A DNA stretch of 64,000 bases, taken from contig CAWHCF010000038.1 of the NCBI GenBank assembly GCA_963827655.1, forward strand, positions 1-64,000, written 5' to 3'. The position numbers and the translations under genes are program-made. The notes below the pieces were generated by a model. It had not been told where the DNA came from. It worked only from the letters and a program-made list of their open reading frames with translations, and made no database searches. Source of the stretch: an uncultured Acidobacteriota bacterium. GTDB lineage: Bacteria; Acidobacteriota; UBA6911. Below, piece by piece: positions 1 to 64,000 of this stretch; position 1 is the stretch's first letter; the number at the start of each line of letters is the position of its first letter.

Positions 1-46
1 GTTGGCCAGCGCCGAGCGTTGCGCTTCTAATTCAACAAACATCATT

Positions 47-80
47 CGATTGACGATTGACGGTTTTCGATTGACGATTT
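47..80. repeat. Short heptamer (GATTGAC)n array
   Basis: cgattgacgattgacggttttcgattgacgattt; same unit as the arrays at about 61776 and 63508. Confidence 0.7.
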
Positions 81-439
81 CAGAGGTCGTCGGACGAACT
101 CGTCGAGGAGGCATCATCTCCAGCTGCTGCTTCCTGGGCGGCCTCTTCCGCAATTCGATCCATGTCTTCGCCCAGGTCTTCTCCCATCTCGCGTCCCATT
201 TTTTTCATCCAGCGGGCGACACTTGCGGGATCTTTCTCGTCCAGACCGGCGAGACTCGACGGATCCGCCATCGATTCGAGCCGCTTTTCCTCGGACTTCG
301 GCATGGCGAAGCGTGAGAATAGCTGTTCCAGGTCGCGGCTCTTGCAGAACTTGCAGGCCGGCTCGAACGATGACGAAGCCAGAACCAGAAAGCTCATTCT
401 GCGCTTGCAATTCGAGCAGAGATACTCGTAGATTGGCAC
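80..439 (-). CDS. FmdB-family zinc-ribbon protein
   Basis: MPIYEYLCxxC...CxxC...S N-terminus and acidic C-terminus typical of FmdB-family regulators. Confidence 0.8.
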   Translation of the reverse strand: MPIYEYLCSNCKRRMSFLVLASSSFEPACKFCKSRDLEQLFSRFAMPKSEEKRLESMADPSSLAGLDEKDPASVARWMKKMGREMGEDLGEDMDRIAEEAAQEAAAGDDASSTSSSDDL

Positions 440-453
440 GCTGATTCTTCGCG

Positions 454-683
454 CTAACCCAGCGCCTCCACTGCTTTATCGATCTCCTCGCGGTTAAAAC
501 CGATCACAAGCTTTTCGCCGATTACCAGAGCCGGAGTGCGGTAACCGCAAGCCGCCGCAGCTCGTCGATGGCGCCGGGCGTCTGGCGAATGTTGATCTCC
601 TCGAATTCCCATCCTTTGCGGATCAGATACTCTGTCGCATGATGGCAGGCTGCTCAGCCAGGCTGAGTGTAAATCTTGATCAC
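454..683 (-). CDS. NrdH-like glutaredoxin, probable selenoprotein (UxxC), one indel near 548
   Basis: Manual translation from GTG 683: MIKIYTQPG-UGA-AACHHATEYLIRKGWEFEEINIRQTPGAIDELRRL, then TPALVIGEKLVIGFNREEIDKAVEALG in another frame; in-frame TGA at 654-656 occupies the first Cys position of CxxC. Confidence 0.75.
617..639 (-). promoter_or_regulatory. Candidate bacterial SECIS hairpin
   Basis: UGCG-A-CAGA-GUA-UCUG-AUC-CGCA begins 14 nt after the in-frame UGA and has G-U in the apical loop. Confidence 0.45.
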
Positions 684-735
684 CGTTCCAGTATATCAAT
701 TGGTGACAGGCTACCCTTTACCTTTTTTCCATTCT

Positions 736-1212
736 TCATCTTCCCTGATTCCGCCGGAAGGTTCCGCTTTTGCCGCCTGTCTTCTCCAGCAATCGTATCG
801 ACTCGATGATCGCGCTCTTTTCGACGGCTTTCACCATATCGTAAAGGGTAAGAGCCGCCACCGATGCGGCAGTAAGCGCTTCCATCTCGACACCCGTCCG
901 GCCGGCGCACGATACCGTGGAAACGAATCGGATCCCTGCCGGCTGCGGCTCGGCCCGCACATCCACGTGTGTCAGTGGAATCGGGTGACAGAGGGGTATG
1001 AGTTCGGCAGTGCGCTTCGCGGCCAGGATCCCGGCCAGCCGGGATGTCTCGAGCGCATTCCCCTTCGGCAGTCCGTTCTTTGCGATCAAGCCCATAGTTG
1101 CCGGCGACAACTTGACAAAAGACTCTGCGATCGCGCGCCGGAAGGTTACCGATTTTTCACTTACATCGACCATCGCGGCGCGACCGCTCTGGTCGATATG
1201 GGATAGGTTCAT
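736..1212 (-). CDS. moaC: Cyclic pyranopterin monophosphate synthase
   Basis: [48 protein letters not shown] motifs. Confidence 0.95.
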
Positions 1213-1240
1213 TTCCCTCTTCTTGGGTTGCATGCGCGCC

Positions 1241-2470
1241 TCATGGGCCGGAACGGTTCCTCAGCGAAAAGTCTGCGAGAAGCATCGCCTCTACGGTCTC
1301 TCCGGCTCGCATGCAGTCACGATCGGCTGGGAAAATCACGGTGGCATTGCAACGCGAAAACCCGATGATGTCGGCGGACCCCTTCCAGCGCAGCGGCTCG
1401 ATGGTCCAGCCGTTTTCGCGGCCAGAGACCCAGGCGGGCAGGAATGCAGTGCGCCCTGGCTTCTGTTTCATGTCGCGCAGCAGTTCCCCTTGGATCCGAG
1501 GCAAATCCGGCTTGGCGAGGCCGCACAGGCGTCCCAGGGCAGGGCGGACGAAGTTCTCAAATGCAACGAAGGTCGAGACTGGATTACCCGGAAGCCCGAA
1601 GACGAGCTTATCGCCTTTGCGGGCAAATACGGTAGGTTTTCCAGGTTTCATTCTTACCTTGGTGAAGAAAATCTGGAGTCCGAGTTCCTCGAAGATGTCT
1701 TTGACGAAGTCGTACTCGCCCATCGAGACACCCCCGGTCAGAATCAGAACATCCCGTTCGAGGCCCATCTCCATCAGACGGCGCAGCTCTTCCTTATCGT
1801 CACGCCCGATCCCAAGGTAATCGGCCCCAAGGCCCATCTGGGCCAACTGACCGGACAGCGAATGCGCGTTGGAGTTCCGGATCTGGTCGGCTCGGGGAGC
1901 CTGGTCCGCGTCAATCAGTTCATCTCCCGTCGCTATCAAGGCTACTCGAGGCCTTGTGTAGACCTTGACTCGGGTGTATCCGAAGGTGGCGAGCACGGCG
2001 ATCTCAGCGGGTCCGAGGACGCGGCCATGCTCCAGGACGAGGTCTCCGGTCGACGCTTCGGCTCCGCGAGGGGCGATATTTTCCCCCAGCTTCACGGGCT
2101 TGAGAATCACGACCTCCCGGCCGTCCCCTGAACGCTGGCTGTGTTCCACCATCTGGACGGCGTCGGCGCCCTCGGGCACGGGCGCTCCGGTCATGATAGC
2201 CACCGTCTCCATCCGGCCCACTGGAATCGATGTTCCGCCGCCGGCCCGGATCTCCCCCACATACGCGAGCCGCGCCGGGGCAGTCCCGGCGTCTTCGAAG
2301 CGGAGAGCGTAGCCATCCACGGCCGCCCGCCGGAAAGGGGGTATATCGCTTGTGGCGACAAGGTTCTCGGCCAGAACGCGGCCCAGGGCTGACCGGAAAT
2401 CGATCGGCTCCACATGGCGTTCCGGAAGGTTCGACAAGACCAGCTTCAGCGCTTCATCGATGGTGATCAT
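1241..2470 (-). CDS. moeA: Molybdopterin molybdotransferase
   Basis: [50 protein letters not shown] motifs. Confidence 0.95.
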
Positions 2471-2530
2471 AGCAACAACTTAGTCGGATCTCTGGCAAAG
2501 CGTCCGCGCTGAAAGGCGGCCCGCAAGAAG

Positions 2531-2610
2531 TGTTTCTTCGTGTCTTCGTTTCTTCGCGGTTAGAGCTGCCTGACAAATACCACTGAGGCTCGAAGACACG
2601 AAGAAAGACT
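2531..2610. repeat. REP-like ACACGAAG/CTTCGTGT inverted repeat (one of about 18 copies)
   Basis: tttcttcgtgtcttcgtttcttcgcggtt...caaataccac...gaagacacgaagaaagac. Confidence 0.7.
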
Positions 2611-3803
2611 TCAATCGCTTTCATCGAGGAGCATGACAATAGCCGTCTCCGGGCCCTTAATGCCACGCCGGGCCGCCGTGCGCAACCGAAGCGTATTCCA
2701 GCCGGACTTGAGACTCCATGTCAGGGATTTCTCATCGGCCACACCGGTCCAGTTTTTTCCATCAAACGAAACCTCATAGCCCGTTCGATTCGGATCGTAA
2801 CTGTCCAGGCTCATTCGGATGACTCCTCGCGAGGCGGCGACGATCTGAGCCTCTACGACTCCCACCGTCCAATACGCGTCCTCCAGGCGCCGGGTAGGCA
2901 TGAAAGGTTCTTCGTATAGCCGATGTGCAGCCGGCTGCCGCCGGAGTCGTTCTGATACCATACCGCGCGGGCATGCGCATCATCGAGCGGCAGGATATGG
3001 CGGACACCCGTGCCCGGGGCGGTGTGGTCCGTGATGTAGATCCAGAAGTAGGTCGCCGTCTCGTCCTCGTCGGGACGGTTCCACCACACGATGGCCGGAT
3101 TCTTGGTCACGGACCTGGGTGGAACGCCCACGACGTGGTTCACGTCGGCTCCCCCGTTTTTGAGCCACTCGGCTCGAATCTCCCACGCCGAAAGGGGAAC
3201 TCCCTTTTTCTCGAAGTGCAGGTTGCTCTGCGAGTCCATCACCACCCATTTGTGGAACTGGTTGGACCAGACTTCAGCCGCTCCATGGTGGGTGCTCTGC
3301 ATCCCCTCGGGACCGTGCTTGCGGTCGACGCCGATTTTGCGCGCTTGCCACCCCAGGGCTTGAGCGCATTCGGCGTAGGTGATGGCGTACTGCGTGCAAT
3401 AAAACCGCTCTCCTTTCGCCGCAAGCTCCAGAATCTCTTGCGCGGTCGCAGGGCTGGACCGTGGATTCCCGCCGGGGATCCGCTGGTAGATCCATTCCTT
3501 GAGCAGAAGCTGGGCGCTCCATTCGTCCGGCGCCTCAGCGACGAGTTTCTCCAGTGAATACTTCTCGCGCAGCGCGACTAGCCGGGGGTCGTCATAGTCA
3601 AAAGCGACAAATCGAAACCCCGAACGCGCTGCGGCGGGAATGTCCGCCGTCACTTCCAGAAGCTTGAAGCCGGCGGCGGCCGCAGCGGCGCTGACGCGCT
3701 CGACCGTGAGCGGCCCAGGCTGGAATGGCAAGGTTTCCGCCGAGAGGCCGCCGCCGGCTATTGCCAGAGCGATGCCCGTCAGCCATACGATCTTTCGAAA
3801 CAT
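2611..3803 (-). CDS. Secreted transglutaminase-like domain protein (frameshift near 2905)
   Basis: Signal peptide MFRKIVWLTGIALAIAGGG; FYCTQYA...HHGAAEVWS....KWVVMDS Cys-His-Asp pattern; two overlapping ORFs join. Confidence 0.65.
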
Positions 3804-3839
3804 AGGTTCCCCTGTTATGCGTCCAATCCACAATCCACA

Positions 3840-4322
3840 CTACCGCTTGTAGCCGATTTTTCGCAGGAATTCGCGCCGCGCTTTCGCCTCGGCTTCGCCT
3901 TCAACCCCTTTGGGTGAAAACCCATCGACGACTCCAAGGACGCCGCGCCCTTGATCGGTCTCTACCGCTATGACTTGTACCGGATTAGCGGTGGCGCAGT
4001 AAATCTGGCAGACCTCAGGGCAGGCTTTCACCGCATTGAGAACATTGATCGGATAAGCATCCCTCATCAGGATTACGAAAGTGTGCCCGGCCCCCAGGCT
4101 CCGGGCGTTTTCAGCCGCGGTCTTCTTCAGAGAATCATCGTTCCCATCGACCCGTATCAGGCGTGGCCCCGACGCCTCGCAAAATGCGATGCCGAATTTC
4201 GCGTGGGGACAGGAGGTGACCATGATTTCGTAGAGATCTTCCACCGTCTTCATGAAGTGGCTCTGTCCAAGAATGATGTTGCACTCCTCGGGAATCGCGA
4301 GCGGCACCTGTTTAAGTTCCAT
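3840..4322 (-). CDS. Adenosine-specific kinase family protein (DUF355)
   Basis: NIILGQSHFMKTVEDL, FGIAFCEASG, YPINVLNAVK, CATANP, GRGVLGVVDG, LRKIGYK. Confidence 0.85.
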   Translation of the reverse strand: MELKQVPLAIPEECNIILGQSHFMKTVEDLYEIMVTSCPHAKFGIAFCEASGPRLIRVDGNDDSLKKTAAENARSLGAGHTFVILMRDAYPINVLNAVKACPEVCQIYCATANPVQVIAVETDQGRGVLGVVDGFSPKGVEGEAEAKARREFLRKIGYKR

Positions 4323-4428
4323 CCCTGCACCTATAAGTTACGCTATACTTGATGGCTCCCCCGGGTCAGGTCTGGATTGTACCAGGCTTGGTTGACGCGC
4401 GAAACCTCTTGGACAAACAGGGTTCTTT

Positions 4429-6282
4429 ATGTGCGGTATAGTAGGCTACATTGGTCCCAAACCTCTGGTTCCGATTCTTCTGGAAGGGCTGCGCAAGCTG
4501 GAATACCGCGGCTACGACTCTGCCGGGATCGCAGTGGTATCCAATGGAGAGGTCGCTCTCCGCCGGTCGTCGGGAAAACTGATCAACCTGATAAAATTGC
4601 TGGAAAACAACCCGCTCAAAGGGGACTACGGCATCGGGCACACCCGCTGGGCGACCCACGGCCGGCCTACGGAGGAGAATGCCCATCCTCATCGTGACTG
4701 CAGCGGAAAAATCGTGGTGGTGCACAACGGGATCATCGAAAACTACCTGGATTTGAAACATGAGCTGCAGGAACAAGGGCACCGCTTTGTAACCGAGACC
4801 GACACCGAGATCATCGCTCATCTGGTGGAGTCGCTTATGGCGGGCCGCACCTTCCCAGAAGCCGTGGGCGCGGCCCTATCCCGACTGCGCGGAAGCTTTG
4901 CCGTCTGCATCATCTCCGCCGACACTCCGAACACGATTCTCGCGGCGCGCAGTGGGCCACCGCTCATTATCGGCCAGGGAAAGGGCGAGCTGCTGGTTGC
5001 CTCGGATGTTCCGGCCTTGCTGCAGCACACGCGCAAAATCTACTTCATGCAAGACGGAGAGATGGCCATACTCGCTCCTGACGGGGTGCAGATTCAGGAT
5101 TTCCAGGGCGCCCCGCGGACCTTCTCTCCCCAGGAAATCAGCTGGAGCCCCGAAATGGCCGAGCGGGGCGGGTATCCCCACTTCATGCTGAAAGAGATCC
5201 ACGAGCAGCCTCGTGCCATTCAGGACACGATTGTAGGCCGTATTTCGCTGGACTCGGGACACGTTTTTCTGAACGAAGCGAATCTTCCCGAAGAGGTTCT
5301 GACGGCGATCGATCGCGTCCACATCGTGGCATGCGGCACATCCTGGCACTCGGCGCTGGTCGGGAAATTCCTGCTCGAGGAACTTGCGCGCATCCCTGTG
5401 GAGGTCGACTACGGGTCCGAGTTTCGTTACCGGGATCCGCTGCTTGACCAGCGTTCGCTCGTGATCGCCATAAGTCAATCCGGAGAAACCGCCGACACTC
5501 TCGCGGCGGTTCGCGAGGCGAAGGCCAAGAACGCCCGCATACTGGCCATTTGCAATGTAGTCGGGAGCATGCTGACCCGCGAGAGCCACGGAACCCTTTA
5601 TACGCGAACCGGTCCGGAGATCGGCGTGGCATCGACGAAAGCCTTTACCTCTCAGCTGGTAGTTCTATTTCTCCTTGCGCTTCATCTGGCCCAGATCCGC
5701 GGGAAAATAGCGCCGGAGCAAACCGCCGAGCTCCTGGCCGAGCTCACCAAAGTTCCGCATCAAGTGCAGGAACTGCTCTCCTGTGATGAGCTTTATAATC
5801 GGATCGCGCAAACCCTCTACCAACGCTACAACTTTCTCTATCTGGGACGTGGGATCCACTATCCCATCGCGCTGGAAGGGGCCTTGAAGCTGAAGGAGAT
5901 TTCGTACATTCATGCGGAAGGGTATCCTGCCGGCGAAATGAAGCATGGTCCCAACGCGCTCATCGATGAAAACCTTCCAGTCGTCGCTCTTGCGGCCCGG
6001 GATCGGCGCAACCCGAAATCGGTGTTACGGTATGAAAAAATGTTGAGCAACATCGAAGAAGTCCGCGCGCGTGAAGGCATCGTGGTTGCTGTTGCAACCG
6101 AAGGCGACACCCATGTCCCGCAACGGTCAAACCATTGTGTCTCGATTCCCGAACTTTCGGATTACCTTGTCCCGATTCTCCTGGCGGTTCCGCTCCAGTT
6201 GCTGGCCTATCACATCGCCGTGCTTCGAGGATGCGACGTAGATCAGCCGCGGAATCTGGCGAAGAGTGTCACGGTCGAATGA
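4429..6282 (+). CDS. glmS: Glutamine-fructose-6-phosphate aminotransferase
   Basis: MCGIVG start, LEYRGYDSAG, GHTRWATHG, SQSGETADT, EGALKLKE, PRNLAKSVTVE end. Confidence 0.98.
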   Translation: MCGIVGYIGPKPLVPILLEGLRKLEYRGYDSAGIAVVSNGEVALRRSSGKLINLIKLLENNPLKGDYGIGHTRWATHGRPTEENAHPHRDCSGKIVVVHNGIIENYLDLKHELQEQGHRFVTETDTEIIAHLVESLMAGRTFPEAVGAALSRLRGSFAVCIISADTPNTILAARSGPPLIIGQGKGELLVASDVPALLQHTRKIYFMQDGEMAILAPDGVQIQDFQGAPRTFSPQEISWSPEMAERGGYPHFMLKEIHEQPRAIQDTIVGRISLDSGHVFLNEANLPEEVLTAIDRVHIVACGTSWHSALVGKFLLEELARIPVEVDYGSEFRYRDPLLDQRSLVIAISQSGETADTLAAVREAKAKNARILAICNVVGSMLTRESHGTLYTRTGPEIGVASTKAFTSQLVVLFLLALHLAQIRGKIAPEQTAELLAELTKVPHQVQELLSCDELYNRIAQTLYQRYNFLYLGRGIHYPIALEGALKLKEISYIHAEGYPAGEMKHGPNALIDENLPVVALAARDRRNPKSVLRYEKMLSNIEEVRAREGIVVAVATEGDTHVPQRSNHCVSIPELSDYLVPILLAVPLQLLAYHIAVLRGCDVDQPRNLAKSVTVE

Positions 6283-6299
6283 CGAAGCTAACGTCTCTA

Positions 6300-6365
6300 C
6301 CTTCGTGGTTGGAGCTTGGCATAACAAATACCACCAAGACTCAAAGACACGAAGGAACACAAAGT
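6300..6365. repeat. REP-like ACACGAAG family copy between convergent genes
   Basis: cttcgtggtt...acaaataccaccaagactcaaagacacgaaggaacacaaag. Confidence 0.65.
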
Positions 6366-6377
6366 AATCTTGCCTGT

Positions 6378-8459
6378 TCACTGCCGTAGCACCCGTTGCA
6401 AGAACTCGCTCAGCGCCGAATCCGCCGGGGCGCCTGACACCACACGGGTCCGCGGCGGTGCGAGACGCGCTGCCTCATCAGCGCCGATCGGCTGCCAGTC
6501 GCCGTCGATGGGGTTGATTAGAAGCCCGTCGGTTTTTGCCGCGCTCCACAAGTCGGGAATGTCCGGCCCCTCGAGGCCTCGGAACGGCACGTAGCCGAAC
6601 GGGATCTCGCGATCGAAGGCGGTTATTCGGTCCCGGTCTTCGTTCTGAAGACGGAACGAGAGCGCGAGCGAGGCCGGCCGCTCCAGGAAGTGGCGCAGCG
6701 TGACGAAACTATCCCGCACGATAAAGAAGCGGACCTTCGGGTCGGAAGCGAGGAAGTAGGTTGCCGCAAGCGCTGCGTTCTCGCCGCGCGCATAGATCCC
6801 GAGGGATTTTGGCGCGAGCGCCGCCGCCGCGTACGCAAGGTCGAGCGCCTGCCGGCCGACGAAATTCTCGCCGATGAGTAGACTGACGGCCGCGACCCAG
6901 CCACGCTGAACCGTCTGCAGTTCGCCGAGGCCGCGCGGATCGACTCCGGCCAGCGCCCAGCCGCGGGCGAGAAGCATGTCCACCGGGAGGTCCGCTACCG
7001 CCGCTTCCTTCCCCCGGTCGTCGAGCGCCAGAAGCAAACCGCGTTCGATCCCGGCGGGTCGTATCACGAAACCCGGCACATCGAGCTTCTCATCGACAGG
7101 GATAAGAACGCGGGTTGCCGCGCCCGCCGGGAGCTCGACGCGCCGGGCGCGGACGGGACCCGAAATGCCCAGCACTTCGCCAAGCCGGAGCTTCTCACGA
7201 GGCGGCGTCAGGGAGAGGCGGCGCGCGGCCTCAACCAGAGGCGGACCCGCTGGCTGGTTGCTGCCGATCGGAAACACGCGGAGGTCTGCAGCATCGAACG
7301 GCGTGATCGCCGTTTCGGGCTCCGGGTAGGGTCGTCCGTCACCGACTCCTTTGAGCCAGTGCAGGAACCAGCCGTAAGCTGCCTCGCGTTTTGCCTTCTG
7401 GTAGCCGTGTCCTTCGGTGCTGTCCTCGAAGAAGCCGAACTTCTGAGTTGCGCCGTACGCTGAATAGAGCTTCCGGCCGTAGTCGGCGATCTCCCGCACA
7501 CCCTCGATCGGAAAGCTCTGGTCGCGCGAGGCGGCAATGACGAGCAGAGGGCGAGGCGCCACCATTGCAAGCAGCTCGTGGTTGTTCGCATAGCGGATGA
7601 GCCCGGGGACGAAGTGGCAGTGCTCGCTCGCGTGGTACCAGTCGAGCGGCCGGGTCACGCGGATCTGCTCGAGGAACTCGCTCGTGCCGACGACCGGCAC
7701 CGCCACCGCGATCCGGTCGTCCAGGGCCGAGGTAATCCAGGTGTTATAGCCGCCGCCCGAGGCGCCGGTCATCCCGATGCTCTTCGGATCGACCTCGGGC
7801 CGCCCGAGCAGATAATCGAGCGCGGCACGCGTCTCGTGCTCGGCAAAGCCCTGTTGCGCCACACCGACCAGGAGCCCCTCGACCCTCCGATGATCGCGCG
7901 ACGAGATCCCGCGCTCGCCCTGTCCGAACGGATCCCAGGCAAGAACGACGAATCCCAGCCGCGCCATGTTGATGCAGAAGGCCTGGAAATCCGGGCGAGT
8001 CTTGGAATCCGGCCACCAGTGGCCGATGTAGAAAAGGATCGCCGGAACGCGCTCTCGTAGATTGTCCGGAATGTACAGATGCGCCGGCACTTCCATTCCG
8101 GGGAGCGCCTGGAAGACGATCTTTTCGATCCGGTAGCCCGAACGGGAGACGGTTCCGATGGTCCGAGCAGCAAGGTCCGGCCGCAGGAGCCGCTCGAACC
8201 CTAGCGAGGCGCGGATCTTCGCGCGCAACGCCGGGCGCGCGCGGTCGGCCTCGCCTGCAGTGGCAGCGTGCCGGATGGCGCCAAGCGCCGCCGCCGCCCG
8301 AGCCTCGATCAGATCCAGGACGGCAGCCTCGCCCGCGCGGGTGTCCACCGGCCGAAGCGCGGCGATCTTCGCCTTCCAGTCTTCGCCGTAGCAGACTCCG
8401 GAGGACAAGAGCCAGAACCAGAGCAGGAGCGCGCGATGGACCATCCGGCCCCGGATCAT
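6378..8459 (-). CDS. Secreted acetyl-xylan-esterase-like alpha/beta hydrolase (two-domain)
   Basis: Signal peptide; YRIEKIVF, DPFGQGER, IGMTGASGGG nucleophile elbow. Confidence 0.8.
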   Translation of the reverse strand: MIRGRMVHRALLLWFWLLSSGVCYGEDWKAKIAALRPVDTRAGEAAVLDLIEARAAAALGAIRHAATAGEADRARPALRAKIRASLGFERLLRPDLAARTIGTVSRSGYRIEKIVFQALPGMEVPAHLYIPDNLRERVPAILFYIGHWWPDSKTRPDFQAFCINMARLGFVVLAWDPFGQGERGISSRDHRRVEGLLVGVAQQGFAEHETRAALDYLLGRPEVDPKSIGMTGASGGGYNTWITSALDDRIAVAVPVVGTSEFLEQIRVTRPLDWYHASEHCHFVPGLIRYANNHELLAMVAPRPLLVIAASRDQSFPIEGVREIADYGRKLYSAYGATQKFGFFEDSTEGHGYQKAKREAAYGWFLHWLKGVGDGRPYPEPETAITPFDAADLRVFPIGSNQPAGPPLVEAARRLSLTPPREKLRLGEVLGISGPVRARRVELPAGAATRVLIPVDEKLDVPGFVIRPAGIERGLLLALDDRGKEAAVADLPVDMLLARGWALAGVDPRGLGELQTVQRGWVAAVSLLIGENFVGRQALDLAYAAAALAPKSLGIYARGENAALAATYFLASDPKVRFFIVRDSFVTLRHFLERPASLALSFRLQNEDRDRITAFDREIPFGYVPFRGLEGPDIPDLWSAAKTDGLLINPIDGDWQPIGADEAARLAPPRTRVVSGAPADSALSEFLQRVLRQ

Positions 8460-8620
8460 AGCACATAGCGCTCAAAGAGGCGGCGGAGCTTGGGTGTATG
8501 GTCGTCGCGCCGGCAAAGATTCCTGGCTTTCTTCGCGTCTTTGCGCCTTAGCGGTGGCTTTTTTCTTGCGAGTAAAAAAGTGAACTAAATGACAAGAGAC
8601 TTCAATGCTAAGATGAAAAC

Positions 8621-10871
8621 ATGGTTGACCTCTTGACCAGATTGAATCCCGAACAGCGCCGGGCCGTGGAACACGGTCAGGGGCCGGCTCTGGTCCTGGC
8701 CGGTGCGGGAAGTGGTAAAACCCGCGTCATCGCGTTTCGAATCGCTTATTTAATGCAGAACAGCGCGTCGCGTCCGGAAAATATCCTGGCGGTCACTTTT
8801 ACCAACAAAGCCTCTCAGGAAATGCGCGAACGGATTCATTTGCTGATGGGCCCACACCGGCCCTCGGAACCCCTCATTTCCACGTTCCATTCACTCTGCG
8901 TTCGGATTCTACGACGGGAAATCCACCTGCTGGGCTATCGCAAGGATTTTTCGATTTACGACACGGACGATCAGAAGCAACTGATAAAGCAGATCATGGA
9001 AGATTCCGAACTGCGGGAGATCGACTTGTCTCAACGGGAGATACTGAGCCGGATCAGCTATGCCAAGAACCACAATATTCTCCCCGAGCGCTATGCCGAA
9101 TATTTTCCGTCCGATAACTCTTCCGACATCGAGCGGCTGTACATCGCATACAACCGGCGGCTCCGCATGGCCAATGCGCTGGATTTTGACGATCTCCTCC
9201 TGAAGACGGTCGAGGTCATGGAGAAATATCCGGCCCGTGCGGGATCACTACAGCAACTGGTACCGCTACATTCTCGTCGACGAGTATCAGGACACGAATC
9301 GGCCGCAGTACGAACTGCTCCGCCTGCTTACCTCGCGCCACCCCAACCTTTTCGTGGTAGGAGACGAAGATCAGTCTATTTACAAGTTCCGGGGAGCGGA
9401 CATCAAAAACATCTTGAACTTCGAGCGCGACTTCCCCGGTACGCGAATCTTCAAATTGGAGCAGAATTATCGCTCGACGCAGAACATCCTGCGGGTTGCG
9501 GGCGCCGTTGTTGAAAACAACACCGAGCGAAAAGGGAAAACGTTGTGGACCGAAAACCACGCCGGAGACGTTATAACGTGCCGGCGATTCCGCTCCGGGC
9601 GCTCGGAGGCAGAGTGGGTGGCGTCCAGGATCCAGGAACTGCTGGACGAAAACGCCGACTACCATGTCGCCGTCTTGTATCGAGCCAATTTTCTATCACG
9701 CAATTTTGAAGAGGTGTTGATGGCGCGCGGGTTACCTTTTACGGTGCTGGGCGGCGTGGCCTTCTTCCAGCGCATGGAGGTCAAGGACATGCTGGCTTAC
9801 CTCCGGGTTATATTCAATCCCGAGGACGATGTCGCCCTGCTGCGGATCATCAATACTCCTCCGCGTGGAATTGGAACCACCACCGTCGATGCGCTGACCC
9901 AGGCGGCGATCCAGAGACAGGTGCCCGTTCTTCATGTGCTGCAGGAGTTCGCTCGGAACCAGACAATACCGGGCCGTGCGGCGCGCCCGCTCAACCGTTT
10001 CATCGAGATGCTCGAGCGCTGGATGTCCAGGCGGGATAGCGCGAGTCTGGCCGAACTGCTCGACGAGATCGTGAAGGACATCGACTACCGAGCGATGCTG
10101 GAAAAGCACGAGTCTCCCGCAGAAGCCGAAAGTCGCATGTCCAATATCGCGGAGCTGGCGGGCGCGGCCGCCGAGTCGGAGCAGAGAGGGGAAACGGTAT
10201 TCGAGTTTCTGGATCGCGCGTCCCTTTCGTCGGAGTTGGACCGTTACGACCCGAACGCCAGAACCGTGCTGATGACTCTTCACAGCGCAAAAGGACTGGA
10301 GTTCGACGCCGTCTTTCTGGCTGGTCTGGAAGAGGGGCTGTTCCCTCACGCGCAGTCGATGGCTCCGCAGGATCTGGAGGAAGAGCGACGGCTCTGCTAC
10401 GTTGGAATCACCCGAGCCCGCCACAAATTATTTCTGACCTGGACTCCTTTCCGTCGTAACTTCGGCCCCGACGCTGCCTTGCCCTCGCCTCCCTCTCGCT
10501 TCTTCAGCGAGATGCCCCCGGAGCTGGTGGAAGGCATAGGTGAATCCTATGTGTACGACCAGCGGGAACAATACCTGTCGGAGGAAGAAACGCCCGGTGA
10601 CGGACGATCCTGGATCGAGCTGCTGAACGAGCAAATCGCGCGCACAGCACCATCCGGACGGGGAGGGCAGGCCCGTCACACAAGCGTCGAGTCAAGGCCC
10701 GCCTTCCCACCCTTGAAATCGGGTATGCGTGTCCGTCACGCTCAGTTCGGTGATGGGATCATACTGAATCGCGAACGTGTGGGAGACGACGTAAAGCTGA
10801 CCGTAACCTTCAGCAGGGTGGGAAAGAAGACCCTTCTCGAAAGATACGCAAAACTCCAGCCTCTTCGGTGA
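8621..10871 (+). CDS. pcrA: ATP-dependent DNA helicase PcrA/UvrD (one indel near 9237)
   Basis: LAGAGSGKT, TFTNKA, VDEYQDTN, VGDEDQSIY, LEQNYRST, HSAKGLEF, EERRLCYVGITRA and a C-terminal Tudor-like tail, split over two ORFs. Confidence 0.92.
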
Positions 10872-10967
10872 CAGACTAGCCCGTTCCTTATCTTCGCGTT
10901 TTGGCAGTGGCTTTTGTTTTTTCGTTCCAACCGCTAAGACGCGAAGAAAGTCGTAGACAATCTACAC

Positions 10968-11151
10968 GGCTTGCCGCCGCCTTGCCCTGACCCGGCATAT
11001 GAAGATCCTGCTCTACGAGGTTGAACCCACGGATCCGGCGACCTTCGTGGGCGTAAGCGCTCTCCTGCTGTTGGTGGCTGCGGCCGCCTGTTACTTTCCT
11101 GCCTCGCGCGCCATGAGAGTCGACCCGGCGGTGGTGCTGCGCGACGAATAG
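10968..11151 (+). pseudogene. C-terminal remnant of an ADOP/MacB-FtsX-type ABC permease
   Basis: LALTRHMKILLYEVEPTDPATFVGVSALLLLVAAAACYFPASRAMRVDPAVVLRDE*; no upstream body, begins right after a REP-like repeat. Confidence 0.8.
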
Positions 11152-11429
11152 TGACCTCATCAATGTTCGTTTCTGAACAGCGTAAGTTCGGAAGCGGACA
11201 TTCTAAAACGCCCGCTCTTTGCCATTCCTCAAACAAAGTCCTGGTTTCTGAGTGCTTAAGCGTTGGTAAGGCTCGTGGCCCGCTATTTGCGTTTCGCCCT
11301 TGGAGAATGGAGATTGGGACGAACCGTGGACGCTCACGGTGCGTCTAAATCTCACGAAACCGCTGCGCCTTCCGGAGGTTGAATGGGTTCAACTATCCCG
11401 CAAACATCGGGGAAGAAGGAAGGGCTGGC

Positions 11430-12893
11430 ATGGTCCATCGCAAGTTAGTTTGGTTGTGGGTTGTGGAAGTGCTTGCCGCCGGCGTCCTGGTCGCGGACGC
11501 GCCAGCTCAGCGCTCTTCCTGGGCTGAGTGCAACCAGGCCGGCACAGAACATTACCAGCAAGGGCGCTACTCCGAGGCGGAGAAGCTCCATCTGGAAGCC
11601 GTGAGGAAAGGAGAAGAGTTCGGACCTGAAGACCCTCGCCTCGCGATCAGCTTGAACAACCTGGCATCTGTCTACCGACTCCAGGGGAGGTACGCGGAGG
11701 CGGAACCGCTTTTTCAGCGCGCGCTCAGAATCGATCAAAAGGCTCTGGGGTTGGAGCACCCGAATATAGCCACCTCGCTGAACAACATGGCCATACTCTA
11801 TGAAGCCATGGGGAAGTACGATCAAGCGGAATCGCTACAGCGGCAGGCTCTGGCAATAGACGAGAAGACCCTTGGGCCCAAGCATCGCAACCTGGCCCGA
11901 GACCTCGTCAACCTGGCTGGTGTATGTTCCACTCAGGGAAAGTATGAGGTAGCCGAATCCCTCTATCGGCGGGCCATCGCAATCCAGGAAGAAATCCTGG
12001 AACCTGATTCCCCCGACAGAGCCGTAACTCTCAACAGCCTCGCGTTACTTTACCGAAACCGCGGCAGATATCGCGAGGCGGAGCAGCTCTACCTCCGGTC
12101 AAGAACACTCATTGAGAAAACCCTGGGAGTGGAGCATCCCGTAATGGCCGCAAATCTCACAAATCTCGCGCTCCTCTACCAGGTCGAGGGGAAGTATGCA
12201 GAGTCGGAACGGCTCTTCCGCCGGGCATTGATCCTGAGTGAGAAGCCTCTAGGCCCGGAACACCCGGAGACCGCCGCCATTCTCGCCAGTCTGGCTGGAC
12301 TGCTTCAACTTCAGGGTCGATTCACGGAAGCCGAATGGCTCTACCGGAGAGCGATATCGACCATGGAGAAAGCGTTGGGACCCGAACATCCCGACGTTGC
12401 AGTCGGCCTGAATAATCTGGCGCTGCTCTACCAGAAGTTGGACAAGCCTTCAGAGGCGGAGTCGACCCTGCTCCGATCTCTTGCGATCGTTGAGAAGGCG
12501 TTCGGATTGGAGCACCCTTACGTGGCTGTCAGCCTGGACAATCTGGCCGGGTTCAAGGGTCTCCAGGGCAAGAACGTCAATGTCGAACCTCTTTATCGAC
12601 GGGCACTGGCCATCAAAGAGAAGACCCTCGGGCCCGAGCATCCCGACGTCGCCACGACTCTCAATAATCTGGCAACGGTGTACCATTCTGCGGGCAGATA
12701 TGGGGAAGCTGAGCAGCTCTTCCAGCGATCCCTCTCCGTCTTTGAGAAAGCGTTCGGGCTGGAACATCCTAGCGTGGCTACAAGCCTCAACAACCTGTCA
12801 GCCCTGTACGCGACACAGGGCAAGCACCGTGAAGCGATCACGATGCAGGAACGGGCGAATGCGATCCGCGCCAAACATAGCAGCTCGAAATAG
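11430..12893 (+). CDS. Probably secreted TPR protein (kinesin-light-chain-like 42-aa repeats)
   Basis: About 11 repeats of LGPEHPDVATxLNNLA.LY..QG.Y.EAE.L..RAL; hydrophobic N-terminus ending APA-Q. Confidence 0.85.
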   Translation: MVHRKLVWLWVVEVLAAGVLVADAPAQRSSWAECNQAGTEHYQQGRYSEAEKLHLEAVRKGEEFGPEDPRLAISLNNLASVYRLQGRYAEAEPLFQRALRIDQKALGLEHPNIATSLNNMAILYEAMGKYDQAESLQRQALAIDEKTLGPKHRNLARDLVNLAGVCSTQGKYEVAESLYRRAIAIQEEILEPDSPDRAVTLNSLALLYRNRGRYREAEQLYLRSRTLIEKTLGVEHPVMAANLTNLALLYQVEGKYAESERLFRRALILSEKPLGPEHPETAAILASLAGLLQLQGRFTEAEWLYRRAISTMEKALGPEHPDVAVGLNNLALLYQKLDKPSEAESTLLRSLAIVEKAFGLEHPYVAVSLDNLAGFKGLQGKNVNVEPLYRRALAIKEKTLGPEHPDVATTLNNLATVYHSAGRYGEAEQLFQRSLSVFEKAFGLEHPSVATSLNNLSALYATQGKHREAITMQERANAIRAKHSSSK

Positions 12894-12895
12894 TG

Positions 12896-12973
12896 GTGTT
12901 TCTTTGTGTCTTTGAGACTTGGTGGTATCGCTAGACAGCCTAACCACGAAGTCACGAAGACACGAAGAAACAT
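12896..12973. repeat. REP-like ACACGAAG family, full inverted pair
   Basis: gtgtttctttgtgtctttgagacttggtggt...aaccacgaagtcacgaagacacgaagaaacatc. Confidence 0.75.
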
Positions 12974-13031
12974 CGGCGAGAGAGCGCGCACTGGCTCCCG
13001 GTTGGCGTGACTTTCGTCGAGGTTCGCCGCG

Positions 13032-13715
13032 ATGATCCAGATAAGAAACGTTGAAAAGAACTTTCCGGCAGGCGCAGAAAAGAACTTTGCCTTGCGCGGC
13101 GTCAACCTTGAAGTGATGGAAGGGGAGTTCGTAACCATCATGGGACCATCCGGCTCGGGCAAATCGACGCTTCTCAGTATCCTCGGGATGCTTGACGGCG
13201 CGTGGAGCGGCGAGTACTACTTTCTCGGCCAGCCCGTTCACAAGTGTTCCAACAAGCAGCGCAGCGAGCTGAACAAGCGTTATATCGGCTTCGTCTTCCA
13301 GCAATTTCATTTGCTCGACGGCTTGACAATCTTCGAAAACCTCGACGTTCCGCTCTCGTATCGAGGCCTGAAAAGCGGCGAGCGCCAGGCGGCCATTGCG
13401 GAAATCCTCGATCAATTCCAGCTCTCCGGCAAGAAGTCGCTCTATCCCAGCCAGCTATCCGGCGGCATCCAGCAGCTGGTAGCCGTCGCCAGAGCGGTCG
13501 TGGGAAAGCCTAAGCTGATCCTCGCCGATGAGCCGACCGGCAACCTGCATTCTCAGCAGGGAAAAGAGATCATGGAGCTGTTCACCCGCTTGAACGGGGC
13601 AGGGACGACCATTGTCCAGGTCACCCATTCTGAGGTCAACGCCTCCTACGGACGTCGAACCATCCAGCTTTCCGACGGTGTGGTGGTGGCGGAAGAGAGG
13701 AATCCGCCGCAGTGA
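13032..13715 (+). CDS. ABC transporter ATP-binding protein (LolD/MacB-ATPase type)
   Basis: GPSGSGKST Walker A, LSGG signature, [13 protein letters not shown]. Confidence 0.9.
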
Positions 13716-13940
13716 CGTTCCGCTGATCATCATTTCCCTCTGGTTCCTCGTTGGCTGCACGCGCAGTGTCGCTGTATTCGAGCCTCACGTCAAACCTGCT
13801 CGACCCGACAGAGGCTATCGCAAAACCACCCGATACATGTGCGGACGGGCTATAAGCCCGTGCGGCGCCCTAGTGGCACAAAAGCTTTCATTGGTCATTT
13901 CTCAATCCGGATCGGTCACCTGTCATGCTCGCTGGCAGGC

Positions 13941-14027
13941 TATACTCAGGTGACGGATCTCAGGAACATCGGCCGTGAGGGGATCGACCAGCGCACGGTG
14001 CGCCTCGGCCTCCGCCTGGGATTCTGA
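13941..14027 (+). pseudogene. C-terminal remnant of a TonB-dependent receptor
   Basis: YTQVTDLRNIGREGIDQRTVRLGLRLGF*: alternating beta strand with terminal Phe, as in acidobacterial TonB receptors. Confidence 0.5.
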
Positions 14028-14091
14028 CCTGTTAGTTTTTCTATCGCGTCTTCGTAGGCGGTTTCACAAATACAGGTGCGGTAAGCATGCT

Positions 14092-14372
14092 CTGAACCTT
14101 ACACGCATCTCATCGATCTTGGCGAATTCGCCCCGGAGGGGCGGCGGACATTAGCCCCGGGGCAAGCGAAGCGCAGCCCGGGGTTTGCGGGGTTATGTCC
14201 GCGCGCCCTGATGGGGCGCAGGAGCATTGAGGGGGAGCGTCCAGCGCCCCTCCGGGGCGCGTTCCTTTGCTTGTGTAAACCGGGGGCAACGCTTCGCTTG
14301 CCCCCGGCTAATTTCCGTCGCCCTTTCAGGGCGCCGCATTCCTACGATACCGTAATTGCGAACGCCTGTACT
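14092..14372. mobile_element. MITE/REPIN-like palindromic element, inverted copy of the 33380 element with a different far end
   Basis: Starts CTGAACCTTACACGCATCT after AGCATGCT; about 240 nt align to the reverse complement of 33435-33674; multiple GCCCCnnnGGGGC hairpins. Confidence 0.7.
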
Positions 14373-14448
14373 TTAGTGGTAATTGTTCCTTAGCTCAAAC
14401 CGCCAAGACACGAGTAGAATGAGGTTTTGTCGAAAACTGAGGAGGCCC

Positions 14449-15480
14449 ATGAAAAAACTAATTCTTGTTCTGGTTTTCTCGCTTTGCATTGCACTCCCAA
14501 TTTGGGGACAGGTGAAGCTCACAGCGGGACCCGAAGAGATCGCGGTCGAGATTGATGGAAAGCCATTCACGGTTTTCTACATCGCCGGCAAAGATCTGAA
14601 TCGGCCCTATCTCAATCCACTCCGTTCGGCTTCCGGGAAGGTTGTAACGCGGTCGTATCCTGCGGGCCAGATAGCGGGAGAGAGCACGGACCATCCGCAC
14701 CATGCAGGCCTCTTCTACGGGCACGGCGATGTCAACGGCTACAACTACTGGGCCATACAAAACGGCCCGGCGGAGGCCTCTCGCGGTAGCGACAAGAGAG
14801 GACGCATCGTTCTCAAGGAATTGGTCTCTGTGAAAAGTGGGAAAGAGTCGGGTTCGATTGACGCTGTTTTAAACTGGCTGATGCCGGATGGCAAGCCGAT
14901 TTTGACTGAAACGCGGAAGATGACCTTCTACTCGAACCCCGAGCTCCGCATCATCGATTTCGCCTTCGATTTCGCCGCCATCGAGAAGGCTGTCTTCCGT
15001 GACACCAAGGAAGGTACCTTCGCCATGCGCATGGCTACGGTACTCGAGGAGCGGCAAGGCAAGTCAAAGACAGATGGGCCTTCGAAAGCGGGCAAATTGG
15101 CCAACGCTCAGGGCGGCGAGCACGAGGAGAATGTGTGGGGCAAGCGATCGGAATGGGTGGACTATTCCGGTCAACTGGATGGTGAAAAAGTGGGCGTGGT
15201 GATCATGGATCACCCCGGCAATCCGAGGCATCCCACGTACTGGCATTCCCGCGCCTACGGGCTGCATTCCGTAAACCCGTTTGGCGTGAGCGATTTTCTT
15301 AACGATAAGACAAAGGACGGGAGCATGACGATCGCGCCGGGCGAGCATGTCCGGTTCCATTACCGCGTGATCATCCATCCTGGCGCGCCCGGAACCAGGA
15401 TCGCAGAGCTTTACAAGCAGTACGCCCAGACCAAACAGGCGAAATCGGGCGAAACAGCCTTGATAAAGGAGAAACCATGA
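14449..15480 (+). CDS. Secreted DUF6807 (so-called PmoA family) protein
   Basis: GAGGAGG RBS, signal peptide, DHPHH.GLF, W.DYSG, DHP.NP...WH.R.YG motifs. Confidence 0.75.
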   Translation: MKKLILVLVFSLCIALPIWGQVKLTAGPEEIAVEIDGKPFTVFYIAGKDLNRPYLNPLRSASGKVVTRSYPAGQIAGESTDHPHHAGLFYGHGDVNGYNYWAIQNGPAEASRGSDKRGRIVLKELVSVKSGKESGSIDAVLNWLMPDGKPILTETRKMTFYSNPELRIIDFAFDFAAIEKAVFRDTKEGTFAMRMATVLEERQGKSKTDGPSKAGKLANAQGGEHEENVWGKRSEWVDYSGQLDGEKVGVVIMDHPGNPRHPTYWHSRAYGLHSVNPFGVSDFLNDKTKDGSMTIAPGEHVRFHYRVIIHPGAPGTRIAELYKQYAQTKQAKSGETALIKEKP

Positions 15481-16811
15481 ATGACATGCATCGAAGGAGC
15501 TTCCTGGTGAGCGCGGTGACTTTGCCGGCGGCGCTTCGCGCCAGCGCGCTGCCCAGCGCGAACAACACCGTCAGGGTGGCCGTTGTAGGGTTCAGGGCTC
15601 AAGGCCAGACTCACATCAAGTCCTACTTGAATGTCCCGAACGTCGAGATCGCAGCCCTCTGCGATGTCGATGAAGCCGTGCTGGAAAAGGGATGCAAGAT
15701 GGTGGAGGAGGCGGGCAAGAAGCGCCCGGCCACTTTCTTCGACATGCGGAAGTTGCTCGAAGACAAAACTATCGATGCCGTTTCCATCGCCACGCCCAAC
15801 TTCCAGCACACCTTGCAGACCATCTGGGCCTGCCAGGCAGGGAAGGATGTCTACGTCGAGAAGCCATGCTCGTACAACATGTTCGAAACGAAGCAGATCG
15901 TCGCGGCGGCGCGCAAGTACGATCGCATCGTACAGCACGGCACCGGAGCCGGGGCTTCGCTCCACGAGGCGAAACAGAAGATGAAAGAGGGAGTGATCGG
16001 GGATGTTTATATGGCGCGCGGCCTCTGCTACAAGTGGCGCGACACCATTGGGCATGCCAAGGAAGAACCCGTGCCTTCCGGGGTCCACTACGATTTGTGG
16101 ATTGGGCCGGCCCCGGTCAAGCCTTTCACGCGCAACCGATTCCACTACAACTGGCATTGGCAGTGGGACTATGGCAACGGCGACATCGGCAACCAGGGCA
16201 TCCACCAGATGCACGCGGCCCGCTGGGCGCTCGGCGTGAAGTATCCGACCAAGATCAGCTCCATGGGCGGGCATTACATGTTTGACGACGATCAGGAAAC
16301 TCCCAATACCCAGGTCGCCAATTTCGAATTCGAGGAGGCCGGCAAGAAGAAGCTTCTGGTGTTCGAGGTGCGCCACTGGATCAGCAATAACGAAGCAGGC
16401 ATCGGCGGGATATCGGATCCTGAGGCGGGGCCCGCGGCAGGGGCGAGGCAGACCGTCGGCAACATCTGGTATGGCTCGAAGGGATATCTCACGACGGGTC
16501 GGAGCGGATGGCAGACCTTTTTAGGCCAGGAACAAGCGCCCGGTCCAAAATCGGAAGCGGGCAGGGGAACCAGCCCATTCGCCAACTTCGCCGATGTGGT
16601 GCGCAGTCGAAAACGTGAAGACTTGCTCGCTGAGATCGAGGAAGGTGCGATATCGACCACGCTCGTACATCTGGCCAACATTTCCTACCGGGTGGGGCGC
16701 ACGTTGTATTTCGATCCGGTTACCTATAGTTGCAAGGGTGACGCGGAGGCGAACGCGATGTTCACCCGCAAGCAATACCGGTCTCCGTTCACCGTCCCGA
16801 AGCTCGCGTAG
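15477..16811 (+). CDS. Tat-exported Gfo/Idh/MocA oxidoreductase
   Basis: HRRSFL Tat motif, DAVSIATP, GKDVYVEKP, YDLWIGPAP, WHWQWDYGNGDIGNQGIH. Confidence 0.9.
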   Translation: MNDMHRRSFLVSAVTLPAALRASALPSANNTVRVAVVGFRAQGQTHIKSYLNVPNVEIAALCDVDEAVLEKGCKMVEEAGKKRPATFFDMRKLLEDKTIDAVSIATPNFQHTLQTIWACQAGKDVYVEKPCSYNMFETKQIVAAARKYDRIVQHGTGAGASLHEAKQKMKEGVIGDVYMARGLCYKWRDTIGHAKEEPVPSGVHYDLWIGPAPVKPFTRNRFHYNWHWQWDYGNGDIGNQGIHQMHAARWALGVKYPTKISSMGGHYMFDDDQETPNTQVANFEFEEAGKKKLLVFEVRHWISNNEAGIGGISDPEAGPAAGARQTVGNIWYGSKGYLTTGRSGWQTFLGQEQAPGPKSEAGRGTSPFANFADVVRSRKREDLLAEIEEGAISTTLVHLANISYRVGRTLYFDPVTYSCKGDAEANAMFTRKQYRSPFTVPKLA

Positions 16812-16850
16812 GGTGGGCGTGAGTCGATTGGGGGAGACACCTGACCTGTC

Positions 16851-19501
16851 TCAGAGCATCCATAACTCTGGTCGGAGTAGCTGCTTGACCTTATGCAGCA
16901 GGATGCGACCGATCATCTGGCGGCCAAAGTCGATGCGCGCGAAGGCCGTCATTCCAGGTCGCAGCAGGCCATCACTGTTCTCGATTATCAGCTCGACACG
17001 GTAGGTTCGCTGACCGTATTGGTCTTGTTCGCTCTCACCGCTCATCTTAGAGACCCGGCCCCGGAAGCGCCGATCGGGGAAAGAGGCAGTCTTCAGGCGC
17101 ACGGGATAACCGACCCGCACGTCACCGATCTGCCGCTCTGATACCTGAATGCGAACGAGCAAGCGGGTAGTGTCGGCGACGCGGCAGATTTCCTCGCCCT
17201 TCTGAAAGTATTGCCCGAGCATGCGCGGCAAATCTTCCCCGAAAACCGTGCCCTTCCGGGACGTCGTCAGCTCAAACTGCGCGCGTTTGCGCTGGAGCAG
17301 AATGCGACGCTGTTCAAGCGTGTCGAGTAGCGCCCGCGTGGAACGTAGCTCGCCTTCGAGATTCTCAACCTGTTGGGTCTCGGCACTGAAATCCGAGCGC
17401 GCCAGGTGCATTTCCGTCCCTATACTCGTGTGCTTCCGTCGATGCTCTACGAGGGCCGCTTCGAGCCGTTCGCGCGCGGCCTCCAGTTCAGCCGTGAGAG
17501 TCGAGGAACGCGTCTCGGCTGTGTCGAGCTCGCTGCGCGGCAGGAGGCCTTCACCGAAGAGTTGCCGGGCACGCCTGAGCTGAGCGTCGGATTCCCCGAG
17601 CTGCGCTCGGCGCAGCTCAACATCAGCTTGCAAGACGGCAATAGCGGCCGGGTAGGACGTTGCGGCTCTACTGAGCAGGTTATTCGATGCCGGCAAAGCA
17701 GTCGGTGAGAACGAGGCGGTTATCACCCGTGCCGTGTCTACATTCGACTCGGGAAGCCGGGGTTGGTTGATCTGACGCTGCTCGGCATCGATTTCTTCGT
17801 ACTCATACCGGCGCTGGCGCAGTTGTGCTTCGGCGCGGACAGTTAATTCCCCTCGCACGCGCAGCTCACCGAGCAACCGATCGTATTGGGCTTTGGCGCG
17901 CACCAGCTCGGATTGCACTTGCACGATCTGCTCATCAAGTTCGAGGTTGCCTAGCCGCCCCACTATTGAGCCGTCCACGACGAAGTCACCCGGCTGCGTG
18001 CGCAGCTCGACGAGCGTTGCGCTTTCAGGCGCGCGGATGATCGCCTCCTGACCCGGGAATGGCGATGAGGGTGCCGTAGCTTCCGACGGAAGCCTCCCAG
18101 GGCATCAGCAATGCGCCGATTGCCAGCAAGAAGATGGTTAGGGGCACGAGGTGTCGGCGCCACCGCGGTCGTTTCGTAGCACGTTCGCTTGTTTTTCCCC
18201 TTTCACTGCTCGCTGCTCCTTGATTATTAGTCTCCATGATGGCCTCCGATTTTGACGCAAGCTGCCGATTGACTACCATCCTCCAGAATTTGACAATCGT
18301 CGACGCTGTTGTAGTGATCATCTGCTCGAGCGGTCCGCGGATGAAAATGAGCCCCACTCCAGCGGTGAGCAGCAAGCCCAGGAGGTGAAGTGAATCGATC
18401 AGGTATCCGCCGACATAACAGATGAGGACGATGATCAGCCCCACCGTAAAGAGGGTAGAAAGAAACCCGAAGATGGCATACGTCGTGCGTTCGCGCCTGC
18501 TGTACTGCGCCGCTGCTTGCGTCGCGCTCGCCGGTAGACAACGCGCCGCCACAAGCCACGCCAGTAAGCCCGCGAGCGGGCCATTAAATTGGGCAGGCGC
18601 AGAGCCTGGCTTAGAAAGTAATAACCATCGAGTTTGATGAGCGGGTTCGCATTGAAGGCGACGTTCACGACACTGCCGAGAAAAAAGAGGAAAGCAAGCT
18701 CTGAGATGAGTGTGTGAGGCGCGACCGCAAACCAGGTGAGCAGCGCAGCGGTGCCGACGAGCAGCTGCCAGTAGACACCGGCCAGGATCACCCACAGCCG
18801 CCGCCGTACCTGCGGGATGAGGTGGAGGCCTGACACATTGCAATAGAGCGCGGGCAAGAAATAGAAGACCATCAGGACGCCAACCTCGGTCGAACGCCCT
18901 CCGAAGGCTTTGCAGGTCAACCCGTGCGCGAACTCGTGTGAGAAGACCACGAGGGTTCCGGCAAGGAATACGGCGACAAAGTGTTCGCGCAGCACGATAC
19001 GCGCCGTAGCTCGTCACTTCGGCCCAATCCCTGAGACGACAGCAGAAGCGCTAACAGCATCAGCAAAAGGGTGGTGACGACAAATCCCGGCGTCCAGACC
19101 CAGCGCAAGAGCGGAACCATCCGCGCGAAGAGGCGGTCCGGGTTGAAGAGCTTGAAACGGACGTAGAACTGACGGCCGTGGCCGATCTGGCTGGCCTGGC
19201 CTTTGGGTGCGCTCCCCGGCAAGAACGCCGATCTCATCCAGCTCGGGCCAGAAACTTGTGGAGTGCCGCAAGGGAGAGCCTGCCGCCATGCTTTTGCCTG
19301 AATTCGTCGCAGAGTGCCGTGGGAGCGAGAGACTCGCCGAGCAACTGCAATACACTAATGCTCGGTCGGATGTAACAGGACGTAGCGGCCGACGGCAGCC
19401 GAGCCGACGATGTAAACCAGTCGTTCGCCATCACGCTGCTCGGTGACCTCCACGTCGGAGGCGATCTGTGGCGGATAAGCGCAATAGTCGCCCTTAAACA
19501 T
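16851..19501 (-). CDS. Fused PqqD/RRE-like domain + site-2 (M50) Zn metalloprotease + HlyD-type periplasmic adaptor (several indels)
   Basis: [34 protein letters not shown]...ELDEIGVL N-domain; FNPDRLF; SHEFAHGLTCK.FGG...E.GV; NANPLIKLDGYY; then TM, coiled coil and RGRVSKMS...LRPGMTAFARIDFG; ORF 18025-19017 reads from the protease C-terminus into the adaptor N-terminus without a stop. Confidence 0.8.
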
Positions 19502-20759
19502 TGCCTGCTTCCTTGGGGCACAGGGGAGCGGGGTTAATGCCGGACACTCCTTTATCTCCCCGGTGGCTCTGCTCCCTTGCCGCGCCTCTGGCGCGAGCTT
19601 CCAGTTCAAGCGCTTCAGGCATGCGGTTAGTTTTTCTGAGCAGGCGCGCGTAATTCTCGAGACAGGTGATGATCTTGGGGTGACCCGGCTCGAGCGCTTG
19701 CTCGAAGATCAAGAGCGCCTGCTGATAAAGTGAGGCCGCCTCTTGATGCCTCCCTCTGAGATTTAAGAAGCACGGCCAGGTTATTAAGCGTCATGGCGAC
19801 GTCCGGGTGGGCAGGCCCAAGGAGCTTCTCCTTAATCGTGAGAGCTCGCCGGTAGAGCGCCTCGGCCTCTGAGCTTTCGCCCCTGGCCTGATGGAGCGCT
19901 GCCAGGTTGTTCAAGGTTGACGGCGATCTCGTAGTGCTCCGGGCCGAGAACGCGCTCGAAGGTAGCAAGCGCGCGCCGGTACAATGGCTCTGCTTCATCG
20001 TGCTTGCCTTGGCCATCCAAGAGGGCTGCCAATGCGGCAATATCGGCGGCGACGTCCAGATGATCCGGGCCAAGCGCCTTCTCCCGAATCTCCACGGAGC
20101 GCCGGGCAAAAGGCTCGCCCTCAGCATAGCGGCCGCGCGCGTGCTCGAGCCCGCCGAGGTTGTGGTAGATGGTCGCTGCTTGTTGATGATTAGAACCGAG
20201 AACCTTCTCGGTGATCGCCAATGCCCGCCGGTAGAGCTGCTCGGCGTCATCGAAGCGGCCCATGTACTTGTAGAGCACTGCCAGATTGTTGAGGACTGTC
20301 GATACTTCAAGATGCTCGGCGCCAAAGACTTTCTCGGCAAGCTCGAGCGACCGTCGAAAGAGGGCTTCTGCCTCTTGATAACGTCCTCGAGCGCGGTAGA
20401 TCCCGGCCAGGTTACGGAGCGACCGCACGTGGAGCTTCTGCACTGCGACTCTTTCTCCCGCCCCTTCTAGAATCCTGACCGAGCGCTGATAAAACTGCTG
20501 GGCCTTGGCGTATTCGCCCTGATCTTCGTAGGTTCTCGCCAGGCTGTTGAGCAGAGGGACGAGATGGAAGTGGTTTGGTCCGACTGCTCTCTCCAAGAGT
20601 CGCTGCGCCTGAAGGTATAAAGATTCGGCCTTCCGATGCTTGCCTTGAATGCGACAGGCAAGAGCGCGACTACGGAGATGGCGCACGACTTCTGCTGGAT
20701 TCAGATTCGGCGCCTTCTCCGCAGTCTTTGAGATTTGTCTGGAAGTTGTTCATCGACAT
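19494..20759 (-). CDS. TPR-only protein (42-aa repeats; indels)
   Basis: Repeats such as [36 protein letters not shown] across ORFs 19832-20686, 19627-20340 and 19494-19712; stop overlaps the next ATG. Confidence 0.8.
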
Positions 20760-20794
20760 CAACCACAAGTTGATGATCCTCCAGTTTTCAACCG

Positions 20795-20821
20795 GAAGAA
20801 CTGGTCGCTCGACCAGTCTTC
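20795..20821 (-). terminator. Stem-loop just downstream of the repeat precursor gene
   Basis: GAAGAACTGGTC-GCTC-GACCAGTCTTC inverted repeat; no clear U tract, so it may be a stabiliser or partial terminator. Confidence 0.45.
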
Positions 20822-20834
20822 AGTGAACGAAAAT

Positions 20835-21389
20835 AGCCGGGGGAGGTGGCTACGCCAGGGGGCGACCACCTCTTCCGACTCATCAATACTCAGTCGATCT
20901 CTGCGATGTCGTTCACGAGCATTTCGTTATGGTTCCAGGCAATGCCTGAGCGATCACTTCCTCCAACTCTTCGATACTCAATTCGATCTCGGCGTGTCGC
21001 TGACGAGCGTTTCGTTGTGGTTATAATGCCGGGAGCGATCACTTCCTCCAGCTCTTCGACACTCAATTCGATCTCTGCGATGTCGCTGACGAGCGTTTCG
21101 TTGTGGTTGGTAATGCCTGGAGCGATCACTTCCTCCAGCTCTTCGATGCTCAGTTCGATCTCTCGATGTCGCTGATAAGCGTCTCGTTGTGGTTCAAGTC
21201 AAGGCCTGGAGCGATCACTTCCTCCAGCTCTTCGACCCTCAGTTCAATCTCTCTGGTGTCGCTGATAAGCATCTCGTTGTGGTTCAAGGCAATGCCTGGA
21301 GCGATCACTTCCTCCAGCTCTTCGATGCTCAGTTCAATCTCAACTGCCATCACGTTTTCCTTCTCGTCTCTGTTAACCTGTGTATTCAT
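20835..21389 (-). CDS. Multi-unit (tandem core) peptide precursor; 3' end approximate because of indels
   Basis: AGGAG RBS; MNTQVNRDEKENVMAV then units EIELSIEELEEVIAPG-IAL-NHNEMLISDTR / -LDL-NHNETLISDIA / -IT-NHNETLVSDIA / -I?-NHNETLVSD.A / -IAW-NHNEMLVNDIA / EIxLSIDExEEVVAPG-VATSPG after correcting single-base indels. Confidence 0.75.
20853..21341 (-). repeat. Six tandem ~90-nt coding repeats
   Basis: gcgatcacttcctcc anchor at 21301, 21211, 21122, 21035 and 20950, with a variant gcgaccacctcttcc at 20862. Confidence 0.9.
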
Positions 21390-21930
21390 TGTTTTCTCCT
21401 GTATAATGAGGACCGGTCGAAAATGGCCGATCCCTGTTCTTTGACCTGCGTGGAATTGGTTTTGCCACTAAGGCTCATCCACGGCCTAGTTCAACGATCT
21501 AACTGCCTTTATCTACTAAAGCGGAAATTTGGCCCAAGACCTATCACCCCCTCGAAAAATTTCTTCTGGGTCCTTGCCGGCGGAGTACGAGGCGGCATCA
21601 AGAGATTGACAAATTTCCGCGGTCTGTGCCTGAGCCCGGCACATCGTTGTTGGGCAGCAACATTTTGCTCTGTGCCGGTATTCGATAGCATCGGCGTCCT
21701 TTGCAGTACGCAGGGCTGGCGACAAATACAGGGTTGCCGGCATCGCGGTGGCACTTTTACTCGGTGTGGTTGACCGGCTTTTCCTGGGTCGTGTTTACGA
21801 ACCTCCAGTCGTTAGGACCCTGGCTCGCCGACACGTGTCAAGGTCTGCTCGGCGTCCAAGCAACGTTTGATTGACTTGATTGGTTGGAGAGAGGTAACTT
21901 GCAAGGGGTATCTCGAAAGGAGTCAAGTTC

Positions 21931-23136
21931 ATGCATGTGCGTCCGTTTCTGTGCTTCCTGGCGCTTGTTGCAGTCATCGGTTGCACCAGCTCCAGAGCGC
22001 TTCAGACCGATGGCTCCAAGTCCAAGTCCAAGTGGCCGGAACATCCCGATTTCAAGCCGACTCCCGAGCAGGGACCGATGCCCAAGAGCCTGCTGGTTGT
22101 CAAGCGCGCGGACATCAAGAGAGCCAAATACCCGGCAATTGATTTTCACTTCCATGCCCAACTTCCGAAAACTGAAGACTACGTCAAAATGATCGCCGTC
22201 ATGGATAAGGCCGGCGTCGGAGTCCTGTGCAACATGAACGGCGGTCTGTACAAGACCCTGGACAAGAATCTCGAGGTCGGCAAGCCTTACAAGGACCGTA
22301 TCATCCATTTCGCCCGGCCCGTATGGGAGGGCATCAACCAACCCGGCTGGTCGGAAAAAACCGCGGCCGAGCTGGAGCGCGCCTTCCAGGTCGGGGCGCA
22401 GGGGCTGAAAATCAACAAGGCACTGGGACTGGAACTGAAAAACACCGACGGGACCTACATTCATTGCGACGACCCGCGATTGGATCCACTCTGGAAAATG
22501 TGCGCCAAGCACAACAAGCCCGTCATGATTCATGTGAGCGACCCGATCGCCCGCTTCCTTCCGATCGGCCCCGACAACGAACGCTACGAGGCGGGAAACT
22601 GGCGCAGCGACCCCGACGGTAACTACCATCGAACCGGTCAACCCCACTATAGCGAGATCTGGAAACACCAGGAAAACATGGTAGCCAGGCACCCCAACAC
22701 ACGCTTCGTGCTGGCTCATGTCGGGAACATGCCGGAGGACCTGGAACGGGCCGGAAAACTACTCGACAGGTTCCCCAACGCCGACATGGAGCTGTCCGCC
22801 CGTTTTCAAGATCTCGGCCGCCAGCCCTATACCGCCCGGAAATGGCTTATCAAGTACCAGGATCGGGTGCTGTTCGGCACCGACGGCAGTCCCGACCGCG
22901 AGGTAGAGCAATTCTGGACACCACATTGGCGATTTCTGGAAAGCGACGACGAAGACTTCGATCATCCGGCCCAGATGCTTTCTTCCCGTGGCGCTCCGCT
23001 GCAGGGACGCTGGAGAATCTACGGGGTCTTCCTGCCCGACGAGGTGTTGAAAAAGATCTACTATGAGAACGCACTGAAGTATTTGCCTTCGGTGCGTGAC
23101 TCAATCAAGAAACAGCTTGGTGGCAGGTCTTCTTAG
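21931..23136 (+). CDS. Amidohydrolase family protein (lipoprotein-like signal)
   Basis: IDFHFH, GAQGLKI, PVMIHVSDP, FVLAH, RVLFGTD, KKIYYENA. Confidence 0.85.
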   Translation: MHVRPFLCFLALVAVIGCTSSRALQTDGSKSKSKWPEHPDFKPTPEQGPMPKSLLVVKRADIKRAKYPAIDFHFHAQLPKTEDYVKMIAVMDKAGVGVLCNMNGGLYKTLDKNLEVGKPYKDRIIHFARPVWEGINQPGWSEKTAAELERAFQVGAQGLKINKALGLELKNTDGTYIHCDDPRLDPLWKMCAKHNKPVMIHVSDPIARFLPIGPDNERYEAGNWRSDPDGNYHRTGQPHYSEIWKHQENMVARHPNTRFVLAHVGNMPEDLERAGKLLDRFPNADMELSARFQDLGRQPYTARKWLIKYQDRVLFGTDGSPDREVEQFWTPHWRFLESDDEDFDHPAQMLSSRGAPLQGRWRIYGVFLPDEVLKKIYYENALKYLPSVRDSIKKQLGGRSS

Positions 23137-23177
23137 GCGTTTCTTAGTGTCTTTGAGTCTTAGTGGTATTTATAGTT

Positions 23178-24623
23178 ATGAGAGTGCTGCTGGTCTCCTG
23201 CTATGAGCTGGGTCATCAGCCCCTGGCCCTCGCCGGCCCGGCTGCGCACATTCTTGCCGAAACTCCTGCGGCAGTCGAATGCCTTGATCTTGCGGTAGAA
23301 CCCTTTGATGCCGGCAAGGTCGGACGCGCGGATATCGTGGGTATTTCTGTACCTATGCATACGGCTCTCAGGCTGGGCGTCAGAGCTGCTGCCAGGGTGC
23401 GTTCGTTGAATCCCACGTGCCATGTCTGTTTCTACGGACTCTATGCGTCCCTTAATAGAGATTACCTGTTGGGGCACGTTGCCGACAGCGTCATAGGAGG
23501 TGAGTACGAGCGCCCTTTGATCAATCTGGTCAAGTCATTGTCAAACGGCGCGGGTGTGACCGTCGATCTGGAAGGGGTTTCGACTCCGGCACAGCAGTCC
23601 GGTCCGTTTCTGGGTCGTCAGGTCTTCCTGCCTCCGACGCGAAGCCTTTTGCCTCCGCTGGAAAAATACGCCCGGCTGGACACGGGCGAAGGCTTCAAAC
23701 TCGTGGGATATGTGGAGGCCACCCGCGGCTGTCTTCACACCTGCCTGCATTGTCCGATCACGCCCGTTTATGAAGGGCGTCTTCGTGTCATCAAGGGTGA
23801 CATTCTCCGAAGGGATATAGCCGCCCTGGTCCAGATGGGCGCGCAGCACATCACCTTTGGTGATCCCGACTTCCTCAACGCGATCACTCACTCGCTTCGC
23901 GTCGCAAGACAGCTTCATGAAGACTTTCCCGACCTCACTTTCGACATGACCACGAAAGTGGAACATATCGTAAAACATCCGACCTTGTTCGAGGCGCTGC
24001 GCGAGCTCGGTTGCATTTTCGTCGTGAGTGCGGTCGAGTCGCTCAACGATCGAATTCTTCAATACCTGGAAAAGGGACATACGCGGGACGACGTCGTCGC
24101 AGCCCTGGAAATTACCCGTCAGGCGGGTATTGCCCTTCGACCGTCTCTAGTCTCATTCACTCCCTGGACCACCCTGGAGGATTACATCGACGTCCTGGAC
24201 TTCGTAGAAGAACACGGACTGATTTACCATGTCGATCCGGTGCAGTACTCGATCCGGCTCCTGGTTCCGCCCGGGTCGAGTCTGCTCGATGCCCCTCAAA
24301 TGAAACCTTTCCTGGGAGTGCTCAACCGGGAAACGTTCTCCTACGAATGGAAGCATCCCGATCCGCGGATGGACGCCCTCCAGGAGGCAGTCGGCGCGAT
24401 TGCCGAAGCGGCGACGCGCAGCAAGGAAGATCCGGCGTCGACTTTCGATAAGATCAGGGCTCTGGCGCTCTCGCTGAACGGGAACAGAAGTTTCTCCCCG
24501 CCGGCGGTGCGCAAGATTCCGAGAGCGGCTCGTCCAGCACAGCTGACAGAATCATGGTTCTGCTGAGCGGAACCGACGAGGGACCAGTTGGTCCCAGTGA
24601 CCGGGTTTCCCACGCAGTTCTGA
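23178..24623 (+). CDS. CUAEP-tail radical SAM selenoprotein (UGA at 24564-24566 read as Sec)
   Basis: MRVLLVSCYELGHQP start, CLHTCLHC cluster motif, ends TESWFC-UGA-AEPTRDQLVPVTGFPTQF*. Confidence 0.85.
24580..24595 (+). promoter_or_regulatory. Candidate bacterial SECIS hairpin
   Basis: GGGACC-AGUU-GGUCCC perfect stem starting 13 nt after the UGA. Confidence 0.6.
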
Positions 24624-24728
24624 CCAGCTTGAATTTCCTGGCTCATTACCTTTCTTGGCGTCTTAGTTGGTTGGTTCATAATTACGCTGACGTATTGTGT
24701 AGCGGTAGGAGTCGCTGTGTTGTCGCCT

Positions 24729-24765
24729 AGGGCCGAAGGCCCGTCAGTGAGTAGCCCGGCCCTGA
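24729..24765. repeat. Partial copy of the REP element at 42913
   Basis: AGGGCCGAAGGCCCGTCAGTGAGTAGCCC matches the reverse complement of the 43091 end. Confidence 0.55.
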
Positions 24766-24897
24766 ACTGGCAAAATGGGCTGTGTCGCGGCGTCAGACTT
24801 TGCAGAACCCATGCATGGCACGTATCAGCGTCCTGGTGGTCAGAACATCCCAAGGAGCGACACGCGAAGGAATCCGTTCGAAAGGCAGAGGAGAGTT

Positions 24898-25680
24898 GTG
24901 ATTATTGATTTCCATGCCCATTATCCGCGCCAGGAGAATTTCCTCCCTCGGCTGCTCGAAGCGCTGCCGCGCGCCGGCATTGATCGCATTTGCCTCTGTT
25001 CGGCCGGCGAGAATTTCGGCCACGTCTCTAATGAAGAAGTGCGGGCGGCCTTCGAGCATCACCCGGACCGTGTCATTGGCCTGGCCCTGGTGAGGTTGGG
25101 AATAGATCCGCCCGAACTCGTGGACGAGTACGTGCGTCAGGGATTCAAGGGGATCAAAACTACCAATCCGACTTTGCCCTACGATGATCCATCCTTCTAC
25201 CCGTATTACGAGCGGATAGAACAGCATCAGCTCCCCGTACTTTTTCACACCGGCATCGTCGCCCGCACCGAAGGGGATCGCGAACTGCGAGTCAGCTCGA
25301 TGAAAATGCAGCCCGGGCGCTTGGATGCCGTCGCTCGAGCATTCCCGCAATTGAATATTGTTGCCGCCCACCTGGGAGTGCCCTGGTATGAGGAAGCTTC
25401 AATGCTGGCGCGCATTCACCCGAACTTCTATGTCGATCTGACCGGGGCATGGTGGGGTGGCTGGCGGGCTAACAAGGGACCTGATTTCTACCGGTATCAC
25501 TTCTTCTGGCCCGGCGCCTGGGAGAAGATAGTGTTTGGGACCGATATCCTGCGAGTCGAGGAGCTCGAACCCGCAAAACAAATTCACGACCGCATCTTTG
25601 AAGCTCTGGACCTCGATCGTGGGACCCTGGACAAGATCTATGGCGGCACTGCGGCGCGCCTGTTGCACCTGCAGATTTAA
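24898..25680 (+). CDS. Amidohydrolase_2 family metal-dependent hydrolase
   Basis: GAGGAG RBS, IIDFHAH, GFKGIK, PVLFHTG, IVAAHLG, IVFGTD. Confidence 0.85.
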   Translation: MIIDFHAHYPRQENFLPRLLEALPRAGIDRICLCSAGENFGHVSNEEVRAAFEHHPDRVIGLALVRLGIDPPELVDEYVRQGFKGIKTTNPTLPYDDPSFYPYYERIEQHQLPVLFHTGIVARTEGDRELRVSSMKMQPGRLDAVARAFPQLNIVAAHLGVPWYEEASMLARIHPNFYVDLTGAWWGGWRANKGPDFYRYHFFWPGAWEKIVFGTDILRVEELEPAKQIHDRIFEALDLDRGTLDKIYGGTAARLLHLQI

Positions 25681-25682
25681 TT

Positions 25683-25750
25683 AGGGACGTCCCACACGTT
25701 TCCTATTTTTTTGTCACTGCAAGAAATCGGGAAACGTGTGGGACGTCCCT
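25683..25750. repeat. Perfect 21-bp inverted repeat (REP-like or terminator)
   Basis: AGGGACGTCCCACACGTTTCC ... GGAAACGTGTGGGACGTCCCT. Confidence 0.8.
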
Positions 25751-25774
25751 GATTTAATTTATACTACGCGAATC

Positions 25775-27034
25775 TTGACCGGCACATCTCAACTCACATC
25801 GAGAGCACGCTGGCGGATTGTGGCCCTATTATCGGCCTCGATTGCCATCAACCTGGTCGATCGCCAGGTGCTGTCGGTTGTAGCGCCGGTAATCCGCGAG
25901 GAGTTCAAGTTCAGTAATACCCACTATTCGTACATCGTTTTTGCCTTCCAGCTGGGCATGTTTGCCGGCCAGCTCCCCGCGGGCTGGCTTATGGATTCTA
26001 TCGGGACACGCCTCGGACTGGTTTTGATCTTCATCGGCTGGTCGGCCACAAACGGCTTGCATGCCCTGGCGCGCGGCATGGGGAGCTTCGTGGGACTTCG
26101 CTTCCTGATGGGACTGACCGAATGCGGAAACTATAGCGGCGGGATCAAGACCATTTCCGGCTTGTTCGGCCCCGAACGGCGGGCGCTGGCGGGAGGCATC
26201 TTCAATGCGGGGGCACAGCTGGGTTCCATCGTCGCGCCACCCCTCATTGTTTTCATCACCTTGAAGTTTGGCTGGCGGATGGCGTTCCTGGTGCCAAGCC
26301 TTCTCGGTCTGCTCTGGATCATCCCATGGCTTGGATTATTTCCCCGCGACCTTGCGGCGCGCTCCGCAACGAGCCCTTCATCACAGATCGGATTCAAGAC
26401 ATTACTTGCCTGCTCGCAGGTTCGGGGACTGTTCTTGATGCGTGTCTTCTCAGGACCGCTGAGCAGCTTCTACTGGTACTGGATGCCCGAATATCTACGT
26501 CATGGACGCGGCATGTCGTTCGTCATGATCGGAATGCTTGCCTGGCTTCCTTATGTTTTCGGAAGCCTGGGCAATCTCGCGGGCGGATTCTTCTCGGATT
26601 ACTTGATTCGCCGGGGCGCGAGCCTGGACCGGGCCAGAAAAGCCGGTTTCAGCGTCGGCGCCGGGCTCTCGGCGTTGAGCCTGACTTTGCCGTTAGCGCC
26701 CGGCCATGTCGCGGCCGTGGCCATTATTTGCCTGATTGTCTTCGGTATGAACTGGATGGCGGCGACCTACATCGGAACCGTCGGCGACATTTTCCCGGAA
26801 GGAGTTGTGGGACGCGTGAACGGAATTGCCGGGGCCGGCGACAGCGGTATGGGCATGATCACCATGCTGCTCACGGGAATCGTGGTGGATCGCTTTTCGT
26901 ATTTTCCGGTTCTGATTGCTGCTGGCATTCTTCCGCTGCTCGCGCTGGCGAGCATTTTCTTCGTCGTGCGGCGCATCGAGCCCGTTCAGCTCCCGCTTAT
27001 GGAAGACAGCGAGCCGGTGCACGCAGCACGGTGA
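25775..27034 (+). CDS. MFS transporter, ExuT/hexuronate-like
   Basis: RWRIVALL...INLVDRQVLSV, GWLMDSIGTR, ERRALAGGIFNAGA, about 12 hydrophobic segments. Confidence 0.85.
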   Translation: MTGTSQLTSRARWRIVALLSASIAINLVDRQVLSVVAPVIREEFKFSNTHYSYIVFAFQLGMFAGQLPAGWLMDSIGTRLGLVLIFIGWSATNGLHALARGMGSFVGLRFLMGLTECGNYSGGIKTISGLFGPERRALAGGIFNAGAQLGSIVAPPLIVFITLKFGWRMAFLVPSLLGLLWIIPWLGLFPRDLAARSATSPSSQIGFKTLLACSQVRGLFLMRVFSGPLSSFYWYWMPEYLRHGRGMSFVMIGMLAWLPYVFGSLGNLAGGFFSDYLIRRGASLDRARKAGFSVGAGLSALSLTLPLAPGHVAAVAIICLIVFGMNWMAATYIGTVGDIFPEGVVGRVNGIAGAGDSGMGMITMLLTGIVVDRFSYFPVLIAAGILPLLALASIFFVVRRIEPVQLPLMEDSEPVHAAR

Positions 27035-27205
27035 GTACAGGCGTTGCGATAACGTATTTGGAGTGTGGTAGCTTGCTAAGCTTGCTACCGCCGTGGTTTG
27101 GCGAAGCTTGCTTCGCCTTGTGCGACTACGGTTTGCACACCCAAAAAGCCACCGGGAATAAGTTACTTGGTACTGCTGTTCGCAATTACGGTAAGTAACT
27201 TATTT
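27035..27205. repeat. Composite REP/MITE-end cluster
   Basis: GTACAGGCGTTGCGATAACG end, GGAGTGTGGTAGCTTGCTA-AGCTTGCTACCGC palindrome with tandem duplication, GCGAAGCTTGCTTCGC, AATAAGTTACTT...AAGTAACTTATT. Confidence 0.6.
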
Positions 27206-27264
27206 TGGAGCAGTTGAGGCCTGAAGACAACTGAGGTTGTCTGTCGCCGCGATCGAAGTGTGAT

Positions 27265-27505
27265 CGCCGCCTGCGGCTGCATGGCATCATCGAGCGCATT
27301 CCCGGAAGTCATCGCTACCAACTCACGTCGAACGGTCTGCGCATCGCGCTGTTCTTCTCCAGAACCTATGTTCGGCTTGTTGCGCCCCAAACTTGCCGAA
27401 ATCATGCCCCAGGCTCCGCCTTTGTCCTCCGCACTCCGTGTCGCCTTCGACCGCCTCGAATCCGCAATCGAAGCCTGCTGTAAGGAGGGAAGACTCGCTG
27501 CCTAA
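27265..27505 (+). pseudogene. C-terminal remnant of a putative mobile-element protein
   Basis: RRLRLHGIIERIPGSHRYQLTSNGLRIALFFSRTY.RLLRPKLAE...GRLAA*, then AACTTGACTCA; winged-helix tail that I recall from multicopy hypothetical IS-like proteins. Confidence 0.5.
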
Positions 27506-27819
27506 ACTTGACTCAATTCTCGTTGAAATCCCTGGGAAAAGGACTCTAGTACGAGTGGTCCGTCTGCCGCACAGTAGCTCTCGGCGAGCCAAATGTTTTT
27601 CGTCGGAATCTCGCGTCCGTTCGGTTAACTTGCCCAGCCCCGAATCGGCCGAAAGAGTATCGACTGAAGTTTGACGTCGTTCCCTGCAAAATTCCGTGCA
27701 ATCGGGCACCGTGAAAATCGGACAAGATACGTCGCGGGGCCACCCGGAATTCAACTCTTCAGCCGGATCTCGACCCTAATGTTATGTTAATCGACGAGCG
27801 GATCGCCGTGTAGTGCTGA

Positions 27820-30800
27820 TCAAAGTTCGCGCACGTCTTTGGAAGAAAGCAATGTGTTCCGCGGGTTATCCTCACGAATCGAGTCCGCCAGGGACCGCAC
27901 CACCGCCTGCGCGCGCGCGCGCAGGGCATCCCGGACGGAGGCGTCTCTGCGCCGGCCGGCCAGCTCCGCGGCGGCCTTGAGGATTTTCCACTCGATCATC
28001 GGACAAGGAAACTGCTCGATCAACCGCAGCGCAGCATCATATTCCCGCGCCGCATTCTCGAGCTGCTCTTCCAGGACGGCGATGTCACCTTGCAGCTTGT
28101 GCGCCCAGACCCTGCGCTTGGGGTTTTTGCCTTCGAGCGAGAGAGCGGCATGCTGGCCGGCCTGTTTGAGATCGCCCTGTGTGATCCAGTAGCTCGCGAG
28201 CTCTGCCTGAAGGCGCGGCTGGTAGACCCAGCGGAACCAAAAGTCCGTGCTGTGGAGTTGTTCGCCTTGCCGGAGGTGCTCCAGGGCGCGTGTCGGCTCG
28301 CCTAGCGCCAGATGGTCCCGCGCCGCGTTAATGTGGGAGTTGCACTCGCCTTCTACATCGCCGAATTCCCGGGCCATTTGAGCCGCTTCTGTGTCCAGCC
28401 GCAGCGCTGCCTCCAGGTCCTGCGCCTCCCCAAGGAGCCACGCCTGCGTATTGCCGAGACGGGGCGGCCAACGCCGGTTGCCGACGCGTTCTGCCAGGCT
28501 CGTAGCTTCTCTGAGCACGTCCAGCGCGTCGGAGATCCGGCCGCGGTTGCCGAGAACTCTGCCTTTGTGAAAGAGCGCCCTCAGTCTGTCGTCGCAGGCA
28601 CCACCCAGCTCCTGTGCCCTGGAGTCAGCCCAGTCCAGTGCACGCTCCGCGTCATCGTATTGCGACAGCATGGCATGAATACTCCCCCGGAAAGAGACGG
28701 CGGCGATGGTTAGCAAAGGCGGTCCGCTCCGGCGCAATACAGGAATGGCCCGGTCAAACAATGTTTCGGCTTCGGCAATCTGACCGGCGCACCACCGGGT
28801 ACAAGCTAAAATAAACCCACTCGCGGCCATGGCGGTGTCGGACCCCACAAGCCGGGCGAGTTCGAACGCACGCTCCCCTTCTTTCTGAGCTTCCGCCACA
28901 AGCTTCTTGTAGAAGAAAAGCACGGCCGCCTTGCTGCAGATAGCCTTGATTTGCACGTCGCGGTCTGCCGACTCGCCGGCCGCGCGCTCGGCGAGATCGA
29001 AAGCGGCAATCGCATCGTCGTACCGCGACATGTCCTGATAAAGCGGCCCCATTTCGAGAGCGGCTGCCAGGACACGCGTATGCCGCTCAGACCCCTTCAA
29101 TCTTTCCGCATCGGCGCCGGCGCGCTGGGAAAGCGCGACGGCTTCAGGATAGGCATAAACGCGGGCGGCGTTCCGGGCTGCTTGAAGGAAGTGATCCGAA
29201 GAGCGGGCAAAGTCCCGGGCGTCGTGGAACAAAAGTGCCAGTTCCGACGCCACCTCGGCGCTTCGCGCCGCGTAAAACTCCATCAGAGCGTGCGCGACGG
29301 CGCCGCTGAGCCTGGCCTTGCGCGTCGTCGCCAGCGAGGCCTGCAGAGCATTTTGATAGAGTACGTGCACGAACGAGTAGCGCAGGGTCAACGTCGAGTC
29401 GGGAAACTCCCGTTCGCCGATTAATCGCACTAGGCCGTGCAATCGTTCCAGCGCTTCCAGCCGCTCCTCAACCTCCGCCGGGTCGATCGCCAGAGCCTTG
29501 GCTAAGATGGCCGAGTCGAACTCGTGCCCCTGCACAGCAGCGGCGGCAGCCAGGCGGCGAGCCGGTTCGTCGAGCTGATCGATCTCTCTCTCGATCATGC
29601 TGCGCACCGACTCGGGCATTTCACCCTTGATCTTCGGCAAGGGCCGTGCCAGGGTCCACCGGCCATCCACCTGGGCGATGACTTCGCGATCCCGGAGGTA
29701 GCGTACAAGATCGACCATGAAGAGCGCGTTACCCTCGGTCGTGCCATGGATAGAAATCGCCAGATCGGCCGGAAAAGAATGCTCGGGGAAGTGGAGCCCC
29801 AGGTATTGTTCGACGTCCCCTGAGCTGAGGAAGTTGAGCGCAAGTTCGCGGCAGGCTCCGTGCGCCTGCAGCTCCTGCCGCACTTGAAGGAATGGATGCT
29901 TGGCCAACCGCAGGTCAGAAGGGCGATATGTCGCGACGATCAACACCCGCATCGCTGCGATGCGGCTTCCGGCATAGGCGATCAGATCTACCGTGGAAAC
30001 ATCAGCCCAATGCATGTTGTCAAAGAAGAGCACAAGCGGCTGGAGCCGGCTGACTTCCTCGAAGAACGCCAGGAGTTCACGTTTCAGGCGCGCCTGCGAC
30101 GCCGCTTTGACGTCGGCAAGCACAAGGGAGTCGGATGAATCGTGCGCGGAGAGAGGGACGATCTGGACATACCAGGTCGGCGCCACCAGCTTCAGGAGCC
30201 GCGTCACCGGGTCGCCGCCGCTGCGAATCAGGCTCTCGAGAGCTTCGAGTAGCGGCAGGTAAGCCTCGCTTCCCGCCAGCCGCTCCGAGCACCGCCCCTT
30301 TGCAACGTAACAGGCTCCGCTCTGGTCGCGCAGTTGGATCGAGAAATCCTCGATCAGCGTGCTCTTGCCGATGCCGGCCTCTCCGGCCACGCAAAGTACG
30401 AGCCCCCTGCCCTCGGATGCTGACTGGAACGCAGCTCCCAGTTCGGCCAATTCCTTCTTGCGCCCCACCGTGAGTCGCCGGACGGGGCCGCGCGCCGGCG
30501 CCTCTGTTCGCGGTAAGACTACTTGTCCGGCCAGTTGTGCCAGGCCGCGATACACTTCCCCGGCGGAAGGGCGCAGCCGCGAATCTCTTTCCAACATGCG
30601 CAGGATCAGGTCTTCCGATTCTCGAGATATCTCGGGCCTGAGCCGCGAGGGCGGCAATGGTTTCTCTGACAGGATCGCGTTCAAGACGCCGAGGTTCGAA
30701 TCCGCCTCGAAGGGATGACGGCCGGCGGCCAGCTCGTAGAGCAGAATGCCGAGAAAAAATATCGCTGGCTGGAGGCGCACTCTCTCCCAGGACCTGTTCG

Positions 30801-31354
30801 GGCGACATGTACCGAATCGTTCCCACGAGCGTTCCAGGAATGGTCGGGACCTCTGTGGCGGTCGCTGACGCGACATGGCTGCCGGCGGGAAGCACACGCG
30901 CCAAGCCGAAATCGAGGACCTTCACGTAGCCATCCTCGCGCACCATCACGTTTTCCGGCTTGATGTCGCGGTGCACGACGCCGGCGGCGTGTGCCACTGA
31001 CAGCGCTTTGGCCACCTCGTTGCCCAAACGCCAGACCTCGCGTAAAGGCAACCCTTCGGCGGCCAAGGCACGCAGGGTCCGGCCGTGCACCCATTCCATG
31101 ACGAGGAAAAACCCCGCTTCGGTTTCGCCGATGTCGTAGACGGTGACGATGTTGGGGTGATTCAGAGCGGAAGCGGCGCGCGCCTCTCTTTGGAATCGCT
31201 CGACGGAAACACGATCCTGCACCTTGTGCGCGGGCAGGAATTTCAGAGCGACCACGCGGCCAAGGCGCGTGTCCTCAGCCCCGTAAACCTCGCCCATGCC
31301 GCCCCGGCCCAGCTCGGACGTAATGCGGTAGTGGGATACAGTCCTGCCTATCAT
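27820..31354 (-). CDS. Ser/Thr protein kinase - AAA ATPase - TPR-like multidomain protein (frameshift in the A-run near 30755)
   Basis: LGRGGMGEVY, VALK, HRDIKPEN, DFGLA, GTIRYMSPEQ; TVGR..EL, GEAGIGKST; helical C-terminus. Confidence 0.88.
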
Positions 31355-31774
31355 CCTGGAGCCCTTAGAGGCCTGATAATAGCACATCTGGCCGTACCGA
31401 TCGCCGTCGCTGCAACGGGTTTTCGAGGGATACCCAGGCCGACAACCTGCGTTCGACTACCAGGATTTCGCAACAGCCTCGCCTTCGAGCGCGATTCTGA
31501 CATTATTATCTAGATGTCCAACCCGAATACATACTGGAGCTCATTCACGTCGCGTCCGATGAGCGAGCCGCAATCATTCTGCCCGAGACAGGTATCGTAG
31601 TCACATGCAAGCAACTCCGCGACCAGGTGACTGAAATGGCCGACGCGCTCGCGGCGCTCGGCATTCAAGAGGAGAGCGCATAGTAAAAACAAGCTGCGGT
31701 TTTGTCGCGCAGCCTCCATAGCCCCCTGGGATGAATCCCTGATGCTTCTGATATGGGTGTTATGTCAGCTGCGA

Positions 31775-32001
31775 GCTGTGGATCTTACGCCTCTGCGAAC
31801 TTCAACTCGCCCGGCTCGGGGCTATTACCTGGACGTGGGATGGGGAACCTATGGCTTCAAGGCTGCCCCGGGAGCGTGGAAAAACCTGGCCGAGCTGATT
31901 GCGACAGGCAGGACCCCGAACGCATCCGTCACTTTGCCTACACGCGCTTCCGTGAAGGAAAGCTGGTCGGTGAGAAGGCTGCTGCCGCATTCTCGTCCTG
32001 A
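31775..32001 (+). pseudogene. C-terminal remnant of a sarcosine-oxidase-beta-like FAD oxidoreductase
   Basis: YYLDVGWGTYGFKAAP...LAELIATGRTP / IRHFAYTRFREGKLVGEKAAAAFSS*. Confidence 0.65.
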
Positions 32002-32095
32002 AAAGAACGATAGGTGTTTGTGCTCGTGCCGCTCTTGGTGCTCGAGAGAGCGCGCTTCACCCGTAGAGGCGTGCGGGCGGGCCTCACGATGTGAG

Positions 32096-32247
32096 TCAAA
32101 GCTGCCAGGAAATCGGGGTCTCGGGAGCGTAGGTGCAGAAGTAGCCTGTCTTGATGGAGTGGCTCAAGTGCTTGCCCAGAGCAGGGTGGGCGGCCCGGAT
32201 CTTCTTGATGGCGCTCCGAATGCGCCACGTCACCGCGGAGCGGGCCG
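32096..32247 (-). pseudogene. C-terminal remnant of a regulator/ATPase-TPR protein
   Basis: ARSAVTWRIRSAIKKIRAAHPALGKHLSHSIKTGYFCTYAPETPISWQL*, a tail that I recall from large regulators. Confidence 0.55.
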
Positions 32248-32296
32248 ACGTGAAACGCGCGGGTCTAGCCAACTTACCGTATTATGAAACCGCGTA

Positions 32297-33355
32297 CTAA
32301 GGTGCCCCGGTGATTCCGGGTTCCTTCAGGCGCACCGGTTCCCCGGTCTCCAGCGAGCGCTGGGCTTCGAGACACAGCATGACGGCGCGGCGTCCTTCTT
32401 CGGGCGTGATGGGCAACGGCGCCCCTTCGCGTACGGCGCGCGCCAGGGAGTCAATCTCCTCGCGCAGCTCAAAAAGCTCACCCGGCGTCTTCGGCACTTC
32501 CAGCTTCCTCAGGCCTCCCTGATCGGAGATTTCGAGCGAGTAACTGGGATGCTCCGAACGGTCCAGCTCGGCGTGCCACTCGGCCCGCACCATGGCCTGT
32601 GAGCCGATGATCTTGATGCTGAGGTGGTGTTCGACGGCGGCCAGCGTCTGAGAAACCACGGCGTATGCGCGGTTGGGGTAGCTCACGATAGCGACGAAGT
32701 TGTCGTTTAGATCCACCCGGTAAGGAACGCCCGGATCCAGGCGATTGCCGTGCGCGTAGATCATGGAGGGTTCGCCGGCGCGACTGAGGAACCAGGCGGC
32801 GGCGTCAAAATAGTGCACAGGTTCTTCCAATGTCCAGTTTCCTACGCGCTCCGGATCCAGGCGCCATCCCGAAGATCCGCTCCGGTAAGGCCGCCGCCAG
32901 AGATCGATCAGCACATAACGGGGTTCGCCCAACACGCCCGAATCTACCAGATCGCGCATCCGGACGTACATTGCGGAAAAACGCATCTCGTGCCCGATCA
33001 GCAGCAAGCGTTCGGATCTCCGGGCCGCCTCCATGATGCGATTGCAGGACGCCACGCTGGTCGACATCGGTTTTTCCAGCAGAACGTGCCTGCCGCCGGC
33101 CAGGGCGGCGCATGCGATCTCTTCGTGCAGGTAATTTGGAACGACGATGTCGACTATGTCGAGGTCAGATCTCGCCAGTAGTTCGTGAAAATCCGTGTAA
33201 GCAGCCGCGCCGGTTTCCGAAACCGCCAGTGCGCATGATGCTTCAGTCCGGGCGCACACCGCCCGCAGTTCGCACCCTGGAGTTTGTTGGATGGCGCGGG
33301 CGTGATGTTTTCCCCAGGCTCCGTAACCAACCAGTCCCCAACGAAGGTCTGTCAT
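32297..33355 (-). CDS. Gfo/Idh/MocA oxidoreductase
   Basis: WGLVGYGAWG, HVLLEKPM, GHEMRF. Confidence 0.9.
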   Translation of the reverse strand: MTDLRWGLVGYGAWGKHHARAIQQTPGCELRAVCARTEASCALAVSETGAAAYTDFHELLARSDLDIVDIVVPNYLHEEIACAALAGGRHVLLEKPMSTSVASCNRIMEAARRSERLLLIGHEMRFSAMYVRMRDLVDSGVLGEPRYVLIDLWRRPYRSGSSGWRLDPERVGNWTLEEPVHYFDAAAWFLSRAGEPSMIYAHGNRLDPGVPYRVDLNDNFVAIVSYPNRAYAVVSQTLAAVEHHLSIKIIGSQAMVRAEWHAELDRSEHPSYSLEISDQGGLRKLEVPKTPGELFELREEIDSLARAVREGAPLPITPEEGRRAVMLCLEAQRSLETGEPVRLKEPGITGAP

Positions 33356-33379
33356 CTTCTTGGAGTGCGCAAGCTTGCT

Positions 33380-33674
33380 CTGAACCTTACACGCATCTTT
33401 GCATTGGTCCAGAACGAACGGTTACGCCAGCTCGCGCCCTGAAAGGGCGAAAGAAATTAGCCGGGGGCAAGCGGAGCGCTGCCCCCGGTCACACACAACC
33501 GAAGAGACGCGCCCGGAGGGGCGCTGGACGCAGCCCGTCAAAGCTCCTGCGCCCCTTCAGGGCGCATAGACTACAAACCGCAAACCCCGGGCTGCGCTTC
33601 GCTTGCCCGGCTAATTTCCGTCGCCCCATCCGGGGCGAAATCGCCGAGAGTGATGAGATACGCGTAAGGTTCAG
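33380..33674. mobile_element. 295-bp MITE with 19-bp terminal inverted repeats and an 8-bp target duplication
   Basis: AGCTTGCT|CTGAACCTTACACGCATCT ... AGATACGCGTAAGGTTCAG|AGCTTGCT; TIRs 17/19 identical; internal REP hairpins; no ORF. Confidence 0.8.
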
Positions 33675-33766
33675 AGCTTGCTTGCGCCTTGTCTTGCGTC
33701 AGCTTGGTGCCGCGCCCACGGAATCGCCAAACTCCAGCGATAGGCGCTCCAAAAGCGCGCACTGGC

Positions 33767-34753
33767 TCAGCTCCCGCTGCGCTGTGTCCGGCTGGCTTCA
33801 TCCACTGAACCGAAGGCGGAACGCAACGCGAGCGCGGCTTCTTCGCGGGCGGCGCGCGTTTGATCTACCACGGCGCCCATGATGAAGAAGCCATGGATCA
33901 TGCTTTCGTAACAAGACAGCTTGACTGCCACTCCCGCCGAGCGCAAGCGGTTGGCGTAGTCTTCGCCCTCGTCCCGCAGCGGATCATAACCGGTCGTGAC
34001 GATGAGCGCGGGCGGGAGGGCGCCTAGATCGGGAGCCTGAAGCGGCGAAGCATAAGGATTCCGTCCGCTGGCTTCGTCCGGCAGGTACTGGTTCCAGAAA
34101 TAGACCATCTTCTCGTGGGTCAGGTAATAGCCGTCGGCGTTTTCCCGGTACGAGGGAGTATCGAAACTGTAATTCGTGACCGGGTAAACCAGGAGCTGAT
34201 GGCAAAGCCGGGGCCCGTTGCGGTCGCGCGCCATCAGGCATACGACAGTGGCCAGATTGCCTCCGGCGCTGTCGCCGCCGACGGCAATTCGCGCAGGGTC
34301 AAGATCGAGGGACGCGCCCCTCTCGGCGACCCAGCATGTAGCAGCGTAGGCGTCTTCGGCTGCGGCAGGAAACTTGTGTTCCGGCGCCAGCCGGTAATCG
34401 ACCGACACGACGGCGCAGCGCGCGCTAACGGCTAACGCGCGGCAGCAGGTGTCGTGCGTGTCCAGGTTGCCGACCACCCATCCTCCCCCGTGAAAGTAGA
34501 CGAGCACAGGGAACGGACCTTTTCCTCCCGGGAGGTACATGCGCGCCGGGATACTTCCTGCCGGCCCTGGAATCTTGAATTCGTCGACTCTCGCGACCGC
34601 TTCGGGAGGGCTGTCGAGGGTCAAGAGAATCTCGTTCAACATGCGGCGAACCGATTCGGAGGGTATCTCGGCCAGCTTCGGCTGAGGACCCGCGGCCGCT
34701 GCCTGCGCCGCCAGCTGCTCCAGAAATCTCTGTGCCTTTGGATCTAGCGCCAT
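33767..34753 (-). CDS. HSL-family esterase/lipase (alpha/beta hydrolase)
   Basis: HGGGWV, DYRLAPEH, GDSAGG, DPLRDEG, HGF. Confidence 0.92.
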   Translation of the reverse strand: MALDPKAQRFLEQLAAQAAAAGPQPKLAEIPSESVRRMLNEILLTLDSPPEAVARVDEFKIPGPAGSIPARMYLPGGKGPFPVLVYFHGGGWVVGNLDTHDTCCRALAVSARCAVVSVDYRLAPEHKFPAAAEDAYAATCWVAERGASLDLDPARIAVGGDSAGGNLATVVCLMARDRNGPRLCHQLLVYPVTNYSFDTPSYRENADGYYLTHEKMVYFWNQYLPDEASGRNPYASPLQAPDLGALPPALIVTTGYDPLRDEGEDYANRLRSAGVAVKLSCYESMIHGFFIMGAVVDQTRAAREEAALALRSAFGSVDEASRTQRSGS

Positions 34754-34818
34754 GATTCACCTCCGCAATAAAAGTTGGGTCTTCGTGTCTTGGTGGTGCG
34801 CTTTTTTGGCGCGCACTG

Positions 34819-36041
34819 CTAGGCTCGCTGAAAGTAGGCCTGCCGCGGCGCGCGGTAGGCAATCGTAAGCTCCGGCGTCTCGAGGCGGCGGCGGCGGTCA
34901 CGCGATTCGAACAGGAACGCAAGCGCCCCCGTAGTCAAAACCGTGCGCTCGACTGGATAGACGGCCCGCCCCGTGACGAACATCTCTTCGATGCAATGAA
35001 CCAGCCCGTCGAAGTGCGGCAAGTCGCGTCCTGAGGGGAGGGCGAAGAGGCAAGAGACCGGCTCGGCGCGGTCGTTAAGCTTTGCCGCAAACAAGAAATC
35101 ACTGGTGTGCCCATCCAGCATGAAGCTCGCGGCGCGAAATCCGTCACGGTATTCAAGCAAGAAGAGAGCAGGCTTGCGGGCATTCTGCTCGGGGGGGCCC
35201 GCTTTCTTCCGGGTGCTGCGCGCGAGCGCGGATTCAAGCAGGGGCTTGCTCCACTGTCCATCGGGACTGTCGCGCCAGTTCCAGACCTCCTCCCCTTCGC
35301 GAGCCTCAACTGCGGCCAGGCCTCTCTCTCCTCCGGCGCGGCGCTCGACCATGCACTGGAGCGTCTCGAGCGTGTGAAAGCCATAAGCATCGAGGTCGCC
35401 GTAGCCGATCGAAAGCGCGTTCTCGAGCTTGCAGTCAATCGGCAGTTCGAGCTCTGGAGTGCGCACCGTGACCGGAATCGAGGAGCCAGCCATGAACGGG
35501 AAGCCAAGCTCGCGCGCCTGATGGTACATCTCCCTGGCCTTCGTCCAGGAGTACGACAGGTGCTTATCCGAAAACAGGGGCACTGAGCGGCCGCTCTTCT
35601 GGAAAATCTCAACGATCTGCTGAAAAAGCTCATAACGAGGATAAAGCTTCTGTCCCATCTCGTTGGTCGGATATTTGCCGTGCTCCCCGACCAACAGGAC
35701 GGCGTCCACGGCCAGCTTTTCGCCCCCAAGCGTGAGCGCTTCCGCAATGGTCGGGTAAATCTTGAAATCGTGTTTGGCCGCAAGATCTCGACTCATGTCC
35801 TTTTCAGCGATCTGGTCGGTATACATCGAGACGATTCGAGTTCGGGGCTGGACACGAACGTTGTCGGGCGTGTAGCCCTCGAGGATGCGGCCGCAAATGA
35901 CGTCGGCATGGGAGCGATAGCGGTACTCGGTTACAATGGCCGCGACCGTTTTCTTTTCGCCGGTAGACTCGCCAGGCTGAGTCCACCGAGAGAAGCGATC
36001 AGAAATTCTCGCCGGTTCAAGGAGGGTATCGTGTTTAGCAT
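34819..36041 (-). CDS. Tat-exported conserved hypothetical, Gfo/Idh/MocA-like fold (indel near 35955)
   Basis: NRREFL Tat motif; VAAIVTEYR..SHADVI.GRILEGY, LLVGEHG.YP.N, F.DKHLS, MAGSS. Confidence 0.7.
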
Positions 36042-36042
36042 A

Positions 36043-37293
36043 GTGGCTCAGTTTACGTTAATACAGCGCTGTTTCCAGGCGAAAGTAATTTTTGCGTTGC
36101 TTATCCTTTCGACTGCTTTGGCTTCTGCTCAGCCACAGCTTTCGGAGCGGGGGCGCAAGCTGCACCAGGATGCCCTTGTCTTCGACGCGCACATCCACAT
36201 GATTAACCGGCAGTTTCATTCGGGCGGCGACATCGGCGACCGGCTTCCTGACGGTCAGGTAGACCTTCCCAGGCTGCGCGAGGGGGGCGTTGACGCGCTG
36301 CTCTTTTCCCTGTTTGTAAGCGAGGAGTATTATCCGCCGCGTTACGAAACCAGGCACGCGCTGCGGCTGATCGATCTCGCGCTGGAGCAGCTCCAGAAGA
36401 ATGCCAGCACGATCGAGCTCGCCCGGACTGCTTCGGAGATCGAGCGCATCAATAAACAGGGCAAGATCGCGGCGGTTCTTGACCTCGAAGGTGGATTTGA
36501 CCTGGACGGCGATCTTGGCGTTCTGCGGAGTCTTTACCGGTTGGGGCTGAGAGCTGCGCAGCTTCCGGCGCACAACTGGGCCAACAACTTCGCCGATTCG
36601 TGCTGCGCCACGGCGAAGTGGCACGGGCTGAACGAGCGCGGCCGCGCCGTCATCCGGGAAATGAACCGGCTCGGGATGTTGATCAACGTCTCGCACGCTT
36701 CAGACGAAACCCTCGCGCAGGCGATCGAAATCAGCTCGGATCCCCTGGTCGCAACGCACCACGGCTTGCGCAGCTTCAACAATATTCCTCGCACCATGCC
36801 TGATGCTCTGCTCAAGAAGATGGCGGCCAGGGGCGGGGTGATCGGGTTCCATATCGGAAATGAGTTTCACAACGTGAAGATGTTCGAGTGGCGGTCGAAG
36901 CAGGCGGGCAAACCCTTCTGGGATACCAGCGCCATCGGCAAGAAAGAGGCGAGCCTGTCGATTGAGGCGATCGATCGGCTGGTCGCCCCGAAGTTTCCGA
37001 TGGTGGGGCTCAACCCGCCGCAAGAGCTGCTCATGACCGTCGACGACTGGGTCAAGGTGGTCGACCGCGCCATCGAGGTCGCGGGAGAAGATCATGTCGC
37101 TCTCGGCAGCGACTTCGACGGAGGGCCCACGCCGCCGCGCGGAGTACGCGACGTTCGTGATCTGGCCTTGATCACCGACGCGATGCTGCGCCGCGGCTAC
37201 TCCGAGACGCGAATCCGGAAATTCCTGGGAGGGAACCTGCTCCGAGTCTTCCGGCAGGTTACGGAAAAGACAAAGCCCAGAGATACGAAATAA
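36043..37293 (+). CDS. Membrane dipeptidase (M19) family; start approximate
   Basis: FDAHIH, VDLPRLREGG, EMNRLGMLINVSHAS, ALGSDFDG, GGNLLRV. Confidence 0.88.
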   Translation: MAQFTLIQRCFQAKVIFALLILSTALASAQPQLSERGRKLHQDALVFDAHIHMINRQFHSGGDIGDRLPDGQVDLPRLREGGVDALLFSLFVSEEYYPPRYETRHALRLIDLALEQLQKNASTIELARTASEIERINKQGKIAAVLDLEGGFDLDGDLGVLRSLYRLGLRAAQLPAHNWANNFADSCCATAKWHGLNERGRAVIREMNRLGMLINVSHASDETLAQAIEISSDPLVATHHGLRSFNNIPRTMPDALLKKMAARGGVIGFHIGNEFHNVKMFEWRSKQAGKPFWDTSAIGKKEASLSIEAIDRLVAPKFPMVGLNPPQELLMTVDDWVKVVDRAIEVAGEDHVALGSDFDGGPTPPRGVRDVRDLALITDAMLRRGYSETRIRKFLGGNLLRVFRQVTEKTKPRDTK

Positions 37294-37335
37294 ATACCAC
37301 CAGGACACCAAGACACGAAGAAACACCAGGAATTC

Positions 37336-38757
37336 TTATTTCGTCTGGAGCAGCTTCCTCAATTCCGTCACGGTGCCGGTATACTTGGGGTCTTGCGCCA
37401 GATTCTTGTATTCACCGGGATCGCGACGGTGATCGTAAAGTTCGGCGCCTTGCTTTCCTTCATCCCATTCGCTGTAACGCCAGCGCTCGGTGCGTACGGA
37501 ATAACCGGCGACTGGGCCGCGCTGCACCTGAGTAAAGGCGGCGTTTTTCCAGGGGCGTCTGGGGTCATCGAGCAGCGGGCCGAAGCTGCGCCCTTGCAGA
37601 TTGGCCGGGGCAGGCAAGTCGCACAACTCGGCCAGCGTCGGATAGATATCCAGGAACTCCACCAGCCGCGAACTGCTTTTCCCTTTGGCTGTCATTTTCG
37701 GCGTGACCACGATGAGAGGAGCGCGGGCCGACAGCTCGAAGATCGTGTTTTTGTTCCACCAGCCGCGCTCGCCGAGATGGTAGCCGTGATCGCCGAAGAA
37801 GACGATGATCGTGTTGTCGGCCAGCTTGAGCCGGTCGAGCGCGTCGAGCACCTTGCCGATCTGGGCATCGGTGAACGAGATGCCCGCGTAGTAAGCGCGC
37901 ATGAACTCGCGGCGCTCGCGGTCGGTGAAGCGCGCGAATTCTTCACGCGGACCGGCTGGGATCGCGTGCGGCACGTCCGGCGTGCGCCCGGCAGGGTCGC
38001 GCGGCAGCTTGAGTTCGTCGAGCGGGTAGAGATCGAAGTAGCGCTTGGGCGCAATGAAGGGGTCGTGCGGCTTGTGAAAGCCGAGCGCGAGAAAGAAGCG
38101 CCGCTCGCGCTGCTGCTCCAGCAGGCGAATGGCCTCGCGCGCGATCTGGCCGTCGGGCTGATCTTCGTCGTCGCCTTCCGCCGCCAGCCAGTGGCACCAG
38201 GCCAGACGGCCCCCGGTCAGGTTGCGCCCTTCGCCCAGTTGGCCTTGCCCGGTTGTCTGAAAATAGCGCGCCTCGTCCCAGGACTTCTTGTCATCCATCT
38301 CGGCCCGCAAGTCCTCCATGGTCAACCCCCGATGGAAGATTTTGCCCAGGCTCGCCGTGTAGTAGGCTTGCTGCCGGAACAGCTGCGGCAGGGTCACCAC
38401 GTCGGGCAGCTTCGCGCGGAAGTTGGTGCTGTTGCTGAGCACACCCGTGGCGTCGGGCCGCAGCCCGGTGAGCAATGAGGTGCGGCTCGGATTGCAGACC
38501 GGGTACTGGCAGTAGGCGCGATCAAAGCGCATCCCGCGCTTCGCCAGCCGGTCAATGTTCGGAGTCTTTACCAGCGGATGCCCATAAGAGCCCAGATCGT
38601 TGCGCAAATCGTCCACCGCGATGAACAGGACGTTCGGATGGCGCGGATCCCCGCCATCCGGATGCAGATTGCGGGCAGCGGGAAGTGATGCGTTCATCAG
38701 GCCGTAGAAAAGCGCGCAGAAAAAAATGAGTCGTGAAGTTTTTCCATGTCCGCTCAT
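37336..38757 (-). CDS. Sulfatase (iduronate-2-sulfatase-like)
   Basis: [41 protein letters not shown]. Confidence 0.92.
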
Positions 38758-38891
38758 AGTCAAATTTGAGAACATTAAACCACGAAGAGGCCAAGTACAG
38801 GGCAAGGATTCTTTGATGTTCTTTGTGTCTTTGTGCCCTGGTGGTATTTGTTGTCAGCGCTAACCACGGAGTCAACGAAGGAGTGATCCGA

Positions 38892-40482
38892 ATGCGTGAC
38901 AGAAAAGCAACACGGCATGCATGGATGGGAGTGCAGCTGTGCGTGTGCCTCGCGGCGATTGGCATCAGCGAAGGCTCTTGGCTGCAAAACCCCGACCCAC
39001 TGGCGGCCGAGGTCGTCATTCGAGCAGATCAGCCTGGCAAGACGATCAATCCCAACATCTACGGGCACTTTGCCGAGCATCTCGGACGGTGCATCTACGA
39101 AGGCATCTGGGTCGGCGAAGATTCGGCTATCCCCAACACGCGCGGGATCCGCAACGACGTCGTCGCGGCGCTCAAACAGATCAAGGTTCCCGTTCTGCGC
39201 TGGCCGGGCGGATGTTTCGCGGATGAGTATCACTGGAAGGACGGCATCGGCCCGCGCGAAAAACGCCCGCGCATGATCAACACCCACTGGGGCGGCGTCG
39301 TCGAGAACAACCACTTCGGCACACACGAGTTCATGGACCTGTGCGAGCAGATCGGCGCCGAGCCATACGTCTGCGGTAACGTCGGCTCCGGAACGGTGCA
39401 GGAGATGATGGAGTGGGTCGAGTACATGACCAGCGATGCCGACTCACCGATGGCCAACCTCCGCCGGCAGAACGGCCGCGAGAAGCCGTGGAAGGTGAAA
39501 TACTTTGGCGTGGGAAATGAGAGCTGGGGCTGTGGCGGAAACATGCGGCCCGAGTTCTACGCCGATAATTTCCGCCGGTACAACACGTTCGTGAAGAATT
39601 ATTCCGGCAACCGCATCGAGCGCATTGCCTGCGGCTCCAACGGCCAGGATTTCAACTGGACTGATGTCCTGATGCGCATGGGTGGACGAAACATGAACGG
39701 TTTGTCGCTTCATTGGTACACGCTGCCGACCAGCAATTGGCGAAAGAAAGGCTCGGCCACCGAGTTTGGCGAGGATCAGTGGCATTCGACCTTCGTGCAG
39801 ACGCTGCGCATGGAGGAGTTGATTACGAAGCACTCCGCCATCATGGACAAATACGATCCCGAAAAACGGGTCGGCATGATCGTCGATGAGTGGGGAGCGT
39901 GGTATGACGTCGAACCCGGCACCAATCCCGGCTTCCTCTACCAGCAGAACTCGCTGCGTGATGCGCTGGTCGCCGCGATCAATCTCAACATCTTCAACCA
40001 GCACTGCGATCGCGTGACGATGGCCAACATCGCACAGACGATCAATGTGCTCCAGGCGATGATCCTCACCGACAAGGCGAAGATGCTACTCACGCCGACG
40101 TATCACGTGTTCGAGATGTACAAGGCGCACCACGGCGCGACACTGATTCCACTGGAAGTGAAGACGCCTGAGTACAAGCTCGGAGAAGCCGCGGTGACGA
40201 TGCTGCACGCGTCGGCATCGCGCGATGCATCGGGGCGCATCCATCTGTCGATCGTGAATCTCGATCCGAATCGCATCGCAAGGATTGCCACGAAGGTCAC
40301 CGGAGCGCCCGCAGGGAAGGTGAAGCGGCCGCGTCCTGACGGCTCCGGCTATTAACGCGCATAACACCTTTGACAACACTGGCGCCGTCAAGCCGGCCGC
40401 GTTCGACGCTTTCGCCATTGCGGGAGACTTGATTTCACTTACCCTTCCGCCCAAATCGGTGGTCGTGCTCGGGATTCAATGA
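38892..40482 (+). CDS. Alpha-L-arabinofuranosidase GH51 (indel near 40325)
   Basis: [53 protein letters not shown]; C-terminus AHNTFD...LPPKSVVVL in the next frame. Confidence 0.92.
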
Positions 40483-40531
40483 GAGGGGAAAATAATTGAC
40501 GTTAATCAGTCTCATAGTGTAACTGAGCACG

Positions 40532-41180
40532 ATGCTTCGGGTTCTGGGTGGAGCGCTAGGTTTGGTCGCCTGCATGGCGGCGGTCGCGGCCGAGATCGAC
40601 AAGCCGACGCTCGCATGGACGCAGGCTGTAGTCGATCGGTGGGAGATCGCCTGCCGAAAGTATTTGAACGTGCCGCCCCATCCGCTGCCCTGGATTATCT
40701 TTTTCGATGACCGTTCCGCATGGCATTTGAACCCCGACAAATCTGAGCTCCCCGGCCACACGTATTGAGAGCGGCCGTGAATTTGGCCGAGACACGAGGT
40801 GGTCCAGGTAGAGCACCGCGAAGGCCGCCTCTGGGTTCCGGGTCGTGATGCGCTGCCATAAAGGCGGGCGGCGCACCATGCCGTATTCCGACGACCGCAG
40901 AGTATTTTTCGAGCTGGCGCTGCCGTCGTTATGGCAGAAGGACGGTGGCGCCTCGCGCGAGTGGACGATGATATCGGCTCGCCTCCATGAATTGACGCCA
41001 CGCGGCAGATGGTCGACGTGTCGAGGTGAATTACGCGAATGGCGGGCGGATCACGCGCAGCCGAGCCGAGCAGTTCGGCGGCAGACAGCAGGTGATGTTC
41101 TTGTTTACCAGATGCGGGACGCATCACGAGGTCTGGCAGCAATGGCGTCGAAGGGCGTGGTCTCTGTTCGGCGCTTTTGA
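40532..41180 (+). pseudogene. Heavily frameshifted secreted hypothetical protein with a possible HExxH motif
   Basis: Signal-like start, LPWIIFFD, HEL(T/H) segment; multiple frame breaks. Confidence 0.35.
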
Positions 41181-41290
41181 TCGACCGGCTGGTGCCGGAG
41201 CTGGCAGGCACGTTTCCTCGCGCCGGCTTTTCCGTCACCGTTTGCAGTACTGCACGAGGTGGTGAGTGCGGCTCGGTGACCCTGCCCCGG

Positions 41291-41577
41291 CTATCTTGCG
41301 TCACGCTCCTCCCGAATCAAGGCGCCCAGGTCATAGTGGACTGCTCGCGTTTTGGGCAACCGATAAAACCGTGCCGGGGTACCCTTGGACATTTCACCCA
41401 GCTTCAGCGTCCGGTCTCCAGTAGTCGCGTCAGTTCAACATCAGGGTCGCTATCGGGCGGGCTCAATTTCGCGACCACCTGGTTGCGCCGCTTGATCACC
41501 ATGGAATCGCCATCTGCCACGGCGTTCAAACAGGCACTGAGATTGCGCCGAAACTTCGCGACTGTAATCACCTTCAT
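41291..41577 (-). CDS. Phd/YefM-family antitoxin (one indel near 41410)
   Basis: GGAGGAG RBS; MKVITVAKFRRNLSACLNAVADGDSMVIKRRNQVVAKLSP...; corrected frame ends DLGALIREERDAR*. Confidence 0.8.
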
Positions 41578-41595
41578 GTGCTCCTCCCAGCGAGT

Positions 41596-41610
41596 TGTAC
41601 ATAGTGTACA
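41596..41610. promoter_or_regulatory. Probable antitoxin operator: two TGTACA hexamers
   Basis: TGTACA-TAG-TGTACA 18 nt upstream of the antitoxin ATG; TGTACA is the core of the YefM and Phd operators. Confidence 0.55.
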
Positions 41611-41767
41611 TTGAGGCAGCGGCCAGACAATGGAGATCGTGACGGAACCGCTCATCAAAGGGGTGAAGGTGAAAGACCTCGTTCGAAGTGCTTGGGCGCG
41701 CCTTTCCGCTTCCGCAGCGGATGATTTCAATGCCCCCATGACTGAGTCTTTAAATCTGGAGGGAATA

Positions 41768-42757
41768 ATGCGTCCGAGAACCGCCGGTTACCTGGTGTTG
41801 ATCGGCATTGCCGTCATCGTCGAGACCCGTCTTTGGGCTGGACCTGAGGCGGCACCTGGCAATGCTTACGAGGAGGTGAAGGACTGGCCGAGACTTCCTG
41901 CAAGCGTTCAGCTTGGAGAAGTGCCGGGCGTGGCGATCGATACCCATGGTCACGTGTTTGTGTTTCATCGACCCGGACGAGGGTTCGAACCGCAAGCGAC
42001 AGAGTTGCTCTCGGAGCCCACGATTCTCGAGATTGACGCCGCTACCGGCAAGCTGCTCAATTCCTGGGGCGCGAACATGTTTCTTGTGCCGCATGGAATC
42101 ACGATCGACAGCAGCAACAATGTCTGGGTCACCGACGTGGGTCTCCAGCAGGTGCTCAAGTTCTCACATGACGGACGACTGCTCCTGAAGTTGGGAGAAG
42201 CGCGCGTGGGAGGATCGGACGCGACACACTTCAATCAACCTACGGACATCGCCATTCGCACGGATGGGGAATTCTACATATCGGACGGCTACGTGAACAG
42301 TCGAGTCGCCCTGTTCGATCGAGCGGGCAAATACCTCTCGGAGTGGGGGAAGAAGGGGAATGCAGAATCGCAGTTCGACAATCCGCACGGACTCGCGCTG
42401 GCGCCTGACGGGGATGTTCTGGTGGCAGACCGGCAGAATTCACGGATTCAGGTATTCGATCGCGCCGGGAAATTCAAGAGCCAATGGTTGGGTGCGAAAG
42501 AAAAGGGAAGAGTCTTCGGCGTTGCCGTCGATGACGCCGGCGCGCTGTATGTCGGCGTGCGCAAGGCCGACTACGATCCCCCGTCTAACGGCATACTCAA
42601 GCTCGATCGCGAATGGCGTACTGTCGCAGCCATCGGATTCGGCGGTCCAGGCGGTCCGGTTTTCAATGCAGTTCATGACATCGCCGTTGCTGAAGACGGA
42701 ACGATCTACGTGGCAGAGACCCGAACAAAGCGAGTCGTGAAGCTACGGCCCCGATAA
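41768..42757 (+). CDS. NHL-repeat beta-propeller, peptidyl-alpha-hydroxyglycine lyase-like
   Basis: PHGITID...VWVTD, FNQPTDIA, SDGYVNSRV, VADRQNSRIQVF. Confidence 0.85.
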   Translation: MRPRTAGYLVLIGIAVIVETRLWAGPEAAPGNAYEEVKDWPRLPASVQLGEVPGVAIDTHGHVFVFHRPGRGFEPQATELLSEPTILEIDAATGKLLNSWGANMFLVPHGITIDSSNNVWVTDVGLQQVLKFSHDGRLLLKLGEARVGGSDATHFNQPTDIAIRTDGEFYISDGYVNSRVALFDRAGKYLSEWGKKGNAESQFDNPHGLALAPDGDVLVADRQNSRIQVFDRAGKFKSQWLGAKEKGRVFGVAVDDAGALYVGVRKADYDPPSNGILKLDREWRTVAAIGFGGPGGPVFNAVHDIAVAEDGTIYVAETRTKRVVKLRPR

Positions 42758-42912
42758 GCGCGCCTGCGGATAAGCTGAACCCGCGAGTTGTTCAGCTCAA
42801 GGCGTACGGCTCAGCTTCCGGGAGTATCGCGAAGACCTTGGGCCCGGCGCTTAGAACGTGTCAAAAAATGCAGCGGATGGTCCTCGATTGACCGGGCCCT
42901 TTGGCTTGCGCC

Positions 42913-43091
42913 AGGCCCGAAGGGCCGGCAGTGCGTAGGCCGGCCGTAAGGCCGGGAAAACAGTTCAGGTTTAGAACGAGCGCCGAAGGTGCGACACAGT
43001 CGAAGTGCCGGTCCTTCGGACCTCGGACTCAGGGTCTGCCATTCCCCCGCCCTGACGGGCGGGGCTAATTCACTGCCGGGCCTTCGGCCCT
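42913..43091. repeat. REP/REPIN-like multi-hairpin element
   Basis: Terminal inverted AGGCCCGAAGGGCCGGCAGTG ... CACTGCCGGGCCTTCGGCCCT with internal GAAG/TTCG hairpins. Confidence 0.7.
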
Positions 43092-43229
43092 GTTACCCGC
43101 ACGCGCGCTGCGGTGCCAGCGAAATGCCCAAACTCCGGGGCGCGGGTCATCAGAACCCGCGCCACAGACCCAATTGTTTCACAGCTTCTTATGAACGGGA
43201 ATCGTGGTTCATCGCCGGTGAAGGCCTTT

Positions 43230-44168
43230 TCAAAGCCCCGGCACGCCCCAGGCCAGGGTAGGGTGTATGGGCCGCGCGGTCGCCTCATCCGTGTGCACCA
43301 CGCAATCCGGATGGCCTTGCAGAAGTGTTGAGGGATAGTCCGACGTCGGGTCGCCCAGCAGCGTAATGCGGAAGACGGCGCGATGCCGCTCCCCTCCGGC
43401 AAGGAAGAGGCGAATCTTCCGCGAGGCGAGGATGTCCCTGAAACCCAGAGTGACGGCCATGGGCGGGATCAAGTCGGAACTTCCGCCCGAAGAGTTGATG
43501 CTCTGGATCACGATCGAGTCATCGCCGAGCGCGACGATCCGGGTCAGCGAGTCTCGCATCTGATCCGGGCTGATCTTGTACCAGCGCGAGATGGGCGGAT
43601 CGTTGAAGGCCACATGCCCGTGGTACCCGATGCCTCCGAAACAGGTATCGATTCCGCCCACCGCCCGCATCTTTTCGCTGATGGCATCGGGAGCGAATGG
43701 GCTGGGAAAGTGAGTGTTATCGGGACTCGGACGCACAGCGGCGTCCAGCTTGCCAAAGACCTGGCGACGCATGAAACCCTCGAAGCTCAGCGGGTGGTCG
43801 AGCGCGAGCGGGCGTCCCTGCCAGTCCAGAAGTTCGTCCATCTGAAATGTAAACACGTTCTTCCAGCTGATTCGCTCGCGGTTGCAAATCTCAACCAGAC
43901 GGAAATATTGAGCTACGGGACCGACAGGCAGAATCCAGCGCGTCGGTTCATTCTTGGCGTTGTTGGAGCTGATCTCGTCAGCCATGGAGCGGGCAAAATG
44001 CTCCATCATGGCCGGGACGTCAGGAAACAAACGAACTCCCAGTCGAGCGCGGGTCAACAGTTCGGCGACCGGAAGGCTCAGCCATTGCTGCAGGCTCATC
44101 AAGGTGCCCTGAAGCGAAGGATTATATAGCAACGATCCGAGGATAGGTTCGTGGTCATCTGAAGCCAT
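43230..44168 (-). CDS. Glucosamine-6-phosphate deaminase/isomerase-like protein
   Basis: ILPVGP, F.MDE, GGIDTCFGGIG..GHVAFN.P, AVTLG, YPSTLLQ.HP. Confidence 0.75.
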   Translation of the reverse strand: MASDDHEPILGSLLYNPSLQGTLMSLQQWLSLPVAELLTRARLGVRLFPDVPAMMEHFARSMADEISSNNAKNEPTRWILPVGPVAQYFRLVEICNRERISWKNVFTFQMDELLDWQGRPLALDHPLSFEGFMRRQVFGKLDAAVRPSPDNTHFPSPFAPDAISEKMRAVGGIDTCFGGIGYHGHVAFNDPPISRWYKISPDQMRDSLTRIVALGDDSIVIQSINSSGGSSDLIPPMAVTLGFRDILASRKIRLFLAGGERHRAVFRITLLGDPTSDYPSTLLQGHPDCVVHTDEATARPIHPTLAWGVPGL

Positions 44169-44245
44169 GCTATACTCGCCCGCCCTCACTTCGTGTTTCT
44201 TGGTGTCCTTGTGTCTTCATGTGATTATCTGGCACTGCATGGAGC

Positions 44246-47047
44246 GTGAGCATGGCTGGTCGAGACAAGCGGCGCGAATGTCAAATTGCTCTTTTAAGCT
44301 GTCTCATCATCTTTCCGGGTGTGCTTTTTGCCGGCGCCGCAGACTCATCCATCGTTAGAGAGGGAATCGTTACGGATGAGTCGGGTGCCTCGATCGCAAA
44401 TGCCAGGCTTATCGTACAGAGCACCCAGGGTTCCGTTTTGCAGGAGCATTTTACTGGCGAAGACGGAGCCTTCAGTGTTTCCGGATTGCCGCCCGGTTCC
44501 TATGTCCTCAAAGTGATGGCCGGAAACTTTCAAGCCCGTGAAATGAGTCTCGAGTTGACTCCAGTCGATACATCGAAGCTCAAGATCGTGTTGAGCCTCG
44601 AGTGGTTGCGGAATGAAGTTACGGTCACAGCCAGGCGCGGAGCCGTCGAAGAGATCGAGGACGCGGCGAATATCATCACGGTCAAAGATCAGGTCGATTT
44701 CCAGAGGCCGCTCGTGACCATCGGGAACGCGCTCGAAAACAGCGCGGGCATAATGGTGCAGCAGAGCACTTACGGTCAGGTGTCGCCATTTCTGCGAGGT
44801 TTGACGGGGTATCAGGTTCTCAATCTCATTGATGGAATCCGGTTCAACAATTCCACATTCAGATCCGGCCCAAATCAATACCTCGCTTTTGTCGAGCCCA
44901 GTCAGGCACAACGAATCGAGGCGCTGCTTGGCCCGACAGGCTCTCAATACGGGAGTGACGCGCTGGGTGGAACGATTCAGGTATTGACGCTCGAACCAAG
45001 GTTCAGTCGAGAAGGAAGATTCGACCTCCATGGCGATCTGCAGACTTTCGGGGCAAGTGCCGATGCTTCTTCCGGAGGCAATCTGGGCCTCTCTCTCGGC
45101 AGCGATCGCCGCGCGCTGTTACTCGGCGCCACGTGGCGGCGGCATAACGACCTGCGCGGAGGCAGCGGCCGCGACTCCCGCCACGTCTTCCATCGCTTCT
45201 TTGGTTTGTCCGACGACCAGATTCGGGATCTCGAGGGGAGCCGTCAGCAGGACACCGGTTTTACTCAATATGGGTGGCACAGTAAACTGGCAATGCGGCT
45301 GGCCAGCGATAATAACCTCACGCTCTGGTATCAACGCAGCGACCTCGATCGTGTTCGAAGCTACAAGGATCTGTGGGGAGGGCTCGGGAGACTGCGCTAC
45401 GATTTCACTCCCCAGGACCTGCAATTCTTCTATGCCCGCTATGAAAAACTGGGCCTCGGCTTCATCGATTCCTTGTCCGGCACCTTTTCCGTGAATTCAC
45501 AGGCGGACGGATCCGTCCGCCAGGGATTGCAATCGACGGACCCGGTTGTCGACGATGACGTCTCGGTTAAGGCCCTCGGTTATTCTTTGCAAGGCACGAC
45601 TCACCTCGGTCGCCGTCACGCGCTCGTATTTGGCGGAGAAATCTACGACGAGCGGATCGGCGCCAGCCGATTCGATTTCGACCCCCGAACCAACGCGACG
45701 GTACAGAAACGCGCCCGCTATCCGGACGGCTCTCGCTATACAACCTATGGCCTGTTTGCCCAGAATTCGGCCGACCTGATCCATAGAAAACTGCGCGCTG
45801 TCCTCGCCGGTCGTTTCACCGGGGTTGACTTTCGCACGTTCGCAGAACGAAACCGCGATGCTTCCGGATCTAACCTGGGTGTAATCGATGTTTCGCAAAC
45901 GTATCAGGACCTCACTTTCAATACTAACCTGGTGTGGCAACTGAATGAGCTGATCGCTCTTAATTTTCTCGTCGGTCGCGGATTTCGATCACCTAATCTG
46001 AATGATCTGGGCGCGCTGGGACTCAACGACCTGGGCTACGAAGTACCCGGGCAGGATGCGGCGGCCTTTAACGGTCTCATTGGAAGCAGCGATGGTGAAG
46101 ACGCGCTGTCAACCGGCAGGAATGTCGACAGGCTCGCTGCGGAAAGGATGTTCAACTACGAGTTTGGTGTGACGGTTCGCCACCGTCGATACTACGCTCG
46201 CGCGCACGTCTTCGATGCCGAGTTGAAGGACCCCATCGTGCGGCGAACGCTTCTATTCTCGGCCGATCTGGTTCCCCCGTCCCTGGCGGGCATTCCAGTT
46301 AGCGCCATAGCTGCCACCCCCTCGCAACGCGGGCAGGGTGTGGTAACTGTGGCCACAAGCGCCGACCCTCGAGCTGTGAAGGCTTTCGTCAATGACGGAC
46401 AGATTCGCTATTACGGCGTCGATGCCGTTTTCCACTGCTCTCTTTCATCCCGTGTTTCGGCTGACGTTAATTACACCTACCTCGTGGGACGAGAGCTCAA
46501 TCCGAATCGCTTTGTGCGGCGCCTTCCCCCTCAGCAAGGCTTTCTTGCCTTGCACTATCAGCCTGAAGGCGGAAGGTTCTGGGTCGATGTCAGCGGGAAC
46601 TTCGTGGGTGCGCAGGATCGCTTGAGCGGCGGAGACCTGACGGATGAACGGATAGGGGCGTCGCGGCGTCGGCGCGACATTCTTGACTTCTTCCAGGGAT
46701 CTCTGGTTCGGCGCTACATTCAGCCCGGCCTCGATGGCGTCATCGGAACCGCCGATGATTTGTTCGCCCCGACCGGTGAAACGTCGAACCAGATTCGCGA
46801 CCGCGTGCTGCCGGTCGGCAAGGTGATCAACGGCGTGGAGATCGTTGACGATAACAGCCGGGTCCCCTTGTTTCTGTCGAATCCGGGTTTCGTTTCCTTT
46901 ACCCTGTCCGGCGGTTTCCGGCTAACCGAGAAAGCGACCGTCAGTCTTGCGCTGCAGAACCTTCTGGATCGGAATTATCGTATCCACGGGTCCGGGATTG
47001 ACGCCCCGGGAATCAACGCCTTCGTGAGCTTGAAATACTCCTTCTGA
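44246..47047 (+). CDS. TonB-dependent receptor with an N-terminal carboxypeptidase-regulatory-like domain
   Basis: [59 protein letters not shown], terminal KYSF. Confidence 0.9.
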
Positions 47048-47087
47048 TTCCGCGGAACAAATACACACCAGACGCGAGAACACGAGG

Positions 47088-47954
47088 TTACTGATTCGTT
47101 GAATCGGGTTTTCCGTTAGTCCGCCGGATGACTCCGGAGTCAACGGTCTTTCCGGGACGGCTGATGGTCTGGAAATAAAGTTGATCGCCGGCGATTTCAA
47201 CCAGCATGAAGGAATTATCCTGGTCGAAACCTTTGGCGGTCAAATCGGTCTTCGCCAGGTTGCCCTCGCGCAGCTTGGCGCTTCCTCCCTGCGTGAAATG
47301 GTAGATTCCTTTTTGCGGCTTGAGCCGCTCGTAAAAATGCTCGTGTCCGGCAAACACCACGGAGACGTTGTGTTTCAGAAGTACCGGTTCGAGGATTTTT
47401 CTCAACTCCACCGCCGGTCCGTGCTTTTCACCCGACGAGTACAAAGGATGGTGGAAGAAACAGATCTTCCAATCGCTGCCGGAACCGCTCAACTCTTTCT
47501 CCAACCACTCGAGCTGCTTCTTGTCCATGTAATTGCTGTCGAGTGCAAAGAAGCGCACGCCGGCTTTGGGCCTGAAGCTGTAGTAGCGTTCCCCGCTCAT
47601 GTTGAATAGTTTGTAAAAGCGCTGGTTGGGATCATCGTGATTTCCCAGAGCCGCATAGAACTTGATCCCGGCATCGAGAAGCGGCTTGTAGGGGCGCTCA
47701 AACTTCTTCTCAAAGTCTTTGGCCTCCTCGTTCCCGTAAAGGTTGTCTCCCAGCATCAGGACGAACTCGTAAGGAAATTTACTGCGATACTCGATGAGCG
47801 TTTTACCAACTTGATACTGAGATGTCGTGCCGGTACCGGTATCGCCGATCACGGCGAAACGGAGCGAGTCCCGGACTAAAGGGAGAGTCAGCTGCTGGCT
47901 CCAGGCCAGCTGCGGGAAAACCACCAGCAACCATAGAGAGATCACAGAACGCAT
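47088..47954 (-). CDS. Secreted metallophosphoesterase
   Basis: GAGGAGG RBS; IGDTG, LGDNLY, LGNHD, FHHP, AGHEH. Confidence 0.9.
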   Translation of the reverse strand: MRSVISLWLLVVFPQLAWSQQLTLPLVRDSLRFAVIGDTGTGTTSQYQVGKTLIEYRSKFPYEFVLMLGDNLYGNEEAKDFEKKFERPYKPLLDAGIKFYAALGNHDDPNQRFYKLFNMSGERYYSFRPKAGVRFFALDSNYMDKKQLEWLEKELSGSGSDWKICFFHHPLYSSGEKHGPAVELRKILEPVLLKHNVSVVFAGHEHFYERLKPQKGIYHFTQGGSAKLREGNLAKTDLTAKGFDQDNSFMLVEIAGDQLYFQTISRPGKTVDSGVIRRTNGKPDSTNQ

Positions 47955-47973
47955 GATGCCCTCCTCGCCGCGG

Positions 47974-48568
47974 TTACGTGGCCGGAACCGCGTCGAGAAT
48001 GTAATCCACGATGATGTTAGCCTTGCATCTCGCAGGATGAGGTGCCGCCCGACGAAGCGATAGTCCAGTTCCTTCGGGAGCTGCGGCAGTTTAAGAAGGA
48101 GAGCCGGAGGTACAAGCGACAAGGGCGCGCCGTCAGGATAGACCGCATTTGCTCCAAGCCGAACCGGGCTTCCCTCGGATCTTGGGTTTCCTTCCTTTAT
48201 CGCCGCGCGAACGCGAGCCCCATCCGTGCCTTTCGATTCGCCCCGGATTATTCCAAGAAACAGCTTCCGGGCCTCCGGGAAAAAAATATCGCCCTGCCCG
48301 GGCCTGCGGAACGCGCCTGGCGGATCGCGGAAGCAAGCGCTTCTTCACGCGCATTAATCTGCGCGGGATCGTCCGTCCGTTTCAGCTTCGGGACGTCTTT
48401 CTCCGCGCGCTTGTGCAACTCCACATATTCGGCGACCCGATCATTGAATTCTTTGAGGATCAGCGCGTCCGGGTTCGTGCGCTTGTCGTCCTGCTGGAAA
48501 GCACCAGGCACAACTGGCGTGAATATCAGGAACAATATCAGACCTGACACTCCGGCTTTTGTTTTCAT
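47974..48568 (-). CDS. Conserved secreted hypothetical protein (several indels)
   Basis: Signal peptide; EFNDRVAEYVELHK...LASAIRQAR; LLLKLPQLPKELDYRFVGRHLILRD; upstream of and co-oriented with the phosphoesterase. Confidence 0.6.
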
Positions 48569-48694
48569 GGCTCTAAGAGCCCTCCGTAATTTGATCGGGG
48601 ATCGACCCCAGTTGTTTCTCATGGTCCACATCCGAATCGCTCCAACGCGCCGGATCTTCTGGGACGATTCCGAAAGCTCCCTCGTTAGCTCAAG

Positions 48695-48709
48695 GCAAGA
48701 GTCGCGCCG
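48695..48709 (-). promoter_or_regulatory. Candidate sigma-54 -24/-12 promoter
   Basis: Minus strand CGGCGCGACTCTTGC = GG-N10-GC with TTGC; palindrome GGGAAAATTTCCC about 90 bp further upstream. Confidence 0.45.
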
Positions 48710-48901
48710 CTCGCGGGTTTGAACTTACAACTGATTACGAGAGAGTTGCTTAGATGCCCGGGCGGACTGAGATAAAGGGACGGCTGGAAAAGAAAAATCG
48801 GGAAAATTTCCCGCCACGATGCGGGTTAATCGCGTAACCAAATCCGAGGGAAACTCTCGCATGGGCAAACCATCAGGAGCAAGCAGGACGGAGGTTAGTT
48901 C

Positions 48902-50183
48902 ATGTCGCGTCAGAATCTACTTTTCAAACTTCTTCCACTCCTGCTGTTTGTTATGACTCCGCGCACCGGTCTCGGTTACTCGGTCCTTACCCATGAGGCA
49001 ATCATCGATTCAGCCTGGGTGGATTTGATCCGGCCTCTGATCCTCAGGCGGTATCCGGATGCCTCCGAGGACGCGCTGCGTGAAGCCCACGCCTACGCGT
49101 ACGGTGGATGCGTTATTCAAGACGTAGGGTATTATCCTTTCTCCAACAAATTCTTCAGCGACCTCGTACATTGCGTCCGAAGCGGAGACTTTGTCGAATC
49201 GTTGATTCACGAGTCGCAGAATCCCCACGAGTTCGCCTTCGCGCTTGGCGCGCTGGCCCACTACTGCGCCGATAGTAACGGCCATGCCATAGCCGTCAAC
49301 CGCGCGGTGCCCCTGCTTTACAAGAAGCTGGCCGAGAAGTTCGGCGACGAAATTTCCTTTGCCGACAACCCCAAGGCACACCTCCGGCTAGAATTCGGGT
49401 TCGATGTGTTACAGGTCGCGCGCGGTCATTACGGTGATGAAGCCTACCGGGACTTCATAGGATTCAAGGTGTCGAAAGACTGTGCTGGAGCGCGCCTTTC
49501 TGCAGACTTACGGCCTCGACCTGAAAGAAGTTCTTACCAGCCCGGACCTAGCGCTCGGGACCTATCGGCGCGGTGTGAGTTCCATCATTCCGAAGATGAC
49601 CCAGGTAGCCTGGGAATGGAAGAAAGATGAAATTCAGAGTGTGGGCCCCACCGCGACGTACGAGAAATTCATCTTTAACTTGTCGCGCGCGGAGTACGAA
49701 AAACAATGGGGGAAAGACTACGAGGAGCCTGGATTGCTCGTCAAGTTCCTGGGCCTGTTGCTCCGGATCGTGCCGAAAGTCGGACCCTTCAAAGCCCTGT
49801 CGTTCAAGATTCTCACGCCGGAAGCCGAGCAGTTGTTCATGAAAAGCTTTAATGCGACGCTCGACACCTACCGTGCGCTGGTCGATCAACTTCACACCGG
49901 TCGCCTCGATTTGACAAATAACAATCTCGATCTGGGAAGGCCTACCGGGCCGGGCGAGTATGAAATAACCGACGAAGCCTACGCGCGGCTTCTGGATAAG
50001 CTCGCGGAGAACAGATTCGAGAACGTAAATCCCGACTTGCGTGCCGACATTGTTGCTTTCTACAGCAACCTCAACGCCCCGTTTGTTACCAAGAAAAAGA
50101 AGAAACACTGGCGCAAGACCATTGAGGCACTCGCAGCCCTGAAGGCAGCGATGGAGGCACTTAGTGTTTCTTCGTGTCTTTGA
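48902..50183 (+). CDS. Zinc-dependent phospholipase C family protein (indel near 49482)
   Basis: YSVLTHEAIID, AYAYGG..IQD.GYYPF, GALAHY.AD..GH, H.R.EFGFD. Confidence 0.8.
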
Positions 50184-50254
50184 GTCTTTGTGGTATTTGT
50201 TACACAGTTCTAACCACGAAGAAACGAAGACACAAGGAATCGGGCGGAGGAGGT

Positions 50255-52561
50255 ATGAAACGACACATCGCCACGGCGCTGCTGCTCCTTGCATGCACTC
50301 TGTCGACCCATGCCGGACAAACCGCCGCCGATTCGTGGGCGCCGGTTTCGGGCCACATCATGACTCGATGGGCCGAGAAAGTTTCTCCGGATAACGCCTG
50401 GCGCGAGTACCCGCGCCCACGAATGCAGCGCGGCGAGAATAGCTGGGTAAACCTCAACGGGCTTTGGGATTTCGGCCGGACCAAATCCGCCGAACTGCCG
50501 GATCCGGGCGTGTATCGCCGGAAAATCCTCGTTCCCTTTCCCGTGGAATCCGCCCTCTCCGGCGTCAAGGAGGCGGTCGATGGAACAGACTTCCTGTTTT
50601 ATCGCCGCCGGTTCGTAAAGCCGGATGATCTTGCGGGGCGGCGACTGCTGCTTCATTTCGGCGCCGTGGATTGGCATTCCGCCGTCTGGACCAATGGCAA
50701 GCGGATCGGCGAACACAAAGGCGGTTACGACCCTTTCTATTTCGACATAACCGATGCGCTGTCGGTTGAGCGCGAACAGGAAGTCGTCATCCGCGTGTCG
50801 GATCCGACCGACGACTACACACAACCGCGAGGAAAGCAGATGACGCGCCCTTACGGCATCTGGTACACGCCGGTCTCGGGCATCTGGCAGACGGTCTGGC
50901 TGGAGGTTGTGCCCGAATCTCATGTGCAATCGCTGACGATCACGCCCAACATCGATCAGCGCGAGGTCATCCTGCAGGTCAAGGGTTCGCAGGCAGCCGC
51001 CGGAGCCGAGGTTGTGATTGAGGCGCCCGCCATCCGCAACGGGGACACAACGGAAGGGGTCCGTCTCACGGCGAACGGGCGCATGGACGAGGCGATCAAG
51101 TTGTCCATTCCCAATCCGAGGCTCTGGTCGCCCGATCAGCCCTGGCTCTATGATGTGACGATCTCCTTGAGACAACGCGGCGCGATAGTGGATCGCGTGA
51201 CGAGCTACTTCGGCATGCGGAAAATTTCTCTGGGCCACGACGCCAATGGCTACGCTCGATTATTGCTGAACAACAAGGAAACGTTTCATTGGGGCCTGCT
51301 CGACCAGGGATGGTGGCCGGACGGGCTTTATGCCGCTCCCACCGATGAGGCGCTCCGGTACGATATCGAAGTTGCCAAGAAACTTGGTTTCAACCTGCTG
51401 CGCAAGCACGTCAAGGTCGAGCCGGAACGGTGGTACTACCATTGCGACCGCCTGGGTATTCTGGTGTGGCAGGACATGCCCAATGGCAACCTGCGGCAGA
51501 ACAAACCCGACAACCTGATAGTCGCCCCCCATCAACCCGATGCGAAGCGTGACCCTGAATCGGCGCGCCAATTCGAGCAGGAGCTCAAGGCCATGATTGA
51601 TGCTCGCCGGAGCCATCCCTGCATCGTGGCCTGGGTGCCCTTCAATGAAGGCTGGGGGCAGTATGACACCATCCGGATCACGAATTGGATAAGGGCATAC
51701 GATCCGAGCCGGCTGATTGTTCCGGCAGCAGGTTGGTCGGACCGGGGTAATGGCGATATCTCGGACAACCATATGTATCCAGGCCCTGGCATGGAACCGG
51801 CTGAGATACGCCGCGCCGTGGTCCTGGGCGAGTTCGGCGGGCTCGGGTTGCCGCTGGACGGCCATCTGTGGCTGAACCAGTCAAATTGGGGATATCGCAC
51901 CTATAACACGTCTGAAGAACTTCGCGCGCGGTTTCGTGAGCTTCACCATCACCTCCGTCCGATCAGATCCCGAGGCATGGCCGGAGCCATTTACACTCAG
52001 GTCTCGGACGTCGAAATCGAGGTCAACGGTCTCATGACGTACGACCGCAAGGTCCTCAAATTCGATCCGGCCGAGATGAGTGAGCTGAGCCGGCAGCTCT
52101 TCGCCCCCCACAAACTGGCGACCTGGCTGGTGAACGATTCCGAAACCCTGCCTCATGCGTGGCTCTACTCCGATGAGCCTCCTCCGGCAAATTGGGCGCA
52201 GCCGGATTTCGACGATTCCGCGTGGCTCAGTGCCGACGCGCCCTTTGGCAACGACGCCAACACGGTGTTTCCACCGGGGAGCCTCATGAAGGGCGACCGG
52301 ATCTGGTTGAGGAAGAAGTTCACGCTCGCTGACCGCCCGGGCGGTGCCAGCCTTAAGGTTACCTATGGTGGGAGAACCAAGGTCTATATCAACGGCCAGA
52401 TCGTCGCCGAATACGACTGGGACCGCTCTCGTCACTACGGAGACATCAACATCAGCGGTCGGCTCGATGCGCTGCGCATCGGCGAAAACGTTCTGGCGGT
52501 GGAGACTCAAAAGACCCATGAGCGGGAGAAACGCGTCGATATGGGCCTTTATGTCTACTGA
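50255..52561 (+). CDS. Glycoside hydrolase family 2
   Basis: GGAGGAGG RBS; EYPRP, NLNGLW, LHFGAVDW, LDQGWWPDG, RKHVKVEP, WVPFNEGWGQ, GEFGG. Confidence 0.9.
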   Translation: MKRHIATALLLLACTLSTHAGQTAADSWAPVSGHIMTRWAEKVSPDNAWREYPRPRMQRGENSWVNLNGLWDFGRTKSAELPDPGVYRRKILVPFPVESALSGVKEAVDGTDFLFYRRRFVKPDDLAGRRLLLHFGAVDWHSAVWTNGKRIGEHKGGYDPFYFDITDALSVEREQEVVIRVSDPTDDYTQPRGKQMTRPYGIWYTPVSGIWQTVWLEVVPESHVQSLTITPNIDQREVILQVKGSQAAAGAEVVIEAPAIRNGDTTEGVRLTANGRMDEAIKLSIPNPRLWSPDQPWLYDVTISLRQRGAIVDRVTSYFGMRKISLGHDANGYARLLLNNKETFHWGLLDQGWWPDGLYAAPTDEALRYDIEVAKKLGFNLLRKHVKVEPERWYYHCDRLGILVWQDMPNGNLRQNKPDNLIVAPHQPDAKRDPESARQFEQELKAMIDARRSHPCIVAWVPFNEGWGQYDTIRITNWIRAYDPSRLIVPAAGWSDRGNGDISDNHMYPGPGMEPAEIRRAVVLGEFGGLGLPLDGHLWLNQSNWGYRTYNTSEELRARFRELHHHLRPIRSRGMAGAIYTQVSDVEIEVNGLMTYDRKVLKFDPAEMSELSRQLFAPHKLATWLVNDSETLPHAWLYSDEPPPANWAQPDFDDSAWLSADAPFGNDANTVFPPGSLMKGDRIWLRKKFTLADRPGGASLKVTYGGRTKVYINGQIVAEYDWDRSRHYGDINISGRLDALRIGENVLAVETQKTHEREKRVDMGLYVY

Positions 52562-52619
52562 ACATTGGCCGCGGCGGATTCTCTGGCATGCGTTTCTTCG
52601 TGTCTTCGCGGTAGGGAGG

Positions 52620-54200
52620 CTACCGCCAGGCTGCCGGGTGAGCTAGTTCGGCGGATTGTGACAGCGGCCCAGCAGACTTGAATATCCAAATACCTGCGCT
52701 GTTGTTCATGTGCTGGTCATAGCCACCGCTGATCAGGACCCGTCCATCCCTTAGCGTCGCGCTGGCCGCGTAGTACCATGCCCGTTCCAGGCTTCCGCCA
52801 CCGACGCTAAACCGGCCGCGCGACGGATCGTAGATTTCCACACGGCGGCCTGCGCCGGCCACGACGACCTTTCCGTCGCGGCTCGCAGTCACGGCTCCGG
52901 TGAACTTGAAGCGAGGCCGATGCATTCCGCTGGCCGCAGTGAACTTGTTGGTATCGGGGTCGAAAATCTCGGCGCTCCTGCGCTGTCCATTCCAGTCGCG
53001 CTCGTCCGATCCGCCGGCGATGAGAACTTTGCCGTCGTGCAGTAGCGTCGCCGAGTGTTTGTAGCGCTTTGAACTCATATTCCCCGCCGCAACGAAGATG
53101 TTCGACTCCGGGTCATACATTTCGGCCGATGCGAGCACCGCTCCCGCGCTCGATCTTCCTCCCGCAATCAACACCCTTCCGTCCGTCAGGAGAGTGGCTG
53201 TGTGCGCCGCGCGCGGCGACTTCATCTCGCCGGTCGTACGGAAGGTGCGAGTGGTTGGATCGAATAGTTCCGCCACCGCGCTGGGACTCGATACGCTCCC
53301 ACCCGTGATCAACACCTTTCCGTTTTTGAGCAGAGTTGCAGCATGACGCTCTCGCTCGACGTTCAAGTTCCCTGCAGATATGAATCTACCTGTGGCCGGC
53401 TGATAGAGCTCGGCGCTCGAAGTTACGCCGCCGCCCGTCAGGAGTACATCGCCGTGAGAGAGCAGGGTAGCGGTGTGGCCTGCGCGAGCGACTGACATGT
53501 CGCCGGTAGGCGTCGATCTTCCTGTCTTCGGGTCGTAGAGTTCCGCCGAGGCCGCAAGCACCTCCTCGCCTGTCACACTCACCATTCCGCCCGCCAAGAG
53601 GATTCGTCCATCGGGAAGCAATGTTGCGGTGTGGGCCGAGCGCGGCGCGAGCATCTTTCCGGCAAGATCCACTCTCCCGTTTCGTTCATCCGCTTGCAGA
53701 AACTCGCCGGTGGAAGCGATGATCCTGGGCGTAAACCCAACTACGGCAAGTATCAGCCCGCCGGCGATTCCTCTAAACAGCGAGTCCTTTTTGGCGCAGG
53801 TTTCCCCGCAGTTGACTGAGTACATCCAACCGAACACCAGGCTCATTGCGAAAAAAACAAATGTGAACAGAACCGCTTCCTCGACCGGCAGGTTTCGAAA
53901 GACGAATGCGCGAATCCCTGACACCGCCGCGACTATGCTCGTGATGAGCAGCGCGCTGGCGAGGGGGGAAACGAAAGTCGTTTGAGTGACGTTGATCTTG
54001 CGTCCCAGGATTATCAGGGCTGGAAACGCGACGGCCCCGCACAAAATCAACCCGCCCAGTCCAAGCATCGAGCCGAACATCACAAGGTCGAACAGAGTGA
54101 AGTCTTCCGGCGAGTATTCCCAAATGGAGGCGGCCGTTATGGCCGCTCCTGCCAGCCATGCAGCCGCAAAAGCCACCAGAAACCTTGTTGATGTTTTCAT
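52620..54200 (-). CDS. Membrane-anchored kelch-repeat protein
   Basis: About 5 N-terminal TM segments then repeats [16 protein letters not shown]. Confidence 0.85.
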
Positions 54201-54496
54201 TTCACCAGTACCTCGCGTCTTTGCGTCTTCGTGGTAAATCTTGTTCCAGGCTAACGATCTTAGGGTTCGCGCAGAAATAGGTTCGCATTCTGCTGCAGGC
54301 CCCCAGGGCCCGCTGGCGAGGCGCGAGCGACGATGCATACCCGGTGCGGTACGTGAGGAGCGAGCAACAAAGCCAGCGGGCCTGCGGGCCGCAGCCCGAA
54401 GGGGCGCGATCCTCAGCGTGCTTAGCGAACAGAAACCGGTTCATGATTGACCGCGTACTCTCGCGCCAGAATGTGAAGTTGTTTCTGCGCGAGCCC

Positions 54497-55598
54497 TTAG
54501 TTGGTCGAAAACCTGTAGACGGTTGTGGTCGAGTAGCGGCTGCCTGGCTTCAATACGACGGAAGGAAAGTTCGGCTTGTTGGGTGAGTCCGGGAAGTGCT
54601 GAGTCTCGAGACAGAATCCGTAGCGCCGTCCGTAGACCTTGCCTCCTTTGCCCTTGATCGTACCATCCAGGAAATTTCCGATGTAAAACTGGACGCCCGG
54701 CTCGGTGGTAAGGACCTCCATCACGCGACCCGATTTTGACTCGGTAACTCGCGCCGCAAGGCGGAGAGAACCGGCAGAGCCGTTGAGGACAAAGTTGTGG
54801 TCGTAGCCGTTGCCCAGCGTCAGTTGTTCGTCTTTGGCGTCGACCCTTTCGCCAATCGGGTGGGGCTTTCGGAAATCAAAAGGCGTTCCCTCGACACTTC
54901 GCAACTCGCCGGTAGGAATCAGTCCCTTGTCCACGGGCGTGAAGCGGTCGGCGTCGATCATCACGCTGTGCCCCAGAATATTGCCTTCACCCTGGCCGGC
55001 CAGATTGAAATAGGAATGGTTGGTGAGGTTGACGACCGTATTCTTGTCCGTCGTCGCGCTGTAGTCTATTCTCAATTCGTTATTGTCGGTCAAGGTATAA
55101 GAGACCGTGGCCGCCAGGTTTCCCGGGTAACCTTCCTCGCCGTCCTTGCTCAGATAACTGAGCTCGAGTCGCTGTCCATCCCGCTTTGCTTTCCACACGA
55201 CTTTGTCGAATCCCTTGATGCCTCCGTGCAGATGGTTCTCACCGTTGTTGCGGGCCAGGGTGTATTCGGCGCCGCCCAGCCGGAACGCGCCCTTGGCGAT
55301 GCGATTGCCGTAACGTCCGATTATCGCTCCGAAGTATGGATGGCCCTTCAGATACCCGTCGAGCGAATCGAAACCCAGCACCACGTCGGCGGCGCTTCCC
55401 GTTGCGATCCGGAACTTTCAGCGATACCACGATGCCGCCAAAATTCGTGATTGCTGCCTCGACCCCCTTGGAGTTTGTCAGCGTGTACAGTTCGACTCTT
55501 TCACCGGTGGGCGCCTTGCCAAATTCCTTTTGGGGCGCGTAAGACATCGCCGCAATTACTGCTGACAAACAAACAATCGCCAATCTGCCGATCGACAT
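54497..55598 (-). CDS. galM: Aldose 1-epimerase (indel near 55393)
   Basis: [54 protein letters not shown]. Confidence 0.9.
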
Positions 55599-55655
55599 AG
55601 GTGATGCTCCTTATTGAGGTAGTGCCTGGGCGTCTCTGGCGGTCATGCGCGGTTG

Positions 55656-56585
55656 TCATCTCAACGCCCACTTCGGATACGCTACCTGCCCCGGGACGGC
55701 GACGCGCGTGGTATACAGCGTCTTGCCTGCGGTGATGTAGATCGTGCGTCCGTCGTGCCCGCCGAAGGCCAGGTTTGTGATCAGATCTTCGTGGACCGGA
55801 ATCCGCCCCAGGAATTTTCCTTCGGGCGACATTATGTAGACGGCTGGAGGCACATCCCTGGTTTCCCAGGCATGGCGCGGCTCCATGACGCCGGCGGCCA
55901 GATAGAGATTGCCTTCGATATCCAGACGCATTCCGTCAGCGCCGCGGCCAGGGGCGAAGTCATGGACGAGTCGCTGGTTGAAGGGGTTGCCACCGTCGTC
56001 CAGTTCGAAGGCCCAGATCTTGCGGCCGCCCCCCTTCAGGGGGGAACTATCCACGAGGTACAGCCGGCGTGAATCCTGGGTGACGGCAATGCCATTCGGT
56101 CGATCGATTGCAGGTTGGGCCAGGATGCGGCGCACGCTTCCATCGGTGTCGATGCGATAGACTCCTTCGATCTCCATTTCCATCGTGGAACGGTCGCCAT
56201 AACAAGGGTCGGTGAAGTAGGCTCGGCCGCGCCCATCGATGCAGATGTCGTTGGGCGAGTTGTAGCGGACGCCGTCGTAACGCTCGGTCAGGATTTCATA
56301 GACGCCGGTCGCCAGGTTTGTCCGGGTCACGCGCCGGCCGCCGCCAGGACCGAATTCGCTCCCTTCGCAGTGATAGAGCCGGCCCTGCTGATCGAATGTC
56401 TGACCGTTGGTTCGGAACGAAGGCTCGCGAAATACAGACCGCGTGCCATCGGGCGCGAGCTTCATGATGCGATTGTTGATGATGTCGGAGAAATAGACAT
56501 TCCCTGAGGCATCGACTGCAGGCCCTTCAGTGAATGCCACGAGCGTGGCCGGCTTGACGCCGGCGGTTTCGACTTCCGCGGGCAA
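55656..56585 (-). CDS. SMP-30/gluconolactonase family protein
   Basis: FTEGP, YFSDI, NSPND, YFTDP, PNGIA, DGMRLD, TNLAFGG. Confidence 0.88.
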   Translation of the reverse strand: MPAEVETAGVKPATLVAFTEGPAVDASGNVYFSDIINNRIMKLAPDGTRSVFREPSFRTNGQTFDQQGRLYHCEGSEFGPGGGRRVTRTNLATGVYEILTERYDGVRYNSPNDICIDGRGRAYFTDPCYGDRSTMEMEIEGVYRIDTDGSVRRILAQPAIDRPNGIAVTQDSRRLYLVDSSPLKGGGRKIWAFELDDGGNPFNQRLVHDFAPGRGADGMRLDIEGNLYLAAGVMEPRHAWETRDVPPAVYIMSPEGKFLGRIPVHEDLITNLAFGGHDGRTIYITAGKTLYTTRVAVPGQVAYPKWALR

Positions 56586-56701
56586 TGGCAGCGTTTTGTA
56601 GGATTTTTTTTCCCAATCGATCTCCTTCCCTTCCTTGCAAAGATTCTTGGTGTTTCTTCGCGTCTTCGTGTCCTGGTGGTATTTTGTTTCGGAGCGCTAA
56701 G

Positions 56702-57961
56702 TTACGGCTTGGTCGCGGAAACGACGGGTTGGCCCCCGACGGCCTCAACCTTCTTCGGCAGGGCCATCGACTTCAGGATCAGGGCCATGACAGCCGAAAT
56801 TAAGGCCAGGCCCGCGCTTCCATAGAAAGCCGCAGTCCAGCTTCCGAACCTTTCGAACAGGAGGGCGGCCACGCCGCCGGCAATGATGGATGCGACGCCT
56901 TTGGCGCTGTATAGAAAGGCGTAGTTGGAAGTGGCGTGGCGCGTTCCGAAGTAGTCCCCCGACGTGGCGGGGAACAAGGAAAAGATCTCGCCCCAGGTGA
57001 AAAACGTCAGCACCAGCGTGATCGCGAACCAGGTTCCGGAAAGACGGCCCAGCGTCAGGATTGCCAGCAGGCAGGCTGCCTGAAGCGCAAAAGCGACCAC
57101 CATGGTTGTCTCGCGTCCAATCCGGTCAGAAATCCAGCCCCAGAAGATGCGGCTCGCGCCGTTGGCGATTGGATTCAGAGCCGTCGCGACCGTCAGGGCT
57201 GTGATCGTAATGTTCCACGAAAGCGCGATAGGACCGGCATGCGCGGTGACAAGCAGGCCGCCTGTCGCCATCAGCACGAACATCGCATAGAGCATGTAAA
57301 AGTGCGGTGTCCGCAGCATCTCCGCGCTGGTAAATTCCTGGACGTCCCGCACACCTTGCCGCGACGCATCTTTCTTCGAGGGCCGGAAGTCCGGTCCCGG
57401 AAGCCTCAGGAACTGGGCGGCAATGACGATCAACAGGCCCTGAAAGATGCCGGTCCAGAGAAATGCCGTGCGATAGTCGTACTGCCGGATCAAGTAGGCG
57501 ATGACGGGCACGAATAACGCCGTGCCGGAACCGAATCCGGCGGCAATTATGCCCGATGCCAGTCCGCGCCGCTCGGGAAACCACTTCAACGCCAATCCAA
57601 TACAGCTGTTATAAACAAAAGCCGCGCCAACGCCGGCGAGGCTGTAGAAAACATAGAGTTCCATCGGGGACCGCACATACCCGAGCCAGGACCAGCCCAC
57701 ACCGCACAGGATTCCGGCGATGGTGATGAAATAGCGCGGCCCCATCCGGTCGATCAACCATCCCTGCAGCGGTTGGACCCAGGTCTGAAAGATAACAAAA
57801 AGAGTGAATGCCCACTGGATTTCGGACAGTTTCCATGAAGTGGCTTCCTGAATCGGGCGGACGAACAGGGTCCAGGCGTATTGCAGGTTGGCGATCATCA
57901 CCATCGCGATAAGCGAAGCCACGAGCTGAAACCATGGTCTGTTCACAGCCGGCTGGGCCAT
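56702..57961 (-). CDS. oxlT: Oxalate/formate antiporter (OFA-family MFS)
   Basis: WFQLVASLIAMVMIANLQYAWTLFV, LKWFPERRGLASG, WGEIFSLFP, LYSAKG. Confidence 0.85.
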   Translation of the reverse strand: MAQPAVNRPWFQLVASLIAMVMIANLQYAWTLFVRPIQEATSWKLSEIQWAFTLFVIFQTWVQPLQGWLIDRMGPRYFITIAGILCGVGWSWLGYVRSPMELYVFYSLAGVGAAFVYNSCIGLALKWFPERRGLASGIIAAGFGSGTALFVPVIAYLIRQYDYRTAFLWTGIFQGLLIVIAAQFLRLPGPDFRPSKKDASRQGVRDVQEFTSAEMLRTPHFYMLYAMFVLMATGGLLVTAHAGPIALSWNITITALTVATALNPIANGASRIFWGWISDRIGRETTMVVAFALQAACLLAILTLGRLSGTWFAITLVLTFFTWGEIFSLFPATSGDYFGTRHATSNYAFLYSAKGVASIIAGGVAALLFERFGSWTAAFYGSAGLALISAVMALILKSMALPKKVEAVGGQPVVSATKP

Positions 57962-58035
57962 TCTGCCTCGAAGTTCGTCACGACTGGCGAACAAGGTCCC
58001 CGGGAAGAGGACCAGTCGCGGATTTTCTTGGGTGT

Positions 58036-59529
58036 CTATTGCTTCCTTGTTTTTTCCGCTACCACGCGGCGTTGTATTTTGCCGGTCGAGGTTCGCGGTA
58101 TGGCCTCGACGATGGAGATCGTCTTGGGACATTTGAAGTCGGCGAGGGAGGACTTGCAAAAGGCGATCAATTCCTTCTCGGTAGCCGGCGCGCGCAGGAC
58201 CACGGCGGCCGCGACCTCTTCGCCGTAGACGCGATCCGGAATCCCGAAGCCGACTGCTTCCGCCACGGCAGGGTGCGACAGCAGGACTTCATCGATCTCG
58301 CGGGGCGAGATCTTCTCTCCTCCCCGGTTGATCAGCTCCTTGATCCGTCCTACGAGGGTAATGTAGCCGTCGTGGTCGAAAAGGCCTTCGTCTCCGGTGC
58401 GAAACCATCCGCGAGTGAAAGAGGTCTGGTTAGCCTCAGGATTGTTTTCGTAACCGCGAATCACGTTAGGCCCCTGGATCGATACCTCGCCCTTCACGCC
58501 GGCGGGCAGCTCATTTCCATGCTCGTCCAGTACCGTGACGCGCACTCCGGTCCCGACCCCCACTGACCCCGGCTTTCGGATGCCGGGCGGGAGCGGATTC
58601 GAAGACATCTGGTGCGCGGCCTCCGTCATCCCGTAAGCCTCGAGCACCGGGGCGCCGAACTTCGATTCCAGCTCTTCCATGGTCTTCGGCGCCAGGGCTG
58701 CGCTGCACGAGCGAATGAAGCGCAGGTTCTCGGCCCCTTTTGGTTTCTCGGTTCCCCGGGCGCGAGCAAGCAGCATCTGGTGGAGCGTGGGAACGGCGGA
58801 GTACCAGGTTACCTTGTGAGTGTCGACCGTGGTCCAGAACGAAAGCGGATTGATTTGAGGCACCACGACGATCGTCCCGCCCGTATAGAGGGTAGCAAGG
58901 GTCGAGGCGACCAGGCCGTGCACATGAAACAGCGGCATGACGCAGAAAGAGACATCTTCCGCGGTCAGCTGGTAGGTCTCGGCGACGTTACGAGTCGAGG
59001 TCATCAGGTTCGTGTGCGAAAGGGGCACACGCTTGGGACGGCTGGTCGTGCCGCTGGTATGAAGAACCAGGGCGATATCGTCTTTTTCGGGAAGGGCCGT
59101 CGCCGTCTCGGCGGCCGCGGAACCCTGCCAGGAGACCTGGATCCGCCCGCGGTCATCGAGTCCGATCTCGATCAGGCGGATGCGATCGCCTGCCGCCAGC
59201 CGCGCCTGTTCCGCTCCGCCCTTGGGCACGATCAACGCGGCGGCATTGGTGTCTTCCAGATAGAACCTGAACTCTTCGACTTTGTACGCCGGATTAAGCG
59301 GTGCGGCCGTCCCGGCGATCGACGCGGCAAGAAACGAGACGATCACCTCGACGCCGTTGGGCAACGCCATGGCGATGCGGTCGGTGCGCTGGATTCCGAG
59401 TTTGCGGAAAACAGAGACCAGCGAGTCGACTTCGCTTCTGAGCTGTTCGTAGGACAGCGCCCGGCCCTCGCCGGCAACAATGATGGCGGTGTGGGAAGGG
59501 GCCCCACGCTCGAGCAGTTCCCGAATCAT
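58036..59529 (-). CDS. Acyl-CoA synthetase, oxalate-CoA ligase-like
   Basis: LHTSGTTSRPKRVPL, PLFHVHGL, RFIRSCSA, EAYGMTEAAHQMSSNPLPP, GGEKISPREID; upstream of oxlT. Confidence 0.85.
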   Translation of the reverse strand: MIRELLERGAPSHTAIIVAGEGRALSYEQLRSEVDSLVSVFRKLGIQRTDRIAMALPNGVEVIVSFLAASIAGTAAPLNPAYKVEEFRFYLEDTNAAALIVPKGGAEQARLAAGDRIRLIEIGLDDRGRIQVSWQGSAAAETATALPEKDDIALVLHTSGTTSRPKRVPLSHTNLMTSTRNVAETYQLTAEDVSFCVMPLFHVHGLVASTLATLYTGGTIVVVPQINPLSFWTTVDTHKVTWYSAVPTLHQMLLARARGTEKPKGAENLRFIRSCSAALAPKTMEELESKFGAPVLEAYGMTEAAHQMSSNPLPPGIRKPGSVGVGTGVRVTVLDEHGNELPAGVKGEVSIQGPNVIRGYENNPEANQTSFTRGWFRTGDEGLFDHDGYITLVGRIKELINRGGEKISPREIDEVLLSHPAVAEAVGFGIPDRVYGEEVAAAVVLRAPATEKELIAFCKSSLADFKCPKTISIVEAIPRTSTGKIQRRVVAEKTRKQ

Positions 59530-59860
59530 GACATCCTCCGGCGGTGAAGGATTGTACTATGTCGATTCTCGTCGATGAAATCAAGACAACAACACCGGTG
59601 GATGCTGACGTTCTTCGAAAGGGATTGTAACGGCGCAATCCGCTGCTGGCGCGATTATTCGTGGGCCGAATTGATGCGGCGATTCTTGTGCCGGCTGTGC
59701 CGGTTCTTTTGGGAGTTTCTCACAGGCAGCTCAAGAGAACGCCAACTCGCGGGTCTATGCCGGAATCCATATGGTCTAAGGCTAGGTGAAAAGATTCAAG
59801 CCCGGTCCATAGACGGCTATGCTTGTCCGGCAGGGCGATCTCTGACAATATGGCTCAACC

Positions 59861-60862
59861 ATGAAACTGGTCATTCATCCACCTGTTGAGCCGGAACGGC
59901 TCGGCAAGATTCAGGCAGCGGCCGGAGCCATGTCGGTCGTCAACGCAGTTGACGAAGCGGAGGCCAGGATCGCCATCGCTGATGCAGACGCGTTCTTCGG
60001 CAAACTGACCCCGCCGCTCCTGGCGGCGGCCGGGCGGCTCCGCTGGGTCCAATCGCCCACGGCGAGCCTCGAGCACTACCTCTTTCCGGCGCTGATCGAT
60101 CACCCGTGCGTGTTGACGAACATGCGCGGCTTATTCTCGGATGTGATTGCCGATCAGGTGTACGGCTACATTCTTTGCTTCGCCAGGAACCTGCACCTTT
60201 ACGTTCGCAACCAGTCGGCTGCCCGCTGGGAACCTGTCGGCGGCGAGTCCGAGCGGCAGAGTTTCGCGTCGGGTCCAGGCCAGGTGGGCGGCATCGACCG
60301 CGCCCATCGCCAATTAACCGGCGCGACGCTTGGGATCATCGGTCTGGGGAGCATCGGGGGTGAAGTTGCGCGGCGAGCGCCGGTCTTCGGCATGCGAGTC
60401 ATTGCGGTAGATCCGGTTCGAGTCGACAAACCGGCAGGCGTCGCCGAACTCTGGCATGCCGAACGGCTCCCTGATCTCCTCAAGGAAAGCGACTACGTAG
60501 TCATAGCCGCCCCCCACACACCGGCTACCGAAAGACTGTTGCGGCGGCCGCAATTTCAGCAGATGAAGACTACCGGCTATCTGATCAACATCGGGCGCGG
60601 AGCCATCGTGGATCTCGCTGATCTCACCGCGGCGCTCCGCGCCGGTGAGCTGGCCGGCGCCGGGCTTGACGTGTTCGAGCAGGAACCGTTGCCGGCCGAT
60701 CATCCTCTGTGGAAGATGGAAAACGTAATCATCACGCCCCACGTAGCCGGGTTCTCGCCGCTCATCGCCGAACGTCATCTGGCCGTCTTGCTCGAGAACA
60801 TCGGCCGCTTTGTTCGCCGCGAACCGCTGGCAAACGTGGTGAACAAGTCAATGTGGTTCTGA
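59861..60862 (+). CDS. D-2-hydroxyacid dehydrogenase
   Basis: GIIGLGSIG, LINIGRG, GLDVFEQEPL, ITPHVAG. Confidence 0.9.
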   Translation: MKLVIHPPVEPERLGKIQAAAGAMSVVNAVDEAEARIAIADADAFFGKLTPPLLAAAGRLRWVQSPTASLEHYLFPALIDHPCVLTNMRGLFSDVIADQVYGYILCFARNLHLYVRNQSAARWEPVGGESERQSFASGPGQVGGIDRAHRQLTGATLGIIGLGSIGGEVARRAPVFGMRVIAVDPVRVDKPAGVAELWHAERLPDLLKESDYVVIAAPHTPATERLLRRPQFQQMKTTGYLINIGRGAIVDLADLTAALRAGELAGAGLDVFEQEPLPADHPLWKMENVIITPHVAGFSPLIAERHLAVLLENIGRFVRREPLANVVNKSMWF

Positions 60863-60951
60863 TCTTCGCACTAACCACAAAGACTCCAAGACACCAAGAA
60901 ACGCGAAGCATCTTTCACTTCCGGGATATATAATTCTCTCACTTACAGCCT

Positions 60952-61788
60952 ATGAGCCGCTTGAAACATCCTGGCGAAGCTTCTCGGGGCCTGTTCTCAC
61001 CCGAAGACTGTTTTTGGAGAGTGAATCGCGAACTGTTGGTGAACCTTGCCGGATCGCGAGCCTTGATGATGGAGTTGGCTCACCCGCTGGTTGCCGCGGG
61101 AGTGGCCGACCACAGTAATTTCCGGAGCCGGCCTCTCGGAAGGCTCTATCGCACGGCCCGTGCCATGACGGACATCACTTTCGGCACGACAAATGCCGTG
61201 CACCTCGCGGCCCGCCATATCAATCATTGCCACAAGCGCGTTCACGGGATCCTGGCCAAGGATGCAGCGCCGTTTCGCGGGGGAACTCAGTATCGCGCGA
61301 ACGAACCGGCCCTGAAGCTGTGGGTTCTCGCGACACTGATCGATTCGATTCCGCTGGTCTACGACCTTTTCGTGAGGCCTCTCTCCCTGGTCGAAAGAGA
61401 AGGCTACTACCAGGATAGCCGTCTGCTCGCTCCGCTGCTTGGCATTCCGGGTGATATGATGCCGGCGACTTACGCCGGCTTTACTTCCTACATGGAGGAA
61501 ATGCTCAACAGCGAGCTGCTCACGGTCGGTGATACGGCTCGGGAGTTAGTGAGGGCGCTCTTCGCGGGCCCCGTGATCGGGACCGTGACTCTTGCCGCGA
61601 GTGTCGTCGGGATAGGCTTGCTTCCCGAGCGGTTGCGCCGGGCGTACAACTTTCCCTGGGATGACCGGCGAGATCGAGTTCTACGCGGCGTCGCAGGATG
61701 GTCTCGACGAATCCGGCCGCTCGTGCCGAGCGTGATCTGCATAAGTCCGAGGGCCTGGATCGCCGAACATCTTTCGATTGACGATTGA
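60952..61788 (+). CDS. Oxygenase MpaB / DUF2236 family protein
   Basis: RALMMELAHPLVAAGVADHS.F...P.GRL.RT, YRA.EP.L.LWV.ATL, GLLPERLR. Confidence 0.85.
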   Translation: MSRLKHPGEASRGLFSPEDCFWRVNRELLVNLAGSRALMMELAHPLVAAGVADHSNFRSRPLGRLYRTARAMTDITFGTTNAVHLAARHINHCHKRVHGILAKDAAPFRGGTQYRANEPALKLWVLATLIDSIPLVYDLFVRPLSLVEREGYYQDSRLLAPLLGIPGDMMPATYAGFTSYMEEMLNSELLTVGDTARELVRALFAGPVIGTVTLAASVVGIGLLPERLRRAYNFPWDDRRDRVLRGVAGWSRRIRPLVPSVICISPRAWIAEHLSIDD

Positions 61789-61853
61789 CGATTGACGATT
61801 GACGATTGCCGCGGAGTGGTTTTTAAATCGTCAATCGTCAATCGTCAATCGTA
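61776..61853. repeat. Inverted heptamer arrays (GATTGAC)n / (AATCGTC)n
   Basis: gattgacgattgacgattgacgattgacgattg ... aatcgtcaatcgtcaatcgtcaatcgt. Confidence 0.85.
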
Positions 61854-61873
61854 AATTGATAAGACGGAGACGG

Positions 61874-63034
61874 ATGGAGCACATCTACCTTGATTACAAT
61901 GCCAGCACTCCGCTGGCCCCCGAAGTCATCGAGGCCATGCGGCCGTTCTTGACCGAGGATTTCGGCAATCCTTCCAGCAGTCACTGGGCCGGGAAGCGGG
62001 CGCGCGAGGCGGTCGAGACGGCGCGCGCAGAAGTCGCCGCGCTGGTGGGTGCGAAACCAGCCGAGATCATCTTTACCAGCGGCGGAAGCGAAGCCAACAA
62101 CCATGCCCTTAAGGGAATCTTCTTCGCGAGCCGTCGCCGGACGCCGCACATCATCACCACTTGCATCGAACACCCCGCCGTGCTCGAGCCCTGCAGGTTT
62201 CTCGAGAGACTGGGCGCCCGCGTGAATCGTATTCCGGTCGATCGCGCGGGACTGGTGGATCCTGACGACGTTCGCCGGGCCATAACGCCAGACACAATCC
62301 TCGTCAGCGTGATGCACGCAAACAATGAGGTCGGAACGATCGAACCTATCGCCTCTATTTCCCAGCTGACCAGAGAGCGCGATATTCCGTTTCACACCGA
62401 TGCAGCCCAGTCCGCAGGCAAGACGCCGTTGGACGTAAACCAGCTCGGTGTGGACCTGCTTTCAGTGGCCGGACACAAGCTTTACGCGCCCAAAGGCGTC
62501 GGGGCTCTGTACGTGCGCGAGGGAGTCGCCCTGGAATCTCTGGTTCACGGCGCCGGACACGAGTCAGGCCGCCGCGCCGGGACGGAAAATGTCCTCCTCA
62601 ATATCGCGCTGGGCGCCGCGTGCCGGCTGGCCAGGCTCGATCCGTGCGCCGCGCGGCTGCTGGAACTCCGGGACCGGTTCTGGCAGCGCCTTCAGGACGC
62701 GTTCGGCGCCGATGTTGTGTTGAACGGCCATCCGACCGAACGATTGCCCAACACGCTCAATGTGAGTTTCCCGGGTTACTCGGCTCAGCAAATCCTGGAA
62801 CATCTGCCCTGGGTAGCGGCCTCAACCGGTTCCGCCTGTCACGCGGCTTCGCCCACGATGTCGCCGGTTCTGAACGCGATGGGACTGGAGCCGCGAGTCG
62901 GGCTCGGCGCCATTCGTTTCAGCGTTGGCCGAATGACCGATTCCAGCCAGATCGATTCCGTCGCGGAGTCGCTGAAGCAGATCATCAATACCCTCCCCTG
63001 TCGACAAGTCCGCCTTTCAAAGCGAGTGCGCTAG
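61874..63034 (+). CDS. Cysteine desulfurase (IscS/NifS class V aminotransferase)
   Basis: IYLDYNASTP, GNPSS, FTSGGSEAN, MHANNEVG, HTDAAQ, GHKLYAPKG, STGSACH. Confidence 0.92.
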   Translation: MEHIYLDYNASTPLAPEVIEAMRPFLTEDFGNPSSSHWAGKRAREAVETARAEVAALVGAKPAEIIFTSGGSEANNHALKGIFFASRRRTPHIITTCIEHPAVLEPCRFLERLGARVNRIPVDRAGLVDPDDVRRAITPDTILVSVMHANNEVGTIEPIASISQLTRERDIPFHTDAAQSAGKTPLDVNQLGVDLLSVAGHKLYAPKGVGALYVREGVALESLVHGAGHESGRRAGTENVLLNIALGAACRLARLDPCAARLLELRDRFWQRLQDAFGADVVLNGHPTERLPNTLNVSFPGYSAQQILEHLPWVAASTGSACHAASPTMSPVLNAMGLEPRVGLGAIRFSVGRMTDSSQIDSVAESLKQIINTLPCRQVRLSKRVR

Positions 63035-63070
63035 AATCCAGGAAGACAAGAAACGGCGAGGAGATGGGAC

Positions 63071-63496
63071 ATGAGTGTTTCCTTGATCAACAAAGATATA
63101 GCGGGCTGGCGCGTGCAGACCAACGAAACGCTCCGCTTCCATACTTTGGAACCCTCGGGCCCCGAGGGTTTCCGGCACTTCCAGGTTCCTGAAGGCACGC
63201 TGGGGACCCCTACCGGAGAGGTTAACATCTACTACGCCGGTTCCAACGAGGAAGCGTGCAAGGCCCTGGCGCTTGACACCGCCCGCCTGAAGAAGCTGCT
63301 CGAGCACCCTGAGCTCTTTGCTCCAGTGCGGAATGCCTCGAACTACTGGGAAGCCGTGAAGAAACTGACGGGAGACGAGGCCCTGGCGGCATGCATATCG
63401 TTCAATGTCGTCTGGGATAATATTCCAAAGAATCAAGGCGGAAACGGGAAGTTCCTTTCCTACCTTCCCTGGCTGAAACTGGCCGGTGGAAAATGA
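63071..63496 (+). CDS. Hypothetical protein
   Basis: GAGGAG RBS, 141-aa ORF with protein-like composition; no motif recognised. Confidence 0.6.
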   Translation: MSVSLINKDIAGWRVQTNETLRFHTLEPSGPEGFRHFQVPEGTLGTPTGEVNIYYAGSNEEACKALALDTARLKKLLEHPELFAPVRNASNYWEAVKKLTGDEALAACISFNVVWDNIPKNQGGNGKFLSYLPWLKLAGGK

Positions 63497-63507
63497 CTCT
63501 GAAGAGG

Positions 63508-63594
63508 ATTACGATTGACGATTTACGATTGACGATTGAAACTCCAAGTCTACGATTAACCGCCAATTTAAAATCGTCAATCGTCAATCGTCAA
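63508..63594. repeat. Inverted heptamer arrays
   Basis: attacgattgacgatttacgattgacgattg ... aatcgtcaatcgtcaatcgtcaat. Confidence 0.85.
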
Positions 63595-63619
63595 TGTCTG
63601 CCAGAGGAGAATAAAACTC

Positions 63620-64000
63620 ATGAAATGGATAGTGCTGGTGTGCTTCACTCTTACGGGATACGCCCAAACGATGCCGGAGCCAAGCAAGAGCCGAATCGTG
63701 GACCTGACTGTAACAACCAGCGAAACGCTGCCGGCAAACTGGGCGGATATGCCCAGGTTCCAGCGCTGGACATACAACTGGTTTACGCCGCTCAAGAACG
63801 CGTATGGCGAGGTCATTTCGCCCAGCGAAGGCCCTTACTACGGCCAGCGTTATGTCATCGACGAGCATACCGGCACGCAAGTCGATTTTCCTGCGCACTT
63901 CATACCGCCGTCCGACAGCAAGCTGCCATTCGCCGGCGAACAAGGCAGAGTGACGGGAGACAAGTACCCACTCGAGCGATTAATGGGTTTCGCCGTCGTT
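63620..64000 (+). CDS. Secreted cyclase-family (kynurenine formamidase-like) protein, truncated by the window end
   Basis: GAGGAG RBS; MKWIVLVCFTL signal; RIVDLT; EHTGTQVDFPAHF. Confidence 0.75.
   Translation, partial: MKWIVLVCFTLTGYAQTMPEPSKSRIVDLTVTTSETLPANWADMPRFQRWTYNWFTPLKNAYGEVISPSEGPYYGQRYVIDEHTGTQVDFPAHFIPPSDSKLPFAGEQGRVTGDKYPLERLMGFAVV

Follow-up and report, generated by a model that had tools for sequence, protein, structure and literature searches.

A candidate leader-guided peptide processing and export unit with repeated precursor tags in an uncultured Acidobacteriota bacterium

Here we report the analysis of a three-gene locus on the minus strand of a 64,000-nucleotide stretch of DNA from an uncultured Acidobacteriota bacterium (hereafter, the window), which comprises a repeat peptide gene, a gene for a TPR-only protein, and a gene for an RRE/site-2-protease/HlyD fusion protein of about 880 aa. 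The precursor gene (20820..21389) starts at an ATG at 21389, preceded at 7-8 nt by a good AGGAG, and encodes a short N-terminus, five tag-plus-core cassettes (ELEEVIAP...NHNE), and a degenerate sixth cassette without NHNE; its raw open reading frame stops at 21150, and the end given at 20820 presumes two bases absent from a related contig. The TPR gene (19494..20759) yields about 420 aa of TPR_10/TPR_12 repeats on read-through, and its stop codon at 19494-19496 overlaps the ATG of the fusion gene at 19501, as ATGTTTAA. The fusion gene (16851..19501) is split over six frame pieces. The three-gene layout, the six-unit repeat and the stop/start overlap had been described in an earlier note on this DNA, and all were confirmed in the sequence. 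The locus is flanked by genes for DUF6807, GFO/IDH/MocA, amidohydrolase and radical SAM proteins, the last of these (23163-24566) lying on the opposite strand, 1.8 kb upstream.

The repeat array of the precursor (20879..21341, minus strand) was delineated by Tandem Repeats Finder with a period of 90 nt, 5.3 copies and 86% matches. Six repeat anchors at 21323, 21233, 21144, 21057, 20972 and 20884 bound units of 90, 89, 87, 85 and 88 nt, followed by the degenerate sixth unit lacking NHNE. The repetition proposed in the earlier note is thus real, while the unit is actually a tag plus a core: each cassette consists of a 14-residue acidic tag, (V/I)(E/D)LxVEExExVIAP, and a short core, G/A-xxx-NHNET with 3-9 variable residues after it. 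Since the repeat unit is tag plus core, each core has a predicted docking tag of its own. In a logo of 156 units from 45 open reading frames at 28 loci, extracted with a pattern that required the His of the core and the Pro at position -1, the tag is conserved at L(-12) (96%), E(-9) (94%), E(-8) (93%) and E(-6) (99%), and at its end at V(-4) (81%), I(-3) (85%) and A(-2) (95%); in the core, N and E each reach 98% and T 71% among hypervariable neighbouring residues. The precursors contain from 1 to 9 cassettes and are encoded by 1 to 4 genes per locus, with varied C-terminal residues and no membrane segment. A total of 239 related cluster representatives were found; these proteins are unnamed in current annotation, and profile searches found no curated family that matches the precursor.

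The fusion protein combines three modules. The window pieces of its N-terminal domain (19210..19501, residues ~1-97, as delimited in a model of the intact orthologue from metagenome locus L015) gave no significant Pfam or NCBIfam match, and the orthologue at locus L016 has a weak match to Pfam PqqD (E 0.04). The L015 model (pLDDT 82.5) contains strands at residues 18-24, 27-34 and 39-43 and helices at 45-56, 60-71 and 77-88, and its comparison by VIA gave a Z of 10.5 to 6jx3_B (rmsd 2.5 A over 83 of 85 residues), 10.4 to 5v1v_A, 9.9 to 8vpo and 8.3 to PqqD (5sxy), with 83-87 residues covered; 6jx3_B and 5v1v_A are lasso RRE proteins. As modeled, the N-terminal domain is therefore a cytoplasmic RRE/PqqD winged-helix fold, and this fold agreement in an intact orthologue bears out the PqqD-like domain that had been proposed from the sequence. 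The M50 intramembrane metalloprotease core (18200..19170) retains both catalytic motifs, HExxH as HEFAH at 18924-18938 and NxxPxxxLDG as NPLIKLDG at 18624-18647, which are intact in the window and invariant in 28 orthologues. Its nearest solved folds are SpoIVFB, RseP and mjS2P (VIA Z 7.8-8.4). The window piece scores 21 bits against Pfam Peptidase_M50 (cutoff 27.2 bits) and matches the daptide_HExxH family NF041824 at 5e-37 (128 bits), while intact fusions match positions 4-372 of the 379 of this profile with E-values from 4e-52 to 8e-55 and 178-187 bits, under its 300-bit equivalog cutoff. The YydH/LiaK profile NF058609 gives a weaker match to the intact fusions (E 1e-10 to 1e-12; 39-47 bits vs a 225-bit cutoff), and the two profiles together uphold the earlier grouping of this protease with M50 enzymes of the RiPP type. 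In the C-terminal part (16854..18060), a membrane anchor is followed by lipoyl, long alpha-hairpin and beta-barrel elements; the window piece matches HlyD_D23 (7e-17) and HlyD_3 (7e-13), and the bit scores, 62 for HlyD_D23 and 50-57 for HlyD_3, exceed the cutoffs of these families. The adaptor model (pLDDT 87) has helices of 67 and 86 residues, and Foldseek aligned it with EmrA (3e-19) and MacA (2e-17), so that, by its model, this half is a complete HlyD/EmrA-type periplasmic adaptor. Existing annotation labels fusions of this type 'efflux RND transporter periplasmic adaptor subunit' or, for one orthologue annotated by JGI, 'putative peptide zinc metalloprotease protein'.

TPR families are the sole matches of the second protein in the window (TPR_12 and TPR_10, both 1e-56). 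No signal peptide was seen, and profile searches with the window protein and its L015 orthologue detected no HTH, phosphatase output or catalytic domain. Against the PDB, the nearest structures to an orthologue are kinesin light chains, led by kinesin light chain 1 (E 1e-46), and the entries 3nf1, 5oj8, 6fuz and 6swu span E 1e-46 to 1e-35; by their titles, several of these entries are complexes with short cargo peptides. The grooves of kinesin light chains bind acidic motifs. The TPR protein, which differs from the kinesin light chain domains in being bacterial, stand-alone and composed of TPRs only, is kinesin-light-chain-like and is probably an escort of the acidic precursor. An analogy with RRNPP receptors had been drawn in the earlier note, and these do share the placement of a TPR protein gene beside a small peptide gene. 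The assignment was not supported: RNPP_C scores 19.2 bits against a cutoff of 26.5 bits, kinesin light chains are closer among solved structures, no output domain is present, and the peptides are multi-cassette, with processing by an RRE-protease predicted.

Comparison of related loci revealed a strict association between the precursor and the TPR protein. Among 45 informative genome loci in the clade of the fusion, NHNE cassettes and a TPR gene occur together in 30, neither is found in 15 (each with at least 3 kb of flank), and none has one alone; TPR genes and NHNET precursors thus always occur together, and the co-localisation of precursor homologues with TPR and fusion genes that the earlier note had anticipated holds across these loci. 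At 29 of these 30 loci, the fusion gene is immediately preceded by the TPR gene. In the tree, a clade of 34 rows (support 99) includes 28 informative ones, all of which have the TPR gene, with no orphans, and the window groups with L015 and L045. Intact syntenic triads are present at metagenome loci L015, L016 and L018, while L017 has the TPR and fusion genes only. The carriers are mostly Blastocatellia, plus one Planctomycete; at the Pirellulaceae locus L093, the fusion is only 27% identical, yet a single-cassette NHNET gene and a TPR gene, whose product is 58% identical to that of L015, adjoin it. The 15 closely related fusion genes with neither a precursor nor a TPR gene nearby indicate that the fusion is not dependent on this substrate; in four of five genomes with such an orphan fusion, the precursor query found nothing genome-wide. 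In the flanks of the 28 NHNE loci, no enzyme family other than TPR, kinase and sigma factor clusters recurs in at least four, and neither a tailoring enzyme nor a transporter, ATPase, pump, channel or outer-membrane gene is conserved, in line with the lack of tailoring enzymes stated in the earlier note. ECF sigma factors are encoded at 16 of these 28 loci, Ser/Thr kinases at 19, and either at 20, compared with none of 14 orphan fusion loci. The other eight, like the window, have no sigma or kinase gene nearby, and no ECF sigma gene was found within 15 kb in the window.

All three genes of the window are frameshifted, with about 18 single-base indels in 4.5 kb. The fusion gene has eight single-base insertions (at about 19354, 19247, 19202, 19032, 18996, 18541, 18519 and 18054) and the TPR gene three (at about 20731, 19914 and 19755), all 11 being +1 insertions; the precursor units instead show at least five one-base deficits, with two insertions in the precursor tail at about 20858 and 20830. 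Under one explanation, the indels are real and the copy carried by this genome is dead and decaying, so that nothing is made from it, while the family functions elsewhere. This reading would accommodate the concentration of indels, whose density is about 4 per kb, compared with about 0.2 per kb in the four essential genes that were sampled (a background break every 4 kb or so) and zero in the four flanking genes (~5 kb). In a scan for GC3 phase changes, the bin of the locus has 9 changes against a mean of 4.55, a level reached by 50 of 1610 bins (top 3%). Orthologues of the locus are missing from all 60 relatives of the source genome (best M50 identity 49%), where it is accessory, and its customary ECF/kinase neighbours are absent. 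Natural decay would, however, be expected to bring larger deletions and stop codons, whereas removal of the eight inserted bases restores an 880-aa fusion frame with no stops; its identity to four intact orthologues is 58-66%, and of the 403 columns invariant among these it retains 363. The uniform +1 direction of the 11 insertions also speaks against decay, as does the third-position bias, seen at 29 of the 36 listed differences to near relatives (from a listing of 40 of 184 substitutions), and rpoB, rpoC, valS and uvrD are split in the same assembly. Soil contigs 90-97% alike have one base fewer at 12 or more places that match breaks in the window. A low-depth contig 99% alike lacks a base at 17237, where the window frame is fine, and therefore single low-depth contigs are unreliable. 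We consider consensus errors of the assembly the more likely source of the indels, and a genuinely decayed copy rather doubtful.

The closest known counterpart is found in the daptides, whose site-2 protease bears an RRE at its N-terminus and whose leader carries the motif ELExMEAP, with L(-7) and M(-4) as essential residues and P at position -1 (10.1101/2023.03.08.531785). The daptide protease MpaP/DapP has the same order of an N-terminal RRE and an M50 domain; the match of the present fusions covers positions 4-372 of the 379 of NF041824, and the bit scores below the equivalog cutoff place the present fusions as homologous to it, outside the equivalog. Against the MpaA/DapA leader, the tag E-L-E-x-V-I-A-P is identical at -8, -7, -6, -2 and -1 and hydrophobic at -4, and the consensus over 156 units, E-[LAM]-E-x-V-I-A-P, fits both the motif and the residue numbering. 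Several precursors per locus are likewise a daptide feature. In contrast to daptides, each core here has its own copy of the tag in front of it within one polypeptide, the protease continues at its C-terminus into an HlyD adaptor, and a TPR partner is added. Genes of the DapB, DapC, DapD and DapM types are absent from the flanks here, and no cluster of DapB (DUF-RRE), oxidoreductase, aminotransferase or methyltransferase enzymes was found in four or more of the 28 flanks. Daptide cores are hydrophobic helices ending in an invariant Thr, whereas the cores here are short and polar, with NHNET and a variable tail. The hosts also differ, being Acidobacteriota and Planctomycetota here and, as named in the daptide preprint, Actinomycetota and Bacillota (10.1101/2023.03.08.531785). 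The earlier note had seen no named class in this system; we found neither a curated precursor family nor a paper describing it, but its tag and its RRE-protease half share homology with the leader and MpaP of daptides.

Other peptide systems share single traits with this locus. The YydH/LiaK epipeptide protease is also an M50 enzyme dedicated to a ribosomal peptide, but lacks the additional RRE and adaptor, and the flanks here have no conserved gene for a radical SAM epimerase. Cyanobactin precursors of the PatE type hold several cores per polypeptide, each preceded by its own protease recognition sequence; they have one long N-terminal leader and are processed by the subtilisin-like PatA/PatG with macrocyclisation, whereas the precursors here repeat the entire RRE tag and are paired with an intramembrane metalloprotease. 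Peptidase-containing ABC transporters with HlyD partners likewise unite leader cutting and export of double-glycine bacteriocins in one machine; the present locus has neither a C39 domain nor an ABC ATPase, and the M50 domain is fused to the adaptor itself.

Taken at about even confidence, our preferred interpretation is that the triad processes and exports peptides under the guidance of a leader, as a relative of the daptide leader/MpaP pair with a new layout, and that the copy in the window is likelier misassembled than decayed. Cleavage and export by the triad are inferred, the cut site by analogy with daptides. The RRE would dock on every tag, and the protease would cut after the tag Pro, as in the daptide leader ELDPMEAP ending at -1, so that one polypeptide would give rise to several related peptides of 22-30 residues; trimming of the trailing tag could then leave shorter NHNET peptides. 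The adaptor half may couple release to a TolC-type outer-membrane channel, with an energy source that is possibly unlinked, and the cytoplasmic TPR protein may escort the acidic precursor or help present the NHNET cores. Because ECF sigma or Ser/Thr kinase genes lie beside most loci (20 of 28), the products or their synthesis may be tied to a signalling circuit. A bolder version, unlikely as a whole, would make this a new class of ribosomal peptides with an RRE tag per core, cut and exported by a pump-less RRE/site-2-protease/HlyD machine with the kinesin-light-chain-like TPR protein as a cassette-specific escort, the peptides signalling outside the cell to the Ser/Thr kinases and ECF sigma factors encoded alongside, in an autoinduction loop of Acidobacteriota and Planctomycetota.

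Alternatively, the cassettes may be true RiPP cores, in which NHNET is modified by enzymes encoded elsewhere or self-cleaves at Asn, the protease only removing the tags afterwards. Near-invariant N and E (with H fixed by extraction) amid hypervariable residues are typical of a site of modification or recognition, recruitment of tailoring enzymes by way of RRE domains is the usual role of a daptide-type tag, and the radical SAM gene of the window lies close by. That gene and the amidohydrolase gene are, however, outside the clusters that recur across the 28 flanks, no enzyme family other than the kinase and sigma factor accompanies the TPR gene in at least four of them, and the only extra RRE-independent partner is this TPR protein without a catalytic domain; we regard modified cores as improbable. 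Site-2 proteases classically act in sigma-factor activation, for example on anti-sigma factors. With SpoIVFB and RseP as the nearest solved protease folds and sigma or kinase genes flanking most loci, the repeat protein could instead be a cytoplasmic regulatory substrate that is not exported, its site-2 proteolysis controlling the neighbouring ECF sigma/kinase pair. This appears very unlikely, given precursors without a membrane segment, cassette and gene numbers that would be odd for a regulator, a protease fused to a complete secretion adaptor, and the window and eight loci that have no such genes nearby.

Daptide MpaP is the only RRE-guided intramembrane leader peptidase described so far, and the processing and export reading would place it within a far broader family from soil bacteria. 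The three-gene unit is conserved and apparently undescribed, and departs in logic in four ways, through repeated tags in one precursor, the lack of tailoring enzymes, an adaptor-fused protease without a visible pump, and a dedicated TPR partner. This putatively peptide-binding partner accompanies the NHNET cores even in widely divergent protease clades, and the precursors would provide a clean, testable example of one RRE dealing with several tags on a single chain. If the products are exported, the locus would offer a compact means of making numerous related peptides from a single gene and would be a candidate system for a peptide signal or an antibiotic in Acidobacteriota, where peptide chemistry has, to our knowledge, been little explored.

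In the window (C38:1-64000; source assembly of 8.18 Mb in 53 contigs, 90.3% complete), three co-oriented genes occupy positions 21389 to 16851 of the minus strand. They encode a repeat precursor, a TPR-only protein, and a fusion of an RRE domain, an M50 site-2 protease and an HlyD-type adaptor. The precursor gene starts with an ATG at 21389 (-) preceded by AGGAG, and contains a tandem array at 20879-21341 (-) to which Tandem Repeats Finder assigned a period of 90 and 5.3 copies. Six anchors can be placed in it, with unit lengths of 90, 89, 87, 85 and 88 nt and a degenerate sixth unit; the units contain ...EIELSIEELEEVIAPGIALNHNEMLISD.... The TPR gene extends from an ATG at 20759 or 20753 to a stop at 19494-19496 (-), with TPR families as its sole family matches, and this stop overlaps the ATG of the fusion gene at 19501, as ATGTTTAA. 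The fusion gene (19501-16851, -) is divided into six frame pieces and carries the protease motifs HEFAH (18924-18938, -) and NPLIKLDG (18624-18647, -). Its M50 piece matches the daptide intramembrane metalloprotease model NF041824 at 5e-37 and its C-terminal part matches HlyD_D23/HlyD_3; family searches with its two N-terminal pieces gave no match. In its own genome, the ELEEVIAP...NHNE motif occurs at this locus only.

The repeating unit, or cassette, combines an acidic tag with a short NHNE-containing core, and was characterized in 156 units from 45 ORFs at 28 loci. The consensus of the tag up to its proline is (V/I)(E/D)-L-x-(V/A)-E-E-x-E-x-V-I-A-P, with L conserved at 96%, the three E positions at 94%, 93% and 99%, and A at 95%. 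The proline is followed by G in 75 units and A in 35, and is separated from the core N by four residues in 118 of the 156. Our extraction pattern fixed this N and left the second core position open to H, S, N, Q or P; it was H in all 156 units. NH is followed by N (98%), E (98%) and T (71%), beyond which the sequence varies. Most units have 22, 25 or 28 residues, those of the window about 30, with one to nine cassettes per ORF and one to four precursor ORFs per locus. Many precursors stop 3-8 residues past NHNE, and several terminate in ...APGLPLI. No curated family in Pfam or NCBIfam fits the precursor, the matches being noise only (RiPP_CPAC, 22 bits versus 60; daptide_123, E 0.05), and the ESM Atlas yielded no usable match (TM <=0.27).

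Structural models were built for an intact orthologue locus, L015. In the AlphaFold2 model of fusion residues 1-440 (28-row alignment, pLDDT 82.5), residues 18-88 form three strands and then three helices. The PqqD-like N-domain proposed in the earlier note is borne out by this region, which adopts an RRE fold with a VIA-align Z of 10.5 to the lasso RRE protein 6jx3_B (rmsd 2.5 A, 83/85 residues) and Z of 10.4, 9.9 and 8.3 to TbiB1, TigE and PqqD. The protease core aligned to SpoIVFB, RseP and mjS2P with Z of 7.8-8.4. Foldseek with the 440-residue model returned nothing at E <=0.001, all E-values lying above 0.02; its top rows were nonetheless RRE proteins and site-2 proteases, and the VIA-align comparison settles this weak result. 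The model of the C-terminal 428 residues (pLDDT 87) comprises an anchor helix, strands of lipoyl and barrel type, and two helices 67 and 86 residues long; it matches EmrA (3e-19) and MacA (2e-17). The closest solved relatives of the TPR protein are kinesin light chains (E 1e-46). Co-modeling of the RRE (residues 1-100, with alignment) and a 35-residue cassette gave a complex score of 0.19 relative to a mark of 0.32 in a run without controls, a result that weighs neither way on binding.

The closest described system is that of the daptides. Intact fusions cover positions 4-372 of the 379 in NF041824 (E 4e-52 to 8e-55) at 178-187 bits, under the 300-bit cutoff, and weakly match the YydH/LiaK model. 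According to the daptide report, the class came to light through intramembrane site-2 proteases bearing an N-terminally fused RRE domain, and its precursors share the leader motif ELExMEAP (10.1101/2023.03.08.531785). The same report describes mutation of residues E(-8), L(-7), D(-6), P(-5), M(-4), E(-3) and P(-1) of the precursor MpaA, among which L(-7) and M(-4) were essential (10.1101/2023.03.08.531785). The cassette tag E-L-E-x-V-I-A-P corresponds to this motif as given there, including its terminal proline, and we therefore predict by homology a cut after ...IAP. Daptide tailoring genes were not recurrent in the flanks of related loci.

Relatives of the triad were sought in metagenomes and in genomes. 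The metagenome scan, with the M50 piece of the window fusion as query, gave five loci with a 72-80% identical M50 piece: intact triads at L015, L016 and L018 (precursors of 62-267 aa, TPR proteins of 288-407 aa, fusions of 842-888 aa), a TPR gene and fusion on a 2.2 kb contig (L017), and a fusion alone with an upstream flank of 1.5 kb (L014). The genome scan used one genome per species, and the best 80 of 434 relative-encoding stretches resolved to 79 loci. Among these best 80, fusion relatives came chiefly from Blastocatellia and other Acidobacteriota MAGs (42-64% identity), and a distant clade (26-29% identity) from Planctomycetota, Eisenbacteria and others. The close clade comprised 63 loci, four metagenome loci included. 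Cassettes lie upstream of the fusion in 30 of them, with a TPR gene in between in all 30, adjoining the fusion in 29 and 2 kb off in one. Another four have a TPR gene and a flank under 1.1 kb, cassettes and TPR gene are both absent from 15 whose flank measures at least 3 kb, and in 14 the flank is too short to tell. The co-localization of precursor homologues with TPR and fusion genes, which the earlier note had put up for testing, holds, with 30 loci having both and 15 neither. A looser cassette motif brought in only L093, from a Pirellulaceae MAG, where a gene with one cassette (...KLEPRIAPKLSANHNETIV...) and a TPR gene precede the fusion; its TPR protein is 58% identical to that of L015, and its fusion is only 27% identical.

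A maximum likelihood tree of 78 fusion proteins, from which rows under 700 aa were left out, contains a 34-row clade (support 99) with a TPR gene in 28 of 28 informative rows and no orphans, that is, fusions with neither precursor nor TPR gene nearby. The window fusion clusters with those of L015 and L045, and orphan fusions form clades of 7 and 13. Orphan-type loci are L020, L021, L023, L050-L064, L074 and L075; genes for an NHNE precursor, a TPR protein, a sigma factor and a kinase are all missing beside 15 close fusion relatives, and at L020 and L021 an LCAT-like lipase gene overlaps the fusion stop. The precursor query in five orphan genomes found one match, elsewhere in one genome. The source genome also encodes an intact fusion paralogue of 825-828 aa (C29:6846-9329, -), 44% identical in the M50 piece and a member of the distant multi-phylum clade; neither a gene for a tagged peptide nor an LExRIAP-type tag turned up near it. 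Comparable M50 matches, mostly open frames of 750-930 aa, occur in 33 of 36 same-family genomes (38-49% identity in the M50 piece). Several MAGs labelled Heliobacteriaceae fall inside Blastocatellia clades, so these labels look wrong; L016, on a metagenome contig, and L038, from a MAG that bears the label 'uncultured Heliomicrobium', share one identical fusion protein.

With the first 79 residues of the window precursor as query, phmmer matched 239 proteins among 1.84 billion representatives at E <=0.001, including 78 at <=1e-10. Of 25 inspected matches, 24 contain the cassette motif; the other, P0149, is an unrelated repeat protein. In the top-scoring relative, P0001 (474 aa), about 230 unrelated N-terminal residues precede seven cassettes, which would make it a larger protein with a tag or else an artefact of gene calling. 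The host is taken to belong to Acidobacteriota, from a UvrD fragment 69% identical to that of a MAG labelled Acidobacteria gp18. In a sample of the host phylum the precursor was found in 1 of 401 genomes, the source genome itself, and is therefore rare among the genomes searched. The best sequencing run contained 19% of sampled words and none contained half; no run of the same strain was identified.

The broken frames of the window copy may reflect assembly error or real decay. MAFFT nucleotide alignment against four intact orthologues located single-base insertions in the fusion gene at about 19354, 19247, 19032, 18996, 18541, 18519 and 18054; the own-genome paralogue was too distant for mapping the frames by tblastn. 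Removing these seven alone leaves 23 stops, and frame bookkeeping adds one more insertion, within a variable linker near 19202, which mends the frame. With eight bases removed, the fusion has 880 codons and no stop and is 58-66% identical to the four orthologues (58-83% among themselves); of the 403 columns invariant in those four, it retains 363. Insertions in the TPR gene lie at ~19914, ~19755 and ~20731, the precursor units have at least five one-base deficits, and the precursor tail exceeds a related contig by two bases, at 20858 and 20830. Soil-metagenome contigs from short reads, 90-97% alike, have one base fewer at 12 listed places that coincide with the breaks. Among the 40 of 184 differences listed, 36 are substitutions within the two larger genes, and 29 of these fall at third positions of the corrected codons. 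The assembly carries indel errors genome-wide: rpoB (1161 + 392 aa), rpoC (573 + 828) and a valS-like gene (647 + 302) each fall into two frames (C8:77700-86155 and C29:121378-123721), with ileS whole. A uvrD/pcrA-type helicase at 8621-10871 (+) of the window is split into two overlapping frames, one covering UvrD-helicase profile positions 1-209 and the next 206-271 plus UvrD_C. At 27820-31387 (-), a Ser/Thr kinase domain that breaks off at position 182 of the 263 in its profile overlaps an AAA_16 and TPR frame of 1025 aa, probably as a single, frameshifted kinase-STAND-TPR gene. Given this error-prone assembly and the contig, codon-position and read-through evidence, we regard the triad indels as likely consensus errors. 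A recent, real inactivation, leaving a dead copy in this genome, is rather unlikely by comparison; in its favor, the triad has about 4 indels per kb versus about 0.2 per kb in rpoB, rpoC, valS and ileS, and none in four flanking genes. Scanning the assembly for hot spots of error by GC3 phase changes placed the top bins at C22:1-25000 (13-18 changes per 5 kb, mean 4.55), a region whose composition differs from the rest of the assembly, since its ORFs are open in many frames.

Clustering of flanking ORFs recovered the TPR gene in 28 of 28 NHNE loci, together with an ECF sigma factor (PF07638) and a TPR-containing Ser/Thr kinase of ~900 aa. In these 28 loci, tblastn detected the sigma factor in 16, a kinase in 19 and either in 20; in orphan loci the count was 0 of 14. 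The cassette protein could be a cytoplasmic regulatory substrate of this pair, which we consider very improbable; neither gene is close to the window locus, and the kinase domain at 27820-31387 is 50% identical to the kinase flanking NHNE loci elsewhere. The window flanks encode a DUF6807 protein, a GFO/IDH/MocA oxidoreductase, an amidohydrolase (Amidohydro_2, 21931-23136, +, divergent from the precursor) and, following it, a radical SAM protein with CxxxCxxC (23163-24566, +; PF04055 at 1e-12), none recurrent at related loci. Modification of the peptide in trans at NHNET, as a RiPP, is a doubtful proposition, compatible with the main reading. In that reading, to which we give an even chance as a whole, the RRE-protease would cut every cassette after the tag proline under guidance of the leader, the fused adaptor would couple release to a TolC-type channel, and the TPR protein would escort the acidic cassettes. 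The fold, the motif and the synteny are observed; binding, cutting, export and the TPR role are inferred. An 8-mer search of upstream regions found a GGTGAGAGCGAAAG-like word, a candidate promoter or leader element, 47-137 nt before the precursor start in eight to nine related loci (L016, L018, L025, L027, L029, L030, L038, L047) and none in the window. Scans of 16500-21950 gave three promoter-like sites (1.5 expected), all on the plus strand, and eight terminator-like sites (5.0 expected), none sensibly placed.

Public names of the triad proteins are generic. Literature searches gave nothing relevant on NHNET among the papers listed, nothing linking daptide with metalloprotease as terms, nothing relevant by title or abstract on M50, HlyD and RiPP, nothing joining site-2 protease and HlyD, and nothing on Acidobacteria RiPP tandem-repeat precursor peptides. 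For RiPP recognition element and site-2 protease only the daptide paper was found, whose supplementary RRE lists may include HlyD-fused or repeat-tagged variants, and a 2025 daptide preprint mentions neither Acidobacteria nor HlyD nor tetratricopeptide. What sets the triad apart is a tag before each core, an invariant NHNET core, and a TPR partner that tracks the cores across protease clades.

Follow-up and report, generated by a model that had tools for sequence, protein, structure and literature searches.

Organization of the precursor locus

The window (the whole stretch of DNA that was analysed, 64 000 nt in length) belongs to an Acidobacteriota genome and carries on its minus strand a tandem array (20879–21341; period 90, 5.3 copies, TRF score 590). 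After the ATG at 21389 there are five units of ~90 nt and then a divergent sixth (Table 1). Each unit is built on one plan, an acidic leader, EIELxxEELEEVIAP, followed by three to four variable residues and the segment NHNE(T/M)L(V/I)(S/N)D; repeat units with an acidic leader, a variable core and NHNE had been described in the first-pass annotation, and the array yielded the units listed. The length of ~30 amino acids given there was found in the five units, but these do not lie in one frame and they range from 85 to 90 nt. A TPR gene and, two places downstream of the precursor, a gene encoding an RRE–site-2 metalloprotease–HlyD fusion follow on the same strand. The order precursor, TPR, protease–HlyD is that of the family, and both partner genes are split between frames. 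Scans for promoters and terminators yielded nothing that exceeded shuffled sequence, the GC content of the cluster was unremarkable and no second copy of the array was found in the same genome.

Table 1. Features of the peptide precursor locus and its partner genes
Feature	Position	Strand	Description
Ribosome-binding site	21396..21400	-	AGGAG, 6 nt ahead of the ATG; direct reading
Start and N-terminal stretch	21342..21389	-	ATG and 16-residue stretch MNTQVNRDEKENVMAV, common to relatives P0002–P0008 and P0013
Unit 1	21252..21341	-	90 nt; leader EIELSIEELEEVIAP, core GIAL, then NHNEMLISDTR
Unit 2	21163..21251	-	89 nt; core GLDL; base absent at the 3' end near 21164/21163, closing the 79-aa ORF
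Unit 3	21076..21162	-	87 nt; core GIT, then NHNETLVSDIA
Unit 4	20991..21075	-	85 nt; core GI(I); single-base gaps in an A-run near 21023/21022 and near 20994/20993
Unit 5	20902..20990	-	89 nt; core GIAW, NHNEMLVNDIA; C absent from the Pro codon of 'AP' near 20949/20948
Unit 6, divergent	20820..20901	-	E-I-(E)-LSIDESEEVVAP as a degenerate leader, followed by GVATSPGYF...; NHNE lacking
TPR gene	19623..20686	-	Kinesin-light-chain-like TPR_12/TPR_10, family TPR ortholog; three frames, shifts near 19917 and 19757
Fusion gene	16851..19498	-	RRE–site-2 metalloprotease–HlyD; frames -1/-3/-2/-3, at least three shifts

The intact ORF comprises units 1 and 2 only (21150–21389, 79 aa). Five deletions of 1 nt break the frame, the fifth of them where unit 6 begins (about 20896–20893), and unit 6 requires two further corrections, making seven sites in all. 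With the gaps padded, units 1–5 are read without a stop, and the core of unit 4 becomes G-I-(I) only in this padded form. Unit 6 is legible only with a -1 correction (about 20893–20896) and a +1 correction in the C5 run at 20858–20862; thus the sixth unit does differ from the others, as had been noted earlier, but the VATSPG reported for it depends on correcting the C5 run. In the T run at 20830–20833 the contigs of related strains are one T shorter, and the protein would then end ...GYFVH. The true stop may instead be the TGA at 20890–20892, directly after ...IAEID, which would leave unit 6 untranslated; the protein sequence of relative P0013 ends with the identical residues ...IAEID.

The earlier suggestion that variation between the units is structured by codon was borne out when the units were aligned. 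Over the 10 pairs of units 1–5 (Nei–Gojobori sums), pN/pS was 0.12 in the leader and 0.21 across all non-core codons, and the core codons gave a pN of 0.277 and a pS of 0, values which are derived from small numbers and from paralogous units that are not independent. Purifying selection acts outside the core.

Distribution of the peptide family

The precursor sequence is well removed from chance: relatives were found in 49 proteins, with E-values down to 5e-35 after exclusion of the window's own proteins, and a profile search of 1.84 billion representatives (50%-identity library) returned 545 matches at E ≤ 1e-3, of which 176 reached E ≤ 1e-10. A precursor-like ORF was present in 89 of the 92 loci fetched. 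All 85 that were complete and continuous ran unbroken and contained between 1 and 12 NHNE motifs, whereas the array in the window is broken at five places. The family profile matched all five padded units of the window, in each of which ...E-x-x-I-A-P, a short cassette and NHNE(T/M) were found.

The comparison of copy number and core diversity among relatives that had been proposed gave 1 to 12 units per intact ORF and cores that were mostly distinct. The core was four residues long in 231 of 287 cores of relatives, and in 63 of the 71 multi-unit ORFs every core was different. The proposal that each unit has its own recognition sequence, so that the gene encodes a peptide library, is largely upheld by the family, in which there is a leader per unit and a different core behind it, but the window itself provides no continuous frame for such a library. 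NHNE, previously described as invariant, is present but forms part of a longer NHNETLV-x-D segment, which is a predicted handle for the TPR protein.

All eight peptides scanned against Pfam-A and NCBIfam fell below the curated cut-offs, and the 79-aa ORF of the window had no match among 60 relatives of the same family or class. Full-text literature searches found nothing on this peptide family, judged by title among the matches listed, and none on a RiPP with a site-2 protease and HlyD, or on the daptide metalloprotease with the leader peptide. A search on Acidobacteria with precursor peptides, tetratricopeptide proteins or ECF sigma factors found just general ECF and sponge reviews.

The leader and the protease–HlyD protein

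The spacing of the leader, L(-7), V(-4), A(-2) and P(-1), agrees with the daptide motif ELExMEAP. In the published daptide account, residue -1 of this motif is Pro, both L(-7) and M(-4) are essential, the leader is read by an RRE domain and the peptidase consists of an RRE fused to a site-2 protease. Among eight family peptides, the best match to the leader model NF041808 (positions 1–14, E 4.8e-5) scored 23 bits, short of the cut-off of 25, and the 79-aa ORF of the window scored 15.5 bits (E 0.011), also under that cut-off.

The 867-aa neighbour of the family peptides matched NF041824, the daptide intramembrane metalloprotease, over positions 1–372 of 379 (E 2e-50 to 5e-53), with scores of 172–180 bits that lie below the cut-off of 300. 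It also matched HlyD models and, weakly, YydH/LiaK (E 1.5e-10 to 3e-12). The protease motif HEFAH, at about 18924–18938 in the window, was kept in all seven relatives as well as in the window, and the C-terminal 401 aa of the window protein, the HlyD part (16854–18056), lie in a single frame. Three strands and three helices were predicted for the N-terminal 125 aa (pLDDT 71.5). When this domain was searched against the PDB with Foldseek, the top 14 rows were all RRE-bearing RiPP proteins, TbiB1 being the best (TM 0.70), at weak E-values of 6e-3 and worse; the RRE alignment, when used to search PDB sequences, found nothing beyond chance level (E 0.9). Judged by sequence, the protease–HlyD protein is related to the daptide leader peptidase.

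The TPR partner and its predicted ligand

The window TPR protein keeps 87 of 90 family-invariant residues, compared with 90/91, 90/98 and 90/91 in held-out intact relatives, and the solved structure nearest to the TPR partner is that of the kinesin light chain TPR (E 8e-57). A model of the TPR–peptide complex scored 0.78 and the best control 0.29; 58 of 80 solved complexes and 2 of 110 mismatched pairs attained the mark set for this score, a calibration that holds only roughly here since the complex model used its own alignments. At least 79% of contacts were common to the runs, and partner pLDDT was at least 54. The modelled interface is formed by peptide residues 21–36 (APGFVVNHNETLVSDA), with the lowest-error contacts at N29, E30, T31 and L32, and the TPR residues in contact include the invariant columns N152, G154, G155, H158, A193, A194, N235, N236, N277 and N278. 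What the model seats in the groove is the mature portion of the peptide rather than its leader. The TPR protein is thus predicted from the model to clamp the NHNE segment; the score may reflect mere likeness to the kinesin light chain TPR, whose peptide complexes are solved.

The association was also examined in reverse, starting from TPR matches in 301 genomes. An ORF with NHNET adjoined 4 of the 6 matches at ≥340 bits, as against none of the 11 weaker ones. Two of these four ORFs carry a different leader, ...VKAG(G). At one of these two loci (L047) the genes that come next encode, according to family scans, HlyD, a C39-ABC exporter and another ABC protein, and at the other (L048) the downstream ORFs match the L047 set by size alone. 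Only TPR families were matched in the TPR protein; output domains (HTH, a Rap N-terminal bundle, DNA-binding) were absent, and RNPP_C matched at E 9e-4 and 19.2 bits, below its cut-off of 26.5.

Regulators and tailoring genes in the neighbourhood

At loci with enough flanking sequence, the TPR gene was present in 38 of 63, the protease in 21 of 37, an ECF gene in 23 of 47 and a kinase in 23 of 34, leaving 25/63 and 16/37 loci where the TPR and protease genes, respectively, were missing despite enough flank. The ECF sigma factor and the kinase, a membrane Ser/Thr kinase whose sensor part is periplasmic, often lie upstream in relatives, which suggests signal-controlled expression. In the window no match to an ECF gene was found beside the precursor, and the nearest kinase homolog is about 6–10 kb away and itself frame-split.

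All-against-all clustering of neighbours from 16 loci and the window, in which the ORFs of the 16 loci were scanned in part, gave only TPR, protease–HlyD, ECF and kinase, and no conserved tailoring enzyme. An oxidative decarboxylase pair, an aminotransferase and a methyltransferase were likewise not conserved in this clustering or in a Pfam scan of the window neighbours. The products may therefore be unmodified; with no conserved modifying enzyme next to the gene, RiPP in its strict sense is a putative label for them. The radical SAM gene of the window was considered as a tailoring enzyme and rejected, being a strong member of the CUAEP/CCAEP-tail family (645 bits) that is not conserved with the peptide; the neighbouring amidohydrolase genes were rejected as they too are not conserved with it.

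Origin of the broken frames

The frame breaks in the precursor, TPR and protease genes most likely reflect errors in the assembly consensus. The essential genes rpoB, rpoC and secA of the same genome are each split across two frames (gyrA, ileS and uvrA are whole), so errors of this kind do arise in this assembly. Among the indels listed, the contigs of related strains have one base fewer at 18052, 19752 and 19917, which are sites of frame change, and are one base shorter also at 19242, 19355, 20731, 20754 and 20830. The coverage of these contigs over the precursor is thin (depth 0.08–3.7), too low to bear on the five gaps within the array. The best of the sequencing runs compared contained 0.17 of the sampled words, the runs listed included no RNA, and metagenome loci reached at best 69–74% DNA identity to the window cluster, too distant for a base-by-base comparison.

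In a rival reading the decay is real: the precursor, TPR and protease–HlyD genes would be pseudogenes with true single-base indels, gathered perhaps following a horizontal transfer, and this organism would make no peptides. We regard this as a serious possibility, clearly short of an even chance. At least 10 indels fall in 4.5 kb (16.85–21.39 kb), as against three in the roughly 18 kb of six housekeeping genes, a total estimated from match coordinates. This density is far above the genome background, a local excess that a uniform error rate does not explain. The flanking genes are of full length: the radical SAM gene covers positions 1–457 of 468 of its profile, and the genes for the amidohydrolases, DUF6807 and GFO/IDH are unbroken. 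Few genomes in samples of the phylum carry the family (3 of 401 and 2 of 301), and the ECF/kinase pair does not adjoin the precursor in the window, both of which would fit decay. Against this, there is no decay at the level of substitutions, as all leader and NHNE residues are kept save in gap-hit codons and the leader shows the low pN/pS given above, the TPR protein retains nearly all of its invariant residues, HEFAH is retained, and essential genes are broken as well. Five of the seven sites, by our reading, are in or beside short homopolymer runs, and the array and TPR gene are internally repetitive, a kind of stretch in which polishing may fail. Gene calls of this genome are to be read with frame breaks of this most likely artefactual kind in mind.

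Discussion

The reading that we favour, at a little better than an even chance, is that the locus is a leader-guided, multi-unit peptide precursor of an uncharacterized family whose frame breaks are assembly errors. By homology, the protease–HlyD protein would bind each leader through its RRE and cut after AP, as MpaP does, and its HlyD part would couple release of the peptide to export across two membranes. Structure prediction and co-occurrence point to a cytoplasmic TPR protein that would hold NHNETLV of each unit in its groove as an adaptor or chaperone. A single gene would in this way give five different short peptides and a different terminal one. A second cut would be needed, because cutting at AP only leaves each internal peptide joined to the next leader. 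Our best guess at the role of the products is that of secreted signalling or kin-recognition peptides.

One close system is that of the daptides (MpaA/MpaP), which share the acidic leader ending in AP with the same hydrophobic spacing. They share also a peptidase with an RRE ahead of an HExxH membrane protease, whose model NF041824 is covered nearly whole, although every family match falls below the curated cut-offs. In daptides the C-terminal Thr is invariant and is turned into an amine, whereas family peptides end ...SDxxx or in other tails and the window precursor is read to end ...IAEID or in a Gly/Pro-rich tail. The conserved oxidoreductase, aminotransferase and methyltransferase genes of daptides were not seen beside family loci, and daptide precursors are several separate genes, whereas those of the family are multi-unit. 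What the family has beyond the daptide arrangement is an HlyD adaptor fused to the protease, a TPR protein as partner and NHNE in the peptide.

The weak YydH/LiaK match points to the epipeptides (YydF/EpeX), whose membrane M50/site-2 protease, YydH/EpeP, is considered in reviews both to cut and to export the small peptide. The family differs in having no radical SAM epimerase partner, another leader, multiple units, and HlyD and RRE fused on. NHLP-type double-glycine sets (C39-ABC/PCAT with HlyD) are used by a sister branch in at least one scanned locus with the same TPR ortholog and NHNET peptides, but the window branch has the RRE–site-2 protease–HlyD fusion in place of the ABC/C39 module and a leader of the daptide kind. 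The kinesin light chain TPR domain, which binds short acidic cargo motifs, is a further parallel, in that the predicted binding mode lays an extended acidic peptide along the concave groove; the window TPR protein is bacterial, stand-alone and of about 300 aa, with NHNETLV as its predicted ligand. In cyanobactin precursors of the PatE type, several hypervariable cores lie in one ORF, each flanked on both sides by conserved recognition sequences. This architecture is also that of the family, but the recognition sequences are unrelated, and no subtilisin-like PatA/PatG or heterocyclase was seen at family loci.

Other functions can be proposed for the same genes. It is somewhat unlikely, in our estimate, that these are true RiPPs, modified at the variable cassette or at the invariant Asn/His/Glu/Thr by an enzyme encoded elsewhere, with the TPR protein serving as the scaffold on which the NHNE site is offered to this enzyme. 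Across the family the NHNE segment hardly changes and the residues ahead of it vary freely, a pattern typical of sites for recognition or modification, and since single genomes carry several precursor loci, action in trans is plausible. TPR-CHAT (caspase-like) proteins occur near 4 of 16 loci and a JmjC-type oxygenase adjoins one TPR ortholog, but the JmjC gene is confined to one place, seen in two overlapping loci, the window radical SAM belongs to another family, and the clustering of the 16 loci yielded no further conserved gene. It is unlikely, too, that the TPR protein, instead of helping in biosynthesis, acts in the cytoplasm as a Rap/RNPP-type receptor, sensing pheromone peptides that are cut by the membrane protease, exported and re-imported. 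Rap–Phr and RNPP cassettes have the same layout, and the site-2 protease Eep processes enterococcal pheromones; here also the peptide gene adjoins the TPR gene, a site-2 protease is involved, regulators are close and the predicted occupant of the groove is the mature part of the peptide. This receptor would, however, lack a DNA-binding or other output domain and a conserved oligopeptide importer nearby, it is unusual for a pheromone precursor to hold several different cores, and the RNPP_C match is weak.

That there is no precursor at all, and that a repetitive acidic protein uses its NHNE motifs to recruit several TPR proteins as a multivalent scaffold, appears very improbable. NHNETLV-x-D does stand at the end of a 507-aa protein adjoining a TPR ortholog, and recurs in signal-peptide proteins of 160–431 aa. 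Yet single-unit forms of 45–57 aa exist, the diversity of the variable cassette is typical of cores, and leaders co-vary with exporters in the examples seen, the acidic leader with the RRE–site-2 protease and ...VKAG(G) with C39-ABC (one scanned locus).

Within the precursor reading, we advance tentatively that the family is a new class of leader-guided, secreted multi-core peptides of soil Acidobacteriota and other phyla, in which the TPR protein would read NHNETLV, a cut-and-export module with a matching leader would be swappable, no tailoring would take place and a signal or kin code would be read by the kinase and ECF factor. The swappable module, in that equally tentative scheme, would be either the RRE–site-2 protease–HlyD fusion or C39-ABC with HlyD. 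The family unites features that are usually separate: every core has a leader of its own, a second, invariant handle is predicted to be read by the TPR protein, and the protease carries a fused periplasmic adaptor. The export module seems to have been swapped while the handle and the TPR partner stay, and the family offers a tractable system for the making of many peptides from one gene and for the co-evolution of leader and exporter.

Anatomy of the precursor gene

Tandem Repeats Finder recovered the array with a period of 90, 5.3 copies and a score of 590. The first-pass annotation had described 30-residue units with a variable core; the units and their variation are real, but the description was idealised and the frame is broken in this assembly. 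On six-frame translation the units were scattered across all three minus frames and the ORF list held only fragments, the first of which contains units 1 and 2. Units 1-5 are 90, 89, 87, 85 and 89 nt long, which leaves the array five single bases short of a codon-true one; an N was put at each missing-base site to give the padded readings in the table.

Unit 6 has a degenerate leader and lacks NHNE. It had been read as a sixth unit with VATSPG as its core; it is indeed divergent, but 'GVATSPGYF' can be read only with one base fewer in a C5 run. With one T fewer at 20830, as in the contigs of two related strains, the unit would end ...GYFVH. Alternatively, the TGA right after ...IAEID may be the true stop; the relative P0013 terminates in the same residues, as judged from its protein sequence.

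The proposed codon structure of the variation was borne out by comparing synonymous and non-synonymous change. Summed over the 10 pairs of units 1-5, the leader gave pS 0.221 and pN 0.027 (ratio 0.12), all non-core codons a pN/pS ratio of 0.21 and the three core codons pN 0.277 with zero synonymous change, a pattern that is support and not proof, as the counts are low and paralogous units may undergo homogenisation.

Features of the window in and around the peptide cluster
Feature	Position	Strand	Reading or remark
AGGAG ribosome site	21400-21396	-	precedes ATG 21389
N-terminal stretch, 16 residues	between ATG 21389 and unit 1	-	MNTQVNRDEKENVMAV
First ORF fragment	21150-21389	-	79 aa
Unit 1 (padded)	start 21341	-	EIELSIEELEEVIAPGIALNHNEMLISDTR
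Unit 2 (padded)	start 21251	-	EIELRVEELEEVIAPGLDLNHNETLISDIX
Unit 3 (padded)	start 21162	-	EIELSIEELEEVIAPGIT-NHNETLVSDIA
Unit 4 (padded)	start 21075	-	EIELSVEELEEVIAPGIX-NHNETLVSDXA
Unit 5 (padded)	start 20990	-	EIELSIEELEEVIAXGIAWNHNEMLVNDIA
Unit 6	start 20901	-	
TPR partner	19623-20686	-	
RRE-protease-HlyD gene	16851-19498	-	
TPR_12/TPR_10 protein	11379-12893	+	504 aa, intact, about ten repeats
Amidohydro_2	21931-23136	+	separate gene set 21931-27034
Radical SAM protein	23163-24566	+	CUAEP/CCAEP-tail rSAM (seleno)protein model, 645 bits, cut-off 500; ArsL-like, 335 bits
Second Amidohydro_2	24775-25680	+	separate gene set
MFS transporter	25736-27034	+	separate gene set
Ser/Thr kinase homolog	27820-31387	-	two overlapping ORFs, different frames, 1025 and 436 aa

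The peptide family

The 79-aa ORF matched 49 proteins built from one to four such units, among them single-unit peptides of 45-57 aa; longer relatives have six and eight units. A profile built from single-unit members found 545 representatives at E<=1e-3 among 1.84 billion, and none of eight family peptides scanned reached a Pfam or NCBIfam cut-off. Sixteen loci came from reference genomes (MAGs labelled Blastocatellia or Acidobacteriota, Solibacteraceae, Acidimicrobiia and Heliobacteriaceae) and 76 further loci from soil metagenomes. The window's genome is of the same phylum as the Blastocatellia MAG carrying locus L012, because one genome sits in both phylum samples, and the family is sparse in that phylum (3/401 and 2/301 genomes).

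A precursor-like ORF was present in 89 of the 92 loci. When copy number and core diversity were compared among relatives, as the annotation had proposed, the 85 complete and continuous ORFs held 1-12 NHNE motifs (commonest count 3), and 63 of the 71 multi-unit ORFs carried no cassette twice. Between AP and NHNE, 231/287 cassettes were four residues long. Per-position entropy ranged from 0.15 to 1.2 bits across the leader core and from 3.4 to 3.8 bits at positions 3-4 of the cassette; the invariance of P(-1) and H is by construction, as the unit-cutting pattern fixes both.

The divergent last unit is a family trait: 27 of the 85 complete ORFs finish with a final leader and a non-NHNE tail, and 15 of these tails share a single conserved cassette, TPSIPIPPP[LF]R[NV]H, with which the protein stops at ...NH. 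This hints that products might end at ...NH, the 15 tails being one related cassette and not independent evidence. The conserved last units (L008, L012 and many of the loci L051-L126) contrast with the hypervariable internal cassettes. At locus L006 a complete NHNETFVSD comes after the same Pro-rich cassette.

NHNETLV-x-D also occurred in other backgrounds (P0060, P0104, P0146, P0164, P0177; P0077, P0082, P0106, P0124, P0128, P0148). These comprise signal-peptide proteins with repeated CxPxxCG-x-NHNETLVRD or GCDDWGCG-x-NHNET, and a basic subtype whose 'IVKLEERIAP' leaders are accompanied by long Lys-rich linkers. At locus L049 (10317-11840, minus strand) a 507-aa protein rich in Ser, Ala, Leu and Gln, with a hydrophobic stretch at its N terminus, adjoins a TPR ortholog and finishes in ...YLNHNETLVVDEGR, ending in NHNETLV-x-D. 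The motif may thus also serve as a C-terminal tag on larger proteins.

Conserved neighbourhood

When the neighbour ORFs of 16 loci and the window were clustered, four genes recurred. The gene directly downstream of the precursor encodes a TPR_12/TPR_10 protein of about 300 aa, and the next one a protease-HlyD protein of about 870 aa. Upstream and divergent are the genes for an ECF sigma factor (PF07638, TIGR02999) and for a Ser/Thr kinase that spans the membrane once and has a TPR part at its C terminus. Where flanks sufficed the four genes were present in 38/63 (TPR), 21/37 (protease), 23/47 (ECF) and 23/34 (kinase) loci; because a single genome carries several precursor loci, a partner may act in trans. 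In the window the TPR and protease genes follow the precursor as elsewhere in the family, and no ECF gene was found next to it. The upstream ECF-kinase pair is of the kind in which the ECF sigma factor has no anti-sigma factor; published work takes phosphorylation to be the probable control of this class, which fits signal-controlled expression of the precursor.

Large TPR_12-CHAT (caspase-like protease) proteins lay within a few kb of the precursor in 4/16 reference-genome loci (L007, L008, L012, L017); one homolog is encoded in the window's own genome, on contig C10, outside the window. Tblastn gave the 504-aa TPR protein, encoded ~7 kb away from the cluster, 42-49% identity with the TPR partner of the family. 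The separate gene set at 21931-27034 is not conserved alongside the peptide family, and its radical SAM and amidohydrolase genes were for that reason rejected as tailoring enzymes.

Protease and TPR partner

The first roughly 390 residues of the protease match the daptide intramembrane metalloprotease model over nearly its full length (172-180 bits, below the cut-off of 300) and, more weakly, the model for the YydH/LiaK epipeptide protease; its C-terminal region gave matches to HlyD adaptors. HEFAH lies within a hydrophobic stretch in 7/7 relatives. The N-terminal 125 residues were predicted to form three strands and three helices (pLDDT 71.5), and the best 14 Foldseek PDB matches, with weak E values from 6e-3 upward, were all RiPP recognition elements (RREs) or RRE-containing proteins, among them TbiB1 with leader, ThcOx, lasso B1, TigE, PqqD, a sactipeptide synthase and a heterocyclase. 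In the daptide preprint, RRE domains are reported as fusions to a site-2 protease, and the leader motif is ELExMEAP, its Pro at -1; RRE-dependent processing requires L(-7) and M(-4). The present leader, EELEEVIAP, places L(-7), V(-4), A(-2) and P(-1) at the equivalent positions. With a daptide-like protease and this spacing, each leader would therefore be bound by the RRE and cut after AP. According to a review, the M50 protease EpeP is thought both to cut and to export; by that likeness the HlyD fusion suggests cutting and export here too, across two membranes.

No signal peptide or membrane span was found in the TPR partner; its sequences from nine loci share 53-67% identity and 90 invariant columns. 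The TPR-peptide pair of locus L010 scored 0.78 in complex prediction against 0.29 for the best of three controls, at a mark reached by 58/80 solved complexes and 2/110 mismatched pairs; runs shared at least 79% of contacts, with partner pLDDT at least 54. The predicted interface comprises peptide residues 21-36 (AP, cassette and NHNETLVSDA), with the leader outside. The lowest-error contacts involve the second Asn, Glu, Thr and Leu of NHNETL and, on the TPR side, residues that include Asn, Gly, His and Ala from invariant columns. Among solved structures the TPR of kinesin light chain comes closest (E 8e-57). That TPR is known with bound acidic peptides, and the passing score may reflect this likeness.

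A reverse TPR-profile search of 301 genomes of the phylum is an independent check on the pairing: an NHNET ORF adjoins 4/6 matches at >=340 bits and 0/11 weaker generic TPR matches. In two of the four peptides the leader is of another kind and ends in ...VKAG(G). At one of these loci, L047, family scans placed HlyD, a C39-peptidase ABC exporter and a second ABC protein downstream; at the other, L048, the downstream ORFs match those of L047 in size, the comparison being of sizes only. In these few examples leader and exporter thus change together, while NHNET and TPR stay. At a further 19-kb locus (L050/L043) a JmjC-domain (cupin oxygenase) protein (L050 10286-11719, minus strand) lies directly upstream of a TPR ortholog, which is followed by HlyD, C39-ABC and ABC genes. 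No NHNE ORF was found in this locus, and the JmjC gene did not recur among the other loci or in the window's genome.

Origin of the broken frame

The breaks extend beyond the array: the TPR gene spans three frames, changing near 19917 and 19757, and the protease-HlyD gene runs through frames -1/-3/-2/-3. The assembly (8.18 Mb, 53 contigs) carries indel errors because rpoB, rpoC and secA, each divided between two frames, cannot be broken in a living cell; gyrA, ileS and uvrA are unbroken. The split secA, rpoB and rpoC genes lie on contig C8 (37089-39423 and 77700-86155); a valS-like gene (C29) and a further uvrA (C52) change frame as well. The kinase homolog in the window, related to the family's upstream kinase, is probably split by another frame break.

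Contigs of related strains (four public soil runs, 88-99% alike) have one base fewer at the frame-change sites 18052, 19752 and 19917, and also at 19242, 19355, 20731, 20754 and 20830. Real, recent decay would account for the local density of breaks, at least 10 in 4.5 kb of the cluster against 3 in roughly 18 kb of six housekeeping genes, with the flanking genes unbroken, and this density speaks against a simple error model. However, the substitution level looks undamaged. The padded reading of units 1-5 contains no stop codon and retains all leader and NHNE residues, gap-hit codons being read as X; the protease retains HEFAH; and the TPR protein keeps 87/90 residues invariant among nine relatives, held-out intact relatives keeping 90/91, 90/98 and 90/91. 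The array and the TPR gene are both internally repetitive, and polishing may fail in such places. Decay is accordingly a possible but somewhat doubtful explanation, and the broken frame is probably an assembly artefact. The window's copy is an ordinary family member, possibly damaged, and gene calls of this genome need care given the indel errors.

Proposed mechanism

Unit anatomy, family, gene order and domain homologies were shown here. In the mechanism proposed, the RRE domain would read each unit's leader, the site-2 protease would cut after AP, the HlyD part would link cutting to export and the TPR protein may hold the NHNE handle in the cytoplasm. The earlier interpretation, that each unit carries its own recognition sequence and the gene encodes a small peptide library, was largely right in spirit, save that the array is not one frame in this assembly. 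The searched literature yielded no description of an NHNE handle with a TPR reader or of an RRE-protease-HlyD fusion. Judged from its sequence, the feature is a leader-guided multi-core peptide system, and a new variant by two features.
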